Shown here piece after piece: positions 1 through 64,000 of a DNA stretch of 64,000 nucleotides. How positions within the stretch are numbered: position 1 is the stretch's first letter; each line of letters opens with the position of its first letter. Source of the DNA: Acidobacteriota bacterium (GTDB lineage Bacteria > Acidobacteriota > Vicinamibacteria > Vicinamibacterales > UBA2999); assembly GCA_016213695.1 (NCBI GenBank), contig JACQZV010000025.1, forward strand, positions 14,965-78,964. The letters are read 5' to 3'. Made by a program: the position numbers and the translations under genes. The notes below the pieces were generated by a model that did not search any database, had not been told where the DNA came from, and saw only the letters and a program-made list of their open reading frames with translations.

Positions 1-731
1 TCCGGGCCTTCGACGTGCCGCTCGTAGAGCAGGCGCCCCGTTCCGTCGTACTTCTGGAACATCGGACGCCCCGTGAGGACGACGTAGAAGTAGCCGCCCG
101 TCGGGTCGGCGAGCGGCAGCCCCGCGTTGAGCGCGAGATGCACGTCGCGGTCCTGCTCCTGGCCGGTGTCGCGCAGCCTCCCGAAGCTCCGCTGCGGGTA
201 TCCCGACTGTGAGTACTCGGTGACGAGCGCGCCGCTTTCCGGGTGGCTGATGAGCAGCGTCGGTTCGGTGAACTGAATCGACGCGATGCCGCTCAGCACG
301 AGCGGCCCCACCTCAACCAGTGCGGTCCGCTGCCGGGCCGGCAGGAAGAAGCCGGCGCGGCGGATCCCGCCGCCGCCGAAGATCTGGATCCGGTCGACGC
401 CGCGCGGCGCGTCCGCGACGACAAACGACCCGCTCGGCGAGGTGTCGAAGCCGCGCGGCTGCAGGATGCGTCCGAGCTCGGGGCCGATCTCCACCAGCTT
501 GATCGCCGCCGTCTTGTCCGCATCGACGGCGTACACCGTGTGGCCGCGCCGGTCGAAGACGTAGTACGGCCCGCCGGGCGCCTGCTGAAAGCCGAGCGGC
601 TCTTCGAACAGGCCGGCGATGTGGGGAGGCAGGCCGCCGGTGGCGCGCAGCACCTCGACGGCGAGCCGGGCGCCGGCCTGCGTGGTGAGGAGCGCGGATG
701 CCACGAGAAGAGCGGTCACAACGCGGCGCAT
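1..731 (-). CDS. hypothetical secreted protein; only the 5' part is present because the gene runs off the left edge
   Basis: Hand translation of the minus strand from ATG at 731..729 gives MRRVVTALLVASALLTTQAGARLAVEV..., with a signal-peptide-like N-terminus. The frame stays open to position 1. It is missing from the ORF track because there is no stop inside the window. No family was recognised. Confidence 0.5.
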   Translation of the reverse strand, partial: MRRVVTALLVASALLTTQAGARLAVEVLRATGGLPPHIAGLFEEPLGFQQAPGGPYYVFDRRGHTVYAVDADKTAAIKLVEIGPELGRILQPRGFDTSPSGSFVVADAPRGVDRIQIFGGGGIRRAGFFLPARQRTALVEVGPLVLSGIASIQFTEPTLLISHPESGALVTEYSQSGYPQRSFGRLRDTGQEQDRDVHLALNAGLPLADPTGGYFYVVLTGRPMFQKYDGTGRLLYERHVEGP

Positions 732-744
732 TTCACCTCACCGG

Positions 745-811
745 GCCACGGAGTCACGGAGGCACGGAGCCAACAAGAGGTCTTTCCTCCGTGTCCCCGT
801 GTCTCCGTGGC
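745..811. repeat. octamer-repeat palindrome (CACGGAGN x3 / loop / NCTCCGTG x3), likely terminator hairpin
   Basis: The left arm GCCACGGAGTCACGGAGGCACGGAG (745..769) pairs with the right arm CTCCGTGTCCCCGTGTCTCCGTGGC (787..811) at 22 of 25 positions. It lies just downstream of the E1 dehydrogenase stop. Confidence 0.7.
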
Positions 812-831
812 TTGTGGATGCGAAGCGTATC

Positions 832-2988
832 TCAGTATGCGGCGAGGGTGCGAATGGCCTCGAGGACATCGGCCGTGCTCGGGAGGATCTCCTCCTCGAG
901 CGCCGGTGCGTAGGCCACCGGGCAATCGAGCGCCGCCACGCGCGTCACGGGCGCGTCCAGGTACTCGAAGAGCTCCTGCCCGATCCGGGCGGCGATTTCG
1001 GCGCCGAAGCCGCACGTGAGCTGATCTTCATACGCCACCACGACGCGGCTGGTCTTCCGCGTGTAGGCGGCAATCGTCTCCCAGTCGTACGGAATGATCG
1101 TCCGCAGGTCGATGACCGCCACGCTGAGGCCGTCGCGCTCGGCCTGATGCGCGGCCAGCAGCGACCGGTGCACGAGCGCGCCCCAGGTGAACACCACCAC
1201 GTCGGTGCCTTCGCGCGCGACGGCCGCCCTGCCGAACGGCACCATGTAGTCGGGGCCCGGATACGCCGCCTTGTTGTACGGCTGCCGGTACAGATGCTTG
1301 TGTTCGAGGAAGAGCACCGGGTCGTCGCAGCGGATCGCCGTGCGCAGCAGCCCCGAGGCGTCCTGGGCGTTTGACGGGAACGCGATCCGGATGCCGGGCG
1401 AGTGCGCGAAGATGGCGACGCCCGACTGGCTGTGATACGGCGCGCCGCCCCGCAGGTAGCCGCCGATCGGCACGCGGATCACCATGGGACACGACCAGTG
1501 GTTGCCCGACCGGTAGCGCATCATCGCCATCTCGTCGCGCAGCTGCATGAAGGCCGGCCAGATGTAGTCGAAGAACTGAATCTCGACGACCGGCTTCAAC
1601 CCGCGCAGCGCCATGCCGACGCCGCGGCCGATGATGTTGGCTTCGGCGAGCGGCGAGTTGAACACGCGATCGCTGCCGTAGAGCCGCTGGAGGCCGTGCG
1701 TCACCTTGAAGACGCCCCCCTTGCCGGCCACGCTGGCCAGGGCCTCCTCGCGCGAGGCGTCGGCGACGGCCTCGCCGAACCCGACGACCCGCGGGTCGTG
1801 CGCCATCTCGTCGCGCAGCGTGGCGTTGATGACGCCCACCATCGTGTCCGCCTTGCCGCCGTTCGGCGGCGGCGGGGCTGGCGACGTCGCGAACGCCTCG
1901 GAGGTCGGATCGACGTCGGGCGAGAAGACATAGAGCGCGGCGGACCCGGGCTCGGGCTTCGGCGCCTTCAGCGCCTCCTCGGCCGCGGCGTTGACCTCGC
2001 GCTCGACCGACGCCTGTATCCCGGCGAGGTCGGCGTCGGTCGCCAGCTCCGCTGATTTCAGGAAGTGGCGCATCCGCACCAGCGGATCGCGCCGCGCCTC
2101 CGCGTCGCGCTCCGCCGCCGTCTTGTACAGCTTCTCGTCGTCGGAGAGCGAGTGCGAGTACGGGCGGATGACGGTGGCGTGCACGAACACCGGCCCCTTG
2201 CCGCCGCGGACGTGCGCCACCGCGTCGCCGAGCGTGCGGTAGCTCGCCAGGTAGTCGGTGCCGTCGCAGCGGAGCGTCCGCAGGCCGGGGAAGTGCTCGA
2301 CGATGCGCGAGATGTCGCCGCCGGGGGTCTGTGTCTCGACCGGCACCGAGATGGCGTAGCCGTTGTCCTCGCACAGATACAGGATCGGCAGCCGCCGCGT
2401 GCAGGAGGTGTTCAGCGATTCCCAGAACTCGCCTTCGCTCGTGGCGCCGTCGCCGATCGAGACGTAGGTGACCTCATCCTCGCGGGCCAGGGAGTCACGG
2501 TCGGGGATGTCGGTGACGTGCCGGTAGATGACGCCGGCTTCGGCGCAGCCGACCGCGTGAAGACACTGCGTGCCGGTGGCGCTGCTCTGCGACGGGATGT
2601 GCAGGCGCCGGTGTCCCCAGTGAGAGGGCATCTGCCGGCCGCCGGACGAGGGGTCGTCCTTGGCGCCCACCGACGCGAGGAACATCTCGAGCGGCGTGAA
2701 CCCGAGCGCGAGGCAGAGCGCGCGGTCGCGGTAGTACGGAAAGAACCAGTCGTAGCCGCCGCGCAGTTGCAAGCCGGCGGCGACGAGCACCGCCTCGTGG
2801 CCCGCGCCGCTGATCTGGAAGAACGCCTGGCTCTGGTTCTTGAGCTGGATCTCCTTGTCGTCGACCTTCCGCGACAGGAGCATCAGGCGGTAGGCAGCGA
2901 GCAGCTCGTCCCGGGTCAGTCCCTCGTGCTCGTCTGCGCGTGTGCTCCGGCCGGCGGCGCGCGCCTCCGCCAGGGACGACCCCTTCAT
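832..2988 (-). CDS. fused 2-oxoacid dehydrogenase E1 component, alpha+beta subunits (TPP-dependent)
   Basis: Lies in ORF 832..3282. ATG at 2988 gives [13 protein letters not shown].... The N-terminal half resembles E1-alpha (GAGHEAV, TPP-binding GDGATSEG) and the C-terminal half resembles E1-beta/transketolase ([13 protein letters not shown]). Confidence 0.9.
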
Positions 2989-3021
2989 ACGGGCGCCAAT
3001 TATGGCACTATCGGGAAGGCC

Positions 3022-3363
3022 ATGACTACCGTGCGGGTGCACCGGTGGGACGAGATCGCGCTCGAGAAGATTACGGAGATGATTTCGCAGAAAATCATCT
3101 CCGGCGAGCGCGAGATGCTCGCGCAGATCTATCTCAAACGCGGCGCGCTCGTGCCGATGCACGCCCACGACAGCGAGCAGATGACCTATATCCTCCAGGG
3201 CGCGCTCCGGTGCCTCGTGGGCGGCGAGGAGGTCACGGTGCGGGAGGGCGATGTGCTGCACATCCCGTCGGGGACCCCCCATCAGGCCGAGGCGCTCGAG
3301 GACACGTTCGAGCTCGACGTATTCAGCCCGATCCGGCGCGACTGGATTGGTGACCCCGGGTAA
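3022..3363 (+). CDS. cupin domain protein
   Basis: Internal ATG of ORF 2065..3363 gives [11 protein letters not shown].... Cupin motifs PMHAHDSEQ...[12 protein letters not shown] are present. Confidence 0.75.
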
Positions 3364-3821
3364 TGGCGGCCGCGATCAAGCCGGCATCGTCTGGGGGCGC
3401 GTCCGGGTTCGCGCTGCGCCTGCTCGCCTTCCTGCTCGGCGTGTTCTTCATCTTCAACGGGATCGACAAGGCCGCCTGGTTTGCCGACAGCAGCCTGCTC
3501 GCGGAGCGGCTGGCCGGGTGGTCGCAGAACGGGACGGCGGCGACGCGCTGGTACATCGATACGGTGGCGCGGCCGGGCGTGCCGCTGTTCGCACGGCTCG
3601 TCCCGCTGGCCGAGCTCGCGACGGGCGCCGCGCTCGTGGTCGGATGGTGGACGCGTCCGGTCGCGCTGGCCGCGCTCGTGATGGTGTCGAACTTCAACTT
3701 CGCGCGCGGGATGTTTCACACCGGCGAGATCCTGACCGACGGCGTCGGGCTGCCCGTGATGGGCGCGCTCCTGGCGCTGGTGATTGCCGGCGCGCGGCTG
3801 CCGGGGAGGGTGGGCAGGTAG
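3363..3821 (+). CDS. DoxX-like small membrane protein
   Basis: 152-aa ORF with about four hydrophobic helices. Its start overlaps the cupin stop (TAATG). Confidence 0.55.
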
Positions 3822-3923
3822 TGGGCAGATAGTGGGCAGTGGGCAGTGGGCAGTTGAATCTGCCTACAGCCCACCGCCCACCGCCCACCGCCTATCGCCC
3901 ACCGCCCACTGCCCACTGCCCAC
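3808..3923. terminator. heptad-repeat (GTGGGCA)n / (CCCACYG)n long hairpin between convergent genes
   Basis: The left arm has 5-6 GTGGGCA units, the loop is TTGAATC, and the right arm has 8 CCCACCG/CCCACTG units. It fills the whole gap between the DoxX stop and the rhomboid stop. Confidence 0.6.
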
Positions 3924-4672
3924 TAATGTACGCGCCGGTTGATGTCGTCGGTGCGGCCGCCCGAGTAGACGTCAAAGCGGCGCCGCATGCGGTTGATGCG
4001 CCACTTCAGATAGCGGTACTTGATCTCGGCGATCGCGCCGGTGCGCCGGCCGCCCTTCAGATAGAGGTACGCCGCCAGCAGGCCGCCGAGGTGTGTCGTG
4101 TGCGCAATGCCGCCGCCCGGCCCGCCCATCGATGACAGCAGCGAGATGGCGCCGATGATCATCACGAAGTACTTCGCGGGGACGGGAAAGACGAAGTACA
4201 GGTAGATCGGCCGGTGCGGGAAATAGAGCGCGTAGGCGAGCAGCACGCCGTAGACGGCGCCCGAGGCGCCGATCGTCAGCGAGTAGTACAACTGGTCCGC
4301 GAAGGGCAGCGGCGTGAACGCGAGCGCGAGCGTCGTCAGCGCCGCGCCGCCGCCGCTGACGAAGTAGAACCGGGTGAAATACCGGCTGCCCCACATGCGC
4401 TCGAGCTCCACGCCGAACATCCAGAGCGCGAGCATGTTGAAGAGGATGTGAAAGATCCCCCCGTGCAGGAACATGTACGTGACGGGCTGCCAGAGGTACA
4501 GGCGGCCCACGACGTCGGCGGGACGCATGCCGAAGAGCAGCGTCACCGGCGGCACGACGAGCGCGACGAGAAAGGCGGCCACGTTGGCCACGACGAGCGC
4601 CTTGATCGCGGGCGTGAGCGGCCCGGGTCCGAACGACGAGGCGAACGTGGAGGAGGCGGGCGGTCGGCGCAT
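3923..4672 (-). CDS. rhomboid family intramembrane serine protease
   Basis: 249-aa ORF with a GASGAVYG catalytic Ser motif and a downstream HLGGLLAAY His motif. Multi-pass membrane profile. Confidence 0.85.
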   Translation of the reverse strand: MRRPPASSTFASSFGPGPLTPAIKALVVANVAAFLVALVVPPVTLLFGMRPADVVGRLYLWQPVTYMFLHGGIFHILFNMLALWMFGVELERMWGSRYFTRFYFVSGGGAALTTLALAFTPLPFADQLYYSLTIGASGAVYGVLLAYALYFPHRPIYLYFVFPVPAKYFVMIIGAISLLSSMGGPGGGIAHTTHLGGLLAAYLYLKGGRRTGAIAEIKYRYLKWRINRMRRRFDVYSGGRTDDINRRVH

Positions 4673-4708
4673 CAGATCACGACCGTGTCAGTCTGTTCCA
4701 ACCACAGC

Positions 4709-5923
4709 CTATCGAGCAACATCCGTATCGGTTGCTTCGGGCGTCCCGACGCCGGCCGCGCGGGCCGGCGCGTGGGTCGGCGTGTCTTTGGGCAGCGGCG
4801 CCGCGAACAGCGCGGCCACGAGCGGCATGAAGGCCATCACGACCAGCGCCCGCTCGATGCCGATGCGGTCGGCCAGCATGCCGACAAACGGGACGGCAAT
4901 GCCCCCCATGCCCCACGCGAAGCCCATCATCAGCGACGAGACGGTGGCGGCGCTGATCGGGGCGATCGTCTGGCCGAAGGTGACGTTCACCGGCAGCGTC
5001 GACTGCAGCAGAAATCCGCCGATCGAGACCAGCGCCACGAACAGCCATCCGGTCTGCGCCGGCGCGAGCGCGAGAAACGGCACCGCGAGGATGAGCGACC
5101 AGAGAATGACGTTGCGCGCGCCGTAGCGGTCGGCCAGGGGCCCGCCGAGAAACCCGCCGACACTGCTGACGAACAGGTAGACGGCGCTGACCGTGCCCGC
5201 CTCCGCCAGCGACATGCCGCGGCGAGTCAGCATCACCGGCATGAACGTGGCGAAGCTCAGGGCGCCGAGCGTGCGCAGCACCACGATCATGTAGAGCAGC
5301 GTGAGCGGCTTCCGGTACGGCGCGAGCGCGCGGAAGCCGCCGGCGGCGCCGGGCTCGGTGAGACGCTCGACCCGGGGCACGCGCCGGAGCACGACGGCGA
5401 GAATCGCCAGCCCGGGGAGCATCAGGAGCGGCATCCACCGCAGGCCGTACCGCTCCGCGAACGGCGCGAACACGAGCGGGCCCAGCGAAAAGCCGAGCGA
5501 GCCGCCGGTGATGTGAAACGACATCGCGTAGCCCTTGCGCACGCCGGCCAGCCTGTGGACCATCGCGGCGGCCGGCGGATGAAACGCCGCCGCGCCGAGC
5601 CCGCCGGCGACGAGCACGACGCCGAGCATCACCGGCGTGGACGCGAGGCCGATGAGCGTCAGCAGCGAGACGGTCACGATCGGCCCCGCCACCAGCAGCA
5701 CGCGCGGGCGCCAGCGGTCCGCCACATGGCCGAAGCCGAGCTGCGCCACCGAGTTGGCCATCTGGAAACACATCTGCAGCGTGCCGGCGGCCGCGAGCGA
5801 GAGGCCGAGCTGCGGGATGAGCAGCGGCAGCAGCGGCGCGTAGATGTTGCTGAAGCCGTCCACCAGGAAGTGGGTGCTTGCCAGCAGCAGCACCGTCGGA
5901 TGCAGTCCGAGCGGACGTTTCAT
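4709..5923 (-). CDS. MFS transporter
   Basis: Lies in ORF 4709..5962. 12-TM-like hydrophobic profile with an MFS-type loop ADRWRPR. The start was moved to ATG 5923 (MKRPLGL...) because the first 13 codons of the ORF lie in the repeat element. Confidence 0.8.
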   Translation of the reverse strand: MKRPLGLHPTVLLLASTHFLVDGFSNIYAPLLPLLIPQLGLSLAAAGTLQMCFQMANSVAQLGFGHVADRWRPRVLLVAGPIVTVSLLTLIGLASTPVMLGVVLVAGGLGAAAFHPPAAAMVHRLAGVRKGYAMSFHITGGSLGFSLGPLVFAPFAERYGLRWMPLLMLPGLAILAVVLRRVPRVERLTEPGAAGGFRALAPYRKPLTLLYMIVVLRTLGALSFATFMPVMLTRRGMSLAEAGTVSAVYLFVSSVGGFLGGPLADRYGARNVILWSLILAVPFLALAPAQTGWLFVALVSIGGFLLQSTLPVNVTFGQTIAPISAATVSSLMMGFAWGMGGIAVPFVGMLADRIGIERALVVMAFMPLVAALFAAPLPKDTPTHAPARAAGVGTPEATDTDVAR

Positions 5924-5934
5924 GGGTTCCACGG

Positions 5935-6002
5935 GCCACGGAGACACAGAGACACGGAGCAACGTTGACCACAGATTCTCCGTGCCTTCGTGGCTCCGTG
6001 GC
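5935..6002. repeat. octamer-repeat palindrome, same family as 745..811
   Basis: GCCACGGAGACACAGAGACACGGAG (5935..5959) pairs with CTCCGTGCCTTCGTGGCTCCGTGGC (5978..6002) at 21 of 25 positions. It lies between the murJ stop and the MFS start. Confidence 0.7.
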
Positions 6003-6008
6003 TCGTCG

Positions 6009-7607
6009 TCATCGTCGAAACCGCCGCAGCACGATCGCCATCCCCTCCCGGAACTCCCGGATGCGCAGCAGGTGCGCGGCGGCGGCGAGCACGGCGAGAG
6101 CGATGCCGATCGACGCGATCAGCCGGCCCACCTGCGGCCAGAGGCCGTCGCCCGGCAGCCACCGGACGCCCGCCCGGTCGGCGGCGGCGGCGGCCGCCGC
6201 CATCACCAGCGACGCGACGGCGATGCGGACGAACGACCCGGCCACGCGCGCGCCCTCCAGGCCCCCGAGCCGCCGCTGCAGCAGCACGATCAGGATCGAC
6301 GCGTTGAACAGTGCGGCGATCGACGTGCCGAGCGCCAGTCCCCGGTAGCCCATGATGCGGACCAGCGCCAGGTTCAGCACGGCGTTCACCGCGACCGTGG
6401 CCACGCTCACCGCCACCGGCGTCCGGTTCCGGCCGAGCGCGTAGAACACGGGCGACGCGATCCGGACGACGGAATAGCCGACGAGGCCGAGCGCGTAGAA
6501 CTGCAGCGCGGCGGCGGTCGCCGCGGTGTCGGCGGCGGTGAACGCGGCGCGCTCGAAGATCACGCGCACGATCGGCACCGCCAGCGCCAGCAGGCCGGCC
6601 GTGGCCGGCACGTTCAGGATGAACATCAGCGACAGCCCGTCGGCCACCGTGCGGCGCACGTGGTGGTCCTCGCCGCCCGCCGCGTGGCGCGACACCGCCG
6701 GGAGCGTCGCCGTCGCGATCGAGATGCCGAACAGCCCGATCGGCAGATACATCAGCCGGAACGCGTAGTTGAGCCACGAGACCGCGCCGGTCCCCTCGCC
6801 GGTGGCGAGCACCGTGTTGACGAACACGTTCACCTGCGTCGCCGCCAGGCCGAGCGTGCCGGGCCCCATCAGGACGAGCACGCGCCGGAGGCTCTCATCG
6901 CGCCAGTCGAGCGCCGGCCGGTACGCGAAGCCCTCGCGCCGCAGCGCCGGCCACTGCACGGCGACCTGCAGCACGCCGCCGACGAGCGTCCCGATGGCGA
7001 TGCCGGCGATCGGCGCCAGGCCGAGGGCCGGCATGAGCGGCACCAGCAGGAACGCGCACGCGATCGTCGCCACGTTGAACATCGCCGGCGAGAGCGCGGG
7101 AATGAAGAAGCGGTGCAGCGAGTTCAACATGCCCATGCACGCCGCCGCCAGGGCGACCAGCATGAGGAACGGCAGCATGATCCGCGTCAGCGAGACCGTC
7201 AGTTCTATCTTGCCCGGCACGCTGCGGTAGGCCCCGGCGAACAGGTCGACAATCGGGCCCGCGAACACGATGCCGAGCACGACGAGGATCGCCGTGATGA
7301 CGATGAGCGCGTTGACCACGTTGTTGCCGACGCGCCAGGCCGACTCCCGGCCGTCGGTGGCGAGGTGGCGGGTGAAGGTGGGCACGAAGGCGCTGCTCAT
7401 CGCGCCTTCGGCAAACAGGTCGCGGACGAGATTGGGAATGCGGAACGCCACGTTGTAGGCGTCCATGGCGTTGCCGGCGCCGAAGAGCGCGGCGAGCACC
7501 TGCTCGCGGACGACCCCGAGGATCCGGCTCAGCATGGTCGCGACGCCGGCCGAGGCGGCGGACCGCGCGAGCGTGGAGGAGGACGAGGACGGGGAGTTAG
7601 GCGCCAA
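6009..7607 (-). CDS. murJ: lipid II flippase MurJ (MviN)
   Basis: 532-aa polytopic ORF. The N-terminus ...MLSRILGVVREQVLAALFGAGNAMDAYNVAFRIPNLVRDLFAEGAMSSAFVP is the MurJ signature. TTG start at 7607; the start is uncertain. Confidence 0.9.
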   Translation of the reverse strand: MAPNSPSSSSSTLARSAASAGVATMLSRILGVVREQVLAALFGAGNAMDAYNVAFRIPNLVRDLFAEGAMSSAFVPTFTRHLATDGRESAWRVGNNVVNALIVITAILVVLGIVFAGPIVDLFAGAYRSVPGKIELTVSLTRIMLPFLMLVALAAACMGMLNSLHRFFIPALSPAMFNVATIACAFLLVPLMPALGLAPIAGIAIGTLVGGVLQVAVQWPALRREGFAYRPALDWRDESLRRVLVLMGPGTLGLAATQVNVFVNTVLATGEGTGAVSWLNYAFRLMYLPIGLFGISIATATLPAVSRHAAGGEDHHVRRTVADGLSLMFILNVPATAGLLALAVPIVRVIFERAAFTAADTAATAAALQFYALGLVGYSVVRIASPVFYALGRNRTPVAVSVATVAVNAVLNLALVRIMGYRGLALGTSIAALFNASILIVLLQRRLGGLEGARVAGSFVRIAVASLVMAAAAAAADRAGVRWLPGDGLWPQVGRLIASIGIALAVLAAAAHLLRIREFREGMAIVLRRFRR

Positions 7608-8046
7608 GCTTGCGGCGGACGGCCTCGTTGACCGCGCGGCCGTCGGCGTTTGTGCCGGCGAGCTTCGGCATCACGGCCTTCATCACCTTGCCGACGTCCT
7701 TCGGCGTGCTGGCGCCCGTCTCCGCGATGGCGGCGGCGACCGCGGCGTCGATCTGCTCCCCCGTCGCGGAAGGCGGCAGGTACTCGGCGAGCACGGCCAT
7801 CTCGGCGGTTTCCTTCGCGACCAGATCGGTCCGCCCGGCTTTCGCGAACTGCTCGATCGAGTCGCGCCGCTGCTTGACGAGCGAGCCGATGACCTGGACC
7901 ACCTCGGCGTCGTCGAGGTCGTGCCCCTTCTCGACGCCCTTGTTGGTGATCGCCGCCTTCATCATGCGCAGCGCGGACAGCCGGGCCGCGTCCCTGGCCT
8001 TCATCGCGGCCGCAATGTCGGTGTTGACCTTCTCAGCGAGTGTCAC
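7597..8046 (-). CDS. GatB/YqeY domain protein
   Basis: 149-aa ORF, MTLAEKVNTDIAAAMKARD...VAKETAEMAVLAEYLP, typical of the YqeY family. Confidence 0.85.
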   Translation of the reverse strand: MTLAEKVNTDIAAAMKARDAARLSALRMMKAAITNKGVEKGHDLDDAEVVQVIGSLVKQRRDSIEQFAKAGRTDLVAKETAEMAVLAEYLPPSATGEQIDAAVAAAIAETGASTPKDVGKVMKAVMPKLAGTNADGRAVNEAVRRKLGA

Positions 8047-9090
8047 TTAATGATCCTGATCTGAATCGCCGTAGGTGATGTGCCAGCCGTCGGTGTCGTC
8101 GTAAAAACCTTTCGGCACCTGGACGGCGTTGACTTTCACGCTCACCTCGAGCGTCGACTTGACGTTGAAGTAGCCGTTGCGCCGCAGGACACGCCGGAAT
8201 GCGCCGTGCATGACGTGGCAGCGGACCTTGTCGGCGTCCTCGGCGCGCGCCGCCCGGTCGACCCAGCGGAGCAGCGTCTTGAGGCCCGACACGTCGCCGG
8301 GGTCCACGAGGAAATCGACGAGCAGCGTGACGCGGCCGAGCGGCTCGTGCCGGTGGCGGTACACGGCATAGCCGTGCAGCTCCCCCTGCCGCCGGAGGGC
8401 GACCACCGAGTAGCGGACGTGCGGCGGCTCGATGTAGCGCCAGTTCAGGTACGGCGCGTCGCGGCGCACGGCGAGGTCGTACTTCGGCGCCAGGCGCTCC
8501 CAGAGCGCCGTGAACGTCGTGTCGAAGCGGCGGATCGGTTCGCACTCGGCGCGCAGCGGCCGCGAGCGCGCGACGATCCGGATCACGGGGTGGGTCACCG
8601 CCGACACCAGCCGGTTGAGGGCCGTCGGCCAGTGCGGCAGCCGGACCGCGCGGCGCGTGAGCGGCTTGACGAGACAGGGCAGCACGTGCGGCGTGGGCCA
8701 GTGCAGCCGGTTGAGCACCTGCCGCGTCTCACCGACCGTGCCGAGCGTCAGGACGGCGCCGCAGTGGCGATCCCACGCGCGCACGAGCGCTTCGTCGATG
8801 CCCTGGCTGTCGCGCTCGGGGGCGACCAGCGCGCCCGTGCCCCACGCGCCCTCCACCTCGAGGCCTTTGAGCGAGATGCGCACCGGCAGCGTCGGATACT
8901 GGCCCACGACGGTCGGGCCTTCGCGCGCGACCCAGATGCCGGGCTCGCCCGTCGGATTGTAGGGATTGCGCCGGTGCTGCCAGTCCCACCGCAGCCGGTG
9001 GGCTTCGGCCGCGTCAGGGCCGTGCGTGCGGCGGTACAGCGTCTCCACGCCACGACGATCGTCGGGCCTGAAGCGATCGATCTCCGACAT
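8047..9090 (-). CDS. GNAT-type N-acetyltransferase-like protein
   Basis: Lies in ORF 8047..9195. ATG at 9090 gives MSEIDRFRPDD.... It has two acyl-CoA N-acyltransferase-like halves. The family assignment is from memory only. Confidence 0.55.
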   Translation of the reverse strand: MSEIDRFRPDDRRGVETLYRRTHGPDAAEAHRLRWDWQHRRNPYNPTGEPGIWVAREGPTVVGQYPTLPVRISLKGLEVEGAWGTGALVAPERDSQGIDEALVRAWDRHCGAVLTLGTVGETRQVLNRLHWPTPHVLPCLVKPLTRRAVRLPHWPTALNRLVSAVTHPVIRIVARSRPLRAECEPIRRFDTTFTALWERLAPKYDLAVRRDAPYLNWRYIEPPHVRYSVVALRRQGELHGYAVYRHRHEPLGRVTLLVDFLVDPGDVSGLKTLLRWVDRAARAEDADKVRCHVMHGAFRRVLRRNGYFNVKSTLEVSVKVNAVQVPKGFYDDTDGWHITYGDSDQDH

Positions 9091-9097
9091 GAAAAAA

Positions 9098-9874
9098 TTA
9101 TGGCACGCGGTTCGGCTGCCCCGGCTGCTGCTGCTGTTGCTGCGGCTGCGTGCGCGGGACAGGGGCGATGACGCCCGGCGTGGCGGACGATCCAAACGGC
9201 ACGCCGAACGGGTTGGCCGGCGTCGGCGCCGTGCCGGTCTGCGCGGCTGGCGTGGCCTGGTCGTCCTGGTCGTCGTTGTCCTGCAGCGGCGCGATCCCGG
9301 GAGGCACGGGACGTCCGGCCCCAGGCGGCATTCCGGGCAGCGGCCGCGGTATCACCCGCGGCGTCGGCGGACTGGCCTGCGGGTCCGCCTCCGCCTCCAC
9401 CTCGTCGGGCTGCGCCGCATCGGCGGGAGTGTCGACGGCCGCGGCCGGCGGACGCAGCACCGGCGCGGGTCGCGGCAGTGCGGGGCGCGGCCCGCTGGAT
9501 GCGGAGGCGGCGGGCGGCGGATTCCGGGGCGCGACGCTTGTCGGCAGGATCAGGATGCGATCGAACGCGGACGCGCCGGCGGCCCCGGCGCGGCGCGGCG
9601 CCAGCATGTACCCGGCGACGTTGCGGAGGATGATGTCGAGCGCCTGGCGCTCGGGCACGTCGGTGAGCTCGAGGGTGACGGGCGGCCCGGCCACGCGGTC
9701 CGCGTTGACGATGGTGGCGCCGCCAAGGCGGGCCCACTCGGCCAGGATCCCGCGGATCGTCGCGTTCTGGGCCCGCAGGGTCACGCGTCCGCCGTTGAAC
9801 TGGACGGCAACCGACTGCTGCGCGGCGGCCGGCACCGCGAAGAGCAGCAGGAGGGCGAACAGGCGGCAGCCCAT
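9098..9874 (-). CDS. secreted protein with an STN-like N-terminal domain and a Pro/Gln-rich tail
   Basis: Signal peptide MGCRLFALLLLFAVPAAAQQ, followed by a domain of about 80 aa (...ATIRGILAEWARLGG...ERQALDIILRNVAGY) and then low-complexity P/A/Q sequence. Confidence 0.5.
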   Translation of the reverse strand: MGCRLFALLLLFAVPAAAQQSVAVQFNGGRVTLRAQNATIRGILAEWARLGGATIVNADRVAGPPVTLELTDVPERQALDIILRNVAGYMLAPRRAGAAGASAFDRILILPTSVAPRNPPPAASASSGPRPALPRPAPVLRPPAAAVDTPADAAQPDEVEAEADPQASPPTPRVIPRPLPGMPPGAGRPVPPGIAPLQDNDDQDDQATPAAQTGTAPTPANPFGVPFGSSATPGVIAPVPRTQPQQQQQQPGQPNRVP

Positions 9875-9889
9875 CCCCGCTATTGTAGG

Positions 9890-10852
9890 TCAGGCTGCGC
9901 GAAAATGCTCGATCACGCGCCGGATGATTTCGTCCAGCGCGACCTTCGGCTCGTAGCCGATGAGCGATCGCAGCCTGGAGAGATCCGGCACCCGCCGCGG
10001 CATGTCCTCGAAGCCGGCCTCGTAGGCCTCGTCGTAGGGCACGAACCGGATGGGCGACTGGCTGCCGGCGAGCGTCCGGACGCGCTCGGCCAGGTCGCGG
10101 ATGGAGATCTCGCCCGTGTTGCCGATGTTGTAGACGTTGCCGATGGCGCGCGGCTCCAGCGACAGCGCGATGAGCGCGTCAACGACGTCGCTGACGTCGG
10201 TGAAGCTGCGCGACTGCGTGCCGTCGCCGAACACGGTGATCGGGTGGCCGGCGAGCGCCTGACGGACGAATGTCGGCAGCACCATCCCGTACTGGCCGGT
10301 CTGCCGCGGGCCGACCGTGTTGAACAGCCGGGCGATGACGACCGGCAGCTTCTTCTCCTTCCAGTAGGCCAGCGCGAGGAACTCGTCGATGAGCTTGCTG
10401 CACGCGTACGCCCACCGGTGCTTGGCCGACGGGCCGAGCACGACGTCCGCGCCCTCGCGGAACGGGATGTCCGCGCTCTTTCCGTACACCTCCGAGGTCG
10501 AGGCGAGGCACACCAGTTTCTTCTTCTTGCTGGCGTGCTTGAGCACCACTTCGGTGCCGTGCACGTTGGTCTCGATCGTGTGCACCGGCTGTTCGACGAT
10601 GAGCTTCACGCCGACGGCGGCGGCGAGGTGGAACACGACGTCGCTCCGGTCGATCATCTCCGCGAGCAGCGGCTCGTTGGTCACCGAATCGATCGTGTAC
10701 GAGAAGCCGCCGGCGTGCTTGAGATGCGTGATGTTGTCGATCGATCCAGTCGACAGGTCGTCGAGGACCTGCACCTCGTGCCCCAGCGCGAGCAGCCGCT
10801 CGGCCAGGTGCGAGCCGATGAAGCCCGCTCCGCCCGTGAGGAGGGCCTTCAC
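9890..10852 (-). CDS. NAD-dependent epimerase/dehydratase (extended SDR, UDP-glucuronate-decarboxylase/ArnA-C-like)
   Basis: GTG start at 10852 gives VKALLTGGAGFIGSHL. The catalytic motif WAYACSKLIDE (YxxxK) is present. The start overlaps the upstream stop (GTGA). Confidence 0.85.
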   Translation of the reverse strand: MKALLTGGAGFIGSHLAERLLALGHEVQVLDDLSTGSIDNITHLKHAGGFSYTIDSVTNEPLLAEMIDRSDVVFHLAAAVGVKLIVEQPVHTIETNVHGTEVVLKHASKKKKLVCLASTSEVYGKSADIPFREGADVVLGPSAKHRWAYACSKLIDEFLALAYWKEKKLPVVIARLFNTVGPRQTGQYGMVLPTFVRQALAGHPITVFGDGTQSRSFTDVSDVVDALIALSLEPRAIGNVYNIGNTGEISIRDLAERVRTLAGSQSPIRFVPYDEAYEAGFEDMPRRVPDLSRLRSLIGYEPKVALDEIIRRVIEHFRAA

Positions 10853-11895
10853 GGCGCGACCGGCGCCCCGGCGTCCGGCACGTACTCGTGAAAATGCGCG
10901 CGGTAGAAATCGAGCGTCCGCCGCAGCCCCTGTCCGAGCGGCGTCGCCGGCCGCCAGCCGAGGACGCGCGCGATGCACGAGGAGTCGGCGTAGAAGTCGC
11001 CGATGTCGATCGCCTTCTTGTCCGGCGGCCACTCCACAAACCGGTACCGGCCGCTGCCGGAGGTGGCGACCAGCAGCTCCACCAGATCGCGATGCGAGAT
11101 CGGCGCCAGGCCTCCCACGTTGAACACCCGGCCGTTGGACGCGTCGGTCGCCGCGGCGCGCAGGAAGGCGTCGGCGGCGTCGTCCACGTAGACGAAATCG
11201 CGCAGCTGGGAGCCGTCGCCGTAGATCTGGATCTCGCGATCTTCGATCGCCAGCCGGATGAACCACGCGATGAAGCCCTGGCGATTGTGCTTGATCAGCT
11301 GGCGCGGCCCGTACACGTTCGTCAGGCGCAGCGAGCAGGCGCGCACGCCGAACACGTCGTTGTACAGCAGATGGTAGTACTCGCCGGCGGCCTTGTTGAT
11401 GCCGTTGACGTCGGTCGGCTTCACCAGTTGCTGCTCGGACACCGGCAGCGTCTCGGGGCGGCCGTATACCTGCCGCGTGCCCGCGAACACCACCTTGACG
11501 GCCGGGTTGTTCCGCCGGCACGCCTCGAGAATGAACAACTGGCTGCGGCAGTTGATCTCCAGATCCGTGTACGGATCCTGCATGCTGTCGATGTGGCTGA
11601 CCTGTCCCGCGAGGTTGAAGATGACGTCCTGCTCGCGCACGAGATAGTTCATCGTGCTCTGCTGGCGCACGTCGGCGATGTTCACCCGAACGCGATCGTC
11701 GATTCCCGCGATGTTGAACAGGTTGCCCCCGTATTCCGGGATGAGCGAGTCGACGATGAGCACCCGCGCGCCGAGCCGGACCAGATGGTGGGCGATCGTG
11801 CTGCCGATGAACCCCAGCCCGCCGGTGATCATCACACGGCGGCCGCGGTAGAACGCGAGGTAGTCACCGCCGGGGGCCATCGACGGATCGGTCAT
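10849..11895 (-). CDS. NAD-dependent epimerase/dehydratase family protein (non-canonical NxxxK motif)
   Basis: ATG at 11895 gives MTDPSM.... Rossmann motif ITGGLGFIGS and LRLTNVYGPRQ are present. The start overlaps the upstream stop (ATGA). Confidence 0.85.
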   Translation of the reverse strand: MTDPSMAPGGDYLAFYRGRRVMITGGLGFIGSTIAHHLVRLGARVLIVDSLIPEYGGNLFNIAGIDDRVRVNIADVRQQSTMNYLVREQDVIFNLAGQVSHIDSMQDPYTDLEINCRSQLFILEACRRNNPAVKVVFAGTRQVYGRPETLPVSEQQLVKPTDVNGINKAAGEYYHLLYNDVFGVRACSLRLTNVYGPRQLIKHNRQGFIAWFIRLAIEDREIQIYGDGSQLRDFVYVDDAADAFLRAAATDASNGRVFNVGGLAPISHRDLVELLVATSGSGRYRFVEWPPDKKAIDIGDFYADSSCIARVLGWRPATPLGQGLRRTLDFYRAHFHEYVPDAGAPVAP

Positions 11896-12689
11896 CGCTT
11901 GGCGGATTCCGGGGGCGCGGCGCTGATCGTCGGGTTGCGAAACAGGACCGCGCTGGCGTGGCGCCCGCGGCCGAGGACGACAAGCCGCACCCAGAGCTTC
12001 AGCACGTCGATGCCCGTCCAGAACACGCGGCGAACGTTGAAGAACTGGGACTTGCCGTGCGTCCGGTGGTAGTGATGCACGGGCACTTCGACCGTGTGGA
12101 AGCCGGCATCCTGAATCTTGCGCATCATCTCCAGGCAGATGACGCCGGTATCGCGCTCGAGATGCACCCGGTCGAACACCTCGCGGCGCATCAGCCGGAA
12201 GTCGCAATCGACGTCGCGCACGCGCAGCCGGAAGAGCAGTTTGACCGCGTAATGGTAGAGGCGGCCGATGATGACCCGGTGCAGCGGATCGGATCGGCTG
12301 ATCTTGTACCCCGTGACGACGTCCACGTCGGGGGTGAGCCGCTGCCAGAGCACCGCGAGTTCCCCCGGATCGTACTGCGCGTCGCCGTCGGTGTACGCAA
12401 TCAGATCCTTGGTCGCCGACGCGAAGCCGGTCCGGAGCGCCCCGCCGTACCCGCGGTTGACCGGATGGTGCACCGCGCGCACCTGCGGGTAGGTGCGCGC
12501 CAGTTCGTCGGCAATCTCCCGCGTGGCGTCGCTGCTGCCGTCGTTGACGACAATCACCTCGAAGTCAGGCGTCAGCCGCCCTGCCGCCTGCACCGCGCGG
12601 ATCACGAGGCTCGCGATGGTGCCGCCATCGTTGTAGGCGGGGAAAAAGAAGCTGACGCCGGGTGGCCGCGCGCGATCGGGGGGTTTCAT
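11892..12689 (-). CDS. GT2 glycosyltransferase, polyprenyl-phosphate sugar synthase-like
   Basis: Motifs FFFPAYNDG, VVNDGSSD and TDGDAQ (DxD), plus HRTHGKSQF, an ArnC/DPM1-type motif. Confidence 0.85.
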   Translation of the reverse strand: MKPPDRARPPGVSFFFPAYNDGGTIASLVIRAVQAAGRLTPDFEVIVVNDGSSDATREIADELARTYPQVRAVHHPVNRGYGGALRTGFASATKDLIAYTDGDAQYDPGELAVLWQRLTPDVDVVTGYKISRSDPLHRVIIGRLYHYAVKLLFRLRVRDVDCDFRLMRREVFDRVHLERDTGVICLEMMRKIQDAGFHTVEVPVHHYHRTHGKSQFFNVRRVFWTGIDVLKLWVRLVVLGRGRHASAVLFRNPTISAAPPESAKR

Positions 12690-12746
12690 CGGGGTCCAGT
12701 GGAGCGCTCGAAATCGTAGCGTGGAAAGGACTTTTCGGACAAGGAC

Positions 12747-13463
12747 TTACCGGGCGCCGCGGGGCGGACGCCGGCCCGCCAGGCGCCACGGCAGCAGCAC
12801 CGACTCGGCCACCACCCGTGCCGAGAGCTTCGAGACGCCCTCCCGCCGTTCGGTGAAGGTGATCGGGATCTCGACGATGCGGCAGCCCAGAGCCGTCGCG
12901 TACCACGCCATTTCGACCTGGAACGCATAGCCGTTCGAGCGGATTCGCGGGAGCGCGAGCCGCTCGAGCGCCTCGCGCCGCCAGCATCGGAACCCGCTCG
13001 TGCAGTCGCGGATCGGCAGCCCCGTGATCGCGCGGACGTACTGGTTGGCGAATGCGCTCAGCAGGACCCGCCGCGTCGACCAGTTCTCCACGCGGCCGCC
13101 CGGAACGTAGCGCGAGCCGATGGCGACATCGGCCGTGGCGAGCGCCGCCACGAGGCGCGGCACGTCCGCCGGGTCGTGGGAGAAATCCGCGTCCATCTGG
13201 CAGATCGCTTCGGCGTGCAGCCGCAACGCGTGCTGCATGCCCTCGATGTACGACAGCCCGAGCCCCCGCGGGCCCGTCCGGCGGAGCACCGACACGCGGC
13301 CGGCCGTCGCGACCGCCATCGCGTCCGCCGCGTCGCCGGTTCCGTCCGGCGACCCGTCGTCCACGACGAGAATCTGCAGGCCGGGCGTGCGGAGCAGCGC
13401 GTCGACGAGCCGGGGCAGATTCGCGCGTTCGTTGTAGGTGGGGATGACGACGACCGTGCGCAT
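12747..13463 (-). CDS. GT2 glycosyltransferase, polyprenol-phosphate mannose synthase (Dpm1)-like
   Basis: ATG at 13463 gives MRTVVVIPTYNERANL. Also VVDDGSPDGT, MDADFSH and FTERREGVSKLS. Confidence 0.85.
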   Translation of the reverse strand: MRTVVVIPTYNERANLPRLVDALLRTPGLQILVVDDGSPDGTGDAADAMAVATAGRVSVLRRTGPRGLGLSYIEGMQHALRLHAEAICQMDADFSHDPADVPRLVAALATADVAIGSRYVPGGRVENWSTRRVLLSAFANQYVRAITGLPIRDCTSGFRCWRREALERLALPRIRSNGYAFQVEMAWYATALGCRIVEIPITFTERREGVSKLSARVVAESVLLPWRLAGRRPPRGAR

Positions 13464-13592
13464 GATCCGCGTCACGCCACGACGGCGTTCTTCACTCCCA
13501 CGGACCACTGAGACACAGGGGCACTGCGATCACACTGGAATGACGTCCCCGGTATCTCGGCGCCTCGATGGTACGTCATGGTGAAGGATGGT

Positions 13593-14477
13593 CTAGTCGT
13601 CTTCGCGCTCGCGCTCGCGCCCGGGCGGCGCGAAGCGCAGCGCCGACACCTGCTCGGAGACGAGCCCGACGAGGAATACGAGGACCGCGAACAGGATCAG
13701 GAGCACGGCGCCGTTGGGAATCCTGCCGCTCGCGGTCACGTTCCAGATGCCGTAGGAGACGCCGGCGGCGAACGAGACCAGGCTCGCCGGCACGAAGAGG
13801 CGAAGCGGGCTGAAGACGGTGACGATCGTCAGCAGGATGAGCAGGAACCGTGCGCCGTCGGCGCCGAAGCGGATCTTCGAGCGTCCGGCGCGCCGCCGCG
13901 CGTCGATCGGCTCGAAGGCCACGCTGTATCCCGCGCGCAGGAACGCGAGCGTCGTCGTCGTCGGCGTGGAGAAGCCGTTCGGGAGCAGATGCAGGAACTC
14001 GCGCAGGCACGCGCGGCGGGCGCCCCGGAAGCCGGAGGTGAGGTCGGGGATCGGCCGGCCCGTGAGGTACCCCGCGAGGAGGTTCAGCGCGGCGTTGCCG
14101 GCGCGCCGCGCGGGCGACGCGTGCGTGGACGGGGCGCGCGCGCCGATCACCAGGTCGTACTCGCCCAGACGCGCCGCGATCCGCAGCGCGTCCTCGGGGG
14201 CGTGCTGCCCGTCGGCGTCGAGGATGAGAATGAAGTCGCCTTCCGACTGGCGGATGCCGGTCTTGACCGCGGCGCCGTTGCCTTTGCGGTAGGGATGGCG
14301 CACCACGCGGGCGCCGGCGGCCCGCGCCAGCTCCCCGGTCGCATCGCTCGACCCGTCGTCGATCACGAGCACGTCGCGCCAGGCGGCGGCCGCGCGCAGC
14401 CGCCGCACCAGGTCGCCGACGGCGGCGGCTTCATCGAGCGCCGGAATCACGATCGACACCGACGAGGGGTCAGCCAA
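13593..14477 (-). CDS. GT2 glycosyltransferase with C-terminal TM helices (ArnC/GtrB-like)
   Basis: Motifs IVIPALDE, VIDDGSSD, LDADGQH and RRRAGRSKIRF, followed by two hydrophobic helices. TTG start at 14477, or alternatively GTG at 14459. Confidence 0.85.
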   Translation of the reverse strand: MADPSSVSIVIPALDEAAAVGDLVRRLRAAAAWRDVLVIDDGSSDATGELARAAGARVVRHPYRKGNGAAVKTGIRQSEGDFILILDADGQHAPEDALRIAARLGEYDLVIGARAPSTHASPARRAGNAALNLLAGYLTGRPIPDLTSGFRGARRACLREFLHLLPNGFSTPTTTTLAFLRAGYSVAFEPIDARRRAGRSKIRFGADGARFLLILLTIVTVFSPLRLFVPASLVSFAAGVSYGIWNVTASGRIPNGAVLLILFAVLVFLVGLVSEQVSALRFAPPGREREREDD

Positions 14478-15522
14478 CGAGCTGCTCCACCACGCCGTCC
14501 CATGTCACCAGGGCGGCGACGTCCCGGCCGCGCTCGCCGAGCCGGCGGGCGAGCCCGCGGTCCGCCGCGAGGCGCGCCACAGCGAGCCCGACCGCGTCCG
14601 GCTCCGGCGCGCAGACGAACCCGTTCTCGCCGTCACGTACGAATTCGAGCGTGCCGCCCGAGTCGGCAGCCGTGATCACCGGCTTGGCGGCCAGAAACGC
14701 CTCGAGCGTCACGTAGCCGTAGTCCTCGTCGAAGGGGACGTAGACGACCGCCAGCGCGCCGGCATAGAGGTCGAGAAGTTCGGCAGGGCTGGCGTGTCCG
14801 ACAAAGATCACGCGCGCGCCGACCCCCGCCTCCGCGGCCGCCTGTTCCGCCGCCTGGCGGTGGGTTCCCGTGCCGACGAGCAGCAGGCGGACGGGCGGCG
14901 GCACACCGGCCAGCGCGCGGATGGCGAGTTCGGGGCGCTTGACGGCTTCGAGGCGTCCGACCGCGAGCACGTAGTCGCCGTACTCGCCCGGATGCAGGCG
15001 ATCGGCCAGCGGCGGCGGATGGTAGAGCGCCTGCGCCGCGATGCCGTTGAATTTCTCGAGACGCCGTGCGGTGTTCTGCGCGTTGGTGAAGACGCGGCGG
15101 CACTCGCCGAGCGTCCGGCGATCGAGCTCGATCAGGCGGCGGCGCAGCCCCACGTCCATCTCGGTGTGCCCGAAATCACTGTAGGGGGTTCCGCACAGCT
15201 CGTAGGCCGCCCGGTGCTGGTGAATCACCCACGCGACCTTGCGCGGATGGCGGGCAAAGTAGCTCGGAAATCTGGTGGCGATCAGCAGATCCACCGGCTG
15301 CGCGTTGCTCGCGGACAGATCCAGGAGGCGCCACGCGGCGGCCTGCGCGAGCAGCTCCGACTTCGGATGCGCGCGGAAGGGGAGCGCCACCTTCTCGGCG
15401 TCGTAGCCGCGCCGCCGCAGCTCGTCGACGAGCGATCTGACGTGAAGCTCGGCGCCCCCCTCGACAAACGGTACCTGCGCGTCGGCGACGATGATCCGGG
15501 TGATGTCGGTGCTAGGTGGCAA
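14470..15522 (-). CDS. GT4 (GT-B fold) glycosyltransferase
   Basis: Lies in ORF 14470..15792. Contains RIIVADAQVPFVEGGAELH... and a C-terminal EDYGYVTLEAFLAAKPVI...GG..EFV motif. There is no ATG or GTG near the N-terminus, so a TTG at 15522 that overlaps ychF is proposed. The start is uncertain. Confidence 0.75.
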   Translation of the reverse strand: MPPSTDITRIIVADAQVPFVEGGAELHVRSLVDELRRRGYDAEKVALPFRAHPKSELLAQAAAWRLLDLSASNAQPVDLLIATRFPSYFARHPRKVAWVIHQHRAAYELCGTPYSDFGHTEMDVGLRRRLIELDRRTLGECRRVFTNAQNTARRLEKFNGIAAQALYHPPPLADRLHPGEYGDYVLAVGRLEAVKRPELAIRALAGVPPPVRLLLVGTGTHRQAAEQAAAEAGVGARVIFVGHASPAELLDLYAGALAVVYVPFDEDYGYVTLEAFLAAKPVITAADSGGTLEFVRDGENGFVCAPEPDAVGLAVARLAADRGLARRLGERGRDVAALVTWDGVVEQLVG

Positions 15523-16606
15523 AGCGGAAGTTGATGATATCGCCGTCCTGGACGACGTAGTCCTTGCCTTCGAGCCGCACCTCGCCGTGCTCGCGGCACG
15601 CGTGCATGGAGCCGCGCGCCACCAGCGCGTCGTAGGGGACGACCTCCGCGCGGATGAACCCGCGCTCGATGTCGCTGTGAATCTCGCCGGCCGCCAGCTG
15701 CGCGGACGTGCCGCGGGCGATCGACCAGGCGCGGCACTCGTCCTCGCCGACCGTGAAGAACGAGATGTAGCCGAGCAGGTCGTAGCTGGCACGAATGACG
15801 CGGTCGAGGCCCGATTCGGTCAGCCCGAGGTCGCCCAGAAACGCCGCGGCGTCGGCCGGCTCGAGCCGGCTGATCTCGAGCTCGATCGTCGCGCAGAGCG
15901 CGACGGCGCCCGTGGCGGCGTGTGCGAGCAGCCCGCCCAGGCCCGTCTGGTCCGCCGCCCGCTCGACGCTCGAGCCGATGGCGGGGACGTCCGCTTCGTC
16001 CAGGTTGATGACGAGCAGGAGCGGTTTGGCCGACAGCAGCTGAAAGCCCCGCAGGCGCCTGACGTCGTCGCTCGTGATCTCGAGCGCGCGCAGCGGCGTG
16101 CCGTCCTCGAGCGCCTGGCGGCAGCGCTGCAGCAGGTCGCGTTCCTTTTCGAGCTCCGGCGAACGCGTCTTCTTCAAGTCCTTCTCGAGGCGTTCGAGGC
16201 GCCGCTCGGCCACGCCGAGGTCCGCGAGGATCAACTCGGCCTCCATCGCCTGGACGTCGCGCGCGGGATCGATCGTGCCGGAGGGATGCGGCACGGCCGG
16301 ACTGCGGAACGCGCGGACGACGTGGACGAGCGCGTCGGCGTTCCGGTACGCCGCCACGTCGAGGAGCGCCTGCGCGCCCGATGCGGCGTGCGCCGCCGCG
16401 GCCAGGTCGGTGAACTCCACGGTCGCCGGCACGTGCTTGCGCGGGTTGTACATCGCGGTCAGCGCGTCGAGCCGGGCGTCGGGAACCCTGGAGATGCCGA
16501 GGGTGACGTCGCCTCTGCCGCGGGGCGCCTCATGCGCGCTCGTCATCAGCTGAAACAGGGTCGTCTTGCCGGTCGAGGAGAAGCCGATGAGCGCCGCCCG
16601 AAGCAT
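15512..16606 (-). CDS. ychF: redox-regulated ATPase YchF (Obg-like GTPase family)
   Basis: ATG at 16606 gives MLRAALIGFSSTGKTTLFQLMT (P-loop). The C-terminal TGS-like end is ...VVQDGDIINFRFAT. Confidence 0.9.
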   Translation of the reverse strand: MLRAALIGFSSTGKTTLFQLMTSAHEAPRGRGDVTLGISRVPDARLDALTAMYNPRKHVPATVEFTDLAAAAHAASGAQALLDVAAYRNADALVHVVRAFRSPAVPHPSGTIDPARDVQAMEAELILADLGVAERRLERLEKDLKKTRSPELEKERDLLQRCRQALEDGTPLRALEITSDDVRRLRGFQLLSAKPLLLVINLDEADVPAIGSSVERAADQTGLGGLLAHAATGAVALCATIELEISRLEPADAAAFLGDLGLTESGLDRVIRASYDLLGYISFFTVGEDECRAWSIARGTSAQLAAGEIHSDIERGFIRAEVVPYDALVARGSMHACREHGEVRLEGKDYVVQDGDIINFRFAT

Positions 16607-16636
16607 GAAGTGGCAGCCTAGCACGCCGCCTTGAGT

Positions 16637-16672
16637 CGCCCCATCACCGGGTCGGACCCGGGTGATGGGGCG
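16637..16672. repeat. 17/18-bp inverted repeat in the ychF-mraZ divergent spacer
   Basis: CGCCCCATCACCGGGTC g GACCCGGGTGATGGGGCG, with one indel. A partial third copy, CCGGGTCCGACCCC, lies at 16675..16688. Confidence 0.7.
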
Positions 16673-16765
16673 CAGCCGGGTCCGACCCCAGGCGAAGGGC
16701 GCCAGACGGCAGTCTGAAAGATGGCGAAACTTTAGCGTAACTCCAAAAGAGTGAGTGGCTTATGG

Positions 16766-16794
16766 TTGACATCGCCCCCTCGCAGACTTACTAT
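16766..16794 (+). promoter_or_regulatory. sigma70-like promoter of the dcw cluster (TTGACA-17 nt-TACTAT)
   Basis: TTGACA at 16766..16771, a 17-nt spacer, then TACTAT at 16789..16794. It lies about 25 nt upstream of the mraZ GTG. Confidence 0.45.
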
Positions 16795-16798
16795 CCGA

Positions 16799-16823
16799 GT
16801 GGATTTTTGTGGAGGAAAGTGGA
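16799..16823 (+). promoter_or_regulatory. three GTGGA direct repeats at exact 10-bp phasing (putative MraZ operator)
   Basis: GTGGA occurs at 16799, 16809 and 16819, immediately after the -10 box and overlapping the SD (GGAGG, 16811..16815) and the start codon. Confidence 0.4.
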
Positions 16824-17271
16824 GCAAAACTCGCTCCGCGGCAGCTCTCCGACCCGCATCGACGACAAGGGTCGGTTGAAGGTGCCCACCATGTTTCGGG
16901 GGGTCATTCAGGACCAGCACGGGGCCGACGTGTTCGTCACGAGCCTGACGGGGGAGTGTGTGCGCATCTATCCGCTCCCCACCTGGCTCGCGATCGAGCG
17001 GAAGCTGCTGCAGATGCCGGCGAATCATCCGTCGCGCCTGAAGTTTCTCGATCGCGTCAATTACTACGGGCAGACCGGCGAGCTCGACGCGCAGGGACGC
17101 GTCGTGATCCCGGCGCACCTGCGCGAGAGCGCGTCGATCGTCGGCGACGTGCGCGTGTTCGGACGGATCGACTACCTCGAGGTGTGGAACGAGGAGCGCT
17201 TCCTCCAGAAGCTGCACCGCGAACCGTGGACCGACGAGGACGGCCTCGGGCTTGCGGAACATGGAATCTGA
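16819..17271 (+). CDS. mraZ: division/cell wall cluster transcriptional regulator MraZ
   Basis: Two SpoVT/AbrB-type DxxxR motifs (IDDKGRLKVP and LDAQGRVVIP). GTG at 16819 with an upstream GGAGG gives 150 aa. The track ORF starts at ATG 16762 (169 aa), so the start is uncertain. Confidence 0.8.
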   Translation: MEQNSLRGSSPTRIDDKGRLKVPTMFRGVIQDQHGADVFVTSLTGECVRIYPLPTWLAIERKLLQMPANHPSRLKFLDRVNYYGQTGELDAQGRVVIPAHLRESASIVGDVRVFGRIDYLEVWNEERFLQKLHREPWTDEDGLGLAEHGI

Positions 17272-17280
17272 CGGACGGCC

Positions 17281-18159
17281 ATGCACGAGCCCGTCATGGT
17301 GGCAGAGGTGCTCGACCATCTCGCGCCGGCGCGCGGGGGGCTGTTTGTCGATTGCACGGTCGGATACGGCGGCCACACGAGGGCGATGCTGGATGCGGGC
17401 GCGTCGCGGGTGATCGGGCTCGACCGGGACGCCGAGGCGCTGGAACGGGCGCGCGCGGCCCTGGCATCCGACGCCGGGCGCGTCGAGCTGGTGCACAGCG
17501 ACTACCGCCGGTTCGAGCAGGTGCTCGACGCGCGGGGGATCGACGGCGTCGACGGACTGCTCGCCGATCTCGGCGTCTCGTCGATGCAGTTCGACGAGGA
17601 GGGGCGCGGCTTCAGCTTCCGGCGCGATGAGCCGCTGGACATGCGCATGGACCGGACGACCGGCCCGACGGCGGCCGAGGCGATCGGCGACGCCGACGAG
17701 CGCACGCTCGCGGACGTGATCCACGAGTTCGGCGAGGAGCGCTACGCGCGGCGGATCGCCCGGGGCATCGTCGAGGCCCGGTCGCGCGGCGGCATCCGCA
17801 CCACCGGCCAGCTGGCCGAGGTCGTGCGGCGGGCCATTCCGCGGAAGGGGTACTCGCGGATCGATCCGGCGACGCGGACGTTTCAGGCGGTCCGGATCTG
17901 GGTGAACCGCGAGCTCGAGGGGCTCGACGTGTTTCTGACGCAGGCCGCCCGGCGCCTGCGTCCGGGGGGGCGGATGGCGATTATCGCGTTTCACTCGCTC
18001 GAGGACCGCATCGTCAAGCACACGCTGCGGGCGCTGCAGGCCGGCGACAGCGGCCTGACCATCCGGACGAAGCGGCCGGTGGTGCCGAGCGAGGCGGAAC
18101 TCGGGCGGAACCCCCGCGCGCGCAGCGCCAAGCTGCGGGCGGCGGAACGGGCGATGTAA
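17281..18159 (+). CDS. rsmH: 16S rRNA (cytosine1402-N4)-methyltransferase RsmH
   Basis: 292-aa ORF with MHEPVMVAEVL, DCTVGYGGH, LADLGVSS and AIIAFHSLEDRIVK. Confidence 0.95.
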   Translation: MHEPVMVAEVLDHLAPARGGLFVDCTVGYGGHTRAMLDAGASRVIGLDRDAEALERARAALASDAGRVELVHSDYRRFEQVLDARGIDGVDGLLADLGVSSMQFDEEGRGFSFRRDEPLDMRMDRTTGPTAAEAIGDADERTLADVIHEFGEERYARRIARGIVEARSRGGIRTTGQLAEVVRRAIPRKGYSRIDPATRTFQAVRIWVNRELEGLDVFLTQAARRLRPGGRMAIIAFHSLEDRIVKHTLRALQAGDSGLTIRTKRPVVPSEAELGRNPRARSAKLRAAERAM

Positions 18160-18177
18160 TCGGCAGTGAGGCAGACC

Positions 18178-18570
18178 ATGACCGGGGACACCTTCGAATA
18201 CGCCATCAGGAAAGACATCCGCAACAACCCGATCGTGCGTGAAGTCGATCGCGAGCGGCATCGCGACATGTGGCGCACGGTCGCGGTCAGCGTCCTTCTC
18301 GTGTCGGTGCTGCTGTTCTGGGCGTGGCAGCACTTCGAGCTGCTCCGGCACGGGTACCGGCTGGAAGACATCCAGCGCGAGCGCGCGGCCCAGACGGAGA
18401 TCAACCGGCACCTCCGGCTGGAGATCGACACGCTGCGATCGCCCACCCGCATCGAGCGCCTCGCCACCGACCGGCTGCACATGGTGTCGCCGGGCGCTGA
18501 CGATGCGTCGGTGATCGAGCGCGTGGCGCCGTCGCCGGCACCTCCACGGTCGGCGGTCGCCCGCAGGTAG
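18178..18570 (+). CDS. ftsL: cell division protein FtsL-like
   Basis: Small bitopic protein (TM helix VAVSVLLVSVLLFWAW followed by a coiled coil) in the canonical position. ATG at 18178 is preceded by GAGG; GTG at 18166 is also possible. Confidence 0.7.
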   Translation: MTGDTFEYAIRKDIRNNPIVREVDRERHRDMWRTVAVSVLLVSVLLFWAWQHFELLRHGYRLEDIQRERAAQTEINRHLRLEIDTLRSPTRIERLATDRLHMVSPGADDASVIERVAPSPAPPRSAVARR

Positions 18571-18602
18571 CCCGGATGCCGCGTCACGAGACGGTGCGCT
18601 GA

Positions 18603-20639
18603 GTGGACCACACGCCCGCGATGCCCTGGCGCCACACGATCACGCGGCGTGCGGCGGTCTGCGCGGCGGCGCTGGTGGCGTGGTCCGCGGCCATCGAAGC
18701 GCGCCTCGTCTACCTGCAGGTCGTCCGCCACGCCGATCTGGCCGCGCGTGCCGAACGGCAGCAGCTCCGGACCGTTGAAACCGCGGCCAACCGCGGCGAC
18801 ATCCTGGACCGCAACGGCCGCGTCCTGGCCTACAGCGTGGACGCCGACTCGATCTACGTGGTGCCCACCGAAATCGGCAGCGCGGACGAGGCGGCCTCGG
18901 CGCTGTGTGCGGCGCTCGACCGCTGCGGGTCCCGCGAGCGGCAGGCGCTCGCCGACCGCATCCGCCGCGGCCGCGCGTTTGCCTACGTCCGCCGGCAGGC
19001 GTCGCCCGAGGAGGCCAGGCGCGTCGCCGCGCTGAAGCTCGACGGCGTCGGATTCATGAAGGAGAGCCGCCGCTTCTATCCCAACAAGGAACTGGCGTCT
19101 CACGTGCTCGGGTACGTCGGCCTCGACAACAAGGGCCTGCAGGGGATCGAGGCGGCGTACGACACGCTCATCAAGGGCCGCCCCGGCACCGTGCTGATCC
19201 AGACCGACGCGCGCCGCCAGGCGTTCAGCCGGATCGAACGGCCGCCCACGGCGGGCGCCGCCCTCGAGCTGACGATCGACGAGTACCTGCAGCACGCCGT
19301 CGAGCGCGAGCTGCGGGCCGGCGTCGAGGAGAACCGGGCCGCGAGCGGCAGCGCGATCGTGCTGGATCCGCGAACGGGGGAGATTCTCGCGCTCGCCAAC
19401 TGGCCGGCGTTCAACCCCAACGCCTACCGCGACGCGCCGGCGGATGCCCAGCGCAACCGCGTGATTCAGGACCTGTACGAGCCGGGGTCGACGTTCAAGA
19501 TCGTGACGGCCTCCGCCGCGCTCGAGGAGAAGGTGCTGGGCCCCGACACGCCGGTGGACACCAACCCCGGCCGCATCCGGTTCGGATCGCGCGTGATCGA
19601 CGAGGACCGCGGGCACAACTACGGCCTGCTGTCGTTCACCGACGTCATCGTCAAGTCGAGCAACGTGGGCGCCATCAAGGTGGGCCTGACGCTCGGTCCC
19701 GAGCGGCTCGGCGCCTACGTCAGCCGCTTCGGCTTCGGCCGCCGCGCGTCGCCGGATTTTCTCGGCGAAAGCAGCGGCATCGTATGGAACCCGGCGACGA
19801 TGAAGGACAGCGCGCTCGCGTCGGTGTCGATGGGCTACCAGGTGGCGGTGACGCCGCTGCAGATGGCCGTCGCCGTCAGCACCGTCGCCAACGGCGGCGA
19901 GCTCGTCGAGCCGCGTATCGTGCGCGCCGTCATCCAGGACGGCCGGCGGGTTCCCGTGCCGCGGAAGGTCGTGCGCCGCGCCGTCTCGCCGGGCACGGCG
20001 GCCACCCTGACCGCGATCATGGAACAGGTCGTCGAGCGCGGCACCGGCACGCGCGCGCGGGTCGATCGCTTCACGGTGGCGGGCAAGACCGGTACGGCGC
20101 AGAAGATCGTCGGCGGCCGCTACTCTGCGTCCGATTACAACGCCTCGTTTGTCGGCTTCGTGCCGTCGCGGCAGCCGGTCTTCACGATCGTCGTGCTCGT
20201 CGATTCGCCGCACGGGCCGAACGCGTACTACGGCGGCACGGTGGCGGCGCCGATCTTCCAGCGCATCGCCGCGGCCGGGCTCCGCCTGTACGGCGTCCCT
20301 CCGTCGATTAACCCGGCGCCGCCGGTGATGGTGGCGCGCCGGGACGACGGGTGGGAGCGGCCCGCGTCCGGGCCGGCCGGGCCGCCCGCGATCATCACGC
20401 TCGAGCGCGGCGCCGGCGGCTCGGCGTCGCTCTTTCCGGACCTTCGCGGCCTCGGCGCGCGCGACGCGCTGCGGATGCTCGCGCGTCTCGGCATGACCGC
20501 GCGCCTCGACGGCGCGGGGGTCGTCGTGGATCAGGACCCGCCGCCGGGCAGCCCGATCGAGCGGGGCGCGGTGACGTCGCTGCGGCTCGCCCGCGACGCC
20601 AGGGCCGACGCCGCGCGGCCGGATTCGGGCGGCCCATGA
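18603..20639 (+). CDS. ftsI: peptidoglycan D,D-transpeptidase FtsI (class B PBP) with a C-terminal PASTA-like domain
   Basis: Motifs STFK, SSN and KTGTA are present. The C-terminus FPDLRGLGARDALRMLARLGMTARLDGAGVVVDQDPPPGSPIERGAVTSLRL is PASTA-like. Confidence 0.9.
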   Translation: MDHTPAMPWRHTITRRAAVCAAALVAWSAAIEARLVYLQVVRHADLAARAERQQLRTVETAANRGDILDRNGRVLAYSVDADSIYVVPTEIGSADEAASALCAALDRCGSRERQALADRIRRGRAFAYVRRQASPEEARRVAALKLDGVGFMKESRRFYPNKELASHVLGYVGLDNKGLQGIEAAYDTLIKGRPGTVLIQTDARRQAFSRIERPPTAGAALELTIDEYLQHAVERELRAGVEENRAASGSAIVLDPRTGEILALANWPAFNPNAYRDAPADAQRNRVIQDLYEPGSTFKIVTASAALEEKVLGPDTPVDTNPGRIRFGSRVIDEDRGHNYGLLSFTDVIVKSSNVGAIKVGLTLGPERLGAYVSRFGFGRRASPDFLGESSGIVWNPATMKDSALASVSMGYQVAVTPLQMAVAVSTVANGGELVEPRIVRAVIQDGRRVPVPRKVVRRAVSPGTAATLTAIMEQVVERGTGTRARVDRFTVAGKTGTAQKIVGGRYSASDYNASFVGFVPSRQPVFTIVVLVDSPHGPNAYYGGTVAAPIFQRIAAAGLRLYGVPPSINPAPPVMVARRDDGWERPASGPAGPPAIITLERGAGGSASLFPDLRGLGARDALRMLARLGMTARLDGAGVVVDQDPPPGSPIERGAVTSLRLARDARADAARPDSGGP

Positions 20640-22156
20640 CGGCGCACGAGCTGCTGGCGCGGGCGCTCGGTCACGCGGCCCCCGACGACCGCGTGGATCT
20701 GTCGGCGTGGGGGCGCGCGCTCGACGGCGCCTGCCGCGGCGTCACGCACGACTCGCGGCAGGTCGGACCCGGATGGATCTTCGTCGCGCTGCGCGGCCTG
20801 AAAGCCGACGGCGCCGCGTTCGCCCCGCAGGCGGTCGCCGCCGGCGCCGTGGCGATCGTCGCCGACCGGCCGGCGGCCGCCGCGCCGCCGGGCGTGCCGT
20901 GGATCGTCGTCAGCGACGCGCGACTCGCGCTCGCGTGGCTCGCGGCGGAGTTCTTCGGGCATCCGAGCCGGCAGATGCGGGTGGTCGGCATCACCGGCAC
21001 CAACGGAAAGACGACGACGGCGTATCTCGTGAGCGCCATCTTCGAAGCGGCGGGCGTCGCCTGCGGGCTGCTGGGGACCGTCACGTACCGCATCGGCGAC
21101 CGCGAGACGGCCGCCTCGAGGACGACGCCCGAGGCGCCCGAGCTGCAGGGCATGATGCGCGACATGGTCGGCGCGGGCTGCGGCGCCTGTGCGATGGAGG
21201 TCTCCTCGCACGCGCTCGCGCTGCGGCGGGCCGACGGCGTGCGGTTCGCCGCGGGCGCGTTCACCAACCTCACGCGCGACCACCTCGACTTCCACGCCAA
21301 CATGGAGGACTACTTCGCCGCCAAGCGCCGGCTCTTCGAGCTGCTGCCGCCGGGCGCGCCGGCGGCGATCAACCTCGACGACCCGCGCGGTCCCGCGATG
21401 GCCGAGGCCTGCGCCGCCCCCGTCACTTACGCCATCAGCCGGGCGGCGGACGTGACGCCGGGTCCGCTGGCGGTGACGCTGGACGGGCTGGCGTTCGAGG
21501 TCCGCACGCCTCGCGGGGCGATCGCCGTCCGATCGACGCTCGTCGGCCGGCCCAACGTCTCCAACATCCTGGCGGCGGTCACCGTGGCCACCTCGCTCGA
21601 CGTGCCGCTGGAGGCGGTGGCGCGCGGGCTGGCGGGGCTGCGCGGCGTGCCGGGGCGATTCGAGCGCGTCTCCTCGGCAAAGGACGACATCGCGGTCATC
21701 GTCGACTACGCGCACACCGACGATGCGCTGCGCAACCTGCTCGAGACGGCGCGCCCGCTGGCGGCCCGGCGGCTGATCACCGTCTTTGGCGCGGGCGGCG
21801 ATCGCGACCGCGCCAAGCGGCCGCTGATGGGCATGGTCGCGGCCCGGCTGAGCGACGTCGTCGTGATCACGTCGGACAACCCGCGCAGCGAGGATCCGCG
21901 GCGGATCATCGACGAGGTCGGCCTGGGCGTGCAGCCCGAAGCCCGCCAGCGGAGCGTCGAAGTGCGGACCGTGGTCGATCGGCGCGAGGCGATCCTGCAC
22001 GCGGTGAGCGAGGCGTCGGCCGGCGATCTGGTGCTCATCGCCGGCAAAGGGCACGAGCAGTACCAGGAACTCGACGGCCGGACCGTGCCGTTCGACGACG
22101 TGACGGTGGCGCGGGAGGCGTTGGACGCCAGACGCCACAGGGTACGGGTTGGGTGA
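20636..22156 (+). CDS. murE: UDP-N-acetylmuramoyl-L-alanyl-D-glutamate--2,6-diaminopimelate ligase MurE
   Basis: Internal ATG at 20636 overlaps the ftsI stop (ATGA). Contains GITGTNGKTTT and a DNPR motif (SDNPRSEDP). Confidence 0.9.
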   Translation: MTAHELLARALGHAAPDDRVDLSAWGRALDGACRGVTHDSRQVGPGWIFVALRGLKADGAAFAPQAVAAGAVAIVADRPAAAAPPGVPWIVVSDARLALAWLAAEFFGHPSRQMRVVGITGTNGKTTTAYLVSAIFEAAGVACGLLGTVTYRIGDRETAASRTTPEAPELQGMMRDMVGAGCGACAMEVSSHALALRRADGVRFAAGAFTNLTRDHLDFHANMEDYFAAKRRLFELLPPGAPAAINLDDPRGPAMAEACAAPVTYAISRAADVTPGPLAVTLDGLAFEVRTPRGAIAVRSTLVGRPNVSNILAAVTVATSLDVPLEAVARGLAGLRGVPGRFERVSSAKDDIAVIVDYAHTDDALRNLLETARPLAARRLITVFGAGGDRDRAKRPLMGMVAARLSDVVVITSDNPRSEDPRRIIDEVGLGVQPEARQRSVEVRTVVDRREAILHAVSEASAGDLVLIAGKGHEQYQELDGRTVPFDDVTVAREALDARRHRVRVG

Positions 22157-23552
22157 CGCGCTGCGCCTCACGCTCCGCTGGGTGGCCGACGCCGTGGGCG
22201 GGCGCATCCGATCGGGCGATCCCGACGGCGACATCGGCACGGTGGTCATCGACACGCGGATCGTCCAGCCCGGCGACTTCTTCGTGGCGCTGCGCGGCGC
22301 GCGCCTCGATGGGCACGAGTTCGTCGGCGACGCCTTCGATCGCGGCGCGGCCGGCGCCATGGTCGAGCGGCGGTTCGCGGCCCCGGCCGGCGCGCGGGCG
22401 GCCGTCATCGAGACCGACGACACGACGCGCGGACTGCAGGACCTCGCGCACGCGGTGCGCACGGCGAGCGGCACCCGCGTGGTCGCCATTACGGGCAGCG
22501 CGGGCAAGACCACCACGAAGGACGCCGTCGCGGCATTTCTCTCCGGGCGGTTCCGCGTGGTGAAGAACAGGGGGAACTTGAACAACCACATCGGCCTGCC
22601 GCTGTCACTGCTGCAGCTTCGCGAGCGGCCGGACGTGGCGGTGATGGAACTGGGCATGAACCATCCGGGCGAGATCGGCGCGCTGGTCGCGATCGCGGAG
22701 CCGGAGGTGCGCGTGTGGACCAACGTCGGCGACGCGCACATCGGTTTCTTCGGATCGGCGGACGCGATCGCCGACGCCAAGGCGGAGATCCTCGAGCGCG
22801 CGGCGGCCGATCACGTGCTCGTCTGCAACGCCGACGATGCCCGCGTGATGGCGCGCGTCGGCGCCTTCCCCGGACGCGTCGTCACCTTCGGGACGTCGGC
22901 GGTCGCGGACGTGCGCGCGCGCGACGTGGAGGACCTCGGCGTCGACGGCATGCGCGCCAGGGTCGCGACCCCCGCCGGCGATCGGGATCTGACGACGCCG
23001 CTCCTCGGGCGCGGCAATCTCGACAACGTCCTGGCGGCGGCCGCCGTGGCGCTCGAACTGGGGGTGTCGCTCGACGCGATTGCGGACGCGGCCTCCCGCC
23101 TCACGCCGGCCGAGCGGCGCGGCGTCGTCCGGCGGCTGCGCGGCGGCATCATTCTTCTGGACGACTCCTACAACTCGAGTCCCGAGGCGCTTCGCCGCGC
23201 GCTCGAGGTCGTCGCGCACGACGCGCGCGCCCCGCGGAAAGTGGCGGTGCTCGGCGAGATGCTCGAGCTCGGCGACCGGGCGGACGCCCTGCACGAGGCA
23301 TCGGGCCGCCGGGCCGCCGCCGCCGGGCTCCGGCTGCTCGTGGCGATCGGCGGGGCGCCGGCGCGGCGTCTGGCGGAGGCGGCGGTCGCGGCGGGCATGC
23401 CGGCGGCCGCGGTGGCCCACTTCGACCGGAGCGAGCAGGCGGCGGGCGAGGTTGCGCGCGCGATCCAGGCCGGCGACCTGGTGCTCGTCAAGGGGTCGCG
23501 CGGGACGCGCACCGACATCGTGGCCGACCGCATCGCGGCGGAGTTCAGCTGA
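22149..23552 (+). CDS. murF: UDP-N-acetylmuramoyl-tripeptide--D-alanyl-D-alanine ligase MurF
   Basis: 467-aa ORF with [12 protein letters not shown], in the canonical position. TTG start overlapping the murE end. Confidence 0.9.
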
Positions 23553-24637
23553 TGCTGTACGCGATCCTCCCGCCGCTCGAGCCCTACTTCGGTCCGCTCA
23601 ACGTGGTGCGGTACATCACGTTCCGCACGGCCGCCGCCAGCCTGACGGCGCTCTTCATCAGCCTCCTGCTCGGTCCGTGGATGATCCGCAGGCTGCGCGA
23701 GTTCCAGATCGGCCAGGTCATTCGCCAGGAGGGGCCGCAGTCGCACCACGCCAAGGCCGGCACGCCGACGATGGGCGGGCTGCTGATCCTGACGGCGGCG
23801 ATCGTGCCGACGCTGCTCTGGGCCGATCTGGCCAATCCGTACATCTGGATTGCGGTGCTGGCGACGTGCGCCTTCGGCGGCGTCGGCTTCGCGGACGACT
23901 ACCTGAAGGTCGTTCACCGGTCGCACCACGGCCTGCGTCCGCGCTACAAGATGGCGCTGCAGGTGCTCGTCGCGCTCGCCGTCGGCGTGGCGCTGCTGGC
24001 GCTCGCGGCGAACAACCTGTACAACACGCGGCTCATTTTTCCGTTCTTCAAGAACCTGATTCCCGACCTGGGCTGGTTCTACGTCGCCTTTGCCGTGCTC
24101 GTGCTGGTCGGCGCGAGCAACGCGGTCAACCTGACCGACGGCCTGGACGGTCTCGCGATCAGCACGTTCGGCGTCGCGGCGGCCGCGTTCACCGCGCTCG
24201 CCTACGTCACGGGGCACGCGGTGCTCGCCGACTACCTGCTGCTCGTGCGGTTTCCGCCGGCCGGGGAGCTGACGATCTTCTGCGGCGCGCTCGTCGGCGC
24301 GAGCCTGGGGTTCCTCTGGTACAACTCGTATCCCGCGGAAATCTTCATGGGCGACGTCGGCTCGCTCGCGCTCGGGGGCGCGCTCGGGACCGTCGCCATC
24401 CTGATCAAGCAGGAACTGCTGCTGCCGATGGTCGGCGGCGTGTTCGTCATCGAGGCGCTCTCGGTGATCGTCCAGGTCGCCTCGTTCAAGCTGACAGGAC
24501 GGCGCGTCTTCAAGATGGCGCCCATCCACCATCACTTCGAGCTGATTGGATGGAGCGAGCCGAAGGTGATCACCAGGTTCCTCATCGTGGCGGTCATTTT
24601 TGCGCTCTTCAGCCTGACGACGCTGAAGATCCGGTGA
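23552..24637 (+). CDS. mraY: phospho-N-acetylmuramoyl-pentapeptide transferase MraY
   Basis: ATG at 23552 overlaps the murF stop. Contains [25 protein letters not shown] and MAPIHHHFE. Confidence 0.95.
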
Positions 24638-24641
24638 TGGC

Positions 24642-26039
24642 GTGGGTGACAGGGAGTGGCCGGTCGGCGGTCGGCGCGCGCTCGTGGTGGGCGCGGCGCG
24701 CAGCGGTGTGGCCGCGGCGCATCTGCTGGCGCGGCGGGGGGCCGTCGTGACGCTCACCGATCTGCGGCCCTCCATCGACGGAGCCGACGCGCTGCGGGCG
24801 GCGGGCGTGTCGCTGGCGCTCGGCGGACACGCGGCCGAGACGTTTGCCGCGGCCGATCTGATCGTCGTCAGCCCGGGCGTGCCGCTCGAGCAGCCGCTCC
24901 TCGTGGCGGCGCGGCGGCGCGGCGCGGAGATCATCGGCGAGCTGGAGCTGGCGTGGCGTTTCATCCGGGGGCGGGTGATCGCCGTGACCGGCACGAAAGG
25001 GAAGTCGACGACGACAACGCTCGTCGGACGGATGCTGGCCGCGGCGAATCGCCGGGTGGTGGTCGGCGGCAACATCGGCGTGCCGCTGAGCGCGCAGGTG
25101 GACGAGTCGGCCGGCGACACGCTGCACGTGGTCGAGACCAGCAGCTTTCAGCTCGAGACCACGACGACGTTTCGGCCGTGGATCGCCGTCTGGCTCAACG
25201 TGGCGGACGACCACCTCGATCGCCACGCCACCGTCGCGTCGTACGCGGCCGCGAAGGCGCGCATCTTCGCGAATCAGACGGAGGACGACTGGGCGGTCGT
25301 CAACGCCGACGATCCGGTGGTGACGGCGTTCAGCGCCGGCCTCGCGGCGCGGCGCGTCCGCTTCGCCCTGTCGGGGCGGATTGACGACGGCTTCGTTGTC
25401 GATGGCGGGTGGATCGTCCGGCGGACGACCACCTCGTCCGAGCGGCTGTTTCCCACCGAGGCGGTGGAGCTGACCGGCCGTCACATGCTCAACAACGTGC
25501 TGGCCGCGGCGGCCGCCGCGTCGCTGGCCGGCTGTCCGGCGTCGGCGATGCGGGCGGCGCTCGGCGGCTTTCGCGGTCTCGCGCACGTCATGGAGCCGGC
25601 GGGCGAGATTGGCGGCGTGCGGTTCGTCAACGATTCCAAGGCGACCAACGTCGAGGCGGCGCGGCGATCGATCGAGAGCTTTCCGTCAGGCGTGGTGGCG
25701 ATTATCGGCGGGCGCTTCAAGGGCGGCGACCTGCGGGAGCTGCGCGAGCCGCTGGCGTCGAACGGGATCGCCGTGGTGGCCATCGGCGAGGCGGCCCCGC
25801 AGGTGCACGACGCGCTGCGCGGCATCGTGCCGGTGATGGACGCCGCCTCGATGCGGGAGGCGGTCGAACGCGCCTTCCTGCGTGCGAGGGCACTGCCGGA
25901 CGCCGTCGTGCTGCTCGCGCCGGCGTGCGCCAGCTTCGACTGGTTCCGGGATTACGCGGAGAGAGGAGACGCGTTCAAGGCGGAGGTGGCGAGACTCAAA
26001 AGCGCCACGGTACACCGAGGCACCGAGGCACCGAGCTAG
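24642..26039 (+). CDS. murD: UDP-N-acetylmuramoylalanine--D-glutamate ligase MurD
   Basis: 465-aa ORF with a GTG start. Contains VTGTKGKSTTT and NDSKATN. The last ~11 codons (HRGTEAPS*) lie in an octamer repeat. Confidence 0.9.
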   Translation: MGDREWPVGGRRALVVGAARSGVAAAHLLARRGAVVTLTDLRPSIDGADALRAAGVSLALGGHAAETFAAADLIVVSPGVPLEQPLLVAARRRGAEIIGELELAWRFIRGRVIAVTGTKGKSTTTTLVGRMLAAANRRVVVGGNIGVPLSAQVDESAGDTLHVVETSSFQLETTTTFRPWIAVWLNVADDHLDRHATVASYAAAKARIFANQTEDDWAVVNADDPVVTAFSAGLAARRVRFALSGRIDDGFVVDGGWIVRRTTTSSERLFPTEAVELTGRHMLNNVLAAAAAASLAGCPASAMRAALGGFRGLAHVMEPAGEIGGVRFVNDSKATNVEAARRSIESFPSGVVAIIGGRFKGGDLRELREPLASNGIAVVAIGEAAPQVHDALRGIVPVMDAASMREAVERAFLRARALPDAVVLLAPACASFDWFRDYAERGDAFKAEVARLKSATVHRGTEAPS

Positions 26040-26324
26040 AGCATGAAAAGAAAGTCGCTCACGGCGTGAGCGGTGAGCTGTCGTCAGTCGGTTCGGCGCG
26101 GAAAGGAGCCGACCGCTGGGAACGCAGGCTACCCCGGTCTGCGAGGTGGGTGTTCTTCCCACGGACCGGCTGACGACGGCTGACCGCTTTCACGCCTCCG
26201 CCCGTCGCGGCTGCGGCGGTGCAGGCGGGATCGGGATCGTAATCGATCCCCGGGCGCACCCAGTGTTTCGGGCGCTCGAGGGTTTTCTGTAGGGCCGGCC
26301 CGGCAGCCGGCCCCTGGGAGTGAC
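26040..26324 (+). other. 285-nt highly structured non-coding spacer inside the dcw cluster (REP-like / possible cis-RNA element)
   Basis: There is a 23-nt long-range helix between 26070..26092 and 26165..26187 (20 WC pairs, 2 G-U pairs, 1 mismatch). Local hairpins lie at 26057..26071, 26232..26249 and 26292..26313. No credible ORF. Confidence 0.5.
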
Positions 26325-27422
26325 GTGGCGCGCACGCTGAAAGCCGACCGGATCCTCTTCACGGCCACCCTGCTGCTGGTCTGCGCGAGCATCGTGATGG
26401 TGTACAGCGCGTCGGCGCTGGTGGCGCTGGAGCGGTTCCAGCAGCCGTACCTGTTCGTGACGCGGCAGGTCATGTGGGCGGTGCTCGGCTTGGCGGTCCT
26501 CTGGATCGCCATGCACGTCGATTACCGCACGTACCGGAACGACGCGTTCGTCTGGGCGCTGGTCGCCGTCGTGGCCCTGACGCTGGTGGCCGTGCTCTTC
26601 AGCGCCCCGGTCAACGGCACGCGCCGCTGGTTCGGCATCGGCGGCCTCGGCGTGCAGCCGTCGGAGCTGGCGAAGATTGCCTGCGTGTTCTTCACCGCGC
26701 TCGTCCTGGAGCGCCGCATGGCCCGCATCGACGACCTCGCGTACTCGCTCCTGCCGATTGCCATCGTGGTCGGCGCGATGGTCGGGCTGATCCTGCTCCA
26801 GCCCGACTTCGGCACGGCCATGTCGCTCGTGCTGATCGTGACCGCGATGATCTTCCTCGCGGGCCTGCACTACCGCTATCTCGTCGGCACGCTGCTCGTC
26901 ATGCTGCCGGCCATCTACCTCGTCCTCGTCAGCGCCCCGTACCGGCGGCGCCGGCTGCTCGCCTTCTGGGATCCCTGGGCGGACCCGCTGGGCGACGGCT
27001 TCCAGATCATTCAGTCGCTCATCGCCGTCGGCACCGGGGGCGTGTTCGGGCGCGGCCTGATGGCCGGCGTGCAGAAGCTGTTCTACCTGCCCGAGCCGCA
27101 CACCGACTTCATCTATGCGGTGATCGGCGAGGAGCTGGGCCTGCTTGGCGCGACCGCCACGCTCGTGTGCTTCTGCCTGATTGCGTGGCGCGGCCTGCGC
27201 ATCACGATGCGCGCGCAGGACACCTTCGGCGCCTTCGTCGCGCTCGGCATGACGACGATGATCGTCGTCCAGGCGTTCGTGAACATGAGCGTGGTGCTCG
27301 GACTGATGCCGACCAAGGGGATTCCGCTGCCGCTCGTCAGCGCCGGCGGCTCCTCGCTCGTCATCAGCCTGCTGGGCATGGGCGTGCTGCTGAATATCTC
27401 GCAGCACGAGACAGCCACGTAA
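26325..27422 (+). CDS. ftsW: SEDS-family peptidoglycan glycosyltransferase FtsW
   Basis: 365-aa polytopic ORF with the FtsW/RodA signature ...LPEPHTDFIYAVIGEELGL...KGIPLPLVSAGGSS, located between murD and murG. Confidence 0.9.
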   Translation: MARTLKADRILFTATLLLVCASIVMVYSASALVALERFQQPYLFVTRQVMWAVLGLAVLWIAMHVDYRTYRNDAFVWALVAVVALTLVAVLFSAPVNGTRRWFGIGGLGVQPSELAKIACVFFTALVLERRMARIDDLAYSLLPIAIVVGAMVGLILLQPDFGTAMSLVLIVTAMIFLAGLHYRYLVGTLLVMLPAIYLVLVSAPYRRRRLLAFWDPWADPLGDGFQIIQSLIAVGTGGVFGRGLMAGVQKLFYLPEPHTDFIYAVIGEELGLLGATATLVCFCLIAWRGLRITMRAQDTFGAFVALGMTTMIVVQAFVNMSVVLGLMPTKGIPLPLVSAGGSSLVISLLGMGVLLNISQHETAT

Positions 27423-27478
27423 TGGTGCGATGGTGCGACGGGGCGAGGGCGCGTGGGTGCGTGGATGCGACGGAGTGC
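27423..27478 (+). repeat. G-rich ~8-nt tandem repeat (TGGTGCGA-like x7) in the ftsW-murG spacer
   Basis: TGGTGCGA TGGTGCGA CGGGGCGA GGGCGCG TGGGTGCG TGGATGCGA CGGAGTGC. No complementary arm was found nearby. Confidence 0.6.
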
Positions 27479-27484
27479 CGCTGA

Positions 27485-28570
27485 ATGCCGGTGTCCGTGC
27501 TGATCGCCGGCGGCGGGACCGGAGGCCATCTGTATCCGGGCATCGCCGTGGCGCGTGAGATCGTCGCGCGGGCGCCCGGTGCGCAGGTGACGTTTGTCGG
27601 CACCGCGGCGGGTCTGGAGGCGCGCGTCGTCCCGCGCGAGGGATTTGCGCTCGAGCTGATTCGCAGCGCCGGACTGAAGGGCAAGGCGATCGGGCCGCTC
27701 GTGCGGGGGCTGGGTCTGCTGCCGTTCAGCGCGGCCGACGCCTGGCGGGTCATCACCAGGCGGCATCCGGCGGTCGTCATCGGCGTCGGCGGCTACAGTT
27801 CCGGCCCGGTGGTGCTGCTGGCGGCGCTGCGCGGCATCCGCACCCTGCTGCTGGAGCAGAACGCGATGCCCGGTCTCACCAACCGGCTGCTCGCGCCGGC
27901 CGTCGATGCGGCCGCGGTGGCCTACGAGGAGAGCGCGCGGTTTTTCGGCGGCAAGGCGTTCGTGTCGGGCAACCCGGTGAGACCGGAGTTCTTCCGGAGC
28001 GAGGAGGCACATGACCGTCACACTGCGCCGCCAGAGGCGGCACGGGTCCTAGTCTTTGGCGGGTCTCAGGGGGCGCACGCGATCAACATGGCCATGGTGG
28101 AGGCGGCGCCGCGCCTGGCTGCCCGGCCCCGAATGGCCATTACGCACCAGACTGGCGAGCGCGATCTGGAAATGGTCCGCGACGGCTACCGGCGGGCCGG
28201 GCTCGAAGCTCGCGTCGAGCCGTTCCTGTTCGCGATGGACCGGGAGATGAGCGCCGCGGATCTTGTCGTCTGCCGCGCGGGCGCGACGACGCTGGCCGAG
28301 CTCACCGCGTCGGGCCGGGCGTCGATCCTCGTGCCGCTGCCGACCGCGACCGACGACCACCAGCGGAAAAACGCGCTCGCGCTGGTCCGGCAGGACGCGG
28401 CGCTGCTCCTGGAGGAGCGCGAGCTGACCGGCGACCGCCTCGCGGCCGAGATCCTGTCGCTCGCGGCGGATGAGGGACGGCGCCGCCGGCTCGGCGCGGC
28501 CGCGCGGCGGATGGCGAGGCCGGATGCGGCGACGGTGATCGTGGACAGGGTCCTGGCGCTTGCTGGGTAA
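27485..28570 (+). CDS. murG: undecaprenyldiphospho-muramoylpentapeptide beta-N-acetylglucosaminyltransferase MurG
   Basis: 361-aa ORF with AGGGTGGHLYPGIAVA and GGSQGA, and a C-terminal TDDHQRKNA. Confidence 0.95.
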   Translation: MPVSVLIAGGGTGGHLYPGIAVAREIVARAPGAQVTFVGTAAGLEARVVPREGFALELIRSAGLKGKAIGPLVRGLGLLPFSAADAWRVITRRHPAVVIGVGGYSSGPVVLLAALRGIRTLLLEQNAMPGLTNRLLAPAVDAAAVAYEESARFFGGKAFVSGNPVRPEFFRSEEAHDRHTAPPEAARVLVFGGSQGAHAINMAMVEAAPRLAARPRMAITHQTGERDLEMVRDGYRRAGLEARVEPFLFAMDREMSAADLVVCRAGATTLAELTASGRASILVPLPTATDDHQRKNALALVRQDAALLLEERELTGDRLAAEILSLAADEGRRRRLGAAARRMARPDAATVIVDRVLALAG

Positions 28571-30005
28571 GACGCGGCGCATCCACTGTGTCGGCATCGG
28601 CGGCATCGGCATGAGCGGCATCGCCGAGCTGCTGGCGAACCGCGGATACGACGTGAGCGGCTCGGATCTGAAGCGGTCGGAGGTCACGGCGCGGCTGCAA
28701 AGGAGCGTGGGAGTGCAGGTGTACGAGGGGCACGCGGCGGGCAACGTCGGCAACGCCGACGTCGTGGTCGTCTCGTCGGCCGTCCGTCCCGGCAACCCCG
28801 AAGTCGCCGAGGCCGTCCGGCGGGGGATTCCGGTGATCCCCCGCGCCGAGATGCTGGCCGAGCTGATGCGCATGCGGTTTTCGATCGCGGTCGCCGGCGC
28901 GCACGGCAAGACGACGACGACCTCGATGATTGCGTTCGTGCTCGAGCGCAGCGGGCTCGACCCGGACGCGGTGATCGGCGGCCGGCTGCGCGCCTTCGGC
29001 AGCAACGCGCGCCTGGGCCGCGGCGAATACATGGTGGCGGAAGCCGATGAGAGCGACCGGTCGTTTCTGCTGCTCTGGCCGTCGATGGCGGTGATCACCA
29101 ACATCGATCGCGAGCACATGGAGAGTTACGCCAGCTTCACGGAACTGCAGCAGGCGTTCGTGGATTTTGCGAACAAGGTGCCGTTCTACGGCGCGGTCGT
29201 CGCGTGCGCCGACGACGCCGGCGTCGCGCCCGTGCTGGGGCGGATCAGGCGGCGGCTGGTGACCTACGGACTCGATCCGGCAGGGTCGCGCCCTGCCGGC
29301 GCCGGAGGTCCCGAGACCCGCCCGACGGCGCACTTCGGCGGCCGCGACGTCGAGCTCGGGCCCTTCGGCGGCCGCTGCGTCGTCCACCGCCAGGTCGAGG
29401 GGGGCGCCGAGCGCCTCGGGGCGATCGAGCTGTCGGTGCCGGGGCGGCACAACCTGCAGAACGCGCTCGGCGCGGCGGCGGTTGCCACGCAGCTGGGCGT
29501 CGAGTTCGGGCAGATCGCCGGCGCGCTCAAGGCGTTTGAGGGCGCCGAGCGCCGGTTCGAGCGATGCGGCGAAGCCGGCGGCGTGCTCGTCGTGGACGAT
29601 TACGCGCACCACCCGACCGAGATTGCGGCGGTGCTGGCGGCGGCGCACAGCGCGCTCGGGCGCCGCCTCGTCGTGGTCTTCCAGCCGCACCGCTACACCC
29701 GCACGCAGCAGCTGATGCACGACTTCGGCCCGGCGCTGCGCGAGGCGGACGAGATTGTCCTCACCGACATCTATGCCGCGGGTGAGGACGCCATCGCCGG
29801 CGTCACCGTCGACGCGCTCGCCGACGCGATCCGGCGCGGCGCCGGGCGGCCGGTGCGGGTGGTCCGGCACATCGACGAGGCGATCCCCGCAGTGCTGGCG
29901 GTGGCGAAGGCCGGCGACGCGGTGATCACGCTCGGCGCCGGCTCGATTGGCGCGCTGCCGAAGCGGATTGTGGAGGCATTGACGCGCCGGGAGGCGGGCG
30001 CCTGA
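28560..30005 (+). CDS. murC: UDP-N-acetylmuramate--L-alanine ligase MurC
   Basis: 481-aa ORF with IHCVGIGGIGMSGIAELL and GAHGKTTTTSM. TTG start overlapping the murG end. Confidence 0.95.
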   Translation: MLGKTRRIHCVGIGGIGMSGIAELLANRGYDVSGSDLKRSEVTARLQRSVGVQVYEGHAAGNVGNADVVVVSSAVRPGNPEVAEAVRRGIPVIPRAEMLAELMRMRFSIAVAGAHGKTTTTSMIAFVLERSGLDPDAVIGGRLRAFGSNARLGRGEYMVAEADESDRSFLLLWPSMAVITNIDREHMESYASFTELQQAFVDFANKVPFYGAVVACADDAGVAPVLGRIRRRLVTYGLDPAGSRPAGAGGPETRPTAHFGGRDVELGPFGGRCVVHRQVEGGAERLGAIELSVPGRHNLQNALGAAAVATQLGVEFGQIAGALKAFEGAERRFERCGEAGGVLVVDDYAHHPTEIAAVLAAAHSALGRRLVVVFQPHRYTRTQQLMHDFGPALREADEIVLTDIYAAGEDAIAGVTVDALADAIRRGAGRPVRVVRHIDEAIPAVLAVAKAGDAVITLGAGSIGALPKRIVEALTRREAGA

Positions 30006-30841
30006 TGGCGGTTTCGGCCCCCACCGACCGGCGCTTCCGGCGCGCGCATGTCAGCCCGACGCGGCGCCGCGGCCGGTTGTTCGCGTCCCGCCGGCGGCTC
30101 GCGGGGGCCGGACTGCTCGCCGTCTGCCTGCTGTATGCCGGCTACCGCGTGGTCGCGCTGACGCTGTCGTCGCCGCTCCTGACGGTGACGCGCATCACGG
30201 TGGGCGGCAACGCGCGGCTGTCGCGCGAGGACGTGCTCTCGCTGCTCGACGGCCTCGAGGGACGCAACATGCTGGTCGTCAATCTCGACCAGTGGCGGCG
30301 GAAGCTGCTGGCGTCGCCGTGGGTGGCCGATGCGGCGCTGCGCCGGGTGCTGCCCGGCGTCGTCGACGTGGTGATTGCCGAACGGCAGCCGATCGGCATC
30401 GCCCGGCTGGGCGGGGCGCTCTACCTGATCGATCAGCGCGGGGACGTGATTGACGAGTTCGGCCCCAGCCACGCCGATCTCGATCTGCCGCTCATCGACG
30501 GCCTGGCGCCCGCCGGCGGCGGCGGCGCGCCGGGCGTGGACGCCGTCCGGGCCGCGCTGGCGGCGCGGCTGCTGGCGTCGCTGCGGCAGCGTCCGGATCT
30601 GGCCGGCCGCGTGTCGGAAGTGGACGTCAGCGACGGGCGCGACGCCGTCGTGATGCTGAAGGGCGACACGACGATGATCCGCATCGGCGACGACCAGTTC
30701 GTGGAGCGCCTGCAGTCGTACCTGGACCTCGCGCCCGCCCTGCGGGAGCGGGTGCCGCAGATCGACTACGCCGATCTGCGGTTCGGGGAGCGCGTGTACG
30801 TCAGACCTCAGGGATCCGGGCGGGCGTCCGGCGCCCGATGA
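30005..30841 (+). CDS. ftsQ: cell division protein FtsQ (POTRA domain)
   Basis: 278 aa with an N-terminal basic tail, a TM helix and a POTRA-like region (ITVGGNARLSREDV...). ATG overlaps the murC stop (TGATG). Confidence 0.8.
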   Translation: MAVSAPTDRRFRRAHVSPTRRRGRLFASRRRLAGAGLLAVCLLYAGYRVVALTLSSPLLTVTRITVGGNARLSREDVLSLLDGLEGRNMLVVNLDQWRRKLLASPWVADAALRRVLPGVVDVVIAERQPIGIARLGGALYLIDQRGDVIDEFGPSHADLDLPLIDGLAPAGGGGAPGVDAVRAALAARLLASLRQRPDLAGRVSEVDVSDGRDAVVMLKGDTTMIRIGDDQFVERLQSYLDLAPALRERVPQIDYADLRFGERVYVRPQGSGRASGAR

Positions 30842-30902
30842 CGGCGAGGATCGATAACGGTGGCCGGAGATCGTTCACGTCTCCGGGAATGGTGAGGGTG
30901 GA

Positions 30903-32135
30903 GTGGCGCTGAAAGAGCGATATCTGGTGGGGCTCGACGCGGGCACGTCGACGGTGTGCGCGGTCGTCGGCGAGAGCCGCGACGACGGCAGTTTCGACAT
31001 CGTCGGCATCGGCGTCGCCGAATCGCGCGGCATCAAGCGGGGCGTCGTCGTCAACCTCGAGGCGGCGGTCGAGTCGATCAAGAAGGCCATCGAGGAAGCC
31101 GAGCTGATGGCAGGCGTGGAGATCGATTCGGTCCACCTGGCGCTCTCGGGACCGCACGTCAAGGGCTTCAACAGCCGCGGCGTGATCGCGGTGGCCGGCA
31201 AGAACCGGGAGATCCTGCGCGACGACGTGCGCCGCGCGATTGACGCGGCCAAGGCGGTGGCGCTGCCGGCCGGGCGCGAGATCCTGCACGTGCTGCCGCA
31301 GGACTTCGTCGTCGACGAGCAGGATGGCATCGGCGCGCCGGTGGGGATGACCGGCGCCCGGCTCGAGGTCAACGTGCACGTCGTCACCGGGGCGGTGTCG
31401 ACGTCGCAGAACATCATCGCGTGCGTCAACCGCGCCGGCGTCTCGGTGCTGGACACGGTGATCGAGCAGCTCGCGGCGGCCGAGGCCGTGCTCACCTCGG
31501 ACGAGAAGGAGCTGGGCGTCGCGCTGGTCGACATCGGCGGCGGCACCGCCGACGTGGCGATCTTCGAGCGGGGAAGCCTCTGGCACACGGCGGTCGTGGC
31601 GGTCGGCGGCGACCACTTCACGAGCGACATCGCGGTCGGCCTGCGGACGCCGATGCCGGACGCGGAGAAGCTGAAGCGCAAGCACGGCTGCGCGCTGTCG
31701 TCGATGGTGGACGAGGACGAGACCATCGAAGTGGCGAGCGTCGGCGGCCGGAAGCCGCGGCTGATGGCGCGGCGGATCCTCTCGGAGATCATGCAGCCCC
31801 GCGCCGAGGAGATCTTCCATCTCGTGTGGGACGAGATCCGGCGCGCCGGCTACGAGAAATCACTCAACTCGGGCATCGTCCTCACCGGCGGCGGCGCGAT
31901 TCTCGAGGGCATGCCGGAGATCGCCGAGCAGATCTTCGATCTGCCGGTCCGGCGGGGCTGCCCGATGGACATCGGCGGTCTGGCCGATCACGTCAGCAGC
32001 CCGGCGTTCGCGACGCCGGTGGGACTCGTGCTCTACGCCCATCGCAATCGGGCGCCGGAGGCGGCGGGCGCCGGCTCCGGGGCGCTCGGCCGCATGGCGG
32101 TGCGGCTGCGCGGCATTTTCAAGGAATTTTTCTAG
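30903..32135 (+). CDS. ftsA: cell division protein FtsA
   Basis: 410-aa actin-like ATPase with VGLDAGTSTVCAVVGE and DIGGGTADVAIF. Confidence 0.95.
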   Translation: MALKERYLVGLDAGTSTVCAVVGESRDDGSFDIVGIGVAESRGIKRGVVVNLEAAVESIKKAIEEAELMAGVEIDSVHLALSGPHVKGFNSRGVIAVAGKNREILRDDVRRAIDAAKAVALPAGREILHVLPQDFVVDEQDGIGAPVGMTGARLEVNVHVVTGAVSTSQNIIACVNRAGVSVLDTVIEQLAAAEAVLTSDEKELGVALVDIGGGTADVAIFERGSLWHTAVVAVGGDHFTSDIAVGLRTPMPDAEKLKRKHGCALSSMVDEDETIEVASVGGRKPRLMARRILSEIMQPRAEEIFHLVWDEIRRAGYEKSLNSGIVLTGGGAILEGMPEIAEQIFDLPVRRGCPMDIGGLADHVSSPAFATPVGLVLYAHRNRAPEAAGAGSGALGRMAVRLRGIFKEFF

Positions 32136-32171
32136 GCGGGTCCGGGCGGACCCGTCCGACGGAGGCTGGAC

Positions 32172-33446
32172 ATGAGGCAAGGCGATCCACGCGGCGCAGA
32201 TGCGGCGAAGCTTCGGCTGACGCTCGATCCCGACTCGAGGCTGAGCGCCAAGATCAAGGTGATCGGGGTGGGGGGCGGCGGCAGCAACGCCGTCAACCGC
32301 ATGGTCGCGGCCGGGCTCGAAGGCGTCGAGTTCATCGTGGCCAACACCGACGCGCAGGCGCTCGGGCAGAACCCGGCGGCCGTGCGCATCCAGATCGGCC
32401 AGACGCTGACCAAGGGGCTCGGCGCCGGGGCCGACCCGCACATCGGGCGCCAGGCGGCGCTCGAGGACACCGAAACGACCATCCAGTCGCTCTCGGGCGC
32501 CGACATGATCTTCGTGACGGCGGGCCTCGGCGGCGGCACCGGCACGGGCGCGGCGCCGGTCATCGCGAGCCTGGCCAGCGAGCTCGGCGCGCTGACGGTG
32601 GCGGTCGTGACCAGGCCGTTCAAGTTCGAGGGCAAGAAGCGCGCGCGCCACGCCGAAGAGGGGCTCGAGGCGCTGCGTGAATGTGTCGACACCGTCATCA
32701 CGATCCCGAACGAGCGCCTGCTCACGATCATCGACCGGCGCACGTCGCTCACCGACGCGTTCGGCATGGCCGACGACGTGCTGCGGCAGGCGATTCAGGG
32801 CATTTCGGACCTGATTCTCGTGCCGGGGCTGATCAACCTCGACTTCGCGGACGTCAAGACGATCATGTCGGGCATGGGGGTCGCCATGATGGGCACCGGC
32901 GTGGCCGAGGGCGACAACCGGGCGATGCAGGCGGCGCAGAAGGCCGTGTCGAGCCCGCTGCTCGAGGACGGCTCGGTGACCGGCGCGCGCGGCGTGATCA
33001 TCAATGTGACCGGCGGGCCGGATCTCTCGCTGATGGAGGTGAACGAGGCGTCGTGCGTGATTCAGGAGGCGGCGCACGAGGACGCCAACATCATCTTCGG
33101 GGCGGTCGTCGATCCGACGCTGAAGGGGAAGGTGAAGATCACGGTCATCGCCACCGGCTTCGATCGGGTGGGCGGCGCGCGTGCGGTGCCGGCGGCCGCC
33201 GTGCAGACTCCCGTGGATCTCCAGAACTACACGGCGCACCTGGCGCGCACGGCGGCGGCCGGGACGGCGTCCGCGGCGGAGCAGCCGGTGATGGAGATGC
33301 ACGCGCCGCAGGCGCCGCAGGCGAGCGCCCCGATGCCGCTGACGGTGAGCCGGCGCCCGGGGCTGGAGCTCAGCCTGCCCGGGCTCGAGACGGCCGACGT
33401 GGCGTCGCCGCTCGACGTGCCGGCGTTCCTGCGTCGGCAGAACTGA
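32172..33446 (+). CDS. ftsZ: cell division GTPase FtsZ
   Basis: Contains [28 protein letters not shown] and the conserved C-terminal peptide [12 protein letters not shown]. Confidence 0.97.
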
Positions 33447-33452
33447 CGCAGG
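33408..33452 (+). repeat. 45-bp direct repeat, copy 1 (last 13 codons of ftsZ plus 6 nt)
   Basis: CCGCTCGACGTGCCGGCGTTCCTGCGTCGGCAGAACTGACGCAGG, identical to 35032..35076. Confidence 0.95.
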
Positions 33453-35031
33453 TCGACTACGCCTCCCCGGCCTCGCGCCGCCGGATGTCGTCCTGGACGG
33501 GGATGATCCGGCGGGGCCACGCCCGCTGTCATTGCGTTTTTGTGCCTGCACCGAACTGCACAGACTTCTGACACCGTTTTTGACATCCTCGAGCGTACAG
33601 CGACAGAATTCGGCCTCCTTTCGGAACACGGCGGTCAGTATTGGAGGTCGTGATGCGAGTTCCCTTCCGTGTCCTTGCGCCGGGCTGCGCACTCCTTTCC
33701 GTTCTGGTTCTCACGGGGCCGGCGTATTCCCAGGACATTAGCCGGCGCATCGTCGGGCCGTCAGCGATTACCGGCATTCCTTCAAGTGCGACACACTGTG
33801 TGTCGTCCGACGCAGCCAACGTTCATCCGATTGGTTGGATGGCTAACGGGTCTCGATACGCGATCACGTTCGATACGGATAACAACTTCCAGCCGGTGAC
33901 CGCCGTGGCCCGTATCGATTTCAGCGGAAGAACCCAGTCCAGGCTGTATGGCGGTCCTGAACTCCAGGCGACGGCGTCGAGTCCGGGAACGATGGTGCTC
34001 TTCGTGGCTGGCAGACGCCAGGCCGGCTGCTATCGCTACAAGGTGGAAATCCAACCACCGGCGGCGTCGACCGCCACAACACCGCCCATCCCCGACGTGG
34101 CGTCAGCCCCTGCCGCGATGAGTGGCCCGCTTGCGATCACGGGGACACCTTCGAGCGCCAAGCATTGTGTCGCTGGCAGCTGGGTCTCGAATGCCCACGG
34201 GATTGGGCGTGTCGAAGCGGGAAGCCAGGTTCGAATCTCGTTCTCCACGGATTTCAATGCCATCGCCGCGCTCAGTCTGATGAACCCGGAAGCAGAGACG
34301 GGCAGATTCTGGCTTGACGATGACTCCGGGGGTGCTTCCGCTCCGTCAATCAACGTCACGGTACCGGAGTCAGGAACGCTCGCATTGCTCGTGGCAGGCG
34401 TGAACGGGGCTGCCGGGTGCTATCAGTACAAAGTCGAGGTCACCGGTCCCTCAGCCACCACCACGACATCCAGTTTTGCCGGCGCATGGACCGGCCAGGT
34501 CCGCGCCATCGGGTGTTTTGATGACGGCGTGCTCGACGGCTATTGCGGTTCCATCACCACGGCATCCTTGAGCGTGACGCTGAGCCAGACTGGCACCAGC
34601 GTGAGCGGATTGGTCCAATTGGGTAGCCTCAAGCCGGTCGCGGTGTCGGGAAGCGCGCAGGGCAGCCGCCTGGTTCTCAATGGCCGAGGCGAGTATTCGC
34701 CTGGCGCCAATGGCTTCCAGATGACGTATGAAGACTGGGACACTTCGCTCAGTGGCACCAGTAGTATGGGCGGCAATTTTTCACTACGCTTGTTCCCGAC
34801 GGCCAGCGGTGTCCCGGGAGGCGTGCGTTGGGCGTTCACATTGGTCGGCGTGACCCGCTGAGCGATTCCCGCCGCCGGATCGACTTACAAGGACAGTCCC
34901 GCTCAGAGACTCGCGCACGCGCGACAAGCCGATGCGCTCGGATCGTCCCGGAATATCAAGGCGGGGGGTGGGCAGGCGGGCGGAGGTGTGCGCCTGAGGT
35001 TGTTCTAACCTCGTCGTCTTCGTCGGGATAT
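33453..35031 (+). mobile_element. putative horizontally acquired insertion (islet) at the ftsZ 3' end; no recombinase gene
   Basis: Bounded by a perfect 45-bp direct repeat. G+C is about 53-60% on hand-counted 60-nt lines, against about 72% in ftsZ. It carries a single cargo gene. Confidence 0.45.
33653..34861 (+). CDS. hypothetical secreted protein with two tandem Cys-containing ~110-aa modules plus a third domain
   Basis: GGAGG lies 5 nt before ATG 33653. Signal peptide MRVPFRVLAPGCALLSVLVLTGPAYS. The two modules share AITG.PSSA.HCV...G.CY.YKVE. Confidence 0.7.
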   Translation: MRVPFRVLAPGCALLSVLVLTGPAYSQDISRRIVGPSAITGIPSSATHCVSSDAANVHPIGWMANGSRYAITFDTDNNFQPVTAVARIDFSGRTQSRLYGGPELQATASSPGTMVLFVAGRRQAGCYRYKVEIQPPAASTATTPPIPDVASAPAAMSGPLAITGTPSSAKHCVAGSWVSNAHGIGRVEAGSQVRISFSTDFNAIAALSLMNPEAETGRFWLDDDSGGASAPSINVTVPESGTLALLVAGVNGAAGCYQYKVEVTGPSATTTTSSFAGAWTGQVRAIGCFDDGVLDGYCGSITTASLSVTLSQTGTSVSGLVQLGSLKPVAVSGSAQGSRLVLNGRGEYSPGANGFQMTYEDWDTSLSGTSSMGGNFSLRLFPTASGVPGGVRWAFTLVGVTR

Positions 35032-35076
35032 CCGCTCGACGTGCCGGCGTTCCTGCGTCGGCAGAACTGACGCAGG
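35032..35076 (+). repeat. 45-bp direct repeat, copy 2 (orphan ftsZ 3' fragment, likely the original ftsZ end)
   Basis: Identical to 33408..33452. Track ORF 34828..35070 ends in ...[12 protein letters not shown] only because of this relic. Confidence 0.95.
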
Positions 35077-35078
35077 CG

Positions 35079-35098
35079 CCGGGTCCGGAAGGACCCGG
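35079..35098 (+). terminator. GC-rich hairpin CCGGGTCC-GGAA-GGACCCGG (probable native ftsZ terminator)
   Basis: Perfect 8-bp stem with a GGAA tetraloop, 2 nt after repeat copy 2. There is no clear T-tract. Confidence 0.45.
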
Positions 35099-35243
35099 CC
35101 CGCGGTCGCATCCCGGCCTGCCGCCACCTCCGGGCGCGTGCCGGTGGTACACTGCATACACCCACGGCACGCGCGAGCGCCGGCGGCGCAGCCGCAGCTC
35201 GCGCACGATCTCTCCGTTCACCCGTTCAGCCGTCCGCAGAGAC

Positions 35244-36989
35244 ATGAAGCACTGGCGCCAGCACGAGCGCGCGCTCGAACTCCTGTCGAAGGAAGTGGGA
35301 TACGTGCGCAAGCCGCACGGCGGCAAGCTGCGCGTGGCGCTGGCGTTTCCCAACACGTATTTCGTCGGGATGTCGAACCTCGGCTTCCAGACGGTGTACC
35401 GCCTCTTCAACGCCGAGGCCGACATCGTCTGCGAGCGCGTGTTCCTGCCGCCGAAGACGGAACTGGCCGAGCAGCTCGCCTCCGGCGCGCCGCTCGTGAC
35501 AGTCGAATCGCAGACGCTCGTATCCGAGTTCGACGTGCTGGCGTTCTCGGTGTCGTTCGAGTGGGACTACACCAACGTGCTGACGCTGCTGCGGCTGGCG
35601 GGGCTCCCTCTGCGCGCGGAGGCGCGGAGCCACCGGCATCCGCTCGTGGTGATTGGCGGCGCGGTCACGTTCGTCAATCCGGAGCCGCTGGCGCTCTTTG
35701 CCGACGTGATTGCCGCGGGCGAGGGCGAAGCGCTCGTCCCGTCGCTGCTGCGCGGGTTCCAGACGGCGTCGGACCGGGCCGATCTGCTGCGCCGGCTCGC
35801 CGCCGAGCGCGGGATGTACGTTCCCTCGTTCTACGACGTGCGGTATGCGGACGACGGGACGATTGCGCGCGTGGAGGTGAAGGCGGGCAGCGGCGCGCCG
35901 CCGGTGGTCCGCAAGGCGGCGCTCAAGACCACCGACGCGGTGGATCCGCCGGCCACGAGCATCTTCACGCCCGACACCGAGTTCGGATCGCGGCTGCTCG
36001 TGGAAGTCGTGCGCGGGTGCGCCAACCTGTGCCGCTTCTGCTGGGCGGGCTACAACTACCTGCCGGTGCGCGCGTTCCCGACGGACCGGATTCTGGCCAT
36101 CGCCGAGCGCGCGCGCCCCTATTCGAGCCGCGTGGGACTCGTGTCGATCGCGCTCTGCGATCACCCGGAGATCGAGGAGATCCTCACGCGGCTGTCGGCG
36201 ATGGGGTACTCGATCAGCCCGGCGTCGCTCCGGCTCGACGACATCACACCGACCATCGTGCGGCTGCTGCGCGAGAGCGGCGAGCGGACGATTACCATCG
36301 CGCCCGAGACCGGCTCCGACCGCCTCCGCCGCGTCATCAACAAGACGGTCACCAACGACGAGATCCTGGCCAGCGCCGAGCGGATCTTCGCCAGCGGCAT
36401 CGAGAACCTGAAGCTGTACTTCATGATCGGATTGCCGACCGAAACCGACGAGGACCTCGTGGCGATTCGCGATCTGACGCTGCAGCTGCGGGCGGTCATG
36501 CTCGCGCACGGCCGCGGCCGCGGACAGCTCGGGCGCATCGTCGGCAGCGTGAATCCGCTGGTGCCCAAGCCGGGAACCGCGTATCAGTGGCTGCCGATGG
36601 AAGGCGACGCCTCCGTCGAACGGAAGATCAGGCGGATGCGGACGCTCATGGCCGGCATCGACAACGTCTACGTCAACATCAAGTCGGAGCGGCATTCCTT
36701 CTACCAGGCGCTGCTCTCGCTCGGCGACCGCCGCGTGGCGCCCGCCATCGAGGCGGCCGAGCGTAACGGCGGCAACTGGCGCGCGGCCGTCGCCGACAGC
36801 GGCGTCGACGCCGACTTCTTCGTGTTCCGCGACCGGTCGCACGACGCGGTGCTGCCGTGGGACATCATCGACGGCGGCATGAAGGACGAGTTCTTCCGCG
36901 CCGAGTTCGACAAGTCCCTCCGCGAGGAATGGACCCTGCCACCGAAGCGGCAGAAGGAGAACAGCCGCCTCCTGCCCGTGCTGCAGTAG
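35244..36989 (+). CDS. B12-binding-domain radical SAM protein (TIGR03960-like)
   Basis: 581-aa ORF with a CxxxCxxC cluster (RGCANLCRFCWAG) and the N-terminus LRVALAFPNTYFVGMSNLGFQ. Confidence 0.85.
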   Translation: MKHWRQHERALELLSKEVGYVRKPHGGKLRVALAFPNTYFVGMSNLGFQTVYRLFNAEADIVCERVFLPPKTELAEQLASGAPLVTVESQTLVSEFDVLAFSVSFEWDYTNVLTLLRLAGLPLRAEARSHRHPLVVIGGAVTFVNPEPLALFADVIAAGEGEALVPSLLRGFQTASDRADLLRRLAAERGMYVPSFYDVRYADDGTIARVEVKAGSGAPPVVRKAALKTTDAVDPPATSIFTPDTEFGSRLLVEVVRGCANLCRFCWAGYNYLPVRAFPTDRILAIAERARPYSSRVGLVSIALCDHPEIEEILTRLSAMGYSISPASLRLDDITPTIVRLLRESGERTITIAPETGSDRLRRVINKTVTNDEILASAERIFASGIENLKLYFMIGLPTETDEDLVAIRDLTLQLRAVMLAHGRGRGQLGRIVGSVNPLVPKPGTAYQWLPMEGDASVERKIRRMRTLMAGIDNVYVNIKSERHSFYQALLSLGDRRVAPAIEAAERNGGNWRAAVADSGVDADFFVFRDRSHDAVLPWDIIDGGMKDEFFRAEFDKSLREEWTLPPKRQKENSRLLPVLQ

Positions 36990-37019
36990 CGGACGCGCAG
37001 GCTGAAGCCTGCGCGCTAC
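36986..37019. terminator. bidirectional REP-type hairpin GTAGC..GCGCAGGC-TGAA-GCCTGCGC-GCTAC
   Basis: 8-bp perfect inner stem (36995..37002 with 37007..37014) and a 5-bp outer stem. The outer stem contains the stop codons of both convergent genes. Confidence 0.55.
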
Positions 37020-37318
37020 AGGGCGACCGCCGCCTTCTCCTCGAACTCCGCATAGGCCTCGAGGATCGCTTCGCGAATGCGGTCCTGCGCCGTGGCGTCG
37101 GCGACGGGCCGCAGCAGCGAGAAGCTGCGCCGCTCGCCGTTGACCGAATACTGGCGCGCGGGGAAGGTGACGTTGCGCCCGCCGCCGGTCCGGCGCTCCC
37201 AGACCGAGAACCCGATCAGTTTCAAGCCTTCGAGCACCCCTTCGGTGAAGTGCAGCTCCGCATCGGCCAGCTTGCCGGGCGGGTTGTTGGTCTCGATCGG
37301 GGCGATTTTGATGATCAC
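37016..37318 (-). CDS. SpoVG-like protein
   Basis: GTG at 37318 is preceded by GGAGGA. The 100-aa product VIIKIAPIETNNPPGKLADAELHFTEGVLEGLKLIGFSVWE...VTFPARQY...LLRPV aligns by eye with the SpoVG pattern. Confidence 0.55.
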   Translation of the reverse strand: MIIKIAPIETNNPPGKLADAELHFTEGVLEGLKLIGFSVWERRTGGGRNVTFPARQYSVNGERRSFSLLRPVADATAQDRIREAILEAYAEFEEKAAVAL

Positions 37319-37484
37319 GGCATCCTCCGTTTGCACAGGGGCACTGAGGCAAAGGGGCCGCCAGCGCGCTGGAAAGAATGCGAAGGTGCAAACCGCTCCA
37401 AGGGCGGCGGTTACGGGCGCGCCCGAAAGCCGTGCCGGAGCAGCGTTGAGCGGGTGTGAACGGGAGTTGTCGAACCCCGCCCGA

Positions 37485-37862
37485 TCAGCGGAGGAGCAGG
37501 ACGTGCGCGATGGCGAGATCCCGCGAGTGCGTGAGTGTGAGGAGCGACCCGGTGGCGCCGAGCGCCGCACAGCGGGCCGCGGCTCCGTCATGAAACCGCA
37601 GTTGCGGGGGGCCGGAGCGGCGGAAGACTTCGATGCCTCGCCAGAACACGCCGCGCGAGTGGCCCGTCCCGAGCGCCTTCATCGCCGCTTCCTTGGCCGC
37701 AAAGCGGGCCGCGAAGGACGAGGCGATATCGCGCTTGCGCCGGCAGTAGGCGATTTCCTCGTCGGTGAAGACGCGGCGGACGAAGCGGTCGCCGTAGCGC
37801 TCGATGGCGCTGGCGATACGCGAGATCTCGGTCGCGTCGAGTCCTGTACCTATAATCTCCAT
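37485..37862 (-). CDS. acpS: holo-[acyl-carrier-protein] synthase
   Basis: ATG at 37862 gives MEIIGTGLDATEISRI.... Also FAARFAAKEAAMKALG and SLTHSRDLAIA. Confidence 0.85.
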   Translation of the reverse strand: MEIIGTGLDATEISRIASAIERYGDRFVRRVFTDEEIAYCRRKRDIASSFAARFAAKEAAMKALGTGHSRGVFWRGIEVFRRSGPPQLRFHDGAAARCAALGATGSLLTLTHSRDLAIAHVLLLR

Positions 37863-37876
37863 CTCTGAGGATCCAA

Positions 37877-37943
37877 GCCACCGAAGCCCTGAGGTCCGGA
37901 GGTCACCACATTCGTTGTCTCCGTGGCTCCGTGTCTCCGTGGC
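37877..37943. repeat. degenerate copy of the octamer-repeat palindrome
   Basis: The right arm TCTCCGTGGCTCCGTGTCTCCGTGGC (37918..37943) is intact. The left arm GCCACCGAAGCCCTGAGGTCCGGAGG is only partly complementary. Confidence 0.5.
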
Positions 37944-37959
37944 CCGTCGGTCATCGTAC

Positions 37960-38715
37960 ATGACCCTGCCACCCGTTCCCGAATCGTTCTCCTGGACCGA
38001 GTCGCCTGCTGGCCTGGTCCTGACGTGCCGGCCGCTCGACGCGGTGACGCCACACCTGTTTACGACGCGTCAACTGCAGTTGACAGCGGACGACTGGCGC
38101 CGCGTGGCTGGCCTCCTTGGCGCCAGGCAGGCCGTCACCCTCAATCAGGTGCACGGCCGCGACGTGGTTGTCGTCCGGGCCGGAGCGCCTCCGCCCGTGG
38201 GACAGCCCACCGGTGACGTGCTCGTCTCGGACGACCCGGCGGCTGCGATTGCGGTGCGCGCCGCCGACTGCGCGCCGCTGCTGCTCGCCGACACGCGCTC
38301 AGGCGCGGCTGCAGCCGTGCACGCGGGGTGGCGCGGGACGGCCGCGGGCGCGGCCGCCGCCGCCGTCGACGCACTGAGACAGCATTTCGGCGCCGCTCCC
38401 GGCAACCTGATCGTCGCCATCGGTCCGAGCATCGGGGCGTGCTGCTACGAGGTCGGGAGCGATGTCGTGGACGCGTTTGCCGCCGCGGGGCATCCGCGGC
38501 ACCTGGTGGATCGCTGGTTCGTGGTGCGAAACGCGCGCCTCTATCTGGACGTCGCGGGCGCGAACCGCGATCAGCTCGTGCTGGCGGGTGTGCCCGACGC
38601 GCAGATCCACGACTGCCGCCTGTGCACGGCCATGCATCTCGACGTGCTAACCTCCTACCGCGCCGAACGGGAACGGGCCGGCAGGATGGCGGGCGCCATC
38701 CGCGCGCGCGCCTGA
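37960..38715 (+). CDS. pgeF: peptidoglycan editing factor PgeF / YfiH (DUF152 laccase-domain) family
   Basis: ATG at 37960 gives MTLPPVPESF.... Contains QVHG, ADCAPLL, VHAGWRGTAAG and CCYEVG. Confidence 0.85.
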   Translation: MTLPPVPESFSWTESPAGLVLTCRPLDAVTPHLFTTRQLQLTADDWRRVAGLLGARQAVTLNQVHGRDVVVVRAGAPPPVGQPTGDVLVSDDPAAAIAVRAADCAPLLLADTRSGAAAAVHAGWRGTAAGAAAAAVDALRQHFGAAPGNLIVAIGPSIGACCYEVGSDVVDAFAAAGHPRHLVDRWFVVRNARLYLDVAGANRDQLVLAGVPDAQIHDCRLCTAMHLDVLTSYRAERERAGRMAGAIRARA

Positions 38716-38747
38716 CGCCAAGGCCGCTCCGGCGCGCAGGAGGCAGC

Positions 38748-40691
38748 ATGAGCCGGGCCACACGGCGGTACGCCGCGATCGCCATGATCGTCTGCGGCGC
38801 GGCGGTCCTCTCCGCGCAGAGCACAGAGTGGCGCAGCTACAGCAGCGATCCCGGCAGCACGAAATACGCGGCGGTCGATCAGATCAATCCATCCAACGTG
38901 GCGAGGCTCAGAGTGGCGTGGCGCCGGCCGGCCCTCGACCCGCAGTTGAAACAGCTCGACCCGACGCTGACGTTCTCGAACAATTTCCGCGCGACGCCGC
39001 TCCTGGTCAACGGGGTGTTGTACGGCCCGGACGGCGTGGGGCTCGTCGAGGCGTTCGATCCCCGGACGGGCAAGACGATCTGGGTCCAGCAGCCGCCCGG
39101 CGGGGTGTCGGGGCTGCGCGGCGACAGCACGCGCGGGCTCGCGTATTGGCGCAGCGGCGCCGAAGAGCGGCTCTTCGTCCAGCGCGGCGAGACGCTCACC
39201 GCGCTCGATCCGAAGACCGGACGGCCGTCTCCAGGTTTCGGGACCGGAGGCAGCGTCAGCCTTCGACTCGGCAAGGAGCCGTACAACTGGACGGGCGCGC
39301 CGCAGGTCTGTCGCGACGTGGTGATCGTCGGGGCGTCGATGAGCGACTCGCCGCCCAACAAGGAGGGCACGCCCGGCGACGTGCGGGGGTACGACGTGCG
39401 CACCGGCCGGCTGCGCTGGACGTTTCATGTGGTGCCGCGCGAAGGGGAGTTCGGCATCGAAACATGGAAGAACGACTCCTGGCGGTACACCGGACACGCC
39501 AATCTCTGGTCGATCCCGAGCGTGGACGAGCAACTCGGCTACGCGTACCTGCCGCTGACGAGCGCGACGAGCGACATGTACGGCGGGCACCGGCCCGGCA
39601 ACAACCTGTTCAGCACGAGCCTGGTGTGCGTGAGCTGCCTGACGGGCGAGCGCGTCTGGCATCAGCAGCTCGTCCATCACGACCTGTGGGACTACGACCT
39701 GCCCGCGGCTCCGGTCCTGGCCGACATCACCGTCGCGGGCCGGCGCATCAGGGCCGTCGTCCAGGTGACCAAGCAGGCGTTTGCGTTCGTGTTCGATCGC
39801 GTCACCGGGCAGCCGGTGTGGCCGATCGAGGAGCGGCCCGTCCCGCAGTCCGCCACACCTGGCGAGCAAACCTCACCGACACAGCCGTTCCCGACGAAAC
39901 CTCCTCCGTTCGACCGGCAGGGGGTCAGCGTTGACGATCTCATCGACTTCACGCCCGAGCTGCGCGCGGCGGCTCTGGAGATCGCCAGGCACTACGCCAT
40001 CGGGCCGCTGTTTACTCCGCCGTCGATCAAGGGCAGCGGGCCCACCGACACCAGAGGCACGATCCAGCTCCCCGGGTCGGTGGGCGGCGGCGACTGGCAG
40101 GGAGCGGCGTTCGACCGTGAGACCGGCATCCTGTACGTGCCGTCGATCACCGCGCCGTTTGTTGCCGACCTCGTCCCCGGCAACCCGAAGGAAACGAACC
40201 TGACGTTCACGCGCGGCACGCGCGAGTACCCGCCGGCGCCGATGGGACTTCCGCTGCTGAAGCCGCCCTACGGACGCATCACCGCGATCGACCTGAACAA
40301 AGGGGAGATCGTCTGGGCGGTTCCGAACGGCGACGGCCCGCGGGATCATCCGCTGCTGAAGGGTCTGAAGCTGCCGCCCCTCGGCAACACGGGCCGCAGC
40401 GCGCCGCTGCTTACCAGGTCGCTGCTGTTTGTGGGAGAAGGCGATCCGATCATGTCGGGGGACGCTCGGCGGATTCCGCCGAGCATGCCGCCATCGCTGG
40501 CGCCCGGTGCGGGCGGCCACAAGTTCCGCGCCTACGACAAGGAGACCGGGCGGGTGCTCTGGGAGACGGAACTTCCCGCGGGGACGACGGGCGCGCCGAT
40601 GACCTATCTCTCTGGCGGCAAGCAGTTCATCGTCGTGGCCCTCGGGTCGCGCGAGCACGGCGCGGAGTACGTCGCGCTGAGTCTGCCGTAA
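38748..40691 (+). CDS. PQQ-dependent dehydrogenase (quinoprotein, beta-propeller)
   Basis: AGGAGG precedes ATG 38748. A signal peptide is followed by W-motif propeller repeats and typical quinoprotein segments (NLWSIPSVDEQLGYAYLP and DLWDYDLPAAP). Confidence 0.85.
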   Translation: MSRATRRYAAIAMIVCGAAVLSAQSTEWRSYSSDPGSTKYAAVDQINPSNVARLRVAWRRPALDPQLKQLDPTLTFSNNFRATPLLVNGVLYGPDGVGLVEAFDPRTGKTIWVQQPPGGVSGLRGDSTRGLAYWRSGAEERLFVQRGETLTALDPKTGRPSPGFGTGGSVSLRLGKEPYNWTGAPQVCRDVVIVGASMSDSPPNKEGTPGDVRGYDVRTGRLRWTFHVVPREGEFGIETWKNDSWRYTGHANLWSIPSVDEQLGYAYLPLTSATSDMYGGHRPGNNLFSTSLVCVSCLTGERVWHQQLVHHDLWDYDLPAAPVLADITVAGRRIRAVVQVTKQAFAFVFDRVTGQPVWPIEERPVPQSATPGEQTSPTQPFPTKPPPFDRQGVSVDDLIDFTPELRAAALEIARHYAIGPLFTPPSIKGSGPTDTRGTIQLPGSVGGGDWQGAAFDRETGILYVPSITAPFVADLVPGNPKETNLTFTRGTREYPPAPMGLPLLKPPYGRITAIDLNKGEIVWAVPNGDGPRDHPLLKGLKLPPLGNTGRSAPLLTRSLLFVGEGDPIMSGDARRIPPSMPPSLAPGAGGHKFRAYDKETGRVLWETELPAGTTGAPMTYLSGGKQFIVVALGSREHGAEYVALSLP

Positions 40692-40698
40692 CGTGTGG

Positions 40699-40716
40699 GT
40701 CCGGCTGAAGCCGGAC
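40699..40716. terminator. REP-type hairpin GTCCGGC-TGAA-GCCGGAC
   Basis: Perfect 7-bp stem located 8 nt after the PQQ dehydrogenase stop. It is followed by an octamer-like array TGTCTCAGTGCCTCAGTGTTCCGT at 40730..40753. Confidence 0.5.
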
Positions 40717-40741
40717 ACTACGTATTCGGTGTCTCAGTGCC

Positions 40742-41185
40742 TCAGTGTTCCGTAGACGCCTCATCCATCGCTTCGTTGGCGAGGCGGTCCGCCTCGCCGT
40801 TCAGCTCGCGGCGGACGTGCTCGAAGCGCACGTCGCCCACCTGCTGCGCCAGCCGCCGCGCCTGAGCCCAGAGCGGCTGCAACCCCTGGTTCTTGACGCG
40901 GTACTCTCCGCACATCTGCTTCACCAGGAGCAGCGAATCGGACCGCACGTGCAGCCGGCTGACGCCGTGCTGCACGGCCCAGGCGAGCGCCGCGATGAGC
41001 CCGCGATATTCGGCGACGTTGTTCGTGGCAATGCCGACCGACTCCTTCAGCTCCACCACCGAGGCGTCGTCGCGCTCGATGCGCACGCCGTAGCCGGCCG
41101 GCCCCGGGTTGCCGCGGGAGCCGCCGTCGATGTTCGCCACGGCGGCGCTCGCGCCGGGCGCGCCGAAGAGCGACGGCTGGGTCAT
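40742..41185 (-). CDS. rnhA: ribonuclease HI
   Basis: ATG at 41185. The 147-aa product has NIDGGSRGNPGPAGYG, TNNVAEY and NGEADRLAN (DEDD residues). Confidence 0.85.
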   Translation of the reverse strand: MTQPSLFGAPGASAAVANIDGGSRGNPGPAGYGVRIERDDASVVELKESVGIATNNVAEYRGLIAALAWAVQHGVSRLHVRSDSLLLVKQMCGEYRVKNQGLQPLWAQARRLAQQVGDVRFEHVRRELNGEADRLANEAMDEASTEH

Positions 41186-41198
41186 CCCCGTCGAACGG

Positions 41199-41936
41199 TC
41201 ACGGCGCCGGCGTCTCGGCGGCGGCCGGTGGGGGCGTGTAGTAGAGAATCCGCTGGCAGCTCTCGCACTGGATGATCTGGTCGTTCTGCCGAATTTGCTG
41301 GAAGACGTGCGGGCGCAGGCGCACGTGGCACACCGAGCAGAGCCCCTCGCGCGTGGCGGGGCAGATGGCGACGCCCTTGCGCACCCGGGCCACCTGCTCG
41401 AACAGTCCGACCAGGGACGGCTCGGCTTCCGCCACGAGCGCCACCCGCGCGTCGGTGGCCGTGGCGAAGGCCTGCTGGAGGAGCGCCAGCTCTTCGCCGA
41501 GGGCACGCTTCTCGGCGTCCACGGCCTTCTGCTGCCGGGCGAGCGCGGCCTCGGCCTCCTTGACGTCGGCGGCAATCTCGTCGGCCTCGAGCATGCGCTC
41601 GAGCACCTTTTCCTCGACGCCGCCAAGCTCGGTCTGCGCGCCGGCGATTTCGTGCTGGATGGCCTGGTATTCGCGGTTGGTCTTGACTTCGGAGAGCTGG
41701 TCCTTGAATTTGGCGAGGCGGCCCTGGAAGACGGCGGCGTCCTTCTCGAGCGCCCGCCGTCCCTCGTGGTTGTCCTTGAGGCGCTGGTGGACGAGGGCGA
41801 CGCGATCGGCGGCCGCGTGGAGGCGTGCGTCGGCGTCGGCGAGGCGTTGCGGGTGCGCGGCGATCTTCCGCCGCGCCTCCTCAATCGCGGTGTCGAGTTC
41901 CTGCAGCCGTACGAGTCGTTCCAGATCCGGAGTCAT
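41199..41936 (-). CDS. coiled-coil C4 zinc-ribbon protein (COG1579-like)
   Basis: 245 aa with a long coiled coil and a C-terminal CPATREGLCSVCH...IQCESCQRIL. Confidence 0.8.
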   Translation of the reverse strand: MTPDLERLVRLQELDTAIEEARRKIAAHPQRLADADARLHAAADRVALVHQRLKDNHEGRRALEKDAAVFQGRLAKFKDQLSEVKTNREYQAIQHEIAGAQTELGGVEEKVLERMLEADEIAADVKEAEAALARQQKAVDAEKRALGEELALLQQAFATATDARVALVAEAEPSLVGLFEQVARVRKGVAICPATREGLCSVCHVRLRPHVFQQIRQNDQIIQCESCQRILYYTPPPAAAETPAP

Positions 41937-41945
41937 TACAGGGAA

Positions 41946-42018
41946 TGGGCCCGCCAGGATTCGAACCTGGGACCAACCGATTATGAGCCGGCCGCTCTAA
42001 CCGCTGAGCTACGGGCCC
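41946..42018 (-). tRNA. tRNA with CAU anticodon (elongator Met, or Ile2 if modified)
   Basis: Hand-folded cloverleaf: GGGCCCG/TA/GCTC-AGCGGTTA-GAGC/G/GCCGG-CTCATAA-TCGGT/TGGTC/CCAGG-TTCGAAT-CCTGG/CGGGCCC/A. It is 73 nt and encodes no CCA. A G1-C72 pair is present and the 3xGC anticodon stem is absent, so it is not an initiator. Confidence 0.9.
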
Positions 42019-42024
42019 GAACAC

Positions 42025-42050
42025 GGCGGGTCTGCTGCGAGAGACCCGCC
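42025..42050 (-). terminator. 9-bp hairpin between rpoD and the tRNA (attenuator or processing site)
   Basis: GGCGGGTCT-8 nt loop-AGACCCGCC. On the minus strand it is followed by GTGTTC and then the tRNA 5' end. Confidence 0.4.
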
Positions 42051-42068
42051 CCACGTACCTTCGCATCG

Positions 42069-43775
42069 TTACGTCCGACCCTCGAGGAACGCCTTGAGCT
42101 TGCGCGACCGTGACGGGTGGCGCAGCTTGCGCAGCGCCTTCGCCTCGATCTGGCGTATCCGCTCGCGCGTGACGGCAAAGCTCTGGCCCACCTCTTCGAG
42201 GGTGTGCTCGCTGCCGTCGCCGACGCCGAAGCGCATCTTGATCACCTTCTCCTCGCGCGGCGTCAGCGTCTTGAGCACCGACTCGGTCTGCTCCTTCAGG
42301 TTGAGATTGATCACGGCCTCGGCCGGCGACACGATGTTGCGGTCCTCGATGAAGTCGCCGAGGTGCGAGTCTTCCTCTTCGCCGATCGGCGTCTCGAGCG
42401 AGATCGGCTCCTGCGCGATCTTGAGCACCTTGCGGACCTTGGACACCGGGATGTCCATCCGCTTGGCGATCTCCTCGGAGGTCGGCTCGCGGCCGAGCTC
42501 CTGCACGAGCGCGCGCGAGGTGCGGATCAGTTTGTTGATCGTCTCGATCATGTGGACCGGGATCCGGATCGTGCGCGCCTGGTCGGCAATGGCGCGCGTG
42601 ATCGCCTGGCGGATCCACCAGGTCGCGTACGTCGAGAACTTGTAGCCGCGGCGGTACTCGAACTTGTCGACCGCCTTCATCAGGCCGATGTTGCCTTCCT
42701 GGATCAGGTCGAGAAACTGGAGCCCCCGGTTCGTGTATTTCTTCGCAATCGAGACGACGAGGCGGAGGTTGGCTTCGACGAGCTCCTTCTTGGCCTGCTC
42801 GGCCTGCGCCTCGCCGCGCTGGATGACCTCGATCGTCCGGCGAAGGCGCTCGGGCGTCTCCTCCAGCTCGTCGATCATCGCCCTCACCTGGGTCCGGATG
42901 TCCTTGAGCTTCCGCTGGAGGTTCTTCTTCTCCTCCTCCCTCAGCCTCGGCCCCTTGCCCTTGACCTTCGGATTGAGCTGGCGGTCGAGCCCGTCGGCGT
43001 CGCGCTGCACGCGCTGGACCGCGTCGACCGCGTCCTTCACCTCGTCGATCAGGCGGCGCTTCACGGCCTCGGTGAACTCGATGCGGCGGATGGCGCCGGA
43101 GACCTCGATGCGCGCGCGCAGCGCCTTCCAGCGCGCGCGGCGGAACTTGCGCTTGTCCTTGCGCGGGACGTCGGCCAGCTTCTCGGCGAGCTTGACGAAA
43201 TTGAGGCGCGCCTTGCGGACCTCGTCGATCTGCGCGAGCACCTCGACCTTGCGATCCTCGATCACCTCGTCGGTGATCTCCTCGTCGCTGAAGATCACGA
43301 GCTCGCGGATCGTGCGATCGCCGGCGCGGAGCTGGTCGCCCGTAATCAGGATGCGCTTGGCGATCGTCGGCGTGCGGGAGATGGACTTGATGACGGCGAG
43401 CTTGCCGCGCTCGATCCGCTTGGCAATGGCGACCTCGCCCTCGCGGGTGAGGAGCGGCACGGTGCCCATCTCGCGCAGGTACATCCGCACCGGGTCGTTC
43501 GTCTTGTCGAGCGCGCCGGGTGTCAGGTCGAGCTCCGGCTCGTCGCCCGACCCGTCCCGGTCGAATTCCTTGTCGCCGCGGTAGGCCTTGTCGGAATCGA
43601 CCACCTCGATCCCGGCGCTGCCGAACGCGTTGAACAGATCGTCGAGATCTTCCGAGGAGGTGATCTCCGACGGCAGCATCTCGTTGACCTCGTCGTAGAG
43701 GAGATACCCCTTCTCCTTGCCGACGGTAATCAGCTGGCGCACTTCGTCGTATCGTTCTTCAATCGACAACGCCAT
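42069..43775 (-). CDS. rpoD: RNA polymerase sigma factor RpoD
   Basis: 568 aa with regions 1.1-4.2, including [27 protein letters not shown] and [30 protein letters not shown]. Confidence 0.97.
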
Positions 43776-43789
43776 AAACGTCCGCTCTC

Positions 43790-45547
43790 CTAGGTCAGCC
43801 CGTCAATCCGCTGAATCAATTCGTACTTCCGCACCAGCAGGTCCTGCAGCTCCGTGCCCGGCCCGGCGGCGTTCTGCTGCTGCAGCCGGTCGATCTCGCG
43901 CTGCAGCGCGGCACGCTCCCGCTCGTAGCGGAGCCGCTTGAGAATCAGCGCGCACTCGGCGGCGTCGTGCACGTGCGGCTCGGCTTCGCTGGCGATGCCA
44001 GTCACGAGCTGGGCCTCAGGTGCATTCAGACGCTCGAGCAGCACGGAGGGGGAGAAACCCCTATCATCGTTCAGTTTGAGCGCCAGATCCAGCACCGATC
44101 GCGACACGAGCCCCTCTAAATCGGTGGCATCCAGCGTCCCGAGGGCGTCCAGCGCGGCGCCGGGCCGGTGCACCAGCCACCAGATCAGCCCTTTTTCCGC
44201 CTTCGTGACCTGCCCGAGGCCCGGCAGCTCGCTCGCGGTCAGGGCCGCCTGCCGGTGGGTCGTCGCCTTGGGCACCTGCGCCCAGATCGAGTCCCCGGCG
44301 ACGCCGGCTTTTCCCGCCACCGATTCGACGAACAACTCCTGGCGCGTCCGGTCCGGGATGCGTTCGACAATCGGGAGCACCTCGACGACGAACCGCGCCC
44401 GCCCCTCGGCATTGCGGAGATTGTGGCGGGCGGCGGCGCGATCGAGGAGGTACTCGAGATACGGGCGCGACGTCCGGAGGCGTTCGGCGTATGCCTGGCG
44501 TCCGTGGGCGCGTACAAATGTATCGGGATCTTCGCCGGCCGGCAGTATGGCCACGTTGACCTCAAAGCCTTCGGCCACCAGCATTTCGCACGATTTCTCT
44601 GCCGCGCCCTGGCCGGCGGCATCCGGGTCGAAGCTGAGCACGACTTTTCCCGTGAACCGCCGCAGCTGCTGAGCCTGGGCCGGCGTCAGCGCCGTGCCGC
44701 ACGAGGCCACCACCGACTGCAGGCCGCACTGATAGACCTGCGCGTAGTCGAAGTAGCCCTCGACGAGAATCGCAAAACCGCTGTCGCGAATGGCGCCCTT
44801 GCTCAGGTTCAACCCGTACAGCGTGCGGCTCTTCGTGTAAATGGGTGTTTCCGGCGAGTTGAGATATTTCGGCTGCTGGTCGGCGTCGATGGCGCGGCCG
44901 CCGAAGGCGATCGCGGATCCCGTTTCGCGGCGGATGGGAATCATCAGCCGGTGCCTGAACCGATCGACGACCGTGCCGTCCTCGCGCTGGACGAGCAGTC
45001 CGGCGCGGACGAGCAGCGCCTGGGAGAAGCCCTGCCGCACGAGCGCTCCCTGCAGGCCGTCGCGCGGCGCGTAGCCGAGCCCGAGCGCCTCGCTCGTGGC
45101 GTCGGTGATGCCGCGCGAGGCGATCTGCGCCCGGACGCGCGCGCCCGGCGCGGAGGCCAGCTGCTCCCGGAACCAGGCGGCCGCCGATTCGTGCGCTTTC
45201 AGCAGGCTCTCGCGGTCCGCCGTGCTGGCGCGCTGCTCGTCGGTCTGTTCGAGCTCGGGCAGCGACATGCCGAACCGCTGCGCGAGCATCCGCACGGCAT
45301 CGGGAAAGCTCACGCTCTCGCGCAACTCGAAGAACTTGAACACGTCGCCGCCGACGCCGCAGCCGAAGCAGTGGAAGAACCCCTTGTCGCGGTTGACGTG
45401 GAAGGACGGCGTCTTCTCGCCGTGGAACGGACAGAGGCCCTTGTAGGTGGCGCCCGACTTCTTGAGCGACACGTAGTCCTGGATCACGACGACGATGTCG
45501 GCGTGGTGCTTCAGGTCGTCGATGAACTGTTGTGGAAAGAGACCCAA
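43790..45547 (-). CDS. dnaG: DNA primase DnaG
   Basis: 585 aa with the zinc finger [26 protein letters not shown] and the TOPRIM EGYFD. TTG start 3 nt after the mutS2 stop. Confidence 0.95.
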
Positions 45548-45550
45548 TGT

Positions 45551-48109
45551 TTAATCTTTCAACGTCACGACGGTCGCTCCGGTGCCCCCCTGATTATCCG
45601 GCGCCGCCTCGAACCGCGCCACCAGCGGGTGTGCCTGCAGATAGGTCGCCACCGCACGGCGCAGCTGGCCGGTGCCGTGTCCGTGGACGATGCGCAGCTC
45701 GCCGATGTCGGCCATGGTGGCCTGATCGAAGAACTTGTCGAGCCGGTCCAGCGCCTCGTCCACGGTGGCGCCGATCAGGTTGATCTCGCCGAGAGTGGCG
45801 CCCTCGCGCGGCTGCAGGTTCACGTTGACGCGAACGGCGGGTCCGCCTGCGGCGGAACCCGCCTTACGTACGGACGCCGGATCGCGGACGTTGGCCGGGT
45901 CCCGCGGCGAGGCGGCGTCGGGTCGAGCGGCGGACCCGGCATCGCCGATGACCGTCAGGTCGCGCAGCGCGGCGCGCAGGCGCTTGCCGCGGATGTCGAC
46001 GTCGGCGTGCCTGTCGTGCACCTCGACAACCGTCCCCTCGAGGCCGAAGGCGCCCACCCTGACGCGCGCCCCCGGTTCGACGACGCCGGGGACCGGCGGG
46101 GGCGCGGCCGCCGGCGCGCCGGCCGCGTCGAGCGCGTCGCCCTCCGTGAGCCGGTCCGCGATCCGATCCAGCGCCGCGCGGGCCTCGCTCCTGGCCGCGC
46201 CGAGATCGCCGGTACTCAGGCCGGCGGATCGCACGAGGCCGCCGGCGTTCAGGCGCACCGCGGCGCGCTCCGACAGCTCCGCGGCGCGCGCCTTCAGGCC
46301 GTCGATCACCGCTTCAATCTCGCGGCGCGCGTCGCGCAGCTGGTCGTCGACCTTCCCGTCGAGCCGCCGGCGCAGGCGGTCTTCCCGTTCGCCGACCGCC
46401 TGCTCTCGCTGCCGCGCCTTCCGCTCCGTCTCGGCAATCGCCAGCCGCTGCCGATCGATCGCGCGGCGCTCTTCCTCCAGCCGGCGCAGATCGTCATCGA
46501 GGCGGGCGAGATGCCCGGCGAGCTGTTTCTGCGGCTCGCTCAGGTGCTCGCGCGCGGCGGCAATGACGGACGGCGGCATGCCGAGGCGCGCGGCGATTTC
46601 AATGGCCAGGCTGCGCCCGGGCGATCCGTAGACCAGGCGGTAGGTCGGCGCGAACGTGTCCGGGTTGAATCCAAACGCCGCGCCCGCGACCTGCCCGGTC
46701 GCCGACGCGTACGACTTGAGCGCGTCGTGATGCGTGGTGGCGATGAGATGCGCGCCGCGCCGCCGGAAATGATCGATGACCGCGATACCGAGGGCGCCGC
46801 CTTCGGCCGGGTCGGTGCCGGCGCCGACCTCATCGAGCAGCACGAGCGCCGGAAGCTCGAGATCGCGATCCATCGACACCACGTTGGCGATGTGCGCCGA
46901 GAAGGTGCTCAGGCTGGCGGCAATCGACTGCTCGTCGCCGATGTCGGCAAAGAGCGACCGGAAGACCGGCAGGCGCGAGCCTTTCTCGACAGGGATATGG
47001 AGGCCCGCCTGGACCATCGCGGCGAGCAGGCCGGCCGTCTTGAGCGCGACCGTCTTGCCGCCGGTGTTCGGGCCGGCGATGACCAGAACGCGGGCCGGCG
47101 GCGCGAGCAGGATGTCCACCGGCACCGGTTCGGCCACGCGGTCGCCGCCGTCGTCGAGCCGCGCGACGACCTTCGGGATGAGCAGCGGATGCCGCGCGCC
47201 GTGCAGCTCGAACGAGTCGTCGTCCGCGATTCCAGGCTCGAGACCGTCCACGAGCAGCGAGAAGCGGGCGCGTGCCTGGATGACGTCGAGCGCGGTGGCG
47301 ACCTCGAAGGTCTGGGCCAGATCGGCCGTGCGGCCGCGGAACGCGTCGGTCAGCGCCAGCAGGATGCGGCGGACTTCTTCCGCCTCCTGCTCTTCGAGCG
47401 CGACGATGTCGTTGTTGATCTCCACCGTCTCGAGCGGCTCCAGGAAAAAACTCGCACCGCTGGCCGAGGTGCCATGGACGATGCCCGGAATGGCGGAGCG
47501 GTGTTCGGCGCGCACGACCAGGACGTAGCGGCCGTGACGATCCGTGACCACCTGCTCCTGCAGATACTTCGCCGTCTCGCGGCCGCGCAGGAACCCGTCG
47601 AGCGTGCTGCGGAGGCGCGCGCGCTGTTTGCGCAGCCGGTCGCGGAGAGTCGCCAGCGCCGGGCTCGCCTCGTCCACGACCTCACCGGACGGCGCGATCT
47701 TCCGTCGAACGTCCGCAATCTCGCCCGTGAATGACGCGGCGCCATCGGCAACGGCCCGCAGCCGCGGAAACGCGGGGCTGAGCTTCTCAATCGACACCCG
47801 CGAAAGATCGATCGACTCCAGGTAGTCGGAGGTCGCCACGAGCCGCAGCGCCTCGAGGGCGCGCCCGTCAACGCCGAGCGCGGCGATGATGGCGTCGAGA
47901 TCCGCCGGGGCGCGGAGCGGGAAGCCGGGATGGTCGGAGAGATACCGGACGGCTTCGCTCGTGGCGCCGAGCGCGGCGCGTACATCCGCGGCGTCGGTGG
48001 ACGGCTGGAGCGCCTCGAGCCGTTCGAGGCCGGTGGGCGTCACCGCCAGGCCGCTCAACACAGAGACGACGCGGTCGAATTCGAGGGCGCGAAGCGCCGC
48101 GAGGTGCAT
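45551..48109 (-). CDS. mutS2: endonuclease MutS2 (with a C-terminal Smr domain)
   Basis: 852 aa with the Walker A GPNTGGKT, LLDEVGAGTDP and a C-terminal Smr domain (LRIVHGHGTGQLR). Confidence 0.95.
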   Translation of the reverse strand: MHLAALRALEFDRVVSVLSGLAVTPTGLERLEALQPSTDAADVRAALGATSEAVRYLSDHPGFPLRAPADLDAIIAALGVDGRALEALRLVATSDYLESIDLSRVSIEKLSPAFPRLRAVADGAASFTGEIADVRRKIAPSGEVVDEASPALATLRDRLRKQRARLRSTLDGFLRGRETAKYLQEQVVTDRHGRYVLVVRAEHRSAIPGIVHGTSASGASFFLEPLETVEINNDIVALEEQEAEEVRRILLALTDAFRGRTADLAQTFEVATALDVIQARARFSLLVDGLEPGIADDDSFELHGARHPLLIPKVVARLDDGGDRVAEPVPVDILLAPPARVLVIAGPNTGGKTVALKTAGLLAAMVQAGLHIPVEKGSRLPVFRSLFADIGDEQSIAASLSTFSAHIANVVSMDRDLELPALVLLDEVGAGTDPAEGGALGIAVIDHFRRRGAHLIATTHHDALKSYASATGQVAGAAFGFNPDTFAPTYRLVYGSPGRSLAIEIAARLGMPPSVIAAAREHLSEPQKQLAGHLARLDDDLRRLEEERRAIDRQRLAIAETERKARQREQAVGEREDRLRRRLDGKVDDQLRDARREIEAVIDGLKARAAELSERAAVRLNAGGLVRSAGLSTGDLGAARSEARAALDRIADRLTEGDALDAAGAPAAAPPPVPGVVEPGARVRVGAFGLEGTVVEVHDRHADVDIRGKRLRAALRDLTVIGDAGSAARPDAASPRDPANVRDPASVRKAGSAAGGPAVRVNVNLQPREGATLGEINLIGATVDEALDRLDKFFDQATMADIGELRIVHGHGTGQLRRAVATYLQAHPLVARFEAAPDNQGGTGATVVTLKD

Positions 48110-48166
48110 GGACGCGTTCGAGGGGATTCTCGACGTTAATGATAGTTCCCGACGCGGGGCGAGTCG

Positions 48167-49087
48167 TCAGGAGGCCAGCTTGACGACGACCAGGCTGATG
48201 TCGTCGGCCGGCGTGGCGAACGCCACGAGATCCTGCTGAATCGCCTCGTAGATCTCCCGCGCGCTGCCGTCCTTGACCTCACGCAGCTTCCGCTCGAGCC
48301 GATCCGGGAAGTAACTCTCGTTCTCGCGCCGGTGCTCGGACAAGCCGTCGGTGTGCAGCAGCAGGATGTCACCCGCCCCCATCAGCCACCATTCGTTGAT
48401 GGCGTAGCGATCCTTGAAGCCCAGGACGCTCTGCGCCGTGGTCTTGCGGTCGATCGCGTCCAGCGAGGGCAGCATCCCGAGCGGCGGAAACGACACGCAG
48501 AGGTGCTCGCTGATCTCCATGAACCGGTCGTGCCGCCGTGAGAACACGGCCGGAAACGGGTGCCCGGCGGACAGGAACCGGAACCGGGCGTCCTCGGAGA
48601 TCTCGCCGTAAATCATCGAGACAAACTTGTGCGTCCCGGACGACTGATAGAAGCGCGTGTTGAGATTTTCGAACAGGCGCTTGGTGATCCGGCCGGACAT
48701 GTCGAGTTCGTAGAGGGCGCCAAGGAGCAGCGCCTGGTGCAGCATCGCGGCGAGCAGGGCGTCGGTCACGCGATGCCCCGCCACGTCGATGACCGCGATT
48801 CCCGCCGTCCTCTGACACCGCCTGAGGTTTTCCACGATCTCGGGGCGGCCGGCGTCGCTCGCCCGCGCCATCCGGGCCGCCAGGTCGAACCGCTGCTTGA
48901 AGTCCACGTAGATGAGGTGATCGCCGCCGACAGAGCCGTTCAGCGGCCGCGTGCCTCCCCACACGTCCATCCCCTCGAGCCGGGGCACTTCGCCCGGCAG
49001 CGGCAGGATGTATTTCGCGATTTCCTGGAAGTTATTCAGCTCGGCGCTGAGCTGCACCAGGAGATCGGCGTCTTCTGAATCGTTCAT
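48167..49087 (-). CDS. PP2C/SpoIIE-family serine phosphatase
   Basis: ATG at 49087 gives MNDSEDADLL.... Contains GGDHLIYVD, IDVAGHRVTDA and LLLHTDGLSEH. Confidence 0.8.
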   Translation of the reverse strand: MNDSEDADLLVQLSAELNNFQEIAKYILPLPGEVPRLEGMDVWGGTRPLNGSVGGDHLIYVDFKQRFDLAARMARASDAGRPEIVENLRRCQRTAGIAVIDVAGHRVTDALLAAMLHQALLLGALYELDMSGRITKRLFENLNTRFYQSSGTHKFVSMIYGEISEDARFRFLSAGHPFPAVFSRRHDRFMEISEHLCVSFPPLGMLPSLDAIDRKTTAQSVLGFKDRYAINEWWLMGAGDILLLHTDGLSEHRRENESYFPDRLERKLREVKDGSAREIYEAIQQDLVAFATPADDISLVVVKLAS

Positions 49088-49199
49088 GTGGTGGATACGG
49101 GACTCTCGTGAACGAGCGCCGAGGCGGCTGACACTCGGATTCCGAGAACACACATTATCTAATCTTACGCGGGCCGCGGAGGTCTTGCCCCGGGCGGAA

Positions 49200-50375
49200 T
49201 CACAGTCGCTCGAGGAAGTCACGCCACGGCAGCGCCCGGACCCCCGGCGCCAGAGCCTCGGTCGGAGGCTTCACGGTCGGCGCCTCGTGTACGAGGAACA
49301 TGTTCACCGCGGTGTCCTTCCGACGAGCCTTCCTGGCCGCATCACGAAGCCGTTGCATCGGCGCCGCCATCGCGGGCGTCACGGTGCGTACCGCTTTGCA
49401 TTCCACCAGCGTGAGGGCGCCGCCCGGTCCCGGCGTCACGAAGTCCACTTCAAGACCTTGTTCGTCGCGGAAGTGATAGATCTCCCGCCGTCGTCCGGCA
49501 TTGACCTGCGCCTTGACAATTTCTGACGCGATCAGGCCTTCAAAGAGGCTCCCGGTAAACGGCGACTTGGCCAACTCCGCCGCCGAATCGATGCCCAGCA
49601 GGTGACACGCAAGCCCGGAATCGGCGAGGTACACCTTCGGTGACTTGATGAGGCGCTTCCCGAGGTTCTCATAGAAGGGCGGGACGACGAGGATCTGCGC
49701 GGTCGTCTCCAGCACGCCGAGCCATTGCGTAATGGTGGGCACGCTGACCCCGAGCGGCGCGGCCAGATCGGTCTTGTTGAGCACCTGCCCGTGACGGCTG
49801 GCGACGAGCGCCAGAAAGCGGCGAAACGTCGCGAGGTCTCTGACCGCGGTCACGGCCCGAACATCCCGTTCGAGGTAGGTCTGCAGGTACGAGGCGAACC
49901 ACAACCGGGCATCAGCCGGGCGGGCCAGCACCTCCGGATATCCGCCGTGCAGCAGGGTCACCTTCGATGTCTCCCGCGCCGACATCGGGTAGAGCTGCAG
50001 CACCGCCGCGCGCCCCGCCATCGATTCCGAGACGCCGTGCATCAATGGCGCGTCCTGCGAGCCGGTGAGCAGCCACTGGCCGACGCGGCGCGGCTGGCGA
50101 TCGATGCGCGACCGCACGAACGCGAGCACCTCCGGGACGTGTTGCACCTCGTCGAGGATGACGGGGGTATCTACCGCGTCGAGGAATCCCTGCGGGTCGG
50201 CGCGAAGCCGCGCCACGATGTCGGGATCTTCCAGCAGGACATAGCCTGCGCGGGGAAAGAGCCTGCGCAGCATCCATGTCTTCCCGGCCCGGCGCGGCCC
50301 GGTCAGCACCACCGCGGGAAAGCCCTTCACGGCCCTCAGGACGTGTCGCTCCAGCGCCCGCTGGATGTGGATCAT
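49200..50375 (-). CDS. AAA+ ATPase with a DUF4143-type C-terminus
   Basis: 391 aa with the Walker A LTGPRRAGKT and Walker B ILDEVQ. The C-terminal part is typical of the ATP-binding DUF4143 family (from memory). G+C is somewhat lower than in the neighbours. Confidence 0.75.
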   Translation of the reverse strand: MIHIQRALERHVLRAVKGFPAVVLTGPRRAGKTWMLRRLFPRAGYVLLEDPDIVARLRADPQGFLDAVDTPVILDEVQHVPEVLAFVRSRIDRQPRRVGQWLLTGSQDAPLMHGVSESMAGRAAVLQLYPMSARETSKVTLLHGGYPEVLARPADARLWFASYLQTYLERDVRAVTAVRDLATFRRFLALVASRHGQVLNKTDLAAPLGVSVPTITQWLGVLETTAQILVVPPFYENLGKRLIKSPKVYLADSGLACHLLGIDSAAELAKSPFTGSLFEGLIASEIVKAQVNAGRRREIYHFRDEQGLEVDFVTPGPGGALTLVECKAVRTVTPAMAAPMQRLRDAARKARRKDTAVNMFLVHEAPTVKPPTEALAPGVRALPWRDFLERL

Positions 50376-50383
50376 GTGTGAGA

Positions 50384-50412
50384 ATTATAAGTTATAACTT
50401 CAGATTACTCAA
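50384..50412 (-). promoter_or_regulatory. sigma70-like promoter (TTGAGT-17 nt-TATAAT) with a 12-bp palindrome in the spacer; implies a leaderless mRNA
   Basis: Reading the minus strand, TTGAGT lies at 50412..50407 and TATAAT at 50389..50384, and only 8 nt (TCTCACAC) separate the -10 from ATG 50375. The palindrome AAGTTATAACTT lies at 50389..50400. Confidence 0.5.
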
Positions 50413-50461
50413 TCATCGACCACCCTCGCCACGGACGTGAGCTTCACTCTATAATCCGCCC

Positions 50462-51643
50462 ATGAGACATCTCCTCCCGGCCTCCTGCATCCTCGCGCTT
50501 GCGATCGGCCTCGCGGCCATCGCGCTCGAACGCCCGGCGGCGCAGACGAGCGGCGGCGGCGTGCCGACCTTCGACTGGGACCCGCTCTTCTACCAGGACC
50601 TGCCGAACCGCTGGACGACGGGCCAGGTGGGCGGGATCAGCGTCGACAGCCAGGACCACACCTGGATCACGCACCGCCCGGCGAGCGTCTCGCCCGGCGA
50701 GCGTTCGGCTTCGCTCACCCCGGCGGCCGCGCGCTGCTGCACGCCGGCGCCGCCGGTCATCGAGTACGACCAGAACGGCCGGTTCGTCAAGGCGTTCGGC
50801 GGCCCGGGCGAGGGCTACGAGTGGCCCGCGAGCGAGCACGGCGTGTACGCCGACGGCAAAGGCAGCATCTGGGTGGCGGGCAACGGGAAGGGCGACAACC
50901 ACATTCTGAAGTTCACGAACACCGGCAAGTTTCTGCTGCAGATCGGCAGGGCGAATCAGAGCAAGGGGAGCAACGACACGGCCAATGTGTACGGCGCGGC
51001 CTCGATGGTCGTCTTCCCGAAGACCAACGAGCTCTTCGTCGCCGACGGCTACACGAACCGCCGCCTCATCGTCTTCGACGCCGACACCGGCGCCTACAAA
51101 CGGCACTGGGGCGCGTACGGCAAGCGGCCTGACGACACGTATACGTTCCCCCCGCGTCCGCAGCTCATCGCCGGGCCGCCGCAGCCGCAGTTCAGCAACC
51201 CCGTGCACTCGGTCGTCGTGTCGAATGACGGACTCGTCTACGTGGGTGACCGGTCGAACAACCGCATCCAGGTGTTCCGCCTCGACGGCACGTTCGTGCG
51301 CGAGGTCTACGTCAACCGCGACACGCTCCAGAACGAAGGCACGGTCCACAACTTCGCGCTCTCGCGGGATCCGCAGCAGCGCTATCTGTTCGTCGCGGAC
51401 GGATCGAACAAGGCGCTGCTCATCCTCGACCGGGTGTCGCTGACCGTGCTGTCCACCTTTGGCGGCCAGGGGGGCCACAACGCCCGGCAGTTCTTCCACC
51501 TGCACAGCCTCTCGTCGCAGCCCGACTCGAAGGGCAACCTGTACATCGGCGAGGTCAACGAGGGGCAGCGGTACTACCGGCTGCGCTACACCGGGCTTGG
51601 CAAGCCACAGAACCCTGGATACTCGGCGGTGACGACACCGTAG
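50462..51643 (+). CDS. secreted NHL-repeat beta-propeller protein
   Basis: 393 aa with a signal peptide and repeated ...V.D..N.RI..F strands (VGDRSNNRIQVFRLDG and VADGYTNRRLIVFD). Confidence 0.7.
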   Translation: MRHLLPASCILALAIGLAAIALERPAAQTSGGGVPTFDWDPLFYQDLPNRWTTGQVGGISVDSQDHTWITHRPASVSPGERSASLTPAAARCCTPAPPVIEYDQNGRFVKAFGGPGEGYEWPASEHGVYADGKGSIWVAGNGKGDNHILKFTNTGKFLLQIGRANQSKGSNDTANVYGAASMVVFPKTNELFVADGYTNRRLIVFDADTGAYKRHWGAYGKRPDDTYTFPPRPQLIAGPPQPQFSNPVHSVVVSNDGLVYVGDRSNNRIQVFRLDGTFVREVYVNRDTLQNEGTVHNFALSRDPQQRYLFVADGSNKALLILDRVSLTVLSTFGGQGGHNARQFFHLHSLSSQPDSKGNLYIGEVNEGQRYYRLRYTGLGKPQNPGYSAVTTP

Positions 51644-51713
51644 GCGAATCGTTCCGGCGGGCGCTCCCGGCCTGCAACGTTGTCGGCGTCGGCGTCGTAA
51701 CCTCTACCAGGAC

Positions 51714-52889
51714 ATGCGGAGAACGCTGGCCGGCTTCCTGGTCGTCGGCGCCACATGCGCCGCGCTCCTCTACCTGTCGGCCGACGCCGGCGGGCAGGAG
51801 ATCGGCCCGGCGCTGCCGCGGACGGCCCGCGCCCCCGCCGACAACCCCACGACCCCGGCGAAGGTCGCGCTCGGGCGTCTGCTGTTCTGGGACCCGATCC
51901 TGTCGGGCCCGCGGGATGTGGCGTGCGCCACCTGCCATCACCCGCAATTCGGCTACGCGGAGAACCGCGACCTCTCGGTCGGTGTGACCGGCGTCGGGCT
52001 GGGCCATCGCCGCCGCTTCGCGTCGCGCGGCGACATCCCGTTCGTCAAGCGCAACAGCCAGACGGTGCTGAACGTCGCCTTCAACGGGACCGACGAGGCC
52101 GGCGGGTACGACCCGGCGGCCGCCCCGATGTTCTGGGACGTGCGCGCCCGCAGCCTCGAGGCGCAGGCGCTCGAGCCGCTCAAGGCGCTCGAGGAGATGC
52201 GCGGACACACCTACGCGGAGGAGCAGGCGGTGGACGCGGTCGTGGCGCGGCTCGACGCGAACGCCGAGTACCGGCGCCTCTTCGCGGCGGCGTTCGGCGG
52301 CGGGGGGACGGCGACCGCGGCCAACCTCGGGCGCGCGCTCGCGGCCTTCCAGCGATCGCTTGTCGCCGCCGACGCGCCGTTCGACCGCTACATGCGCGGC
52401 GACCGCGGCGCGATGACCGACGCGCAGGTGCGGGGGATGGGCCGCTTCGAGCGGATCGGCTGCATCCGGTGCCACAAGGGGCCGATGTTCTCCGATTACC
52501 AGACGCACGTGCTCGGCGTGCCCGACAATCCGGCGCTCCCCGTCTCGGATGCGGGGGCCGGGGATCGCGGCACCGGCGACCGCTACGCGTTCCGCACGGC
52601 GTCGCTCCGCAACCTGGCGTTCACCGCCCCCTACATGCACAACGGGCTCTTCGCGACGCTCGAGGACGTGCTCGAGTTCTACGACGACGTCGACTCGCGG
52701 CGGGGGCGCGCCCGCACCCCGAACGTCAGCCGCGAGGCTCTCGATCCGCTGCTGCGCCAGCTCCGCGGCGTCGACGAAGACGACGTGGAGCTGCTCGCGT
52801 TTCTCGAGGCGCTCAGCGATCCCGCCTTCGACCGCACGATCCCCGCCCGGGTGCCGAGCGGGCTGGCGGTCGGAGGGCGCATTCAATAG
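51714..52889 (+). CDS. di-haem cytochrome c peroxidase (CCP/MauG family)
   Basis: Two CxxCH motifs (CATCHH and CIRCHK) and a conserved FRTASLRNLAFTAPYMHNG. Confidence 0.9.
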   Translation: MRRTLAGFLVVGATCAALLYLSADAGGQEIGPALPRTARAPADNPTTPAKVALGRLLFWDPILSGPRDVACATCHHPQFGYAENRDLSVGVTGVGLGHRRRFASRGDIPFVKRNSQTVLNVAFNGTDEAGGYDPAAAPMFWDVRARSLEAQALEPLKALEEMRGHTYAEEQAVDAVVARLDANAEYRRLFAAAFGGGGTATAANLGRALAAFQRSLVAADAPFDRYMRGDRGAMTDAQVRGMGRFERIGCIRCHKGPMFSDYQTHVLGVPDNPALPVSDAGAGDRGTGDRYAFRTASLRNLAFTAPYMHNGLFATLEDVLEFYDDVDSRRGRARTPNVSREALDPLLRQLRGVDEDDVELLAFLEALSDPAFDRTIPARVPSGLAVGGRIQ

Positions 52890-52897
52890 ACCTCAGG

Positions 52898-55800
52898 CTA
52901 GAACGCATACTTGATCCCGAGCTGCATGATCCGCGGCGCGCCGGTCTGCGTGGTGATGCGCCCGAACGTCCCCGAGTTGAGGTTCGCGGTAACCCCGCCC
53001 GAGTTCTCACTGGCGCCGGGGTCGCCCCAGTTGAACGTGTTGAACAGGTTGAACGCCTCGAGGCGGAACTCCAGCGTCTGCATGCCGCCGACGCCAACCG
53101 TCCGGCCGATCGCCATGTCCACGCTCCAGTAATTGGGCCCCGTGAGCGCGTTCCGTTTCAGGCTGCCGTAGGTCCCCGCTGCCGGCTGGGCAAACGCCGC
53201 GCGGTTGAAATAGTTGTTCAGCGTCCGCGGGCTGGCATACACATCGTCGCTGACCTGGTTCGGCCGCTGCTGCCGGACGCCGGTGAACGCGCGGTCGAGG
53301 CCGCTGATGACGTTGAGGCGTCTGCCGGACCGGACGCTGACGATCCCTGAGGCGCGCCAGCCGGACGCGAGCGCGCGCATCGCCCCGCCGGAAAACTCCG
53401 GCGTTTCCGCCCCGAGCGTGATGCTCGCCAGATGCCGGCGATCCTGATCGCAGTAGCCTCTGTCGAACTCAGGGTCGTCGGGATTCGTGTAGCCGGAATT
53501 GATCTGGCTGAACGTGTTCGGCGTGTCCGTGCCCATGCAGCGCGACAGGGTGTAATTCCCATTCAGGCTGAGGCCGCGCACCGACCGGCGCTGCATCGAC
53601 AGCTTCAGACCGCGGTACTCCTGCCAGCCGATGTCGTCGTTCAGATCCAGCGCCCCGATCAACCGGGCCTCCGTCGGATTCTCCTGGTAGAGCACGCGCC
53701 GGATGTTCAGATTGGCGTTGGTCGAGCACACCGGGTAGGTCACCCCGTTGCGCAGCGTGCAGGGCCCGAGTCCCATGTAGATGCCGGGATTGATCGCGGT
53801 CTGCGCCCACAGCCGGTCGGTGTAGCTGCCGAGATAGCTCACCGCGACGCCCCAGTTGCTGCCGATCTGCCGCTCGAGCGTGACGTTCCAGTTCTGCACG
53901 CGTGGGGAGTTGATATCGGGATTCATCGTGCCGAAGGCGCCGAAGGGCGGATAGGCCGTGTCCCGGTTGGTCACGATCGGGTGAGGGTCGCCGCCCAGAT
54001 GCCCGTAGGGGTCGTCCATCCGGCCCGGGGGATCGGTGATGAGCGACCGGTTGCCGAACGGCGGCGCCGACGAGTTGATCTGGTGATAGTCGGTCGTCAT
54101 GAAGTCGTAGGTAAACGCGTACGACGCCCGCAGCGACATGCGGCCGTCGCCGGTCGCGTCCCACGCGGCGCCGACACGCGGGGAGAAATTCCTCCACTGC
54201 TTGTTCAGCCCCGTCTGTCCCGGCGGAAAACCTGTGTCGCCGGGGTAGAGGAGGCCGGCGGGCGCGTTCACGAAAACGTTGCTCTTGACACCCCGGCGGA
54301 AGTTATCGAGGTTGAAGGTCGAGATCGCGTTGTTTTCCGCCGTCAGCCCGAAGTAGGGCTCCCAGCGCAGGCCGAGGTTGAGCGTCACGCGGTTGGACGC
54401 GCGCCAGGTGTCCTGCGCGTAGAGGCCCATGTACCAGCTGTGCACCGGCAGATCCTGCTGGCGCCCGTGCTCGACGGATGTGACGCGGCCGAGCAGGAGG
54501 TCGGCGAGCCCGAGCCCCGTCGCGCTGCCGTCGACGATCCAGGTGCCGGAGGCCCTGGACGACGACATGTAATGGCCTTGCGCGTACGACACCGTACCGC
54601 CGACACCGAGCTGATGACGGCCGCGAACCAGGGTGACGTCATCGGCCGCCTGGTAGAAGTTGTTCAGGAAGTCTGCCTTCGTCGCGCCTGCCGGCAGCTC
54701 GAAGGCGCCCTCGACGGTGATCGGCATCTGACCCCGGAGGTAGGGGTACAACTTGATCCCCAGGTCGAGGGGATCGAAGGTCGGGTTGTTGAACCGGTTC
54801 ACGTTCGTACGATTGACGGCCACCCGGATCGCGTTCACCGCCGTAGGCCCGAAGACCATGGTGTCGCCGAGGGTCAGCGAGTGGGTGAGATTCTTGAGGC
54901 CGTCGCTGGACGCTTTCAGGACGTTGTCGCCTTCGCCCTGGTAGGCCGGGTCCTGCTTGAAGAACGTCGCCATGTAGCGGCCGAAGATCGAGTGGTTCGA
55001 ACTCTGCTGGTAATCGATCCGTCCGAGGGCCTGGCCTTCATTGCTGTCCTCGGTCGTGCCGTACGTGATCTGGCCGCACGGGTCCGTCGTGCTCGGCAGA
55101 CGTCGCGCCAGGTTCAGCGCGGCGGGGCTGAAGAGCGCCGGATTGATGCGGTTGCCGACGAAGCCGCCGCCGAGGTTGATCTGCCGGCCTCCCGTGCAGG
55201 CGGGCGACGTGACGGCCGTGAAGTCGCCGGCGAGCATGGCCGCCGTCGGCACCCAGGAAATCTGGTCGGCGGGCCGCTGGCGAAGCGTCGTGCCCTGGTA
55301 GGCGCCGAAGAAGAAGAGCCGGTCACGCGCGATCGGTCCGCCGAGGGTGCCGCCGAACTGGTTGCGCACCAGGCCGTCGTCCTGGGGCTTGCCGTCGGGG
55401 CCGATCTCGGCGAACGGGCTGGGCTCGTTGAGCGCGCGGTGGCGGAGGAATTCGAAGGCGCTGCCGCGGAAGCTGTTGGTCCCCGACTTGGTCACCGCAT
55501 TGACCGAGGCGGACCCGTGCACCCCGTTCTGCGCTGACAGACCGCTCGTGGCGACCCGGAACTCCTGGAGCGCGTCGGGAAACGGCATCGGCAGGTTCAT
55601 GTTGCTCTGCGGGTCGTTGTGCGACGCACCGTCGAGCAGGTACGACACGCCGATCGGCAAACCGCCCGCGACCGAGATCCGCACCCCGCCGCGCGTGTAC
55701 CGCGGGTTGACCTCTGTGTCGTTGTTGACCGCGGCGCCGGCCAGCACGATCAGGTCGGTGACCTGACGGCCCTGCAGCGGCAGCTCCAGGATCCGCTCGT

Positions 55801-56218
55801 TGTCGACGACGTCTCCAATGCCGGCGCTCTGCACGTCGACGAGCGGCGTAGCCGCTTCAACCGACACGGTTTCCTCGAGGCTTCCGATCCCCAGCACTAC
55901 GTTGACCACAGGAGTCGCAGCCACCTGCAGGACGATCCCGGTCTGCGAGAACGAGCGGAACCCCTGGAGGGCCGCATCCAGCCGATAGGGCCCCGTGGGC
56001 AGGCTCGGCAACACGTACGTGCCGTTTTCAGCCGTCGTGACGCTGCGCACGAGCCCCGTGTCGGTCTGCGTGGCCGTGACCGTCACGCCGGGGAGCACGG
56101 CGCCGCTTTCGTCGGTGACACGGCCGCTCAACTGGGCGGTGGAGAGCTGTGCCCAGGCCGCCGTGGTGGTGAAAAGCAGCGAGAGGGCGCCAACCAGCAG
56201 GGTCCGGAACAGTGTCAT
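52898..56218 (-). CDS. TonB-dependent receptor with an N-terminal carboxypeptidase-regulatory-like domain
   Basis: 1106 aa with a signal peptide and LSGRVTDESGAVLPGVTVTATQTDTG...GTYVLPSLPTGPY, followed by a plug and a barrel. The C-terminal residue is aromatic (...LGIKYAF). Confidence 0.9.
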   Translation of the reverse strand: MTLFRTLLVGALSLLFTTTAAWAQLSTAQLSGRVTDESGAVLPGVTVTATQTDTGLVRSVTTAENGTYVLPSLPTGPYRLDAALQGFRSFSQTGIVLQVAATPVVNVVLGIGSLEETVSVEAATPLVDVQSAGIGDVVDNERILELPLQGRQVTDLIVLAGAAVNNDTEVNPRYTRGGVRISVAGGLPIGVSYLLDGASHNDPQSNMNLPMPFPDALQEFRVATSGLSAQNGVHGSASVNAVTKSGTNSFRGSAFEFLRHRALNEPSPFAEIGPDGKPQDDGLVRNQFGGTLGGPIARDRLFFFGAYQGTTLRQRPADQISWVPTAAMLAGDFTAVTSPACTGGRQINLGGGFVGNRINPALFSPAALNLARRLPSTTDPCGQITYGTTEDSNEGQALGRIDYQQSSNHSIFGRYMATFFKQDPAYQGEGDNVLKASSDGLKNLTHSLTLGDTMVFGPTAVNAIRVAVNRTNVNRFNNPTFDPLDLGIKLYPYLRGQMPITVEGAFELPAGATKADFLNNFYQAADDVTLVRGRHQLGVGGTVSYAQGHYMSSSRASGTWIVDGSATGLGLADLLLGRVTSVEHGRQQDLPVHSWYMGLYAQDTWRASNRVTLNLGLRWEPYFGLTAENNAISTFNLDNFRRGVKSNVFVNAPAGLLYPGDTGFPPGQTGLNKQWRNFSPRVGAAWDATGDGRMSLRASYAFTYDFMTTDYHQINSSAPPFGNRSLITDPPGRMDDPYGHLGGDPHPIVTNRDTAYPPFGAFGTMNPDINSPRVQNWNVTLERQIGSNWGVAVSYLGSYTDRLWAQTAINPGIYMGLGPCTLRNGVTYPVCSTNANLNIRRVLYQENPTEARLIGALDLNDDIGWQEYRGLKLSMQRRSVRGLSLNGNYTLSRCMGTDTPNTFSQINSGYTNPDDPEFDRGYCDQDRRHLASITLGAETPEFSGGAMRALASGWRASGIVSVRSGRRLNVISGLDRAFTGVRQQRPNQVSDDVYASPRTLNNYFNRAAFAQPAAGTYGSLKRNALTGPNYWSVDMAIGRTVGVGGMQTLEFRLEAFNLFNTFNWGDPGASENSGGVTANLNSGTFGRITTQTGAPRIMQLGIKYAF

Positions 56219-56270
56219 AACCCTTCTCCTTTTTCGGAAAAGCCAGCGGCCGACGACGTGTAAGCCGGGG

Positions 56271-56301
56271 ATATTACCAGAAGACAGGTTCGGGGTCTCA
56301 A
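56271..56301 (-). promoter_or_regulatory. extended -10 promoter candidate (TGgTAATAT) upstream of the TonB-dependent receptor
   Basis: The minus strand reads TTGAGA-19 nt-TAATAT, with TGG immediately 5' of the -10. AGGAGA lies 6 nt before ATG 56218. Confidence 0.4.
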
Positions 56302-56334
56302 GACATGGTGCGGTGGCGAGTGCCGACCGTCACG

Positions 56335-57219
56335 TCACGATCGTTCGAACAGCAGGGCCGAAGGATGCCCCCCTGGCAGTCTTGCGGCGTCGCGGAAATT
56401 GTCCTGATTGTAGGCGCGCTCCAGGAGCGTCCTGAACACCAGTTCGTATCCGTGCTTCGTCATGACGTCGACGATGTCGTTGACGTTGAGAAACCACATG
56501 GGGATCCGCGAGCCGGGCAGCAGCCTCAGCTCCGTCGCGTACGGCCGGAAGTGGCCGCAGGGCACGTTCGTGAGCAGCACGTACCGCGGGCGGTACCCGC
56601 AGAAGGCGCGAAGCGCGCCGGCCCAGTCGTCGAACAGCTCGAGCACGCCCGACGCGTACACGAGATCGACGTCACGAAGATCATCCGGGAGCGACTCGTG
56701 AAAACGAATGCGGGGGTCGTCGCAAAACAGCCGGGCACCTTCCTCGCATGCCCACGGCAATTCGACCGCGTGGTACTCGACGCCGTCGACGGTGCCAAGC
56801 GCCCGCGAGAGGTGTGCGTAACCGGTCCCCGGCCCGCCACCCACAGACAGAATACGCAGCCGGCCTCCGTGTGCGCGTCGAAGGACAGTGGCCAGGAGCC
56901 CCAGCAGCGAGCCGTTCTGATCGGCCACGCCGCCCGGAGGCGTATCGCGCGTCGTGGTCAGGATCGCCTGCGCGTCCTCGACGGCTTCTTTCCGGTACGC
57001 GGCACTGCTCCAGGCGGGTCCCGCGGCCGGCACGTCGTTGAAGTGCGCGTACTCGCCTTCCCAGATACGCTTCAGCCGAATGAGCTTGAGGCGATGACCC
57101 AGGACGAGAAGGCGATTCAGCAGCGCGGGTGGAACAATCTGCCGGGCTGCACCGGCGACAAGCGCTCGCATTGGTATACCGCGCGGTCGAAGATAGTCGC
57201 TGCCTCCCGTCGAGACCAT
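56335..57219 (-). CDS. SAM-dependent methyltransferase (TIGR04325-like)
   Basis: Contains ILSVGGGPGTGY (SAM motif I) and DLVYASGVLELF. ATG at 57219 or at 57171 is possible and neither has a clear SD. The family name is from memory. Confidence 0.7.
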   Translation of the reverse strand: MVSTGGSDYLRPRGIPMRALVAGAARQIVPPALLNRLLVLGHRLKLIRLKRIWEGEYAHFNDVPAAGPAWSSAAYRKEAVEDAQAILTTTRDTPPGGVADQNGSLLGLLATVLRRAHGGRLRILSVGGGPGTGYAHLSRALGTVDGVEYHAVELPWACEEGARLFCDDPRIRFHESLPDDLRDVDLVYASGVLELFDDWAGALRAFCGYRPRYVLLTNVPCGHFRPYATELRLLPGSRIPMWFLNVNDIVDVMTKHGYELVFRTLLERAYNQDNFRDAARLPGGHPSALLFERS

Positions 57220-57314
57220 CCTGTCGGCACAGTAGATCCCGGCAGAAAATCCCCGACAACGTCGCCGGAGCAGCTTCGCGGGTCGTGTGGTTACTCAAGG
57301 GCCTGTGAACGGCA

Positions 57315-58073
57315 CTACAGGTGGTTGATTGAGCTCGCCATGCAGGCGGCGCCGAACCCGTTGTCGATGTTCACCACGGCGATGCCGTTGGCGCAGCTGT
57401 TGAGCATGCCAAGGAGCGCCGCGACGCCGCCGAAGCTGGCGCCGTAGCCGATGCTCGTGGGAACGGCGATGACGGGCACTTTCACGAGGCCCGCGACCAC
57501 GCTCGGGAGGGCTCCTTCCATCCCGGCGACCACGACGATGGCACGCGCCTGCTGCAGGCGCTGGTGTTCGGCGAGCAGCCGGTGCAGGCCGGCCACGCCG
57601 ACGTCGTAGAGGCGATCGATGCGGTTGCCCATGACCACCGCCGTGACCGCCGCTTCTTCCGCGACCGGCAGGTCGGACGTGCCCGCGCAGATGACGAGAA
57701 TCGTCCCGGTGCCCGCCTCGACGCGCCCCTGGGCGAACGTGATCGCCCGCGCGTCGGGGTGATACATGGCGCCAGGGACTGACGCGCGGACGGCGTCGAA
57801 GGCCTCGGGCTGCGCCCGCGTCACGAGCAGCGTCTGCCCGCGCGCCACAATTCTCTCGGCAATCGCGGCGACCTGCGCCGGCGTCTTGCCCAGCCCGAGC
57901 ACGACCTCCGGAAAGCCCTGACGGACCTCGCGATGCGTATCGACGCGCGCAAATCCCAGGTCTTCGAACGGCGCGGCACGCAGCGCCGTGAGAATTGTCG
58001 CGGCGGCGCTCGACGGATCGAGGGCGCCGTGCCGCACGCGATCGAGCAGATCCTGCAGTTCGGAGTCGGTCAT
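57315..58073 (-). CDS. larB: nickel-pincer cofactor biosynthesis protein LarB (AIR-carboxylase-like)
   Basis: 252 aa with DTHREVRQGFPEVV, ICAGTSDLPVAEEA, AGMEGALPSVVAG and VPTSIGYGA. Confidence 0.85.
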   Translation of the reverse strand: MTDSELQDLLDRVRHGALDPSSAAATILTALRAAPFEDLGFARVDTHREVRQGFPEVVLGLGKTPAQVAAIAERIVARGQTLLVTRAQPEAFDAVRASVPGAMYHPDARAITFAQGRVEAGTGTILVICAGTSDLPVAEEAAVTAVVMGNRIDRLYDVGVAGLHRLLAEHQRLQQARAIVVVAGMEGALPSVVAGLVKVPVIAVPTSIGYGASFGGVAALLGMLNSCANGIAVVNIDNGFGAACMASSINHL

Positions 58074-58088
58074 GGGACGTCCCGGCAG

Positions 58089-58094
58089 TATAAT
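58089..58094 (+). promoter_or_regulatory. perfect TATAAT box 33 nt upstream of the GT2 start (no good -35)
   Basis: TATAAT lies at 58089..58094 in the 54-nt larB/GT2 divergent spacer. Confidence 0.3.
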
Positions 58095-58127
58095 CAGAGA
58101 CGTGGCTGCAGTGCGTGCGTCCGGCGT

Positions 58128-59615
58128 ATGACCCTTCTTGAAACGCTCACGTTAGCGGCGTATTTCTTCGTTCTGGTGATTCTCGCGCTGTACGGGTGGC
58201 ACCGGTATTACCTGGTGTACCTGTACATGAAGCATAAGGATCGCCAGCCGCTTCCCGCCGGGTCGTTCGACGCGCTGCCGCTCGTCACCATCCAGCTCCC
58301 GATTTACAACGAGATGTACGTCACGGACCGGCTCATCGACGCCGTCTGCCAGATCGCCTATCCGCGCGAGCGGCTCGAAATCCAGGTTCTGGACGACTCC
58401 ACCGACGAGACGACGAAGATCGCGGAGCGCGCGGTGCGGCGCCACCAGGCGGCGGGCGTCAACATTACGTACCTGCACCGCACCGATCGGCGCGGCTTCA
58501 AGGCCGGGGCGCTCGAAGCGGGGCTGAAAGCCGCCAGCGGCGAGTACATCGCCATCTTCGACGCCGACTTTCTGCCGCCGCGCGACTTTCTCCGCCGGAC
58601 GATCCAGTACTTCACCGACCCGGCGATTGCGATGGTGCAGGCCCGCTGGGGGCACATCAACGAGGACTACTCGCTGCTGACGAAGATTCAGGCGATTCTC
58701 CTCGACGGCCACTTCGTGCTCGAGCACGGCGGCCGCAACCGCTCGGGCTGCTTCTTCAACTTCAACGGCACGGCCGGCATCTGGCGACGCGCCGCCATCG
58801 CCGACGCCGGCGGGTGGCAGCACGACACGCTCACCGAGGACCTCGACCTGAGCTACCGTGCGCAGCTGCGCGGCTGGAAGTTCGTCTTCGTCCACGATCT
58901 GGTCTCGCCGGCCGAAGTGCCCGTGGAGATGAACGCCTTCAAGTCGCAGCAGCACCGCTGGGCGAAGGGGTCGATCCAGACGTGCCGCAAGGTGCTCCCG
59001 CAGATTCTCCGGTCGAACCTGCCGCTCGGCGTGAAGGTGGAGGCGTTCTTCCACCTGACGGCCAACTTCAACTACCTGCTCATGTGCGTGCTCTCGGTGC
59101 TGATGGCGCCGTCGATGGTCATCCGCTACAACATGGGCTGGTACGAGATGCTGCTCATCGACGTGCCGCTCTTTGTCGCGGCCACCGCGTCGGTGGCGAA
59201 CTTCTACATGGTGTGCCAGCGCGAGCTGCACCGCGACTGGACGACGCGGCTCAAGTACCTGCCGTTTCTGATGTCGATCGGCATCGGGCTCACCGTGAAC
59301 AACACCCGCGCGGTCCTCGAGGCGCTGTTCCGGAAGGAAACAGAGTTCACGCGGACGCCGAAGTACCGGATCGAAGCGCAGGCCGACGAGTGGATCGGCA
59401 AGAAGTACCGCCAGAGCGTCATGGTGCAGCCGCTCGTCGAGCTGGCGCTCGGGCTCTACTTCACTGCCACCATCTTCTACGCGCTGGCCAACGGCATCTA
59501 CGGGACGGTGCCGTTCCTGGTGCTCTTCCAGATCGGCTTCCTCTACACGGGCCTCCTCTCCATCGTCCAGCAGTACGCGGGAAGCGACGCCGTGCTGAAG
59601 CCGGTGGAGGAGTGA
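58128..59615 (+). CDS. membrane-embedded processive GT2 glycosyltransferase (cellulose-synthase-like / CslA-type)
   Basis: ATG at 58128 gives MTLLETLTL.... Contains QLPIYNE, VLDDSTD, FDADF, TEDLDLSYR and QQHRWAKG (the QxxRW motif), with TM helices at both ends. Confidence 0.85.
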   Translation: MTLLETLTLAAYFFVLVILALYGWHRYYLVYLYMKHKDRQPLPAGSFDALPLVTIQLPIYNEMYVTDRLIDAVCQIAYPRERLEIQVLDDSTDETTKIAERAVRRHQAAGVNITYLHRTDRRGFKAGALEAGLKAASGEYIAIFDADFLPPRDFLRRTIQYFTDPAIAMVQARWGHINEDYSLLTKIQAILLDGHFVLEHGGRNRSGCFFNFNGTAGIWRRAAIADAGGWQHDTLTEDLDLSYRAQLRGWKFVFVHDLVSPAEVPVEMNAFKSQQHRWAKGSIQTCRKVLPQILRSNLPLGVKVEAFFHLTANFNYLLMCVLSVLMAPSMVIRYNMGWYEMLLIDVPLFVAATASVANFYMVCQRELHRDWTTRLKYLPFLMSIGIGLTVNNTRAVLEALFRKETEFTRTPKYRIEAQADEWIGKKYRQSVMVQPLVELALGLYFTATIFYALANGIYGTVPFLVLFQIGFLYTGLLSIVQQYAGSDAVLKPVEE

Positions 59616-60745
59616 CCGACACGCCCAAAGCCGGACTCGAAGACGTCGTCGCGACTTCGTCCGCCATCTGCTATCTCGACGGCGATCGCGGTGTGCTGGC
59701 GTACTGCGGGTACGACATCCACGATCTCGCCTCGTCCGCCACCTTCGAGGAAGTGTGCTACCTGCTCTGGCATCGGCGGCTGCCGGCGCGCGCGGAGCTG
59801 GGCGACCTGCAGTCGCAGCTCGCGGCGGCGCGGCGGCTGCCCGAGCCGATCGTGCGGCTCATGCGGTCGCTCCCGCCCGTTGACGGCATGGACGCGCTGC
59901 GCACGCTGGCGTCGGCCCTGGGGCTCTACGATCCGGAGGTCGCGGACAGCTCGCCGGCGGCGCAGTACCGCAAGGCCGTGCGGCTGACGGCGCAGATCGG
60001 GTCGGTCGTGGCCGCGTGGGGACGCCTGCGCGCGGGGGGCGGCGTCATCGATCCCGATCCGGTACTGGGCCACGCCGCCAACTTTCTGTACATGCTGACG
60101 GGCGAGCGGCCGCACGCGACGGAGGTGCACGCCTTCGACGTGGCGCTGACGCTGCACGCCGACCACGAGCTGAACGCGTCCACGTTTGCCGGCCGCGTGG
60201 CGGCGGCCACGCTGACTGACATGTATTCGGCAGTGGTGGCGGCGATCGGCGCGCTCAAGGGGCCGCTGCACGGCGGCGCCAACGCGGACGTGATGCGGCT
60301 GCTGCTGGAGCTCGGTCCGACGGCCACGCCCGACCGCGTGGACAGCGTGATCCGGGCGAAGCTGGCGCGGAAGGAAAAGATCCCGGGCTTCGGCCACCGC
60401 GTCTACCGCACCGAGGATCCGCGGGCGACGCACCTGCGGCGGATGTCGCGCGAGCTGGGGAAGCGCGCGGGCCAGCCCGCCTGGTACGACATGTCGGAGC
60501 GCATCGAGGCGCTCGTCAAGAGCGAGAAGAAGCTGAACCCGAACGTCGATTTCTACTCGGCGTCCACCTACTACACGCTCGGCATTCCGATCGAGCTCTA
60601 CACGCCGATCTTCGCGGTCAGCCGCATCTCGGGCTGGACCGCGCACATCCTCGAGCAGTACGCGAACAACCGGCTGATCCGCCCCCGCGCCGACTACACC
60701 GGCCCCGAGTACCCGCAGCGCCTCATCCCGCTCGACCAGCGGTAG
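59612..60745 (+). CDS. citrate synthase (about 377 aa, small type)
   Basis: GTG at 59612 is preceded by GGAGGA and overlaps the GT2 stop (GTGA). Contains GLEDVVATSSAICYLDG, GPLHGGAN, GFGHRVYRTEDPR and DFYS. Confidence 0.9.
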   Translation: MTDTPKAGLEDVVATSSAICYLDGDRGVLAYCGYDIHDLASSATFEEVCYLLWHRRLPARAELGDLQSQLAAARRLPEPIVRLMRSLPPVDGMDALRTLASALGLYDPEVADSSPAAQYRKAVRLTAQIGSVVAAWGRLRAGGGVIDPDPVLGHAANFLYMLTGERPHATEVHAFDVALTLHADHELNASTFAGRVAAATLTDMYSAVVAAIGALKGPLHGGANADVMRLLLELGPTATPDRVDSVIRAKLARKEKIPGFGHRVYRTEDPRATHLRRMSRELGKRAGQPAWYDMSERIEALVKSEKKLNPNVDFYSASTYYTLGIPIELYTPIFAVSRISGWTAHILEQYANNRLIRPRADYTGPEYPQRLIPLDQR

Positions 60746-60796
60746 GCGAAGGACATCAGGCTATCCCGGACGGCGCGGCCAGGCTTCGGCGCCGAT

Positions 60797-61204
60797 TCAG
60801 GCTGGCGTTACGGTCCTGATGCGAGCGCCCACGCGTCTGTGTTGATCGTCGTCCCACGTGGCGAGCGGCATCCCCAGCGCCTGCGCGAGCGCGACGTAGA
60901 GTGCGTCCGCACCGCGGAGCGCCCGGCCGGCCGCCGTCTCCATCGCGAGCGTCCACAGCTCGGCGTCGGGAATCACAATCACCACATTCGGCAGCTGTTC
61001 GATCGCGCGGACGATCTGACGGGCCAACGCGGCGGACCCCGTTCGACGCGCGACCGCACCGGCCGCTTCCAGCAGGCCCAGCGCCGGCGTGACCAGCGTT
61101 TCCCTGGACGACACTTCGGCGAGCCACGACCGCGTCACCTCGTGGTGCCTATCGCCGGGGATCGCGGCGCTCACCCACACGCTCGCGTCGAGGACGATGC
61201 TCAC
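60797..61204 (-). CDS. vapC: PIN-domain toxin VapC
   Basis: 135 aa starting MSIVLDASVWV, with a later ...GADALYVALA. Confidence 0.8.
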   Translation of the reverse strand: MSIVLDASVWVSAAIPGDRHHEVTRSWLAEVSSRETLVTPALGLLEAAGAVARRTGSAALARQIVRAIEQLPNVVIVIPDAELWTLAMETAAGRALRGADALYVALAQALGMPLATWDDDQHRRVGARIRTVTPA

Positions 61205-61458
61205 AGGTCGCGACGCCAGGGGGCGGCGGTCTTCGTCCGGGTCCGGCGGCTCCGGGCGCGCTTGCCGATGTCACGCACGACATCGTTGAAGTGCTTCCAT
61301 GCGGCGACGCCGTGATCGCGACTGGGCGGCTCGGTGGCCGGACTCAGGCGCGCCACGATTTCGCCGCGGTAGGTGATATCCACGGCCTTTCCTGATTCCC
61401 GGACTTCCCGGACCACCTGCGGCGCGCGCCCTTTCAGCTCCCGAATGCCGATCTTCAT
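61201..61458 (-). CDS. type II antitoxin (Phd/YefM-like)
   Basis: 85 aa, MKIGIRELKGRAPQVVREV.... Its stop overlaps the vapC start (GTGA). Confidence 0.65.
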   Translation of the reverse strand: MKIGIRELKGRAPQVVREVRESGKAVDITYRGEIVARLSPATEPPSRDHGVAAWKHFNDVVRDIGKRARSRRTRTKTAAPWRRDL

Positions 61459-61540
61459 GGCGATGCTCCTCATGTGGCTACAATTGTAGCCCCATTCGGT
61501 CGTCCGGCTTCTTCAGCGACGCCGGCCGGTTGAGGCCTGC

Positions 61541-62107
61541 TTACTGGCGTGCGGGATAGTTGCCGAGCCGCCGCCGTTCGCCCGGCGTCCAGCCCGGCTG
61601 CGCCGGAATGAAATTGTCGCGATGCGGCATACGTACTTTCGGGAGCGTCGTGGCGTCGAGGACGTCGGCTTCTCCGACGATCTTGTTCAGATACAGCACG
61701 TAGGCCGTCACCGCGTAGGCCTCGTCCGGCGTGAGCGTGCCGGGCGTCGTCCATGGCATCGCGCGGTTGATGAAGTCCCACACGGTCGTGGCGTAGGGAA
61801 CGAGGCTCTCCTCGAGTTTGACCGGCTTCGCGTTGCCGAGCGGGATGAGCCCGCGATGGAGCGCCGTGCCGGTGCCGTTGGGCCCGTGGCAGGCCGCGCA
61901 TTTCTGCGCGTACACCGCCGCACCGTCCTTCGCGGTGCCCCGGCCCGGCGGCAGTCCGGTGCCGTCAGGCGCGGCCGAGGGGAAGACACCCTTGATCTCC
62001 TCCGGTGTCGGCGGACGGCCAAAGCCGAAGGTCTGCGCGTGCACCACCCACGGGACGCAGGCCAGGATCACAGCTGTGCCGATCAGCCGCAGCTCACGCG
62101 ATCGCAT
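61541..62107 (-). CDS. mono-haem cytochrome c (SorB-like subunit)
   Basis: ATG at 62107. Signal peptide and a CAACHG haem motif. It lies 2 nt downstream of the Mo-enzyme gene. Confidence 0.8.
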   Translation of the reverse strand: MRSRELRLIGTAVILACVPWVVHAQTFGFGRPPTPEEIKGVFPSAAPDGTGLPPGRGTAKDGAAVYAQKCAACHGPNGTGTALHRGLIPLGNAKPVKLEESLVPYATTVWDFINRAMPWTTPGTLTPDEAYAVTAYVLYLNKIVGEADVLDATTLPKVRMPHRDNFIPAQPGWTPGERRRLGNYPARQ

Positions 62108-62109
62108 GA

Positions 62110-63357
62110 TCACGCTCCCGCAATGGCGTTCGTGACGCTTCCGTCCCGCGCGACCCGCCACGGCTGGATGCCGTTGAAGTGGTCGGCCTGATAGAAGTAG
62201 TCGACGGTGGTGTTGAAGATCCTGGCGGCCTCCTCGATGGTCGGCTGCACTTCGCCCCGGTCGTCCGTGCAGCGCGCCTGGATCACGCACTCCTCGCCGT
62301 TCCACTTCCACGGGAAACGGAAGCGCGTATGCGCGTGCCGGAGCACCGGCTGCTGCAGCTGCGCCTCCTGGTAGGTCTTGCCGCCGTCGGTCGAGACGTC
62401 GACCCTGCGAACGAGAGTGCCGCCGGTCCACGCCAGCCCCGTGATCTCGTGGAACCCCGGGCCGGGCACCCGCATGCCGCCCGACGGCCGCGTGATCACG
62501 GCTTTCGGTCCGAGCTCGAACCGGTACCACAGGCCCTTGCCGTCGGCAGCGGTGTCGGCGTTGTTCCCGGCCTCATGCCACGTCGCATACGGCTTGTCGA
62601 CGACGTGGATGCGGTTCAGCCACTTGACGGCGCGGATGGCTTCCCAGCCCGGGGCGATCAGTCGCAAGGGGAAGCCCTGATGCGGGCGTATCGGCTCGCC
62701 GTTCTGGGCGTAGGCGACGATGGTGTCGTCGAGCGCCTTCGCCAGAGGAATGCTCATCGTGTACTTGTTCGTCTCGCCGCCTTCCGCGATGACCCAGGTC
62801 GCCTTCGACTGGACGCCGCATTCCTTGAGGAGCACCGACAGCAGCACGCCGGTCCATTCACTGCAGCTCGTGCGGCCGTGAATGAGCTGCACCGACTCGC
62901 GGTTCGGGCCGCGCAGCGGCCGGCTGTTGGCGTTGCACTCGAGGAAATGGATGCGCGACACCGACGGGAAGCGCCGGATCTCGTCCATCGTGAAGGTGAG
63001 CGGGCGGTCCACCATGCCGTGCAGCATCAGGCGGTGCGTCCGGGGATCGATGTCGGGAATCCCGTTGGTGTGGTCCATCAGGAAGTGGAGCCCGGACGGC
63101 GTGATGATCCCGTCGAGATCCTGCAGGGGCGTCATCAAGGCGGTGTCCGTGATCGCCGTGGGCCGGGCCGTCGTCCGACGGACCACGGTGCTGGCGAACT
63201 TGGAGGGCTGGCCGTAGGCGAGCAGTCCCTGCGGCTCGTAGGGGGCCGGTGCGGGGGTCTGGCCCCGGACCGACCGGATGGCGCCCATGACGAAGGCCGC
63301 CAGGGCGCCGCCGCTCGTCAGAAAGCGCCGGCGATCGGAACTGGAGTGCGAACCCAT
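62110..63357 (-). CDS. sulfite-oxidase-family molybdopterin oxidoreductase (SorA-like), Tat-exported
   Basis: ATG at 63357 is preceded by AAGGAG. Twin-arginine signal SDRRRFLTSGGALAAF. Contains FLECNANS, the conserved Mo-ligand Cys region, and a dimerisation domain. Confidence 0.85.
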   Translation of the reverse strand: MGSHSSSDRRRFLTSGGALAAFVMGAIRSVRGQTPAPAPYEPQGLLAYGQPSKFASTVVRRTTARPTAITDTALMTPLQDLDGIITPSGLHFLMDHTNGIPDIDPRTHRLMLHGMVDRPLTFTMDEIRRFPSVSRIHFLECNANSRPLRGPNRESVQLIHGRTSCSEWTGVLLSVLLKECGVQSKATWVIAEGGETNKYTMSIPLAKALDDTIVAYAQNGEPIRPHQGFPLRLIAPGWEAIRAVKWLNRIHVVDKPYATWHEAGNNADTAADGKGLWYRFELGPKAVITRPSGGMRVPGPGFHEITGLAWTGGTLVRRVDVSTDGGKTYQEAQLQQPVLRHAHTRFRFPWKWNGEECVIQARCTDDRGEVQPTIEEAARIFNTTVDYFYQADHFNGIQPWRVARDGSVTNAIAGA

Positions 63358-63415
63358 GGGAGGTTCTCCTTCCGAAGTTGTCAAAAAGTCCGGCCATAGT
63401 AGCATGCTCGGTCAC

Positions 63416-64000
63416 CATGACGACCCGCCTCCATCGCATCGCAGTGCTCCTCGTCGCCGGCTTTGTCTGCGGCGCGCCGCCGGCGGCCGCGCAGACGCCG
63501 CCGCCGCGCCCGCTCTACGACCGCTACACGGAGCCGATCCACCTGTACACGGTCGGCCTGGGCACGTTCACCCGGCCGATCTCGTCGACAAACACAGAGG
63601 CGCAGGCGTTCTTCGACCAGGGCTTTCAGATGATGTTCGCCTTCGCCAAGGCGGAGGCCGTGCGCTCGTTCCGCGAAGCGTGGAAGCGCGATCCCCAGTG
63701 CGCGATCTGCTACTGGGGCGAGGCGTGGGCGTGGGGGTCGTACCTCAACGCGCCGATGACCGCCGAGGAGGCGCCGCACGCGTATGCCGCGGCGCAGAAG
63801 GCGCTGGCGCTCCGGACCCGCGCCACCGAACAGGAGCGGGCGCTCATCGAGGCACTGGCGGTCCGGTACGTGGCGACATTCGATGCTTCCACCCGAGTGG
63901 AGCAGGACCGTGCGTATGCCGCGGCCATGGACACGCTGGCGGCGCGGTATCCCGACGATCTCGACATCGCCACGCTCTATGCCGACGCGCTCTTCCTGCT
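63416..64000 (+). CDS. hypothetical secreted helical-repeat (TPR-like) protein; only the 5' part is present because the gene runs off the right edge
   Basis: Hand translation from ATG 63416 gives MTTRLHRIAVLLVAGFVCGAPPAAAQ...EAQAFFDQGFQMMFAFAKAEAVRSFREAWKRDPQCAICYWGEAWAWG.... The frame stays open to the end of the window and is not in the ORF track. Confidence 0.5.

Follow-up and report, generated by a model that had tools for sequence, protein, structure and literature searches.

In staphylococci, pseudo-SCC elements and SCC remnants occupy the 3' end of rlmH (orfX). They lack a recombinase, their repeats contain the last codons of the housekeeping gene, and they have been either left behind or moved in trans. 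SCC repeats are about 15-18 bp long and are recognised by serine recombinases (Ccr). Integration by tyrosine recombinases yields direct repeats of 8-60 bp, often at the 3' ends of housekeeping genes, where one of the repeats restores the gene end (PMC5704250). Elements that keep attL and attR and have lost the genes for integration and transfer are defined as CIMEs (PMC5704250). Our full-text literature searches found no report of ftsZ as an integration target.

The locus described here lies in a 64-kb stretch of a metagenome-assembled contig from the Vicinamibacterales (Acidobacteriota), hereafter called the window, and the evidence comes from this single genome. At the 3' end of ftsZ, a segment of low GC content is enclosed by two copies of the gene's own terminus. 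There is good support for foreign DNA having entered here recently, in an attL/attR-like arrangement that leaves FtsZ intact, because relatives carry an empty site, the composition of the segment is atypical, and recombinase, transposase and terminal inverted repeats are all lacking.

Layout of the locus

The features, in order of position, are as follows.

32172..33446, + strand: ftsZ, 424 aa, last gene of the dcw cluster (Pfam Tubulin, 6.5e-48; FtsZ_C, 2.2e-35)
33408..33452, + strand: direct-repeat copy 1, attL-like, functional 3' end of ftsZ
33428..33452, + strand, and again 35052-35076: palindrome within the repeat, CCTGCGTCG / GCAGAAC / TGACGCAGG, 9-7-9
33453..35031, + strand: inserted foreign segment, 1579 bp, lowest-GC window of its size, absent from related loci
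33469..33523, + strand: left-arm inverted repeat, imperfect (arms of 18 nt, complementary at 83%)
33580..33609, + strand: sigma-70-like promoter match for the cargo gene, TTGACA-18-CAGAAT, 10 of 12 positions, consensus match only
33643..33647, + strand: GGAGG ribosome-binding site as read from the sequence, 5 nt upstream of the ATG at 33653
33653..34861, + strand: cargo gene, 402 aa, sole open reading frame of the insert with a coding signature
34872..34880, + strand: third CCGCCGGAT copy (9-mer), within the non-coding right arm
35032..35076, + strand: direct-repeat copy 2, attR-like, displaced and non-functional duplicate of the ftsZ 3' end
35078..35099, + strand: GC hairpin with a GGAA loop
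35143..35179, + strand: GGTGGTACACTGCATACACCCACGGCACGCGCGAGCG, a conserved motif of promoter/leader type ahead of the radical-SAM gene
35244..36989, + strand: B12-binding radical-SAM gene, TIGR03960-like (Pfam, NCBIfam), conserved right neighbour of ftsZ

The repeat pair

A sequence-only reading of this DNA had proposed a perfect 45-bp duplication at the end of ftsZ, and the duplication is exact. The 45-mer CCGCTCGACGTGCCGGCGTTCCTGCGTCGGCAGAACTGACGCAGG is found at 33408-33452 and 35032-35076 without a mismatch (45/45), and a scan of the window detects exactly these two copies, with no third site when up to 3 mismatches are tolerated (chance expectation 0.00). The pair is the sole exact direct repeat of at least 22 nt in the window. 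In the 60 nt beyond each side of the repeat, in-register identity is at the random level (left, 18/60; right, 13/60), in agreement with the claim that no similarity extends past the outer boundaries. Each copy takes in the final 12 sense codons of ftsZ together with the TGA stop and the 6 nt that follow. The codon use is host-like, with only one of the 12 sense codons ending in A or T (Arg CGT). FtsZ itself is full length, with both Pfam domains present and the conserved C-terminal tail retained.

The last 25 nt of the repeat form the palindrome CCTGCGTCG-GCAGAAC-TGACGCAGG, whose 9-nt arms pair at 8 of 9 positions across a 7-nt spacer and for which a 10-bp stem is predicted. The right arm, TGACGCAGG, consists of the stop codon and the following 6 nt, and its end coincides exactly with the repeat boundary. 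In four related loci (L005, L085, L086 and L089), the corresponding segment is not a palindrome. The window's palindrome is a candidate for a recombinase core site or an RNA hairpin.

An 80-aa open reading frame (34828-35070) that runs through copy 2 was considered as a possible decoy peptide of the FtsZ tail. It was rejected as non-coding because its GC1/2/3 values are flat (0.67/0.63/0.65) and its CAI is 0.31.

The inserted segment and its cargo gene

The insert has a GC content of 0.625, compared with 0.694 for the window (sd 0.024, windows of equal size), and the lowest-GC 1579-bp stretch in the 64 kb begins at 33501. The atypical composition that had been claimed from hand counts is thereby borne out, and the counts themselves (32/60, 33/60, 36/60 and 43/60 G+C) are all correct. 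The GC3 of the cargo gene is 0.70, where ftsZ has 0.94 and the radical-SAM gene 0.93, and its CAI is 0.374, compared with 0.748 +/- 0.053 in 28 host genes (z = -7). Its own GGAGG is located as had been described. A scan also recovers the TTGACA-18-CAGAAT match to the promoter consensus, but the promoter role that had been assigned to it goes beyond what a consensus match can tell.

Within the inverted repeat of the left arm, CCGCCGGAT is found twice in opposite orientation, at 33478 (+) and 33506 (-). This 9-mer, a motif picked post hoc, is present in 4 copies in the 64-kb window, 3 of them within the 370 nt of insert arms. The right arm has a 6-bp hairpin, GAGGTT-GTTCT-AACCTC, which on inspection is without a GTTRRRY core.

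As the sequence-only reading had stated, genes and signals for mobility are missing. An inverted-repeat scan detected no terminal inverted repeats at either end (33453 and 35031), and the insert has no subterminal hairpins of the IS200/IS605 type. It encodes no integration or transfer genes, and integrase, transposase, excisionase and relaxase were detected neither in it nor among the 36 window proteins scanned. Rfam and tRNA scans around the insert returned nothing relevant; thus, the insert is not at a tRNA/tmRNA-type site. The junctions are clean, the cargo open reading frame is intact, and there are no Ns.

The cargo protein consists of a signal-peptide-like N-terminal segment, two tandem beta-sandwich domains of ~125 aa that share a conserved HC...GCYxYKVE, and a C-terminal domain of ~135 aa. 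AF2 models residues ~45-140 and 170-265 with pLDDT >90, and gives no confident model for the C-terminal domain (pLDDT <40). The Foldseek matches are tandem collagen- and carbohydrate-binding modules, and no family was assigned by Pfam, NCBIfam or PHROG. The cargo is predicted to be a secreted protein with two beta-jelly-roll domains of the binding type. We propose that the protein, presumably expressed, serves an accessory role at the cell surface or outside the cell and has nothing to do with cell division.

The cargo family is small, with 145 cluster representatives out of 1.8 billion, and its named members are all Acidobacteria. The best non-self homolog is 48-51% identical. In the nine homolog loci inspected (L001-L004 and L094-L098), the genes sit in unrelated contexts, and neither ftsZ, an integrase nor the window's repeat is nearby. 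At one of these loci, L003, a perfect 30-bp repeat pair brackets two cargo-family genes, and the enclosed DNA has ordinary GC content.

Related loci

In ~50 related Vicinamibacterales loci, the gene downstream of ftsZ is likewise the B12/radical-SAM gene, at a distance of 70-500 bp. The empty site that the sequence-only reading had anticipated is thus present in these ~50 loci as one FtsZ tail followed by the native intergenic region, a comparison that rests on relatives of other species (best FtsZ match 86-87%). Specifically, the single tail leads directly into an intergenic hairpin or into the promoter and radical-SAM gene. The closest relatives with an empty site include L005 and L085-L091, and the nearest database proteins are 84-87% identical to the window FtsZ. 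A second FtsZ tail is found in 0 of 72 related loci, and the cargo is absent from the ftsZ position in all relatives, at FtsZ identities from 87% down to about 60%. When positions 33453-35076 are removed from the window, the intergenic region aligns colinearly with that of relatives. No position differs between the two window copies, whereas 6-9 of the 45 positions are changed in the closest relatives. In ~1 Mb of related loci searched for exact direct repeats that bracket low-GC DNA, the window alone scores.

The spacer downstream of ftsZ is variable in some relatives, where it holds an asparagine synthase and a glycosyltransferase (L013), hsdM (L035) or an oxidoreductase (L043).

The native features to the right of ftsZ now lie beyond copy 2. 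The GC hairpin, CCGGGTCC-GGAA-GGACCCGG, is present after this copy only, and L085 has a homologous hairpin at the corresponding place, directly 3' of the ftsZ stop. The hairpin is the native post-ftsZ hairpin, and its position suggests that it may act as a terminator. It had been described earlier, at 35079-35098, as a terminator; the structure is real (folding z = -3.1), but it has no U-tract, and the label reflected position. Farther downstream, GGTGGTACACTGCATACACCCACGGCACGCGCGAGCG is found in 29 related loci besides the window, with at most 10 substitutions, and is left undisturbed by the insertion. No consensus RNA structure was predicted for this conserved radical-SAM leader.

Searches for other copies and a parent element

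No further copy of the insert is present in the window. No other contig carries the exact FtsZ or cargo protein, and the species is a singleton in the databases, where the best FtsZ match is 86-87% identical. Exact DNA scans gave 0 matches for the 27-mer core and left junction against viral contigs, and 0 for the 24-mer core and right-arm 25-mer against metagenome contigs. The insert has no blastn match in plasmids or phages, and neither a second cargo copy nor a larger relative of the element was found in a set of 5.8 billion proteins or among 1.8 billion representatives. Taken together, viral and metagenome contigs, plasmids, phages and protein sets yielded no element that shares the att sequence, the arms or the cargo, a result that is weak evidence where uncultured soil bacteria are concerned. 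A degenerate FtsZ-tail pattern, applied to viral contigs, retrieved a Mu-like phage repressor and one chance match, and neither represents an attP.

Every check that was run from among those suggested by the sequence-only reading favoured it. Of the earlier proposal of site-specific integration, the foreign insertion with its attL/attR-like architecture therefore stands. The recombination mechanism goes further than the data, with no integrase-bearing relative and no attP found.

Proposed mechanism and alternatives

We favor the interpretation, at a probability of roughly 0.55, that the segment is a CIME-like element, decayed or mobilised in trans, that entered by site-specific integration into the 3' end of ftsZ. 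Positions 33453-35031 would constitute a small horizontally acquired island, introduced by conservative site-specific recombination, most likely through a tyrosine recombinase, between an att site borne by the element and the ftsZ 3' end. A repeat would lie on each flank of the product because both partners carried the identical 45 bp. The last residues of FtsZ dock FtsA and other anchors. Because copy 1 completes the gene, the essential ftsZ and its docking tail would stay intact, and copy 2 would be a displaced duplicate beside the native post-ftsZ hairpin and the undisturbed radical-SAM promoter. The recombinase core is likely to be the 9-7-9 palindrome at the repeat edge, an argument made post hoc, and the three CCGCCGGAT sites found in the non-coding arms may serve for accessory binding. 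The element, now devoid of a recombinase, may be what is left of a larger integrative element, in the manner of a CIME, or it may be a minimal element that is moved in trans. The event would be recent, because the copies show zero differences and the composition is unameliorated.

This interpretation demands that the att site of the element match the lineage at 45 of 45 positions, because even the closest relatives differ at 6-9. The exact match to the host is equally compatible with mechanisms in which host sequence is copied. For example, an unrecognised transposition-like or repair process might fill in a 45-nt staggered break at the hairpin-forming 3' end of ftsZ, which would make the repeat a long target-site duplication. 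The identity and host-like sequence of the copies would then be automatic, the palindrome could direct structure-specific cleavage, and the failure to find an att-bearing relative would be expected. However, known bacterial duplications measure only about 2-15 bp, and to our knowledge no bacterial transposase, casposase or retroelement makes one of 45 bp. Given in addition the lack of terminal inverted repeats, IS200/IS605-type subterminal hairpins and transposase, and of any comparable short repeat pair around a lower-GC insert in the ~1 Mb of related loci, we consider this process improbable. Perfect flanking copies, identical at 45 of 45 positions, host-like and 6-9 differences away from relatives, would also follow automatically from a Campbell-type event, in which a circle of ~1.62 kb carrying 45 bp of the ftsZ 3' end was inserted by a single RecA-dependent crossover. 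Such an event uses no dedicated recombinase, and none was found in the insert or the 36 scanned proteins. Although 45 bp exceeds the minimal length for RecA-dependent exchange, recombination is very inefficient at this homology, and the coincidence of the repeat end with the palindrome edge is left unexplained. Moreover, the foreign circle must already hold the host's exact 45 bp, for which the easiest source is a previously excised integrative element. We rate a Campbell-type origin as unlikely.

An artefact of assembly or of population heterogeneity must also be weighed, since the contig is evidently metagenome-assembled, the relatives are all MAGs, and the insert has no second copy in any database searched. 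A separate molecule or minority variant sharing the 45-mer could have been threaded into the chromosome path, with the dominant genome having an empty site, and a graph loop would give exact repeats at both junctions. Common assembly k or k-1 values are 21, 33, 55, 77, 127 and 141, and 45 nt fits none of them. The clean junctions, the unbroken cargo reading frame and the absence of Ns also speak against an artefact. Furthermore, in the second molecule the cargo would have to be flanked on either side by this lineage-specific 45-mer, which amounts to a circular form of the element and hence to the same biology. We judge an artefact quite unlikely. The remaining possibility, an ancestral gene lost in all sampled relatives beside an unrelated local duplication, can draw on the variable spacer of L013, L035 and L043, but it is effectively refuted by composition and synteny. 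The GC3 of 0.70 against 0.93-0.94 and the CAI z of -7 speak against it, every relative lacks the cargo, the deletion product is colinear with relatives, and the best cargo homolog, at about 50% identity, is found in unrelated contexts.

A more far-reaching proposal, which we likewise regard as unlikely, is that the segment is a working minimal cassette (one gene and ~370 nt of arms with three CCGCCGGAT sites) moved in trans by a chromosomal recombinase that recognises the palindrome over the ftsZ stop, or else the product of an unfamiliar mechanism that makes 45-bp target duplications at hairpin-forming gene ends. If it is a cassette, single-gene cassettes in Vicinamibacterales would have a dedicated landing pad in the ftsZ end. 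On either variant, the 30-bp repeat around the two cargo-family genes of L003 would represent a second instance of the system.

The CIME-like element that we favor would document recent horizontal gene acquisition in Vicinamibacterales, an uncultured and abundant soil lineage, at single-nucleotide resolution. It also suggests that integration at the 3' end of the essential ftsZ gene can be safe, provided that the last codons are rebuilt by the element. If the element was mobilised in trans, a host recombinase and att pair would exist that could be useful for Acidobacteria genetics.

Comparison with known systems

Several classes of mobile DNA were considered and set aside. An insertion sequence, transposon or MITE would have to account for a 45-bp duplication where 2-15 bp is usual, with no terminal inverted repeats, no transposase and no second copy in the window. 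An integron cassette ends in an attC site at its 3' end and belongs to an array beside intI/attI, but the window has no intI and no array, and the right-arm hairpin is without a GTTRRRY core. IMEX elements exploit Xer and integrate at the chromosomal dif site, flanked by dif-like sites of 28 bp; such an origin was dismissed because the repeat is the coding end of ftsZ and because the GC-rich palindrome is, by inspection, unlike the dif consensus.

The architecture resembles that of the SCC remnants, as these are generally described, although the window element differs in repeat length (45 bp), host and cargo. Islands and prophages at tRNA/tmRNA 3' ends follow the same logic, with crossover at a symmetric stem-loop, a replacement 3' end and a partial duplicate at the far junction. 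The target in the window is instead protein-coding and drifts at synonymous sites (6-9/45); thus, the att match is lineage-specific rather than broadly conserved.

Closer parallels are the IMEs, ICEs and islands that tyrosine recombinases place in the 3' ends of guaA, trmE/thdF (SGI1), rplL, rpmE, rpsI and yicC (PMC5704250). The window element shares with them a repeat (45 bp) within the 8-60 bp range, a rebuilt gene end, foreign composition and an empty site in relatives. Like a site-specific integrative element, it has a 45/45 repeat at a gene end, an intact target gene and an empty attB in relatives. Those elements encode an integrase at one end, however, and the window element has none of its own. 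The best match is to CIMEs, such as the ICESt1/ICESt3 derivatives that occupy the 3' end of fda in Streptococcus thermophilus, which likewise combine att-type repeats with a housekeeping 3' end, no integration or transfer genes and a short cargo (PMC5704250). By their definition, attL and attR without integration and transfer genes, the window element would belong with them, its att function being putative. It differs in its ftsZ target, its Acidobacteriota host, its one-gene size of 1.6 kb, its putative mobilisation and the lack of a known parental ICE/IME with the same att. The insertion of this island is a familiar type of event at an unusual address, and the island is one more integrase-less islet that carries a secreted accessory protein.

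Repeat and insert

The 45-mer CCGCTCGACGTGCCGGCGTTCCTGCGTCGGCAGAACTGACGCAGG occurs at 33408-33452 (copy 1) and 35032-35076 (copy 2) with 0 mismatches, as the sequence-only reading had claimed. The window contains no third copy at ≤3 mismatches (chance expectation, 0 copies), and the 45-mer is its only exact direct repeat of at least 22 nt. Copy 1 comprises the last 12 sense codons of ftsZ, the TGA stop and 6 nt beyond. Compared in register, the flanks of the two copies are identical at 18/60 nt on the left and 13/60 on the right. This is the random level; the repeat edges are therefore sharp, as proposed earlier. The locus is arranged as follows.

32172-33446 (+): ftsZ, 424 aa (Pfam Tubulin and FtsZ_C), with copy 1 as its true end
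Last 25 nt of the repeat: palindrome CCTGCGTCG-GCAGAAC-TGACGCAGG (inverted-repeat search and folding)
33453-33652: left arm, GC-rich at its start
33469-33523: imperfect inverted repeat, 18 nt, in the left arm
33580-33609: promoter-like site TTGACA-18-CAGAAT, followed by a ribosome-binding site (GGAGG)
33653-34861 (+): cargo ORF, the sole gene of the insert
34862-35031: right arm, 170 nt

The insert (1579 bp) has a GC content of 0.625, versus 0.694 ± 0.024 for equal-sized windows, and the lowest-GC window of this size in the whole 64 kb starts inside it, at 33501. GC3 is 0.70 in the cargo gene, 0.94 in ftsZ and 0.93 in the radical-SAM gene that follows, and the codon adaptation index of the cargo gene is 0.374, versus 0.748 ± 0.053 in 28 host genes (z = -7). 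The cargo gene shows no amelioration towards the host. These window-wide values confirm the compositional contrast first noted by hand, and a recount reproduces all of the hand G+C counts. The promoter-like site, GGAGG and GGAA-loop hairpin are likewise present as described. The insert has no terminal inverted repeats (inverted-repeat search) and no Rfam family (Rfam scan).

The right arm of the palindrome is the ftsZ stop codon plus 6 nt, and its end coincides with the repeat boundary; the equivalent segment in relatives has no palindrome. Of the four copies of the 9-mer CCGCCGGAT in the window, three fall inside the 370 nt of insert arms (an inverted pair on the left, a single copy on the right). 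Palindrome and 9-mers resemble what a tyrosine recombinase uses as core and accessory sites, a likeness that was spotted post hoc and is suggestive only. The 8-mer CGTTTTTG has only two copies in the window, at 33535-33542 and 33575-33582. They are directly repeated at a distance of 40 nt, lie immediately ahead of the -35 of the promoter-like site of the cargo and overlap it, and may be an operator pair.

Genomic context and related loci

The window belongs to the core chromosome, with a dcw cluster ending in murC, ftsQ, ftsA and ftsZ (murC called from its inspected ORF translation, the others by synteny with annotated relatives), then the B12-binding radical-SAM gene, and also rpoD, dnaG, mutS2, murJ and others. 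None of the 36 proteins scanned across it is an integrase, transposase or relaxase, in line with the sequence-only reading. The sole tRNA gene lies 7 kb from the insert. Far from the insert, among core genes, are an AAA_14/DUF4143 ATPase (49200-50375, -) and a PIN-domain protein (60797-61204, -), gene types that are common in accessory or defence contexts.

The relatives of this FtsZ are Vicinamibacterales (Acidobacteriota). Its best matches are only 84-87% identical, so the collections searched include no same-species genome. In ~50 related loci, including the closest (L005, L085, L086-L088 and L089-L091), a spacer of 70-500 bp separates ftsZ from the ortholog of the radical-SAM gene, and a cargo homolog is absent. 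Removal of 33453-35076 from the window leaves a spacer of 173 bp, colinear with those of relatives when aligned, the empty site that had been proposed as a check. In L085, a homologous GC hairpin immediately follows the ftsZ stop; its counterpart here (35079-35098) follows copy 2. Because relatives have empty sites and a second FtsZ tail is absent from all 72 loci in which the tail occurs, the insertion is derived, lineage-specific and recent.

The closest relatives and the window share a promoter/leader-like motif that the insertion leaves untouched. This ~37-nt element, GGTGGTACACTnnnTAnAyCCACGGCAC..GCGAGCG (35143-35179), lies 70-200 nt upstream of the radical-SAM gene and is kept in 29 related loci and the window (among L005, L006, L008-L056 and L085-L091), the remaining spacer being unalignable. 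It resembles an extended -10 promoter with a conserved 5' leader; it has no Rfam match, and RNAalifold gives no consensus structure.

Three related loci carry extra genes after ftsZ: asparagine synthase and a GT1 glycosyltransferase that separate ftsZ from the radical-SAM gene (L013, 6261-9156), a type I R-M hsdM fragment adjoining ftsZ (L035, 6341-7195) and an oxidoreductase (L043, 6312-8063). None of the three has a duplicated FtsZ tail. In the closest relative, L005, ftsZ is out of frame near its 3' end (~6060-6270), with the correct 13-residue tail encoded in another frame; this apparent frameshift is probably a long-read homopolymer error of that MAG. Long intergenic palindromes with arms of short tandem repeats occur at 745-811 and 37877-37943 (CCACGGAG/CACGGAG) and just after ftsZ in L089 and L012 (AAATCCC), L020 (GTCCGTG) and L011. 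They are REP-like or terminator-like elements, recurrent in Vicinamibacterales spacers.

The cargo protein

The 402-aa cargo protein has an N-terminal hydrophobic, signal-peptide-like segment (by inspection), two tandem domains of ~125 aa with conserved HC...GCYxYKVE, and a ~135-aa C-terminal domain that is also found alone in other proteins. Searches of Pfam, NCBIfam and PHROG assign it to no family. Its own family is small (145 cluster representatives among 1.8 billion; named members are Acidobacteria), and its closest non-self match reaches 48-51% identity. AlphaFold confidently models both N-terminal domains as beta-sandwiches, and Foldseek matches are tandem binding modules (ColG collagen-binding domains, a CBM22 tandem, SGBP-B and the DeCLIC N-terminal domain). 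The protein is most likely a secreted or surface ligand-binding protein, and nothing ties it to cell division. Homologs occupy unrelated chromosomal contexts, often as gene 2 of a two-gene operon, and never beside ftsZ or an integrase in the nine contexts compared (L001-L004, L094-L098).

Origin of the insert

A cis-mobilizable element (CIME) retains attL and attR but has lost its integration genes (PMC5704250). The first-ranked explanation is an integrative islet that is CIME-like or trans-mobilised (probability roughly 0.55), because the architecture fits the literature on tyrosine-recombinase elements (PMC5704250). The attL/attR-like architecture proposed from the sequence is well supported. 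Against the islet explanation, there is no recombinase in the insert or among the 36 scanned proteins, and the searched protein sets, viral/metagenome contigs, plasmids and phages yielded neither a parental element nor an attP or a second copy. Moreover, the att segment of such an element must have been identical to this lineage at each of 45 positions that drift: the copies show 0 differences, and the nearest relatives differ from both at 6-9/45.

This match would fit equally well with a mechanism in which host sequence is copied or used. One such rival, a circle bearing the 45-mer that integrated by one RecA-dependent crossover, is unlikely overall; another, a long target duplication by an as yet undescribed mechanism, is quite improbable. 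An assembly loop or minority variant, rather improbable too, would need a second molecule in which this lineage-specific 45-mer is also present; to our knowledge, 45 nt is not a usual assembler k-mer size. Composition and synteny effectively exclude that the gene was ancestrally present and lost elsewhere. Whatever the origin, the 45-bp repeats could recombine and delete the insert precisely, making the state reversible.

An active cassette system with recombinase in trans, or a new duplication-generating mechanism, using gene-end hairpins, is a speculative and unlikely reading. Under it, a possible second case would be the L003 island (GCA_041643275.1, JBGGGY010000006.1), where a perfect, sharp-edged 30-bp direct repeat (4705-4734 and 11073-11102) encloses 6.4 kb. 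The segment carries a 216-aa gene of no assigned function whose stop codon lies inside the left repeat, a pair of cargo-family genes that are almost identical (a tandem segmental duplication of 2726 bp), a DUF433 and DUF5615 (PIN-like) pair and a HerA_C fragment. It lacks an integrase, its GC content is ordinary, and a C5 DNA methylase sits immediately outside.

Separately, a Mu-like phage contig (L092, IMGVR_UViG_3300020156_000461; transposase domains DDE_2, HTH_Tnp_Mu_2 and Mu-transpos_C) encodes a 208-aa CI-type HTH repressor-like protein (1-627, -). Its internal 19-residue FtsZ-tail-like stretch matches the C-terminal docking peptide of FtsZ almost perfectly and could anchor the protein to FtsA-type partners or disturb division.

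Host consequences and comparison with known elements

Judging from position, the FtsZ protein is unaltered by the insertion, and the native hairpin is displaced to 1.6 kb from ftsZ. Transcripts of ftsZ would encounter the hairpin within the repeat and the inverted repeat of the left arm before it, and the radical-SAM gene would retain its conserved upstream motif.

The host phylum is little studied, and the structure type itself is already well known. In the full-text literature searched, no natural element integrated at the ftsZ 3' end has been reported. Tyrosine-recombinase elements have direct repeats of 8-60 bp and target the 3' ends of housekeeping genes, and one repeat contains the gene end, so that the target gene is not disrupted (PMC5704250). 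Unlike integrase-bearing members, the insert has no recombinase; like the elements of the literature, it has a direct repeat in the 8-60 bp range (45 bp) at the 3' end of a housekeeping gene, whose end it rebuilds.
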